A stretch of DNA of 63,891 nucleotides, counting the filler, from Collodictyon triciliatum (lineage: Eukaryota): assembly GCA_043381765.1 (NCBI GenBank). It is 4 parts of 4 records of this genome, joined end to end, with 100 filler letters (N's around TTAATTAATTAA, not from the genome) between each part and the next. Parts side by side here need not be neighbours in the genome. Positions count along the whole stretch, not along the records: positions 42,048 to 57,449 come from JBHJMP010001048.1; 3 more parts are not named here. One strand, written 5' to 3'. How positions within the stretch are numbered: the stretch's first letter is position 1; each line of letters starts with the position of its first letter. The notes under the pieces are model-generated. The model made no database searches, had not been told where the DNA came from, and saw only the letters and a program-made list of their open reading frames with translations. A program made the position numbers and the translations under genes. Below, piece after piece: positions 1 through 63,891 of this stretch.

Positions 1-246
1 AAGACTTTGGTTTTATGAGAGGAACCAGCTGGCATTCAATACCAAAAAAAAAAAAAAAAGGCTTTACGTGATTGAAAGGCAAGGAGTTGGCATTGATGGT
101 TTGTGTTTTGCGATGGAATTCAGACCACTTACACAGCTTCAGTCTTAGAAAGAAAAAAGGAGGGCGGAGAAAGAATATGTGTTTTTTTGTATTTGGTCTC
201 GATTCTCTGTCTAGCCCCCTGGGGGTGCGAATCCATAGGGAGTTGG

Positions 247-675
247 TTAGTTTTCTTCTGGGGCGGCCTCGGTGGCGTTAGAAGACGTGGCTTTCGCGGC
301 AAAGGTGTATTTCCCTTCGGTCTTGAAAAGCTGCTTGAAGTGAGGCTTGCAGTATGTCTGCCCGTTCATGGCAGCAAAGTTGCTGAGAGTCAGGAGCCCC
401 TTGCAGTGGAGGCAGCGGAAGCAGGCTTTGTGGTAGACTTTGTTGTCAGCGGTGATTCTTTCAGTGGCGTAGACGGTCTAGAGAACATGTTTTGAAAAAA
501 TGGGGAAAAGAAAACCAAAGTCACGTCCTGTTCAAACCCCTGCAAAGGGAAGGGAATCATCCACACCTAATGTACCAATTATTATAATGTCGTTTTATTC
601 GGATTGTGGAAGGAGTGGCAGGAGGAAGCTTACCTTGGTGCAGTTCGTACACTTTTCTGACTTTCCCCCCAGCAT
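247..675 (-). CDS. Single-LIM-domain zinc-binding protein (CRP/LIMD2-like), 90 aa, 2 exons (675-634, 477-247)
   Basis: Spliced by eye (AAG|GTAAGC ... TAG|ACC): MLGGKSEKCTNCTK-TVYATERITADNKVYHKACFRCLHCKGLLTLSNFAAMNGQTYCKPHFKQLF. This gives the full LIM pattern Cx2C...Hx2Cx2Cx2C...Cx2H. Missed by the ORF track. Confidence 0.92.
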
Positions 676-1297
676 TCTAGCGCTTTTTTTTTTTTTTTTT
701 GCCTGGTAAATAAGTTGGGGGTCAGTAAGGAAGAGCCAAAAATAAAAAAAAAAACGAGAGAGAGAAAGAGAATTCAACCGAGAGTTCTCGTCACATCACC
801 AGCTAGTGTTTGAAAGGAGTTTGTGTTGTAGGATGCTGTCGCTGTCTTGGAGGAGGCGACAGCGCATTGGTTTGCCTGGGACATTGATGTTGGCCGTGAA
901 GGTTTGGGCTTGATTGTTTGCATGTGACGTGTGGTTGGGCTGCTTCAAAAAATAAGCACGAAAAATACAGATGTCGATTTTGCATATTTGGATTGGGAAT
1001 GATATTTGGGTCTTTATTTATTTGTGGAAACAATTACAAATATTCTTGTATGCTCCACATAATCTTTCATACCCTCTTAAGTAATAAAAATTGTATACTT
1101 GATTATTTATTATTCTATTACAAAAACAAAATTAGACAATGATTCAGATAAATAATAAGGTATTCTGACCCATGAGTTCAGTTCCACTCTGTCTCTAACC
1201 AATGTCGACAATCATTCAATAATTATGTGCAAACTAGTACTAAATTATTGAAAATACATATAATTTTCCATTTGAAGGTAAATATATAGATTTTTAG

Positions 1298-1634
1298 GGT
1301 CGGAGTTTGTTAATTCTATATAAAAATTTGTGCAAACGGCGCAGAAGCCATTGTCAATTCCTGCAGCGCACCAATGTGAAAGAGAATGGCGAAGAGACGG
1401 CCGAGCGCCATAAGTTCAACGCTGTTCGAAGAATAGCCAGCGGGGATATATATAAAGGGCGCAAGCGGTTTCAGTAATTCGTTCCGCCGTTCTGTCCCCC
1501 CTTGTTGTCCCTTCGGTTTCACCTCTTCTCGCAGGCGCGTTTTTGATCACGAAAGGGTTGCTTTTGAAGAACAGATCAGGAGTATTGAGTTTTGTCCCAT
1601 TCACCAGCCCCACCGCAGCATTCAAGAAGAATAA
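1298..1634 (+). CDS. Possible small spliced hypothetical gene (exons ~1298-1473 and 1535-1634; start not found)
   Basis: Removing GTAATT...pyrimidine tract...CGCAG (1474-1534) gives a continuous frame ...ERHKFNAVRRIASGDIYKGRKRFQRVFDHERVAFEEQIRSIEF...*. No family recognised. Confidence 0.35.
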
Positions 1635-2126
1635 GAGAGAGGTTGACCCTGGCTTTCTAAAGTCCGTCTCATTTTCGCTCGTGGTATAACATCGCGTCCT
1701 CCCAGCCCCACCTCGTCCTTTTATATTTCTCGGGTTTTAAATAAGGAAGCACCCTTTCAACCCTTCACGAAAACACCAAGAGTGCCAACGAGGATGCCTC
1801 GCCGCCTAGGCTTTTCCAAATCAAAACGGGGGAGTGTACTTATTTCCTCAACCTTGCACAAGCTTGAGTGGATATCATCTTACATTTGAGTGAACGTGTA
1901 AGAGAGTTAAGGAAAGCGTCAATCCAGGGTTTTCAGAGGCTTCCATCGATCGATTATTTTTTCCTGGGAATTTTTTTATTATTATTTATCACCTTGAGTT
2001 ACCCAACTTTTTCTCCTCCCCCCTTCCTGTCTTCCTCAGGCGCCCCCCTGCCGAATAGATAATGCCTACTTTCCTCACAACACACAACGTCCAACAGAAA
2101 CACAGACAAAGAAAGCCTGCAGAACC

Positions 2127-5100
2127 ATGTCGGAAGGAGTCATCCGCATCAAGCCGCACCACTACATCCATGTGCTGAACAACAACACCAACGTGACCGA
2201 CGTGCTTGTGGGGCCCAACACGTACACGCGCAAGGACGAGGAAAAGGCATGTGAACCTTCCCTTCCCTTCCCTTCCCTCCCACTCCGTGTTATTGCAGTA
2301 CCAACCCTATCCCTACCTCCCGTCGCGGTGCACAAACCCTCGCCTTGTCTCGTCCCAACCGCAGCTGTCACAAACAAGACAAATCCCCCTCTGTTTTTCC
2401 TATTCCCCTCCTATATCCTCACCTCTTATTATTCCTTCTTTCTTCTTCTTCTTGGACGTGTGGCGCAGATCGTGCTTGGGCCTGAGGCGATGGTCAGCGT
2501 GCCGCCGCGCCACTACGTGCGGATCAGCAACCCGGTGGTGGTCGACTCCGAGGGGCAGCCGCAGCGGGATGCGTTTGGGCAGGTGCTTCTGCGGTTCGGC
2601 GACGAGGAGTACCGTTTCTCGCAGGATCCGTTCCCGCTGTACCCTGGGGAGAAGCTGCTGGGGAGCATCACGGCGCTGGCGGTGATTGGCGAGAACCAGG
2701 CGCTGCGCCTACGCGCGGTGCGGGACTACGAGGAGACGGAGAGCGTGCACCGCACAGCCGGAGACGAGTGGCTGTTTGTGGGGCCCGGGACGTACCAGCC
2801 GCACGTGGCGGTGACGATTGTGGAGAAGCTGTCTGCGACGATCCTCAAGCCCAACCAGGCGCTGCGGCTGCGGGCACGGTTCGACACGCAGGACCACAAG
2901 GGCCAGCAGCGGCGGACGGGCGAGGAGTGGCTGGTGCGGCAGGCTGGAGCGTATCTGCCCGGGGTGCACGAGGAGGTGGTGGGCGTGGTGAGCGCGCAGG
3001 TGCTGACCGACAAGCGCGCGCTGCATCTGCGTGCGCTGCGCTCCTTCACCGATGTCTACGGCGTGGCCCGCAAGGCCGGGCAGGAGTGGCTGATCACGCA
3101 CGCGCAGACCGAGACGCATCTGCCCGACGTGCACGAGGAGGTGGTGGGCGAGGTGCGCGTCACGTCGCTGTCCAACCGCCAGTACTGCGTGGTGCTGGAC
3201 CCCGTGGGCGCAGACGGCGTGCGGCGACTGGGCCAGCGCGAGCTGCGCGTGGGCGAGGCTTCCTTCTTCCTGCAGCCGGGCGAGCGCCTTGAGCGCGGCA
3301 TCCAGAACGTCGACGTGCTGGGCGAGGGCGAGGCGCTGCTGCTGCGTGCGCGCGAGGGCTTCACAGACACCGCCACCGACGGCGCAAAGCCCCACGCGCG
3401 CCAGCCCGGCGACCGCTGGATGGTCTACGGGCCCGCCGACTACGTGCCGCCCGTCCAGGTCGACATTGTGGAGCGCCGCACAGGCATCTCGCTCGATTCC
3501 AACGAAGGCATCTACGTCCGCGACATCCGCACCGGCCGCGTCCGTGCCGTCGTCGGCGAGAGCCACATGCTGCTGGCCAACGAGGAGCTGTGGCGCAAGG
3601 AACTGCGTCCCGACCTCGAGCTGCTGCTCCAGCACGGCACCATCGCCGTCGAGACCGCCTCCTCCCTGCCCCTCCAGCCCCGCGACAAGACCCGCGTCGT
3701 CTCCTACCGCGCCCCACACAACTCCGTCGTCCAGATCTACGACTACAAGGCAAAGTGCGCCCGCGTCGTCTTTGGGCCCGACCTTGTTATGCTCGGCCCC
3801 GACGAGCAGTTCACCTGCGTCTCCCTCTCGGGCTCCAAGCCCAAGCGTCCGGCCTTCCTCAAGACCATTGCCGTCTCCCTTGGGCCTGACTTTATGACCG
3901 ACATCATCACCGTCGAGACCGCCGACCACGCCCGGTAGGCTATGTCTCCCTCTCTCTTAATATAATATATAGACTTATTTGAATTTATAAGCAGCAGCTT
4001 ATGGCTCCCACCAACTCGCTACTTTTCGCTTTCCACCACACTGGTCGCACCAAATTTCACCTTGGCTCCCACCAACTCACTACTTTTCGCATTGCGGACT
4101 GACCACACCAAATTTTAATTTCGCCTACCCTAACCCACTCTCGCATTCTGCGCTGGCTGCACCAAACTCCACATCTGCCTGCTCACGAACCTCCTCACAC
4201 AGGCTTCAGCTGCAGCTCTCGTACTCGTGGTACTTCCGCATCAACAAGCAGGCGGACCGGTCCACCCTGGAAGCATCTGCCGCAAAGATCTTCAACGTCC
4301 CGGACTTTGTCGGAGATGCATGCAAGACAATGGCCTCGCGCATCCGCGCCGCAGTGGCCGGGCGACCGTTCGATGAGTTCCACAAGTACTCGTCGGATAT
4401 CATCCGCGTGGCCGTCTTTGGGCGGACGGCGGTGGAGAGCGGGCGCCCCGAGTTCTTCAACGCATCCAACAACCTGGTGATCTCGTCCATCGATATCCAG
4501 AGCGTGGAGCCGGTCGACCAGCGCACGCGCGACTCGCTGCAAAAGTCTGTGCAGCTGGCCATCGAAATCACGACGCAGTCGCAGGAGGCGTCTGCGCGCC
4601 ACGAGGCCGAGCGCCGCGAGCAGGAGGCCAAGGCCCGTCTCGAGCGCCAGCGCATCCAGGACGAGGCCGACGTCGAGGCCCAGCGCAAGGAGCTGCTCGA
4701 GCTGCAGGCCCAGACCGCAAAGGTTGAGGCCATCGGTGTTGCCGCTGCCGAGGCCCACGCCACCGCAGAGGCCTCCCGCATCGAGGGCGAGGCTGCCGTC
4801 AAGCTGGCCAAGCTCAAGGCCGAGGCCCTCCAGATTGAGTCTGCTGCCGAACTCAAGCATCTCAAGAACTCAAACTCGGCCCAGGTCGACCACCGCAAGC
4901 GCCTCATCGAGCTCGAGACCTTCCGCTCCGAGCAGCTTGCCTCCATCGAGGCCGAGAAGTTTGCCTCCATCGTCAACGCCATCGGCCCAAAGACCATCGA
5001 GTCCATCGCAAGAGCCGGCCCCGAAATGCAGGCCAAGCTCCTCTCGGGCCTCGGCCTCCAGGGCTACCTCGTCACTGACGGCACCAACCCCATCAATCTC

Positions 5101-5145
5101 TTCCAGACCGCTGCCGGCATGATTCACCCGGGCGGCTCCGCCTAA
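2127..5145 (+). CDS. MVP: Major vault protein, ~842 aa, 3 exons (2127-2246, 2469-3934, 4203-5145)
   Basis: N-terminus IRIKPHHYIHVLNNNTNVT; vault repeats (GDEWLFVGPGTYQP, GEEWLVRQAGAYLPGVHEEV); shoulder region ([36 protein letters not shown]); cap helix (DQRTRDSLQKSVQLAIEITTQSQEA); C-terminal AGPEMQAKLLSGLGLQGYLVTDGTNPINLF. Confidence 0.97.
4003..4170 (+). repeat. Imperfect ~60-nt tandem duplication in MVP intron 2
   Basis: GGCTCCCACCAACTC(G/A)CTACTTTTCGC occurs at ~4003 and ~4063; CACCAAA motif recurs three times. Confidence 0.7.
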
Positions 5146-6009
5146 TCGCCTGCGTCCATCCGAAGGGTCGCTCCCTCGCTCCAGACACCGCACGCTCTGT
5201 CCCATCCAGTTGTCTCATCGAACCCGTCTTCTTCCCTTCTTCCTTCCTCTTATCTCTCTTCCCTATATCTTGCTGTCGGGTTCGAAGCGATGTCCGTCGC
5301 GTGCGTGTTGTCGATTCCGGCACTCTAAAGCCCTGCTGTCTTCTCTCTGCCTGGATGATTGGGGTGAGAATAAAGAAAATAAAGAAAATTAAAAAAAAAA
5401 AAAAGGGAGGAAAGGATCGAGACAAGCCACCTTTGCTTCATACCCTTTCCAGCCGCTGCCCATCATCCTGTCTTGCCTCAGTTCCTACAGAGCATACACC
5501 CTATTCACCCAAAGCAACCGCCGCATCCCACCCTTTATTTTCCCGACGAAGCACAACGCAACCCATCGCCGAACCGCACAAACAAATGGATATAGTTTCC
5601 AGATTCAGTCTGCAACCGAAAGCCACCAACCACGACGGCAAACACCCAGTGATCGCTTTATCGTGGCTGAGTTTCTTTGACCCACAGCGCGCCGACCCGC
5701 ACACTCACTAATGGCTTCCTCCATCGCGGTGACTCGTCAAACTCTCACAAGCTTGAGAGATACAAAGTTATGAGCAAGGCGAAACCAATCATTTCTTTCT
5801 ATTTGCCCTTCTCTCACACAAATAACGCCCCCTTTGTGCTTCTTTAAATCGAATAAAGGAAAAAAAAAAAAAAAAAAAAAAAAAAAGAAAAAAAAAGGAA
5901 GCTCCCTTTGCGCTTTCCAGCGTGCTTTGCCCACCCCGCTCACCGCTTTTCCTCAAACGTCTCTTCATTTCCCCCCCCTCTTGCACAAAAGCAGGGAAAG
6001 TGTGCCCCA

Positions 6010-9000
6010 ATGAGCCTGTACAAAAACACAAACTACCGCCAGCAGAAACGCACCGAGCTTGGCCTTTCCGTCCGTGCCGAGGGCGCCACGCTCTACCAGG
6101 AGGTCCTCACCTCGACTGCGGGGCCAAACGTCCCAACCCCACTCACGGCGTCACGACCTGCCTCGACCAACCAGGGCGTTCCTTTCACACCCGGCCTCGG
6201 CCCTCTCCACACTTTCCCGAATCCCAAAAGCCCTCTCCAGCGACAATCCACGGCAAAGTCCGAGTCCTTTTCCACACTCGCTGGTCATGCAAACACGACA
6301 CAAACATCCTCAGCCGGCAAACACGGCCATCGCTCAAAGTCTCGGTTCCCTCCTCCCCCAGGGATGTCCCAGTTGCCTTACTTCCCGGATTCCCAACAGC
6401 AGCTTCAGTTTCTTCTACAGCAACAACAGCTCATCCAATATCAAAACACTTCCTACGGCCACCTGGACCAGCAGGCTCGTTTGTCTCTAAGCCAGTTGGA
6501 CCGTGATCTCTCTGCTCACTTTACGCTGGACCCTTCCTTTGAGAACCCTGATGAATCGGGTCCCGCCATCGACCTCGACAACGACCTGGATTGCGACCCT
6601 CAGGACAGTTTCCAACAACATCGCCCACAGAAGCACCACACAAAAAGGAGAGCTTCCGTAAAAAAGCACCAATCCTCCTCTCAAAATTATTCTCGCCAAC
6701 AAATACCAACATCTGTCTCCCAAACTCACCCGATGGAGGCTTCAGCGATGGGTCAGTCCCAACAAAGCATCCCTGTTTCTCCTGAGGTAGACCGCTCTTT
6801 TGATGGGACCTTAGAACAGGGCCGGGATAGAGTCTCTGGAACCTATATTCTCCACAAGTCGGTCGATGAGGATGATTCTCAACCGCAACCAATTACCCAT
6901 ACATCTCCCCTGGATACAATGGGTCATTCACAACATCCTTTGCTTGCTCATTCAGCCCCCACTTCTCGGTCAAATTCCAGAATGAACGACATAAGGCGGT
7001 CATCCCCTTCCAACAGAAACCACTCTATGCATCGAGTTGACTCTGCTAGTCTTACCGGAAGAGATTTCTCTTTCATATCAGGATTTGACTTTCCAGAGGA
7101 TGACGAAAATTATGGCGTCATGCTGAACGAATCTACTGCCCTGCAAGTAATAGCGCGCCATCGATTTTTGAGAAACCTATATTTCGTTGTTGTTAGCCGT
7201 TTCTTTCTATATATTNNNNNNNNNNNNNNNNNNNNNNNNNNNNNNNNNNNNNNNNNNNNNNNNNNNNNNNNNNNNNNNNNNNNNNNNNNNNNNNNNNNNN
7301 NNNNNNNNNNNNNNNNNNNNNNNNNNNNNNNNNNNNNNNNNNNNNNNNNNNNNNNNNNNNNNNNNNNNNNNNNNNNNNNNNNNNNNNNNNNNNNNNNNNN
7401 NNNNNNNNNNNNNNNNNNNNNNNNNNNNNNNNNNNNNNNNNNNNNNNNNNNNNNNNNNNNNNNNNNNNNNNNNNNNNNNNNNNNNNNNNNNNNNNNNNNN
7501 NNNNNNNNNNNNNNNNNNNNNNNNNNNNNNNNNNNNNNNNNNNNNNNNNNNNNNNNNNNNNNNNNNNNNNNNNNNNNNNNNNNNNNNNNNNNNNNNNNNN
7601 NNNNNNNNNNNNNNNNNNNNNNNNNNNNNNNNNNNNNNNNNNNNNNNNNNNNNNNNNNNNNNNNNNNNNNNNNNNNNNNNNNNNNNNNNNGCCGCTCAGA
7701 AATTGATGGCAGGCTAAGAAACCAATCGGTATGGTTTATGCTTTTATTCATAAATTCAGAAATCACTATTACATTTGTATTGCTTCCATTATTCAACTCT
7801 GCCTTTTTTCTTGGATTAAATTCAAAGAAATGATTAATTTCCACTTTATTCCACCGAAAGATGACAATATAGACTCTCACTATGCATACGTTTCCCCACT
7901 ATTGTATCACATTCTGTAGCAGATTGTGTAAAAAGAAAAGAAAAAAACATCATGGTCAAATAAAAGAGTATACTGTGACAAAAACTAAAATGCTATAAAA
8001 TTTCCTAAATATCTAGAATAAGCAGAGGAAAAACATCCTCAAAGAACTAGAGCTTCGGCGAAGCCACAACTTTAGTGGCTCGGGTACGCATTCAACTATA
8101 GATGAAAAGGGGCACAAGAAGGTTAATCAAGCAAGAGCAGTTTCATCAACTTATTTCATGATATCTTTATTATAATTATTGGGTTAACATATCATCCAAG
8201 TAGAGCTGCACTGGTATGGTCAACTATTGAATTGGATAAAATCACCCACTTTATTTTAGCATATGTTTATGGCAAATTTCTATTATTCGTAGATAGTCAT
8301 ATGGTGATATTTAAACTTTAGGAGGAATTTGATGACGAGGAGGAAGAGCATTCCTTTGATGTTGGGAAAACTGTTGCCTTACTCCTTGCCGCTGGACAAA
8401 AACAACATAAGAAACTTTATTCTAGGGTAAATATATTCACTGGTCCATCAAAGGCTGTTTTTGTTTGATTTTTTTCTTTTTCCTTTTCCTTTATGCTTTT
8501 ACTTTCTTCACTGTAGCTTCTCTTCGCTCGATTTTTTTCTTCGTAATTCGGCGTGTCATTTGTCCAATAAAAAAAAAAAACTACTAGGGAAAAGTTATTT
8601 TCGAATCTATGCTGGCCGACGCCCAAAAGAAAAAAGAAAAAATGGTAGCTGATGGAATCGACCCGCAAACAATAAGAGCGACGATTATCCAGCTGGAGCT
8701 GAAGGCGTATGACCGGGCATATCAAGACATTCAAAAGAGTGTAATCTTACTTACCTGGGAAGACTCTACTATCAATTATATGCTGCACATAATCATATGC
8801 ATTTATTGCTTACCTAGTTTCTTTGAAATGTTTAGCTAAGAGACCAAAATGCCGAGCTGGGTTACATGGTAAACCGCATCTACACTTATATGCGAGGTAT
8901 TGTTACAGACCTTCCAGACCAGTTAAAGGAATGCTCGTGGAGGCTTCAGGAGATGGATGGAACCATCAAGGAGCTTAAAGATAAAATTGCTGCTCTGAAT

Positions 9001-12000
9001 GACGAAAGGTTAAATGCAGGTATACTTTAAGCCTAAATGTCATTTTACTCTCTCGGTAGTGAAACAATCATTTAGTTTTCTTTCGTTTTTCTCTCGTTTT
9101 CTCCTAAACTATAACATGTGTGTCTAAATGTTTGAGTACAACCATGCTCTTAAAGGGATTTTTTTTTGAAGGAATGTGGCTTTCATAGTGCACCGAATTT
9201 TCTTTTTCTGTTTTTCTCTTAATTTTTTTTCCACAATTTTTCTTCCCACTTAAATATTTGGTCCTAATTTTTATTTTGATGGGGAACAGAACAGACCATC
9301 CGTGTAAAATCACAAGAGGTTGCTGTGTTGCAACAAAGATGCGAATTCCTACAACACGAATTAGAAGAAGCTTATGGAAGAATTAGAATGTATTATCTAC
9401 GATATGCACCATCGATCACGATTAAATTTTATCTTGTTGTGATTTATTAATTTGTTTATCAAAATTACATACCCTAATGCAGCCACGAACGCGAGCGTGA
9501 CAAAGCACTGGAAAATGTCGAGGACGAAAAAAACAACATCAAAATACTGGAGCAACAAATTCGGTATTTTTTTTTAATATTGACTAACTGTTGAATCAAA
9601 TAAAGGGAAAAAAATATTGACTAATTGTAGCCTCACTTTTTATGTTTCTATCCAAAAATATTTAAAATATGGTATTTATATGCATAATCTACTCACCCAG
9701 ACAGAAACTGCGCAATGATATATATCTTCAATAAATCTCATAGAATTATTAATTGCTTTCAATGTCCTTGTAGCGAGTTGATGATTGCTAATAGAAATAG
9801 TAATCTACACTCCCAAACGATAGCTAAGGATCTGGGTGATTCCTTCATTATATTGATATTTTTCCATTTACTTTGATCAAAATGGGTAGAAGATGATTCC
9901 TTCATATGAAACAAAATTCAAGAAAAATAATATTGACCCAAAACTAATCCCAATAATTACTCCGTAACAAAACAGAGCAGGCTCTAATAAGATATCATCA
10001 AATGGAAAAAGACATGGCCAGATTACGGTCGAACGAAGGCAAATTTGATAGAGTAAGAGTGGAGGCGATTCCACAATTTTACATACTCTGATATTGTGGT
10101 AGTAATATATGGTTTAAAGTCTATATTACCTTTTCCTAGGCACCTTTCCTTTTTTTTTTCTTCCGTTTTTTTTTCTTTTTTTATAATCACTCACCTGAAC
10201 AACAATTAAAATTATCCACAGGGAAGAGACGAAGATGATGAGTCCCCACGCGACAATCAGCCGGTAAGAGTGAATGACTACACAACCATCGTCTTACCCC
10301 CAAAAAAAAAGTTACTATTTTCAAGGTTGATTAGGATTTGCCATCTTTCAAAAAGCTACTTATTTCTAGTTTTGTGTAACTATTAGGATGAAAAAGAACT
10401 TCTACTCAAAGCCCAGAATGTATTACTACATATGGGGAAGGTAATATTGGCCATCGTCCTCTAAGATGATTTGTCAACTTGAACATGTTTGGAGGATATA
10501 CTATTTATGTGGGAAAGCTCGTAGAATCCTATAACTGATGAAATCATACAATAATTGTGCAATACGATGAGTTGGGTAAGTAAATCATTAACCTACACAT
10601 TTTAATTGAATTTCTATTTGTTTCTTAGGCAAGAGACGACTCTGATGCTGGTTCAAACTCTGACTCTTCGAGGTCTGGACTCTCAAAGGTAATAATAAAC
10701 ATAATAATAAACATAATAATAATAATAAACATAATAATAATAAACATAATAATAATAAACATAATAATAATAATAAACATAATAATAATAATAAACATAA
10801 TAATAATAATAAACATAATAATAATAAACATAATAATAATAAACATAATACTAATAAACATAATAATAATAAACATAATAAATAGACAAAAAATAAGTTA
10901 TGGGTTTATTTGATGTAGCTTTATATTAAAAGCAATGAATTGACTGGCTCAAAAACTGAAAGGACCATCATGCAATCGATCGATTAATCCAATTATATGT
11001 AAAATCCTCAGGCTGGCTCAAAGAAGAAAAAGAAACCTACTCCCATACAAGTGAAGAAAGGTTTTTATCTTATAACACATGCTTCTGTTCATCATATCTC
11101 TTTGAATCCAAATCTACGTAAAGCCAACACTAGTCAATTTTACACAGGCGGGAAAACGTCGAGTGGCAAAAAGGATGATGGGGCATCAAGTCCTATTGTC
11201 GAAGAAATTCAAGCAAGACTCAGCAAACTTCAGCCAGGACTACCTATAGACGGTTCGTGTACACATTTTTTTATCACATAGCGAGATATATTCTTTATAA
11301 TTTTATTCCATGAATATACGTGATTCATTATGGATTTCCGTCAGACATATTTAGTTTACTCTAATATCACGCCCGTATTCTATTGTTCAAAGTATTAGAT
11401 AGTCTGTCAAATTTTATCATGTCTTAGGTTCTAGTGACATAGGCAAGAAAATCACCATGATTCTAGAGCGACTAGCCTCACTGGAGGCTGCGGCCGGGAA
11501 AAAATCAATGGACAACCTCCCAGAAAACGTAAAATTTTGATATAATCTTATAGGAAAAGAGATACCGGATGTATTTTTTTTTTAACTTTATGATGATTGC
11601 TGCTCTCATTAATTGTACGGTCCATTTGTTATATTTTACATCAAACAGGCAACATCGATTTTCTAACTTTTCTTTCATCTTTTTTTTTTTTTTTTTAAAA
11701 AAAAGGGGCAGAAACCAAACACTTTAACGAACGCAAAAAGATATATACCTTATTTGGATGATATTGATAGAGACCCTGCCTTCGTCAAAAGGGCAATTAG
11801 GTTACACAAAGTTCCTATCAGCTATAATTCGCTATTGATTATTTCACGATTTTGAAAATCTTAATTTACCAAAATGAAAATCTACATAACCTTGAATTCA
11901 AATATGCCACACATACCCTGTTCATTAGAGGGGTTGAATGGTTAGGGATAATGATAGAGTCTATATATGATGAGAAAATATTCAGTGACGTGGCAGATCT

Positions 12001-42149: not shown

Positions 42150-44250
42150 CCAACGAAAGGGACTCTAGATACGGTATTAAATCAAGCAATTCGCGGTCAC
42201 TTTGGTCATCAAACCAAGTCGACAAAGCAACTCCGTTTTCTGGCTGAAATAAATACGAGAAGGGACTGTTGTCTAGTATGATGATTTCACGGATATCGCG
42301 ACCCAACCGTGACATGTCCTGTTTATCACATACGAGATGCCAGAGAAAAAAGTGAAAAATAATATAATTACATATATTTGCGTGGATGCATGCCTATCTA
42401 TAATTATTATTTTGGTAGATCGGACTAAAATGGGCGTGGCAATATTGCGTTGTTCATTATTTTCTTTTTCTTAATGAAAGCCTAGTGGCGTTGTATGCGT
42501 ACAATTAAAGTCAAGGTCTGGAGGCAAACCTTGACATAAGAACCGAAGTGTGTGGTACATGATTCACGAAACAATCGATATTTAACCAGCGAATTCGGGT
42601 CAAGTGTGTCTATTACTGGGTCGGCATACTATGCAATTTATAGTAGGCAATGAGATTGATAGAAGAAGAAAAAACGAAAAGCTTTTCCGAGGATAGAAAA
42701 TATTAAACGAGGGCGGTTTTCTAGCGACGGAAGCGAAAGAATAAGAGCAAAATAATGGTTTCATTTACCCCTCGTCACTTTATTTTGCTACAAAGATATA
42801 GATCTGCATTAAAGTAAACATAAATAACTACCTTTCCTAGAGATGCTGTGAATATTACCAATTCGAAAATATCTGCCATTTTTGTCAAGAATTCATCCAC
42901 ATAGGGCCTCTTAGATACATACACGATGTGAATTCGACCTTCGATTTCCACTGATATCTCGAAACTTGTACTATTCCCATGCTGTGTATCCCATAAAAGA
43001 ATTGAAAAATATGAGCACTCATCCAAAAGACCAATCGGTATTCATGAAGTTGAATCATAGGCAACCTGAAATGCAGAATGTATAAGCGTTTCGTCTAAGT
43101 CTAAAACTAGAGTCTTTTTTTTCGAATCAGCTTCTGACTTTGGAGGGAGCAGAACATCTGATTTTCCCGTCGTTGGTGGAATCGGCTTGTTAGAAGATTA
43201 ACATTAGAAACCAGTTACTTTGAATCGAATAAAGGGGAAAAAAAACATTAGAACCCAGTTGGAAAAAATATCAAGCTAATCTTAATTAAATTTCATTTCT
43301 TTATTTCATTCCAATTCTTTGCTCTTGATATCTTGTTTTATTCTTCCGTTCAGTTTGTGCAAGATGGTGATGTATTTGATTTTTCATACTTAATTTTTCA
43401 TACTTCATTCTTTTTTCGTTTTTCGTTTTTCGTTTTTCGTTTTTCGTTTTTCGTTTTTCGTTTTTCGTTTTTCGTTTTTCGTTTTTCGTTTTTCGTTTTT
43501 CGTTTTTCGTTTTTCGTTTTTCGTTTTTCGTTTTTCTTAATTCTTTATTTTATAATAAACTCTTAATTATTCATTATTCATTTATTTCAAGTCGGGCTCG
43601 ATAATAAGATGTCATAAAATGCAGTAGTATTTAGGCTACCTCTGTGGGTTTCATTTCTTTGCTTGGACTATTTGTTGTGCTCTGAAAACATCGGCATAAA
43701 AGAGTCTTCCAAGAGAAAACGGGCTCGTCACTATGCATTTGGCGAGATTCTACAAATGTATGGAAAATGAAGTCAGTAAGTGAGTGATCCGCAATTACGC
43801 GAAGTTGGGATATAATTTATGCGAAATGGCTAAAGGTCAACCTCAATCAGCCATTCACAAGAGTTCAACTCATTTATCGGCTCAAGTAGTGGCCAGCAAA
43901 ACGAGGTATTGATTACGAAAGAGAATATTTCGTGTAAGATTAAAAAGGACAAACGCTTTGAGGCATCTTGACTCGGGCCGGGGTGTAAAGGAACTACAGA
44001 GCGGCTACTCCCATTACCAACCACAGAAGAATCTGGGCCTGGCTGTGCTTGGGTGATAAACGACGGAGCTTGTGCAGCAATCGGCAAGCCTGTCTGTGAC
44101 TCTGAACCCGAGGCTGGTGATATCTGGCATTGAGTAAAATCATTTCAAGATTAAATAGGATGTGGAGGGCTTTGGGTGTTTGCAGTTGCTGATGAGTGAG
44201 AAAAGAGCGGCAGATGGTTTGTGTCCAGGGAGAGGTGTAAGTTGCAGTGA
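42150..44250 (-). CDS. CTD small phosphatase-like protein (SCP/CTDSP, FCP1-homology HAD domain), multi-exon, ends unresolved
   Basis: [18 protein letters not shown] (DxDxT motif), [85 protein letters not shown]-terminal LLCRCF resembles the SCP palmitoylation motif. Confidence 0.93.
43411..43535 (+). repeat. Intronic (TTTTTCG)n microsatellite
   Basis: About 17 perfect 7-mers. Confidence 0.95.
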
Positions 44251-45216
44251 CATATTGGCCCTTGGTATGTGNNNNNNNNNNNNNNNNNNNNNNNNNNNNN
44301 NNNNNNNNNNNNNNNNNNNNNNNNNNNNNNNNNNNNNNNNNNNNNNNNNNNNNNNNNNNNNNNNNNNNNNNNNNNNNNNNNNNNNNNNNNNNNNNNNNNN
44401 NNNNNNNNNNNNNNNNNNNNNNNNNNNNNNNNNNNNNNNNNNNNNNNNNNNNNNNNNNNNNNNNNNNNNNNNNNNNNNNNNNNNNNNNNNNNNNNNNNNN
44501 NNNNNNNNNNNNNNNNNNNNNNNNNNNNNNNNNNNNNNNNNNNNNNNNNNNNNNNNNNNNNNNNNNNNNNNNNNNNNNNNNNNNNNNNNNNNNNNNNNNN
44601 NNNNNNNNNNNNNNNNNNNNNNNNNNNNNNNNNNNNNNNNNNNNNNNNNNNNNNNNNNNNNNNNNNNNNNNNNNNNNNNNNNNNNNNNNNNNNNNNNNNN
44701 NNNNNNNNNNNNNNNNNNNNNNNNNNNNNNNNNNNNNNNNNNNNNNNNNNNNNNNNNNNNNNNNNNNNAACTCATAATGCAGTATAGTCAAATTCACAAT
44801 ATCTTTGTATATTGAATGTACAACAGCACGGATGACGTACTGCGCAGATCATCACAGAAAAAACAGATAGACGAGACTTATGTAATAATGTTCTATGTGG
44901 CGCTTTGCAATTCCGCTTCCACATTTGCTGTGCTGATGAAACCTCTTCCAGAATAGGATAGATTGACAATCATGCGAGTTCATCCGTTTGCCTGCCAGAA
45001 GACACACGCCAGAACTCGGAGAAGGCAGCAGACAAACAACACTTCAAAGCCGCATTGCTGCGCCAACAGCAAAACAGCAGACCAAGCGAAAAGACACAGC
45101 AAACGACACTGGCAATCAACCTTCCCAGTGCAACGGAGTTACCGGCATATCAGACCAGGCTCGCATTAACTTGCACACACATAGGCAGCTCAAGACCAAT
45201 ATTCCAGAGTATTCAC

Positions 45217-46677
45217 ATGGATGCAATTCGCAGCGCAAAGGAACAGGATCCACAATGCCTGGGCGAGGACTCAGAAAACGACAGTCAACCGGTTGAGTAC
45301 AAAGTGACTGCACTATCGGCTCTACTCCAAGCTTTTGTTCTTCTTTTCAGGATGGTGGCCAAGCTCTTTCCCGTACTTCTGTTCAACACAGTGGTAATGT
45401 GTGGCATATACCTTCCGGCACTTTACCTTGGGGACGACAGGGTGGATCGCTTCGAAGATCAGCTCTATGACTATACGATCGCAGCTCTGATGGTCTTTAC
45501 GTGCTGGATTTCTGTATCTCTGACAGCTATCCACATCTTCAGTTTCGAGTTTGGCAAGAGAGCTGTTCTCTTTGCTTTTGTTCCTGCCTTTACAAAGAAT
45601 TGCATTTTGTACCTTACTCCCCAATTGAAGACCATTCCTTACATCTGGAATATAGGGAGTGTGTTAGATCTTCCTCTGTTTGCTCTAGGTATGTATCTAG
45701 TCTACAAATCAGAGGCTCCAAAGACCATGGATGACAAGCAAAGTATGCATTATGCATTGACAAAGGATGGTTCTCCTCTTGCATTGTTCAAGGGCGTTTT
45801 CGGGTTTTACCTATTCGTTGGGTTCATATTTTATAATATCCTATTTTTGTTTTTAGACGTTTCTTTCTCTAAACAGTTGATTTTTCGCTTCGTCGTATTC
45901 CCCTTATGTTTTACAATATCTAAATTGTTTCAAAAGCGTGTTGTTTTTGGCCTGTCGATCGGGCCTATGAATCGAAGGTTGCTCGTGTATAAGATGTGTA
46001 ACCATCTAATTCAATTCATCGGACGAGTTCTTTTATCAAATTTACTGACAAACAGTTCTTCCATGAGTGTTTTCATCTTGATTAACGCAGTGGCAGTTTT
46101 CCTTGAGATTTTTGCGATAATATCCTTTTCGTATCGCACACGCCTATTATACCGGGCCAATTTAATTTGGGATGCTTTCCAGGTTGGTATGCTCAGTCAA
46201 AAAAATGAAGAAAACGAGGCCGAAACTTCTTTGGGGGGTATAGATATATCTGACACCGACTCACTTTACCAAGGATTAAATGTTGAAGATGAATCTCCAA
46301 TAAATTCAGAACACCAGATAGAGGAGCAACACTTACGAGATGCAACAGATTTTCGTTCGAAATACATCTATGATGACATGAGTTCTGAGATACACTCAAT
46401 TGTTGTAGCTTCGCTTCTTATGTATTTAATTCACCCAATCCGCTCCAATTCCTCTGGCATTAAGACAATATCTTCACTAGAGAAATGCGCATACCAGATA
46501 TTAGTGCAGGTGATTTTTGAAGTTGTTGGGGACTTGGCTGCGTTGGCCTACGAAATATATTACAAACGCATTTACCCTCAAAACTTTGGGGAGTGGAAAC
46601 CAATTTACCAGCCCGTGATGTTCTTATGGTCACTATATTGCATCTTTCAAATGCATCTAAGTGTTATTGCATATTAG
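45217..46677 (+). CDS. Intronless multipass membrane protein, function unknown (~486 aa)
   Basis: Long uninterrupted ORF with roughly 10 or more hydrophobic segments and an acidic loop; first ATG at 45217. Confidence 0.75.
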   Translation: MDAIRSAKEQDPQCLGEDSENDSQPVEYKVTALSALLQAFVLLFRMVAKLFPVLLFNTVVMCGIYLPALYLGDDRVDRFEDQLYDYTIAALMVFTCWISVSLTAIHIFSFEFGKRAVLFAFVPAFTKNCILYLTPQLKTIPYIWNIGSVLDLPLFALGMYLVYKSEAPKTMDDKQSMHYALTKDGSPLALFKGVFGFYLFVGFIFYNILFLFLDVSFSKQLIFRFVVFPLCFTISKLFQKRVVFGLSIGPMNRRLLVYKMCNHLIQFIGRVLLSNLLTNSSSMSVFILINAVAVFLEIFAIISFSYRTRLLYRANLIWDAFQVGMLSQKNEENEAETSLGGIDISDTDSLYQGLNVEDESPINSEHQIEEQHLRDATDFRSKYIYDDMSSEIHSIVVASLLMYLIHPIRSNSSGIKTISSLEKCAYQILVQVIFEVVGDLAALAYEIYYKRIYPQNFGEWKPIYQPVMFLWSLYCIFQMHLSVIAY

Positions 46678-47064
46678 CCTCCAATCTAAAGCAAATAAAA
46701 AAATAAAAACCATAAGTTGTGTTTTGAATTGTATTTCCTATTAGTTTTAAGAGGAAAGCATATTGTCGCTTCACCTAGACACTGAAGGTATTTGATTAGA
46801 AGCTCAGAATCCTTAAAAAAACAAAAAAAACAAAAAAACCGCGCCAAATTCATGTTCTCGGTATTTGATACAAGATTTGTGCAAACTCTATCATATATCT
46901 AGCAGTAAAAAGTTGGTTATTTTACAGGTTGCAGACACTTTGAACATTTCTCATAAAAATATTTTCTTATTTGAGATTATTCTGGTCAAATTGTTTTGTG
47001 GGGTTTTTGTTTTTTAATGGGTTAAGGTAATCATATTGTCCTGAGGTGGGTGAAAGGTAGCACC

Positions 47065-50000
47065 TTATGATAGAAGCTTTTGTATCTCCGCAAGGTGTGT
47101 GGGTAGCAGGTCCAATCTTCCATAGTCAGCAGCTATTTGTTCCATGTCATGTCGAAGGGATTCTAGTCCAGCATCAGCAACTTCCTTGTAGGCAGTCTTT
47201 GACGCAGTAACGATTTCGTTATGGCTAGAAAGGCAATTCATACAAAAAAAATTGGTTGAGGTATGTCCATTTAAGGTCATTTAATCGGTAATAAGCATAT
47301 TGCATGAGTCTGATTCCAATTTGTTTGAAAAGAGAAAGACTTTACCGAACGACCAGCGCAAAGGGATGGGTATGACCAACAAGCCTCTCAAATATGATGC
47401 GAGCACTACCCAGGAGCTTTGACGCATCTTCAACCTGACCACGTCCCTTGAGCAATAAAGCCAAGCTGTTTAGGGTGGATGCTGATTGAAATAAGCGTTG
47501 GAGCTGAAGGGTTTGGTCTGATGACTGTGGGCAGATCGAGGAGAAGCTCTGTACATGTTTCCAGAGCAAAGAGAGGGAAACCCATGAAAAATAGCACATG
47601 GTTTTTTAATGTCATTATGGTCAATTCGTAATGAATAGATTCAATATTGAAAGACCTACTTGAATAAGATGTAATTCGGCTGCTTTCAAAAAACCAGAGG
47701 AATAATAAAGATGGCAGACATTGTGATGAAGAGTGGAAATATCCTAAAGATAACTCACAATCAAAGTATGTGCCATGTGCTGAGCTTAAATAAGTTATGG
47801 ACAAGTACTTAAATGATTTGAAGGCAAAGAAGACAAAACGCAAGAATACTCTGTTAAGGTTATGTTGGGTTATATGAGAAAAATACAATATGTCCGTGCT
47901 GGAGGCTTGTTTTGGATTGCTCGAGTGCGCTCCTTAGGAGGTATCCAGCTGTCTTTTGGGATGAGCTTTGAATGATTGTTTCTTTAATTTAAAAATGCAA
48001 TGAATCGTATTAATTAACAACAACAAAGGGGAAAAAAACTATGCAATGTGGACATTTCCCCTCCTAAAATTGAACCATACAACGGATATCCTGGTTTCAA
48101 GCAACAAAGAGCATAACCATTCATAGCCGCGATTTGTTGGTGTAAGTATGACGGGGCTCCTAAAAAAAAAAGATAATAATGCGAGGGCGTATCTCTAAAT
48201 TCGAGTTATATGGATGATCTGCAAGGCGATACCTACTTGGCTAATTTATAGCCTCGAGTAGAAATTACCTTTGAATGTGAGTTTGGATAGAATTTCTTTG
48301 TAGACATCAAAGGCATCACTGATTTTCTCAGATAAGAATAAAGATGTTGCATACTCTAGTTGAATTTTTATCAATTGCTGAGAATATTCGTGCTGCAACT
48401 AATTAATAGCAAGGATTATTACAAGGATATTGGGTAAACGTAAATACATTAAAATGACTATGAGCTCCAAAGTTTTTTTTTTTTGTAGTTCATGCACCTG
48501 ATTTTTCATATTCGCTGATTGGCTCAGTTGGTTGTTGAGTTCTCCAAGTTGATCAATAGCTCTTTTTAGGATTTTAGATGCGGGAATGTAATAGCCGATA
48601 TCATTGAAGAAACTCCCTGAGTAATACTCCAGATTGCTAATATAGATTAAATTTTAACTATTTTCTTTCATATTATCGATGATGTTTTGTCACACTTTCA
48701 CTTTAAGAATGTTTAATAGTACATCTGCTCGTGAACGTCCCTACTACCGGATACGGAAAGAACATTTGAATACAATTCGACGGCTTCTACAAACCTATGT
48801 ATTCATTTATTCAAATAAAATAAGCACCCGCCACTTATCCGTGTGATTACTAGTGATACCGATATACTCAAGTATACCCGCGTGATTGGGACATCCATGA
48901 AGCCATCAAATGGAAACGAAGCTCATCATCACCTTCAAACACAGTTTGAAGAACTCCAGAGGTTGTGTGGGCTGTCATGAGTGGTATTTTGTATTTTAGT
49001 GTTCTTTTTGTCAGGAATAAACGTTAAAGGGTGTCCTTGTGATACAGTATGGCCTAATTTCAATACATACGAGTAAAACCAAAAAAAAGAAAAAAAGAAA
49101 AAAAGAAAGAAAAAGAAGGGGTTAAAAAAAGTGCACCGTACACAATTCAGCACTCTGTTCGATTGTCGGGATTGGGTCTATATCATGGTAAGGAAACAAA
49201 GAAGGATAAAAGCATATTGAATATGAGAAATATTAATGAATTTTTAGATGTCATTTGTGTAATTTAGAGGTGTATGTATGTGTATGTAAGTGTGACTATT
49301 TTGGCCTCTAGATACTAATTGGCACTTTTTTAAGAACTGGAACCTGAAAGAATAAGTGACACAGAGCGTTCGATGACAGGAGGCACCCATATTTTGCTTT
49401 GTTGTAGTGTTGCCTGATTCTTTTCTAAAAGTTTGAAGTTGAAAAATATGTAATACATGAAAGATAGAAAAATGGAATAATCTTATCGCAAAATATATAG
49501 GTAAAATAGGATAGGAGCATTAACATAGAGACCAGCATTTGTACTTACTTAATTGCACGAAAACTTTCGCAAGGGTGACCTTAGGGCCATAGTGACCTTT
49601 CCAGTATTTTCCGTCTTTAGCCGCATCTTCAAAGTATATGTACCTTTGGGTTGCGATTTATATAATTTGATATGCTGACATCAAATGATCAAAAAAATTG
49701 GTCATAGCAGGCGCTAGGAATATTAAAATGTATAATACCTGAGCCCTCTCCTGTATTCTTTAAATGTGTGTTCCACCACTTGCATTTCAGAACCAAGGTC
49801 AATCGATGTGTTAAAGATACTATTCGCCTCCAGACGGACATTATTGCCATCCCTAAGCTCAACCTACGTGAATATGAGTCAAACCAAATCCTTTGATAAA
49901 TAAGGTGATTTTCTTATATCTCTTTCTTTACACATTACCCTGACTACCACAGTTGAGATTTTTTTTCCTTTATTCGATTCAACCATAGTTGAGATTTAAT

Positions 50001-53000
50001 CACACGAGAAAGTCTGATTGAATTCAAAATTACATTCATAGCATACGACCCACCGCCTCCGCAGCTTCCTATTATAACAGTTTCTGATACGTAGATCTAA
50101 GTCGAATATTGGATTGTGTGTGTAAAACGAAATGGGTATATTATAATAGGATTTTATGGTAAACTTCGAGAACAATACACACTTGTGGGGATTTATCAAG
50201 CTCCTCTTCAGAGTAACCCATAGAAATCAAGTCAAGAAGCTGGCTACGTCTACACCAGCCATAAGACGTAACAAAGGCCTTAAAATTTTTAATAAAAAAG
50301 CGTCAATATAATCGACGAAATATTTGTTTATATTAGGGATATTCTCTCTAATCATGATTACTTTCTCTGCCGTGGAGAATCCCTCGCAAACGACCCATCC
50401 GTCACCACCATTAGCAATAATCTAGAAGAGCATTAATGTGGATATAACAAAATAATACATATGAGAACTGCGAGAGTACATATAGTTCATTAACAAGTAT
50501 GCCCATGAAATAGATATTCCTGTAAAATACATTCCATCCGTCTAAGGACCCAGATTCGGCAGAGCCATTGGCCAAAAGGTTTTCATAGACATCTAGTAAG
50601 TGGGTAGTGTAATATGAACTGCAAAGATAACTAAGGCACATAATATACCACATCTTGGAATACATATCTTATATGTAAATAATAGCAATATATGAGATTG
50701 GAAAAGCTACCCTCGCTTTGATGTAACAAAGAGGGATATCTCTGGTGCGATTTTTCGTAGGTTTAGCAATCGAAGAAAAATATCATATTTGTGTTTTCAA
50801 ACCTTATTTTACACAGATCAGGCGAATAAGTAATGTTTACGATACATAATAAACAAATAGGGCTACACGAAGAGGATAATGAAATTTACCAGTAATAACC
50901 CTCTTGCCCCAAGCAAAACTCTACCTGACTGCTCTGATTGACTACTCAATAAATCGCGAATGTCGAAAGGAATTCCATCGTAGCTGTTCACATGCGATGA
51001 TATTGCATCGGCGCATATAGACATCAATGATGGAACTCTGTCAGTATTACTTTGTTCCTTGCTTAGACCATTGTTTTTGGCTGTGGAAATTTGAATGTCA
51101 TGGACATATTTATCGACCTCATCGCCAATATAAGTGGGATTGGTATCTATCGAATTTGGGTGGGGTTCATGTATTAGCCAACGGTCTATTTATTATAGAT
51201 CACAAGGATATATGTATTCGAAAACTTGTTTCGATTCGAAAGTTTTTTTTTTTAAAAAAAAAAAACTTGATTGAATGATGCCTCATGCTTTGAGAAAGCC
51301 ATTACCCCACTCGGTTTGATTCGAGGAAAATACAGCAACGCCGCATAGAATGGGTGCCGCAGATGTCTTGGAATAGGTGATACTCTCAGCATTTAGACGT
51401 ACATAAATTGATTTAGAAGATGGCGATGTAATCACAGGAATATCGAGAGCGTGAAGATGACCAACTGATTGATGAATATCAATCGCGCTCAGCTATTAAT
51501 GATTCAGGTAGAATATCGTGAGCTTTCATAGATTGAAGTGTTTTTTTTTATAATAAAATTGAACGTGTGGGCACATATAGTCGCGATTGAAATGGTGATA
51601 AGATGTGAAACCTTACCCCTTCAATTCTTTTGTGCTGTATTAATGGATAAAAAATTCGTATACCAGCTTCTAGAGTGCGGCATTCAGCAAACCTGTGGTT
51701 GGGTATGGTTATCAATTTTAATTTTATAAGGAATCCTCTGCTCTAATTCTATCCCAGAAATAATTGCTATTCTATTTGGAAAAAAAAAAGGACGACTGGG
51801 CAGATTATACGTCTATCTGGTTTGAAAAAATAAATAAATTAGATTCACTTCAAAACAACCACGACAGGCTCAGCTTGATCGACATCGAGGGTAAAATCTA
51901 ATGGTCCAAACCCTGCGTGTTCATCTCCACAGCTATTGAATGATTGGTTTGAATTATTTTCCAAGGTTACTTTATGCATCTTAATTTCTGTTTTGTTTTT
52001 GTTTTTGTTTTTGTTTTTGTTTTTGTTTTTGTTTTTTGCTTGCTCCAATCTTTCAGTTCTCTCTTTCCAGTTGAACTGAAGGTTGAACGAGGAAGAAATC
52101 GGTATTGATGGAAAATATGAGTTTCACAGAAGTAAGGAAAGACTTTACCTCGATTGACCAGAAGTGTACAAAATACCATCATGGGTTCCTTGAATCATTT
52201 GAGAAAGAAATGGGTATGCGTACGGCGCTGTCGAAGCTTGGAAGAAATCTATTCCCAACATTTAATTTTATCCAATCAACCACGATGGGATAATAAAAGC
52301 AAGTATAAATCACTTTCATTCATTTACATAGTGGTGCGCAACATAAATAAAATCCTTTCATAATTCAAACTTTCAGGTGTGCGTTTGTAAATAACTCCGT
52401 CATATCCGTAATGATCTGCTGCTGCCCCAAATGTCCAAGCGCAGATAACGTCATTTCCTAGAAGAAAATGGATGTTGGTTATCCCTGTATTTGTTGGATT
52501 TGACAGAAGAACCCGGGTGGTGCTCAATAAAATAATAAGGATCTGAGATCTTACTTTGCACAAAGATACGGCCTTCCCCAGAGTAGTCGTCTTCGATATC
52601 CACGGCCACCTGAATACCCCACCAACCCGCATTTGGGAAGAGAGAGGCATCAAACTCAAAGGTAGCTCTACCTGGGTTAGAATCCCCTGCAACCTCAACC
52701 TCAAACGCTTCCATCTTCCGAACACTATTGTCATAGATAAGGGGATTAAGCTGAGCTCTAAAAATGTGGAAGGAGAAAAAGGCACTTTTGTAAAGGAAGA
52801 GAGGAAGGGGAGAAGAACTAGAGTGCTTTTTTTGTTTTTGTTTTTTAATGAGAACGAAATATTTGAAGCCGATCAGGCAGAAGCAAACATTTGGCGTCGG
52901 TCATTGGTTTGGCAAGAGAACTTCAAGTGCACAAGGCGGTTCCCGGGCGTAGCGAGGCTTTCGAGTGTGCTGCTCTGCAACAAAACACGAACCTATGCGA

Positions 53001-53115
53001 ACCGTCTCGGTTCAAAAAGGAGAGCGATCTTGAAAAAAGTACAAGGACACCGTACCTTTTCGGCTCGGCCGTGGGTCACAACAGTTGGCTCCAGGTGGAG
53101 GATGGTGGTCTTCAT
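47065..53115 (-). CDS. Multi-exon protein: Ig-like domain + malectin domain + BC-box-like motif + FBA (F-box-associated lectin) domain + TPR-like repeats
   Basis: Malectin-like: VICAWTFGAAADHYGYDGVIYK..IQGTHDGILY..VVVVLKFAECRTLEAGIRIF..IDIHQSVGHLHALDIPV..PILCGVAV. BC-box-like: VPSLMSICADAI..GIPFDIRDLL. FBA: NLLANGSAE..GWNIIANGGDGW..FVTSYGWCRRSQLLDL..EELD..HTFKEYRRGLRYIYFEDAAKDGKYWKGHYGPKVT. TPR-like: TLNSLALLLKGRGQVEDASKLL..IFERLVGHTHP. Start may lie further upstream; some internal exons not resolved. Confidence 0.75.
51990..52038 (+). repeat. Intronic (TTTTTG)n microsatellite
   Basis: About 8 hexamers. Confidence 0.9.
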
Positions 53116-53999
53116 GGGGGCAGTGGGGTTCAAGTCTGGGTATTTGCACGTGGGTGTCGGTGAGTCACGCAGCTGAGTTCTATGCGGCGAGGTATGTGCA
53201 CTTTGGTGTTTCTATGCGGCACTTGTTTGGCTCCACCACTGATGACAGCAGCGGGTGTGACGATTAAGGCGACGTGCGTTTGTGGCAGCCGGAAGGCAAC
53301 AACATATGTAAGTGACTTTGAATCGAATAAAGGAAAAAAAAAAACTCATGTAAATGTCAACGCAACACAACACAACAACCACCAGTGTCCGTCGGTATCA
53401 GAAGTTGTACCCATTCATAGAAGTCGACACATGGCTTTAACTACATAGGTATATAATTAATAAATATGTACAAAATTTATTTTGCTGTNNNNNNNNNNNN
53501 NNNNNNNNNNNNNNNNNNNNNNNNNNNNNNNNNNNNNNNNNNNNNNNNNNNNNNNNNNNNNNNNNNNNNNNNNNNNNNNNNNNNNNNNNNNNNNNNNNNN
53601 NNNNNNNNNNNNNNNNNNNNNNNNNNNNNNNNNNNNNNNNNNNNNNNNNNNNNNNNNNNNNNNNNNNNNNNNNNNNNNNNNNNNNNNNNNNNNNNNNNNN
53701 NNNNNNNNNNNNNNNNNNNNNNNNNNNNNNNNNNNNNNNNNNNNNNNNNNNNNNNNNNNNNNNNNNNNNNNNNNNNNNNNNNNNNNNNNNNNNNNNNNNN
53801 NNNNNNNNNNNNNNNNNNNNNNNNNNNNNNNNNNNNNNNNNNNNNNNNNNNNNNNNNNNNNNNNNNNNNNNNNNNNNNNNNNNNNNNNNNNNNNNNNNNN
53901 NNNNNNNNNNNNNNNNNNNNNNNNNNNNNNNNNNNNNNNNNNNNNNCGCAATCATCCCAAATTCAAGGGATAAATAAAAATATCAAATGTTAGAAAGAG

Positions 54000-56590
54000 A
54001 TACATCACTTATGCGGTCCCAGTATTTTTCCTCCCGTTCTTGATGCGAACGAGCGCCTGTTTGGTCGAATCCTCATCATATTCGCAGCACAACAAAAATT
54101 GAATTTTAAGCCGCTCTAATGTTGTAAACTTGTCAAATATGTTTCATAAAAAAGGAGGAAAAGTAAAGCAGGTATGTCTCATCAAGGTGGCAACACGGAG
54201 TTAATCACACACGGATTACAACTGCCTCAGTTATGACGCTCCTCTGATCTGTTTTATGAATTCCTTGAACCTCTTTGCTTCGAAACTGCAGATAAAATCA
54301 ATCAAATTAAAAAAATTAATATACAATTGGGACAAAAAGGAGGAATGTTGTTAGTAGCAGACATACGTAATGCCTTCATACAAATGGCATTTTCAGTTAA
54401 TATGATAAAATATAGGGAAATGGTATTTTTTGCGATAAAGCAGTTCTACATACCAGGTTTGTGAGCTCTATCGTGTTCTCGACGTTCAACACAATGAGGC
54501 GCTTCTGGATTTACATCACTGATGTGCAAAGGAGTAAAAACCGTTCATGAACAATAAAATGAGCGTGCTAACTTACCTCTACAAAAGAATATGATAAATA
54601 TCACCTCATATGTGTGGCTAACAGCTTTGTTATATATTAGCTTTTTTGTTCATTCAAGCTTAATTATCAAGGCTCTGGGTTTCACGGAACAAGCGTTGAT
54701 GATATATTATTCGATTGATGAAGGCACAAATCATTTTTCATGAGGTATGCAAACGCCTAATGAAAGCAGCCGCACTTGTATGACAAATGATTACTTTAAT
54801 GTATAAATACAGGAAAATACATGATTCTGATGCTTTTTTCCTCTTGGACGTGTCATTATCATTTTCTTTTCCCTCACTTTCAGAATCGCTGCCATATTTG
54901 TTATCACCTTAATCATATAGTCTCATATTCTTCGCTCGGCTCTCCTGCTGCAGTTTTTCTTCTCGCTTCTGAAGCGCAAGTCGATCTAGTCCGAGGATAT
55001 ATTGATGTCTTTGCAGCCCAGCGGATACTTTAGTTCACTTCCTACCTTGACTTGCGAGCAACCCTCCAACCTTCGCTGTGTGTTGTGTGATTGTAATTTG
55101 AGGGGAGCCAAGTAAGTATTGTAGATGGGCAAGAAAGAAAGAAAAATAAATTAACAATTATTCAAGCACAGATATTTATGAACCTTCTGTGTTTCAAAGT
55201 CCAACGTTTCAGGTCTTCCGACAGAACCACCGCGTCGATTCTATCGTCTCCGCTACTTTTTTTTCATCGCATTGATGGTGTTTTTGATTTTGGAGATAAT
55301 CACTCAGAATACATCTCTGTGAATTTTGGTGATTGTCTTTGCTCTATGAAAATAAGACGACAGATATGTTGGACGAAAGAAAAAGATTTGTAGTGCTTCA
55401 AAGAAGTCATAGTTTTTTTCAATGAGCACGGTATTGGATGCGTTACGGCTTTATCCCAATACTCTAAAAGAATTTTCTATAGGCAACTATTGCAATAGAA
55501 GCATAAATATAATATATCGTATGAAATAGAGGAAGATTGGAAGAGAAACCTTTTTTTTAGATTCTCAGGCTCGTTTGTATTCTTCCCCAGAGCTATGCTT
55601 TCAGCAACCAAAGGGCGATCTTTTGCCTCTGGGCAAGCTGCTTTCGACAGAATAGATGCAACCCCCTGGCCAAGAGATTCCAACATCCGCAGTCACTGTA
55701 TTTAATCCTTAAAAGACGTTTAATTAAAAAAAACCAAGTAAAAAGGCTGGATAACAGTTAAAAATCGAGACAATTAATTACTCAAGACACGGCCTTGTGA
55801 AAAAGGTTTTGTTTGCCGCAAAGAGCCATGCTCACAACCAGAGCACTTCCCACCACCACAGAGTCAAGNNNNNNNNNNNNNNNNNNNNNNNNNNNNNNNN
55901 NNNNNNNNNNNNNNNNNNNNNNNNNNNNNNNNNNNNNNNNNNNNNNNNNNNNNNNNNNNNNNNNNNNNNNNNNNNNNNNNNNNNNNNNNNNNNNNNNNNN
56001 NNNNNNNNNNNNNNNNNNNNNNNNNNNNNNNNNNNNNNNNNNNNNNNNNNNNNNNNNNNNNNNNNNNNNNNNNNNNNNNNNNNNNNNNNNNNNNNNNNNN
56101 NNNNNNNNNNNNNNNNNNNNNNNNNNNNNNNNNNNNNNNNNNNNNNNNNNNNNNNNNNNNNNNNNNNNNNNNNNNNNNNNNNNNNNNNNNNNNNNNNNNN
56201 NNNNNNNNNNNNNNNNNNNNNNNNNNNNNNNNNNNNNNNNNNNNNNNNNNNNNNNNNNNNNNNNNNNNNNNNNNNNNNNNNNNNNNNNNNNNNNNNNNNN
56301 NNNNNNNNNNNNNNNNNNNNNNNNNNNNNNNNNNNNNNNNNNNNNNNNNNNNNNAGCTCATATTGGAGAGGCACAAGATAATGACACGGCACACTTGCAG
56401 ACCATATCCCAAAAACAGTCACCAAATAAATAAAATAAAAAACAAGGTTATTTTCAATCATATACAAATCAGAATAAAAGTTCGTCAGAAAGGCAGCAAC
56501 AAAGAGGCACATATCAACCCACCTCAAAGTAAATCGAGATGTGGACGTGGACAGACTTTGTCGGGTAACTTGGAAAGGCATCCATGATTT
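54000..56590 (-). CDS. Fragments of one or two small multi-exon hypothetical genes, interrupted by a gap
   Basis: Spliceable exons such as DDRIDAVVLSEDLKRWTLKHRSEGWRLLASQDRLALQKREEKLQQESRAKNMRLYD* and RLKIQFLLCCEYDEDSTKQALVRIKNGRKILGPHK*. No family recognised. Confidence 0.35.
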
Positions 56591-57449
56591 TATACCTAAA
56601 TGTATGATGAATTTTAACGAGAAAAAAATAATGTCATTGAATGTCAACACGAAGGCCTCCCGAGGGAAAAGCATATCGTAGAAAAAAATACCTCTTTTAA
56701 AATAATTTGAGATGGCTTTTTTCTTTGTTGTGTGTACTGTAAGCTGAATTCCGTCCGCATAAAATACTCTTCATTTCTCTGAAACGATAAATCGGATATA
56801 AAATATGTTTCCACTTTTTTTAAATTAGGATACTTCATACCATGGATTTTTTTCTATTATAATGATGATTGGGATAGAGTATACACTTTGTGAAAAGAAA
56901 AAATATAGTTATCGTTACCACCATTTTTCCAGAAAAAACGAGACACGTTTCAGACTTACTGCTGTGGATTAGGTCGGTGAAAACTTACTGCTGTTTTCCC
57001 TCAAGCGAGCCTTCGACATATATTATTGTTTTAAAATACACAAAGGAACCAGCATGTTCATTATCATTCTATTATAATCAAAATATAATCAAAATCCTGA
57101 ATAAACCCTCTCCCACGTGAGCTATACTGTTACAGAAAATAATTAATTATGTTCATGTAATATTCACAAAAACAAAACAAAAAAAAAAGCGTACCCTCGA
57201 TTTTTCTCTTGGTTGGTCACAATCTATGCCTTGAAAAGACGCTTCACAGCCTAAATCGTTCATGTGTCCTTATGTGAGATAATATGACACGTAACTGAAT
57301 TATGATTGCATATATGTACCGTAGATTGATTACTTATTCTTTCATGTTCGAATAGTTCAAACATTAACCACATAATCCGGGCGATTCACTGTCTCATCCA
57401 CAGCTCAATTTGGTCCTAGAGGCGAAGGCGGTTTCCTCGACTTTGTTTT

Positions 57450-57549
57450 NNNNNNNNNNNNNNNNNNNNNNNNNNNNNNNNNNNNNNNNNNNNTTAATTA
57501 ATTAANNNNNNNNNNNNNNNNNNNNNNNNNNNNNNNNNNNNNNNNNNNN
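57450..57549. other. Artificial contig linker
   Basis: N-TTAATTAATTAA-N, 100 nt. Confidence 0.97.
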
Positions 57550-57683
57550 AAAAAGAAAAGAAAAAGAAAAGAAAAAGAAAAGAAAAAGAAAAGAAAAAGA
57601 AAAAGAAAAAGAAAAAGAAAAAGAAAAAGAAAAAGAAAAAGAAAAAGAAAAAGAAAAAGAAAAAGAAGAGAAAGAAAAAGAAA
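57550..57683 (+). repeat. (GAAAAGAAAAA)n simple repeat
   Basis: 11-mer purine repeat at scaffold start. Confidence 0.93.
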
Positions 57684-57771
57684 ACCACGAAAAAAATTAG
57701 GTTCATAAGAATATATCAGGTCGATAACAAATGCAGGGTAATATATAGTTCATCGATTGGTTCTTGTTTCT

Positions 57772-60700
57772 TTAAAATGAAAGGATAGGAAATCGCAAGG
57801 CAAGGGCGAATGGAAGGAATACAGCGATAATAAGTGCAGTGATTTCACTCTGGTCGACAATTCGGTCGTCCTCGTGCTCGATGCTCTTCAAAAGTTCAAT
57901 AGATTGCGACAGTGCTGAAAACAGATCGACGATTGAAGATGAATACTTCGCATCACTATTAATCATCGTCCACTAATTCACGAACGGGTGTTAATTTTTT
58001 TTTAAAAAAAATTGTAATTAAGAGTGAAAAAAAAGGAAGAAGTGTTGAATATAAAATACAAAATATTAACTATAAAACAGAAAATACAAGAAAAAATAAA
58101 GGAAAGATTTAGGAAAATATCCCAAGTTAGTTGAATGCTAAATAATCAATTATAAATATTTACTGTGAGTTATGTAGATACATGAAAAAAACATTACTTG
58201 GTCGGCCGAACAAAATCGATTAATCCAGCTTTTGTATTGAGCAACAATGGTTCTGACCCAGTTGCAAATCACATGTGAAAAGAGTGTCACTACTGGCAGA
58301 GGCTGCTCACTAAAAATTCAAAATCTTTGAATTCACAAAATCCAAAATATCTCAAAATTCATGTGAATATATGTATATCACCCTCTCCATCTAATTGTAT
58401 AAAATTAAAAGAAAACACACTCTTTAAGATATTCCGAGAACGTGTCACGCATGGTTTTCCATTTCTTGCATATTTGTAATACAAGGAAAGAATCCGATTT
58501 TCCTTCTCCAGACTGACTCTGGGCAAGAAACAAAAGCCGCTCTGATATCAATTTGTAGAAGCGATTCACAAATACGGGTAGGATTTGAATATTCCTGAAG
58601 GACAAAAATATATAAATAAAGTAAAATAATGATAAAAACATAACTAAGTATATAAACATCTCAGAAATTAAATACCATATTCAAATTAATTCATAAATTA
58701 CAAAAGTTGAAGAAAAGTGACACAAAATGATAGGAGACACCAGAGCATAAAGAGCCATTATAATAGAACAAAAGTCTTACTCTGGAAATGCGGTTCCGTA
58801 CTGACGGATGCTGACCAGGTCTTCATCAATCATGTTCAGGACGAAGGTAAGCTCTTCAACGGTCAGTTTCTCATCAGACACGTTTCTCCCGGTGACGGAC
58901 TCTTTAATGTACTGATAATTGTGCTCAACAGCAGCCTAATACAATTCATTATGGACGATTAAATTTCGTAGACACATTTTGCAACAACAAGAAATGGTTC
59001 AGAAAATGGCACAAGTAAGAGTGTCGGTCGTGTAGTGTTTCATCCAAAAAGAATTAACCTTGACAGAAAGTTCGATCCATTCTGAAAAAAGGGAGTAACT
59101 GACTCTGTCCTCTACTTTATCGATTATAAGGTACAGTTTACTGAGCAGTTCCAGAATCACAATCAGTTTTTTTAAAGCGTCCATGTGGTCCACTCGATTA
59201 ACCTGGAATATTTCTGTAAATGATTCCAGTCTCTTCTGTAGCAGAGTCTGCAGCTTATCCAGAATTCCATACAAAATTTGTGTCTAAAGAGAGTAAATAT
59301 CTAAGCAAAACAGCTACTCTATTTACATCAATATTAAAACAACAAGAGATCAAACAATATTAATTTGTGCAACAATTCCGGTCGTTAAATCTATTGCCAG
59401 AATTCTTTGGTTGCTAGTGTTCGATGTGATCAATTGAGTTGTCATTATACACCACCTCTTTGATTGTAGGGAAGGCTGATTGGTCGATGTAAGCTCCGTG
59501 AATCACATTCAATTCCGTTTCAATCAATTCGAGATGGGAATAGGTATGATCGAATGTCTCGATAAGAATCCGAAGAAAACTGTGAAGTTGCATACTTTGA
59601 TGAGGAAGACACCGCTGATTTTTCTTATAAAGAATACTTCATAAAAGAATAGGAAAAGGAAAAAGGGGGATAAAGACTCACCAAATCCGCTGGAATAAAA
59701 ATCCAACGCCGTAGTAAACCGCATATCTGTCTAATATTTCCTCTGCTATTGCCGAGAGAGGTTGCAGTGATAGAGTTGTGGATGCCATCTTTGATTGCTT
59801 CTTATTTTGAACAGGACCATAAGGGTTCTCATAGGATATCAATCTTCTTAAGAGGCTCATATAGAGCGTTTGAAAGTCTTCTTGATGAAATACCGACTCT
59901 CCTTTCTTCCTTTCAGGCTTGTAAGTAAAAGAAGACAAGGAGAATGGGGTCACAGCTTGCTTATGTAAGGTAAGCAACACAGAGTCCAGGAAGGCATCCT
60001 CCTTTCTATACCATTGCTGGAATACTGATGGATCCTGAAATATTATTTTAATATTTAATTAAAGAAAAAGAAAAAAAAGAAGAAAAATAGAAAAGAAGAA
60101 AATAAGAAAATAAGAAAATAAGAAAAGAAGAAAAGAAGAAAAGAAGAAAATAAGAAAATAAGAAAAGAAGAAAAGAAGAAAAGAAGAAAAGAAGAAAAGA
60201 AGAAAAGAAGAAAAGAAGAAAAGAAGAAAAGAAGAAAAGAAGAAAAGAAGAAAAGAAGAAAAGGAAAGTAAATATTACGTATCACTGTGTTTTACATTAA
60301 CCAAACCAACCTTAAAGTTCTCTATGTTGTAGTGTGGGTGGTTCATAATAAGCCCTTGTCTTTTTTCAAAAACAAATACAGCGGTCTGAATTAAAATTAA
60401 AGAGTTAAATATTTCCGGCGATTCGGAAGTGGGGAAGGGGAAGGATTGTAGCTATTTTTCTTGAAGATATCTTTAATTGAACTGTTTCTATCCATTTGTT
60501 ATTTTCTCTTTATTACTTATTATCATTATCGGTATTATAATCATCATGATTGTTTTGATTTGTGAAAGTGGCCACTCCTTACAGTTAATGATTTGGGTAA
60601 TCAAATGACATAGCGAAAATTACTTGCAATGAGCTGGCTTTCTTCATGCTTTCAACAACATTTTCATGAGTAGGATTGATTTTTAGAATTTCAATCATCA

Positions 60701-61613
60701 TTTGCTGGCACTCAGAGATGGTGTCGGATTGGTGCGTGGGAAACACCAAACACCTCATTAGTGATTCAAAGATACTTAATCCCTGTAAAAAAATAAGAAC
60801 AATAAATTGAGCGTCACAAGCAGTTGTTGATTAAGCGCAATAAACAAAATTTAGGAAAGAGTCTATGACAGAATTAAGTATTTAAAATGAGTTATTATCT
60901 GCATATTTTTTTATTTTAAAGCCGTATTTAAATGAATAATTCTCAGTTCATTTGGAATAAAAAAGAATTACTGATGATTTTTATGCAAAATTATTTATGT
61001 CAAACCTCTGTTCCTATGCTTTGCACAGGCATTTTGTTTTTTTTGTAGAATGAAATAAACATCTGCTGGTACGTTGATGTTCGAATATGAGTCATCCATT
61101 TTTCTATCTCCTCTGCGCTATCACTAGATACTTCTAGACAATCGCAAGAAGACTTTAGCTGAAAACGGTATTCGTTTGCCTTGCTTGAGAGGACAGGGAC
61201 TATCTGAGCGCTCATCGTAGGCATTAACGATATAATGGCCTTAGACTATGTAAATTAAATGCCTTGAGTTTTACATTCTTCAAAAAAACACACATTCTTA
61301 TGCAAACTCGAGTTCTTTCTCTCTATCACTTTTTTTATAAAAAAATTTACAAAAAAGAAAATATGCCTCATCTATGGGGAGGGAATAGGTTATCTCAAAA
61401 AAAAATTAACAACAATAACAATAACAAAAAATTACTTCTTTTGATTTCAACAAATACAGGACTCCTTCTTTCAGTTCTAGCCACTGAACTTTTGATCGAA
61501 CGTTCAAATATCCGGAATAAGAAATCTTTACGATAGCCTAATTGCGTCATTACAACAATTTATGATTTTTTTCCTTTTCATTATTTGAATATTGCAAGAA
61601 AGTAAAAACTTTT

Positions 61614-61645
<32 letters not shown>

Positions 61646-63740
61646 ATGTAAGCATTGTAGCAAACAAAGCGTTCAATTATTCTCAGTATGTATAAGAATG
61701 GTTCAAACTTGGTATGCATCATCATGTTGCCCATCATCTTCCAAATCATTGGAAATAAGGGTTCCCCATGTTACATCCCGTGTAGTGGTTGAGTTAGAGC
61801 CAAGTTTTTGTTTGTTGGCCAATGCAGATTTCGGGGTAAATGAAGAAACCATCGGGCGCGAACTAAATTCGCCTGGAAGAATGATTGGCGCTGAAAGTCC
61901 CATTTTCTGATTCAAACAAGTTGATTTTGTGCTTGCATCATCCATTTCTTCCTTGATGGCTTCGAATAACTCTGGGAGACGTTCAAATTGCTGAGAATGC
62001 CTAGTCTTTGAAGTTGATGATGTAGATGATGCAGACGATGCAGATTTATTCTGTGGCGCAGAAGTAGAGTTTTGAGAAGTTGAACCCGAACCGGACTGTG
62101 CAGAAGGACTTTGGGTTGTATGTAAATTAGATGTATGCAATGACGATGTAAGCGAAGATACAGCTGGGAGAGAAGCATGCGAATGTGATGTAACTTTGGG
62201 ATCTTTCTGCACAAATCTGGTGAGATCGGATTCTTTCATAGCACTCCTGTACATATTCAACAGTTGATCGGAGCTTTGGTATTCTGCGTCGTGAGGATCA
62301 TCTGTCTCCTCAGAGTTTAGGCGAACTGGGAAGCAAGAATGTTTTGGAGCTGGAAGATTCGGTTGTGGGACGATATAATCCAATGTAATAAATTCTGCTA
62401 CAACATGTTTCGATTTTCCAAGCTTTTTGCTGAGAATATACCAACCACGAGAGAAAGTGGAGCTATTGACAAGATAGTTATTGGTTGTTCCTGGTTTTTG
62501 CTTGAGAGATGGCTTATAGCCCCATTCTACGATTTGTTTGGGATCGAAGGAGTTTTTGAGTTTCTCCAAAAGGTCCTGAACTTCCCCCGCAAGAAGGTAG
62601 TAACCACGACCGAGGCGGTGAATTGAGGATACACTAGGATAGGTGTGCTCCGTCAAAAGGTTTGAAAGGGAGAGTAAATCTTCTTCTGACGAATATTCCC
62701 CTTGTTCTCGTAGTCTCTGATCCGTCATGACCTTTTGGAGGATATCTAATGGGTCTACTGTTCGGAAGTGGACGATGAACTTGTAAGACGGTCTCTTGAA
62801 AAGCATTGAAATTTTTGTGGAAGCCTCTCCCAGTTTAAAAAGATGGCAGGCAACTTTTAGAGATGAATATCCTTGGTAGAGTGCTGGGTTCAGATTGACG
62901 ATGTGTTGGAATTGTGTGGAACTTTTTGCACTAGAATTTCCTACATAAGAACTACAATGGCCTACAAATGCGCCTCCTCGGTCGACTCTCATGAAAACAT
63001 CGAACGAATTTGATGTCAAGATGGTCTCATGGAGCGATGATATGATTTTTTTGATCTCGTCACAGGCATAATCTGTTTGATAAAAGTAAACAATATACGA
63101 AAGTTATTAGCCATTATGTAAAAAATAGTATACCTTTTTTTTTTAAAAAAAATATATTTTTCATTTTCAAATTATTTTTTTCAAAATATATTGAAATATA
63201 AAGGGGAAAATGTATAACGTGCTGGAATGGGGCCTTGTACACTGATTATTATTATTATTACGATTTTTTTTGTTATACTTAAGATTTGATAATCTATATC
63301 GTTGATTTCGTTGATGTCGTTGTGACCATCCCGCAAGACGAGCCAGTCAGCCGATTTTGAGAGGATGTTTGGTTTTGATATGTGCTCAGAGGGATTTAAG
63401 AGGATTGGAATGGTTTGACACGCCACATCAAAAGCATCTGGAAGACTATTTCCAAGGCACAAAGCCAGAGAAGATGAGCGAAGCAATCTGCTTGTTGCAG
63501 GAAAAGGATAGCTTTCAAGCAACACCGAGATATTTCTAAAATCAGCCTCATTTCCGACCTTTGAAAATGATAGCTTATCGATTGTACTGGGATTCCAAAG
63601 CACGATGGCCGCTTTAGGCAGTTGAGTCCACTGATATGTCTCTTTTGCACTGTGGGACAAGACAGCCCATAGAATGGAAACGACGTCAGGGACAACAGCA
63701 TCGTCCTCGGGGTTGTAGACCGAGCTCTCGGCGACGGGCT
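57772..63740 (-). CDS. Large multi-exon Munc13-like protein (PH domain, ubiquitin-fold/RA-like segment, MUN/MHD1 region), truncated at both ends
   Basis: PH-like KKEGVLYLLKSK..YRFQLKSSCDCLEVSSDSAEEIEKWMTHIR. MUN-like LSAIAEEILDRYAVYYGVG and LFSHVICNWV..SWINRFCSADQWTMINSDAKYSSSIVDLFSALSQSIELL. One long exon at ~61703-63070. Confidence 0.7.
60061..60265 (+). repeat. Intronic (GAAAAGAA)n repeat
   Basis: 8-mer purine repeat. Confidence 0.93.
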
Positions 63741-63771
63741 GGTGACAAGAAAAGAGAAGGTGACAGAGAAA

Positions 63772-63891
63772 TGATAGAGATGAGATAGAGATNNNNNNNA
63801 GATAGAGATAGAGATAGAGATAGAGATAGAGATAGAGATAGAGATAGAGATAGAGATAGAGATAGAGATAGAGAGAGAGAGAGAGAGAGAG
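63772..63891 (+). repeat. (GATAGA)n/(GA)n microsatellite
   Basis: Direct inspection. Confidence 0.95.

What the first reader, a model, noticed from the sequence alone, without database searches (positions are those of the whole stretch)
47065..53115. Candidate glycan-sensing E3 ligase receptor: malectin + BC-box + FBA lectin + TPR in one protein
Seen: short exons largely absent from the ORF track splice in frame into an Ig-like segment (~53115-52560), a malectin-like domain (~52455-51310), VPSLMSICADAI..IPFDIRDLL (~51036-50947), an FBA domain (~50590-49550) and TPR-like repeats. No signal peptide is visible. Known: FBA domains of FBXO2/FBXO6 bind high-mannose N-glycans and are normally preceded by an F-box (SCF); malectin binds Glc2 N-glycans in the ER; (S/T/P)LxxxCxxxΦ is the Elongin BC box. 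Inference: a cytosolic dual-lectin receptor that links glycoproteins to an Elongin BC-Cul2/5 ligase instead of SCF. I do not recognise this architecture from any described protein.
Basis: partly seen in the sequence, partly recalled or inferred. Interest (0 to 1): 0.8.

Follow-up and report, generated by a model that had tools for sequence, protein, structure and literature searches.

The report
Protist lectin protein: malectin-like, FBA, TPR
A freshwater protist gene really does encode one soluble protein that joins two sugar-binding-type domains (malectin-like and FBXO2-type FBA) to TPR repeats without a recognisable F-box, but its proposed link to an Elongin-type ubiquitin ligase rests only on a short, partly conserved motif.

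Summary
A 27-exon minus-strand gene (CDS 53115..47065, model 942 aa) is supported by spliced cDNA contigs. It aligns end to end (364 of 925 aligned positions identical, 39%) with a single 945-aa transcript-derived protein of Diphylleia rotans.

Order of parts:
- a weakly Ig/FnIII-like N-terminus;
- a malectin-like domain, which is below Pfam's cut-off but backed by an own profile and a fold match;
- a conserved helix-loop-helix motif;
- a strong FBXO2-type FBA domain with the sugar-binding Tyr-Trp pair;
- C-terminal TPR repeats.

There is no signal peptide or membrane segment. Pfam finds no F-box.

The motif fits the published BC-box consensus in both species. However, its Cys is Ala and the Cul2-box Pro is Ser in D. 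rotans. No SOCS, VHL or F-box profile matches it. Cul2/Cul5-Elongin ligases are held to be animal-specific (PMC2785787). Binding could not be tested.

Best reading: a cytosolic glycan-binding adaptor restricted, as far as searched, to diphylleids. How it couples to downstream machinery is unresolved; the BC-box ligase reading stands at about 0.2. It is a new variant of the FBA lectin-receptor kind and of moderate interest.

The parts
46994..53137 (-). Transcript as far as it is seen in the window. The poly(A) site is at 46994. At about 53137 an acceptor joins to an upstream 5'UTR exon that was not located.
   Evidence: T-run loose ends at 46994 in X1 and X2, and a loose end at 53137 in X1. Read in frame, that loose end carries a stop before the ATG.
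47065..53115 (-). Coding sequence: 27 exons, 942 aa. ATG at 53115-53113, stop at 47067-47065.
   Evidence: Colinear with D. rotans P0006.
52555..53115 (-). N-terminal beta-rich region (aa 1-116, 3 exons). Possibly an Ig/FnIII-like sandwich.
   Evidence: No Pfam hit. In the AF2 model of the orthologue it has pLDDT 34-79, with FnIII-type matches of Z 6-7.4 only, which is within the noise range.
51306..52457 (-). Malectin-like domain (aa 117-294, 5 exons).
   Evidence: An own HMM of 28 bacterial PF11721 domains scores 16.1-16.3 bits, against 11.4 for the best of 2000 shuffles. The alignment covers the LKFAE, RIF and DI..VGH motifs. The orthologue scores 20.3 bits on Pfam Malectin, below the 23-bit cut-off. 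Fold match to Xenopus malectin 2K46: Z 11.5.
50890..51146 (-). Linker exon (aa 295-380) that carries the conserved motif.
   Evidence: Acceptor from X2 record 10. HMMER over 1.84 billion representatives finds the D. rotans orthologue at E 1e-10 and 43% identity.
50947..51036 (-). Motif VPSLMSICADAISSHVNSYDGIPFDIRDLL (aa 332-361): BC-box-like helix plus a Cul2-box-like stretch.
   Evidence: Regex and shuffles. Conservation. Predicted as helix-loop-helix at low confidence.
49549..50592 (-). FBA (FBXO2-type sugar-binding) domain (aa 391-557, 6 exons). Includes YWK at ..GKYWKGHYG..
   Evidence: Pfam FBA on 3 exon pieces. The orthologue scores 1.2e-31. PDB FBXO2 at 4e-25, with the Y279/W280 positions aligned.
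47068..49424 (-). C-terminal helical region with TPR repeats (aa 558-942, 11 exons).
   Evidence: TPR_10 at 30.6 bits in 47345-47605. P0006 has TPR_12 at 9.3e-11 and a TPR_MalT hit. All introns here are seen as cDNA joints except 48160-48268, which rests on a loose end.

Best explanation
The locus is one gene for a soluble, non-secreted protein of about 942 residues.

It combines an FBXO2-type FBA lectin domain with a second, malectin-like carbohydrate-binding-type domain. A conserved helix-loop-helix motif lies between the two domains, and a C-terminal TPR scaffold follows.

Most likely it acts in the cytosol as a sensor or adaptor for glycans that are normally lumenal. These would be retro-translocated glycoproteins or glycans exposed on ruptured endomembranes. 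The FBA domain, and perhaps the malectin-like domain, would hold the glycan. The inter-domain motif and/or the TPR repeats would recruit downstream machinery, either a ubiquitin ligase or another complex.

Shown here: the gene structure, the domain order, the absence of a signal peptide or membrane segment, FBA membership, and conservation in D. rotans.

Inferred: glycan binding, the cytosolic site of action, and any ligase link.
For: - Spliced cDNA joints and a poly(A) site.
- 942-aa model.
- End-to-end alignment with the single-transcript ORF P0006 of D. rotans, 364/925 identical.
- FBA: exon hits; 110 bits in P0006; FBXO2, FBXO44 and FBXO6 are the 8 of 8 PDB sequences at E<=0.01.
- The FBXO2 Tyr279/Trp280 pair, needed for substrate binding according to PMC12904710 (passage), aligns with YW in the window protein and FW in D. 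rotans.
- Malectin-like:
  - Own HMM 16 bits, above 2000 of 2000 shuffles.
  - Pfam 20.3 bits in P0001.
  - After the FBXO chains, 4 of the 5 remaining PDB hits at E<=10 are malectin.
  - In the fold search, the only 5 of 48,161 chains with Z>=8 are malectin or malectin-like domains.
- TPR_10 and TPR_12 hits.
- No hydrophobic N-terminus or membrane segment.
- Pfam gives only FBA and Malectin for P0001 at E up to 10.
Against: - Glycan binding was not tested. FBXO44 has the same fold but is reported not to bind sugars (PMC3210139, passage).
- The malectin hit is below Pfam's cut-off.
- The AF2 model of that region was built with an alignment of bacterial malectin domains, so the fold match is partly circular.
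- Three inferred introns were seen only unspliced in the contigs shown.
- 'Cytosolic' rests only on the absence of targeting signals.
- No partner of the motif or of the TPR repeats is known.
Confidence: 0.55

Rival explanations
1. First reader's reading. The motif is a functional BC box (VHL/SOCS-box type) that binds Elongin C. The protein would then be the glycan-recognising receptor of an Elongin BC-cullin ligase instead of an SCF ligase.
For: - S-L-x3-(C/A)-x3-I is kept in both species and fits the published consensus.
- The window copy also has PhiPxxPhixxxPhi 9 residues later, within the published 8-23.
- Strict BC plus Cul2 pattern appears in 0.08% of 20,000 shuffles.
- The motif sits 57-61 residues before the FBA start, roughly where FBXO2 has its F-box. 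PDB 2e31 aligns from its residue 126 to orthologue residue 394.
- Predicted helical, at low pLDDT.
- ESM Atlas rank 2 for the exon is a SOCS_box cluster at 0.82, which is a lead only.
Against: - No SOCS_box, VHL or related Pfam hit at E up to 10.
- No PDB sequence hit of that kind, with the exon alone or with the two-species profile.
- The Cys and the Cul2-box Pro are not conserved in D. rotans.
- The loose BC pattern occurs in 63% of shuffles.
- The Atlas lead was not reproduced with the orthologue.
- The pattern was chosen after seeing the sequence.
Confidence: 0.2
2. The motif region is a strongly diverged F-box, and the protein is still an SCF (Skp1-Cul1) receptor like FBXO2.
For: - All characterised FBA lectins named in the papers read are F-box proteins.
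- NCCRP1/FBXO50 likewise fails the F-box pattern, yet its authors argue for a shortened F-box (PMC3210139, passages).
- The position before the FBA domain is similar.
- SCF is ancestral to eukaryotes (PMC2785787).
Against: - No F-box or F-box-like Pfam hit at E up to 10.
- The PDB FBXO2 alignments start only at the FBA domain.
- The stretch between motif and FBA is predicted partly as strands, not as the helical linker (low confidence).
- By my own reading, the motif lacks the LPxE start and the Trp of F-boxes. This is recalled consensus, not a tool test.
Confidence: 0.12
3. The protein is not a ligase receptor at all. It is a lectin-TPR scaffold, for example a cytosolic sensor of foreign or prey polysaccharide, or a chaperone or autophagy adaptor. 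The motif would be only a structural inter-domain element or a docking site for its own TPR repeats.
For: - There is no recognisable cullin-adaptor box by any profile.
- The C-terminus gives TPR_12 and TPR_MalT-type hits, which are typical protein-protein scaffolds.
- D. rotans has a 644-aa isoform without the TPR part.
Against: The motif is the best conserved stretch of the linker exon: 36 invariant columns, most of them within VPSL..DLL..GARGL. That argues for a specific function. FBA domains are otherwise known from ligase receptors.
Confidence: 0.13

Closest known systems
FBXO2/Fbs1 family (FBXO2, FBXO6, FBXO17, FBXO27, FBXO44): F-box plus FBA lectin receptors of SCF ligases
   Same: The FBA domain is homologous. 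PDB FBXO2 chains score 4e-25 to 9.5e-23 over orthologue residues 394-556. The Tyr-Trp pair at FBXO2 279/280 is kept. The protein is soluble, and a conserved element precedes the FBA domain.
   Different: No F-box is detectable. About 330 extra N-terminal residues carry a malectin-like domain, and about 385 extra C-terminal residues carry TPR repeats. The host is a protist, not an animal.
NCCRP1 / FBXO50
   Same: An FBA protein that fails the F-box pattern (PMC3210139, passages).
   Different: NCCRP1 is short, has no second lectin-type domain and no TPR repeats. Its authors model a shortened F-box, whereas here the preceding motif follows a BC-box pattern.
Malectin (ER, Glc2-N-glycan binding; PDB 2K46, 2JWP, 6S7T)
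   Same: The fold and core motifs are shared. Fold search gives Z 11.5, rmsd 2.8, 138 residues aligned and 21% identity to 2K46. Weak sequence hits at E 0.14-0.9 cover the same stretch.
   Different: Below Pfam's family cut-off (20.3 against 23 bits). No signal peptide or membrane anchor, so presumably not in the ER lumen. Sugar-contact residues were not checked.
VHL-box / SOCS-box substrate receptors of Elongin BC-Cul2/Cul5 ligases
   Same: The BC-box consensus is met in both species. The Cul2-box consensus and spacing are met in the window copy.
   Different: No profile-level similarity. The Cys and Pro are not conserved. The box lies between two domains. The lineage is outside animals, where Cul2 and Cul5 are thought to have arisen (PMC2785787).

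Membership tests
FBA (Pfam PF04300, FBXO2-type sugar-binding domain) | Profile match over the whole domain, above the curated cut-off (32.4 bits) | tested here: met
   The orthologue P0006 scores 110.3 bits over profile positions 5-175 of 175. Three window exon pieces match colinear profile parts 49-84, 128-150 and 146-175 at 29.8, 15.3 and 21.9 bits. The spliced window protein itself could not be scanned.
FBA (functional lectin subgroup) | Aromatic pair equivalent to FBXO2 Tyr279/Trp280 | tested here: met
   The alignment to 2rj2_A places YW of FBXO2 on FW of D. rotans. The window protein has YW at the same column. The role of the pair is taken from a passage of PMC12904710. Binding itself was not tested.
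Malectin (Pfam PF11721) | Profile match above the curated cut-off (23 bits) | tested here: inconclusive
   P0001 scores 20.3 bits and P0006 19.7 bits, covering only profile positions 77-140 of 163. There are no exon-level hits. An own bacterial-malectin HMM gives 16 bits, above 2000 of 2000 shuffles.
Malectin (fold) | Malectin-type beta-sandwich | tested here: met
   All 5 of 48,161 chains with Z>=8 are malectin or malectin-like domains, with Z 11.5-14.8 over model residues 108-267. Caveat: the model's alignment consisted of bacterial malectin domains.
F-box (PF00646 / PF12937) | Profile match in the region before the FBA domain | tested here: not met
   No hit at E up to 10 for the motif exon or for P0001. 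HMMER's filters may hide very weak matches.
SOCS box / VHL box | Profile match (PF07525 or related) | tested here: not met
   No hit at E up to 10. No such PDB chain with the exon or the two-species profile.
SOCS box / VHL box | BC-box consensus (S,T,P)LXXX(C,S,A)XXXPhi | tested here: met
   SLMSICADAI in the window and SLAYLAAQAI in D. rotans. The consensus is from PMC3355856.
SOCS box / VHL box | Cullin box 8-23 residues downstream (Cul2: PhiPXXPhiXXXPhi; Cul5: LPPhiP) | tested here: inconclusive
   The window has IPFDIRDLL after 9 residues, which fits the Cul2 box. D. rotans has ISLDIKDLL, without the Pro. Neither has LPPhiP.
SOCS box / VHL box | Binding to Elongin C/B | not testable with these tools
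TPR | Profile match above the cut-off | tested here: met
   TPR_10 scores 30.6 bits against a 27.5 cut-off in window 47345-47605. TPR_12 scores 42.2 bits against a 30.1 cut-off in P0006 residues 774-830.

The most novel reading that the evidence does not exclude
An FBA glycan receptor in a CRuMs protist has a BC box in place of the F-box and docks on Elongin C. Glycoprotein surveillance in this lineage would then run through an Elongin-type cullin ligase. BC-box receptors, and a cullin that accepts them, would be older than animals, which contradicts the view that such ligases are animal-specific.
Probability: 0.2. Interest if true: 0.75.

Novelty: new variant of a known kind. Interest (0 to 1): 0.5.

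Why it matters
FBA lectin receptors are the known way in which cells detect N-glycans in the wrong compartment, as in ER-associated degradation and damaged lysosomes. So far they are described as small F-box proteins of animals. Here the same lectin domain sits in a deep-branching protist lineage, in a large protein with a second lectin-type domain and a TPR scaffold, and without a detectable F-box.

If the two domains read different glycan states (malectin: glucosylated; FBA: high-mannose), one protein could discriminate processing stages of a glycoprotein. If the motif binds Elongin C, adaptor swapping between Skp1-type and Elongin C-type ligases happened outside animals. Both ideas can be tested directly with recombinant domains.

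Tried and rejected
**Sequence searches that found nothing useful**
- Word-index searches with the motif exon and with the N-terminal exon, longer proteins only: no hit.
- The same tool with P0001 residues 1-390 found only P0001 itself.
- HMMER over 1,835,955,588 representatives with the motif exon: 5 proteins at E<=1e-3. One of the 5 (P0001) is a relative. P0002-P0005 are internally repetitive proteins hit in 4-6 stretches each, with unrelated Pfam content, and I dropped them as spurious.
- Metagenome scans: none with the exon. With P0006 there was one locus, L156, which is bacterial (topoisomerase and resolvase-like ORFs) with no open frame at the match, so I rejected it.
- Exon-level PDB phmmer: no hits for 3 exons. 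The two-species motif profile gave only two chance-level rows at E 1.3.
- ESM Atlas on orthologue residues 328-392: no usable hit.
- Earlier-findings look-ups near the place, by words and by sequence: nothing.
- Rfam over 46000-55800: no match.

**RNA and genome resources**
- No RNA holder is listed on record. X1 and X2 are labelled RNA only as a guess.
- No whole genome is held for the window.

**Alignments and folding**
- Alignments A2 and A3, made of window exon fragments against the orthologue, were smeared by MAFFT and were not used for folding.
- The spliced window protein could not be handed to Pfam, AF2 or the search tools, so the orthologue stood in for it.
I dropped that step and used the whole protein id instead.
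- Outside the malectin region the AF2 model is poor: FBA pLDDT is 22-63. It says nothing about the FBA domain, the motif packing or the N-terminus.

**Not run**
- Complex prediction was not run. No Elongin C, Elongin B or Skp1 sequence was available, and the window holds none among the 22 long ORFs scanned.

Full report
**Where and what.** Earlier notes of this scan describe the genome as a freshwater protist related to Diphylleia. The window is AT-rich, with short exons on the minus strand between 47065 and 53115.

A first Pfam scan of 40 raw open frames gave three results:
- FBA in three colinear pieces (profile positions 49-84, 128-150 and 146-175; E 6.4e-7, 0.017 and 1.6e-4);
- TPR_10 above its cut-off in 47345-47605;
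- no malectin, F-box or SOCS box hit.

**Transcript evidence.** One search for sequencing runs listed eight runs. X1 and X2 (one study) held 0.33 and 0.28 of the sampled words and are labelled RNA only as a guess.

Laying X1, X2 and two metagenome runs gave the following:
- 15 listed joints, all CT..AC on the + strand, which is GT..AG for a minus-strand gene. Ten more joints were not shown.
- T-run loose ends at 46994, marking a poly(A) site.
- Loose ends carrying what I recall to be the SMART template-switch oligo, which marks these runs as cDNA.

After shifts of at most 3 bases, 16 of 16 intervals are GT-AG.

Three more introns follow from loose ends that match the next exon: 48160-48268, 49644-49738 and 50593-50710. 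The last has 2 mismatches in 22 letters. Seven introns are inferred from GT-AG sites that keep the frame open.

Against the model, three contigs run unspliced across inferred introns:
- X2 record 10, across 50889;
- X2 record 9, across 50422-50530;
- X1 record 5, across 52249-52370.

These may be pre-mRNA, retained introns or DNA carry-over. I could not see the ten hidden joints.

The loose end at 53137 joins an upstream 5'UTR exon and carries an in-frame stop, so ATG 53115 is the start. The model has 27 exons and 942 residues. The acceptor of the intron that starts at 52370 has four frame-keeping options, giving 922-942 aa.

**An orthologue settles the single-protein question.** Word-index searches with two exons found nothing. 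HMMER with the 85-residue motif exon against 1.84 billion representatives gave five proteins at E<=1e-3.

Four of the five are repeat proteins hit in several stretches, and I dropped them as spurious. The fifth, P0001, scored E 1e-10 with 43% identity, and exon residues 4-84 matched its residues 297-378. It is a Diphylleia rotans EukProt protein of 644 aa.

Its cluster mate P0006 is a 945-aa ORF from another isoform of the same Trinity gene. My 942-aa model aligns with P0006 from first to last residue. 364 of 925 aligned positions are identical, and there are no gaps across residues 332-480, where four introns were inferred.

So the domain order is that of one protein, in two species.

A search of the 5.8-billion collection with P0001 residues 1-390 found only P0001 itself. 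Two metagenome scans found no relative. As far as these searches reach, the architecture is confined to diphylleids.

**Domains.** Pfam on P0006 gives:
- FBA, 1.2e-31, residues 390-555;
- TPR_12, 9.3e-11;
- TPR_MalT, 6e-4;
- Malectin, 19.7 bits, below the 23-bit cut-off.

P0001 gives only FBA and Malectin (20.3 bits), even at E up to 10.

*FBA.* Against PDB sequences, all 8 hits at E<=0.01 are FBXO2, FBXO44 or FBXO6 sugar-binding domains. In the alignment to FBXO2 chain 2rj2_A, the Tyr-Trp of ..VYWKG.. falls on FW of D. rotans. A chain offset of 112 makes that pair Tyr279/Trp280. The window protein has YW at the same column. A passage of PMC12904710 states that mutating Y279 and W280 impairs substrate binding by FBXO2.

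*Malectin-like.* Spliced sequence could not be given to the library tools, so I tested the malectin claim another way:
- I fetched 28 bacterial domains that match Pfam PF11721 at E<=1e-8 or better.
- I built an HMM from them and scored the spliced model in a script.
- Three of the four model variants scored 16.1-16.3 bits, and the fourth 12.7 bits. The best of 2000 shuffles scored 11.4 bits.
- The alignment covers the GT.D..LY, LKFAE, RIF and DI..VGH stretches.

P0001 alone against PDB lists four malectin entries among its five sub-threshold hits, at E 0.14-0.92.

An AF2 model of P0001 was built with the bacterial malectin alignment A4. Its mean pLDDT is 51.8 overall but 72-91 for most ten-residue blocks of residues 100-260. 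In a search of 48,161 chains, only five reach Z>=8:
- three GH2 C-terminal malectin-type domains;
- FERONIA;
- Xenopus malectin 2K46 (Z 11.5, rmsd 2.8, 138 residues aligned).

All five are malectin or malectin-like. This is partly circular because of the alignment used. I call the domain malectin-like.

*N-terminus.* Residues 1-116 give only FnIII-type matches at Z 6-7.4, within the noise range stated by the tool.

*Targeting.* Neither species has a hydrophobic N-terminus or a membrane-like segment. The highest 19-residue hydropathy window is 1.1.

**The motif.**
- Window: VPSLMSICADAISSHVNSYDGIPFDIRDLL (aa 332-361).
- D. rotans: VPSLAYLAAQAICSYVNTLDGISLDIKDLL.

Passages of PMC3355856 give the two consensus patterns:
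- BC box: (S,T,P)LXXX(C,S,A)XXXPhi.
- Cul2 box: PhiPXXPhiXXXPhi, placed 8-23 residues after the BC box.

Both species meet the BC consensus. Only the window copy meets the Cul2 consensus, and the strict Cys is Ala in D. rotans.

Pattern frequencies in 20,000 shuffles of the model protein:

| Pattern | Share of shuffles |
|---|---|
| Strict BC box | 6.7% |
| Loose BC box | 63% |
| Strict BC plus Cul2 | 0.08% |
| Loose BC plus Cul2 | 1.5% |

These patterns were chosen after seeing the sequence.

Other tests of the motif:
- The motif lies 57-61 residues before the FBA start, about where FBXO2 has its F-box.
- No Pfam family of the F-box, SOCS or VHL kind matches.
- No PDB chain of that kind matches.
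- The ESM Atlas gave a SOCS_box cluster at rank 2 (0.82, under the tool's trust level) for the window exon, but nothing for the orthologue.
- AF2 predicts helix-loop-helix, with pLDDT 42-59 only.
- PMC2785787 (passages) argues that Cul2/Elongin and Cul5/Elongin ligases are animal-specific and that SCF is ancestral.
- PMC3210139 (passages) shows that an FBA protein, NCCRP1, can fail the F-box pattern and still be modelled with a shortened F-box.

Binding to Elongin C or Skp1 could not be modelled, because neither sequence was available.

**Reading.** The architecture is real and conserved. Glycan recognition by the FBA domain is likely, and by the malectin-like domain possible.

The protein is most plausibly a cytosolic glycan-sensing adaptor (0.55). 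How it couples onward is open:
- BC-box docking, about 0.2;
- a diverged F-box, about 0.12;
- no ligase link at all, about 0.13.

Searches of the paper library found no paper describing such an architecture (search listings and abstract starts only; terms: malectin, F-box associated, FBXO2, FBA domain, SOCS box, malectin domain, TPR).

**Surroundings.**
- A major vault protein gene lies at about 1998-5142 (+).
- A BBS1 fragment lies near 22000 (-).
- A 571-aa intron-free ORF at 44962-46674 (+) has no Pfam family. It converges on this gene's 3' end.

Noticed in passing
window 53310-53346: A roughly 35-base element (AAGTGACTTTGAATCGAATAAAGG followed by an A-run) has far higher depth than its flanks in all four runs: 241, 268, 36 and 4.9. 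Many short contigs match it, with different flanks on both sides. It looks like one of the ultra-short LINE-tail retro-insertions noted earlier for this genome.
   Followed up: partly
window 1998-5142 (+): A GC-rich (0.57-0.64) major vault protein gene. Vault repeat domains score E 3.8e-65 and the MVP shoulder domain 1.3e-34, in two long open frames.
   Followed up: partly
window 21996-22349 (-): An open frame with a Bardet-Biedl syndrome 1 GAE domain (E 2.4e-11), so a BBS1 gene lies here.
   Followed up: no
window 44962-46674 (+): A 571-aa intron-free open frame, rich in hydrophobic stretches and with no Pfam family. It converges on the lectin gene: its end lies about 320 bases from that gene's poly(A) site.
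   Followed up: partly
P0001 versus P0006 (D. rotans); window 50771-51146, 50392-50560, 52219-52400: D. rotans has a 644-aa isoform that ends after the FBA domain and lacks the TPR part. In the window, three cDNA contigs are unspliced. One of them, read through, would stop shortly after the motif. Short isoforms may exist.
   Followed up: no
window 47030, 47168, 47459, 48048, 48094 and others: Runs X1 and X2 differ from the window at the same single bases in the 3' exons. The two runs are labelled as different organisms of one study, so the transcripts come from a close but not identical strain or allele.
   Followed up: no
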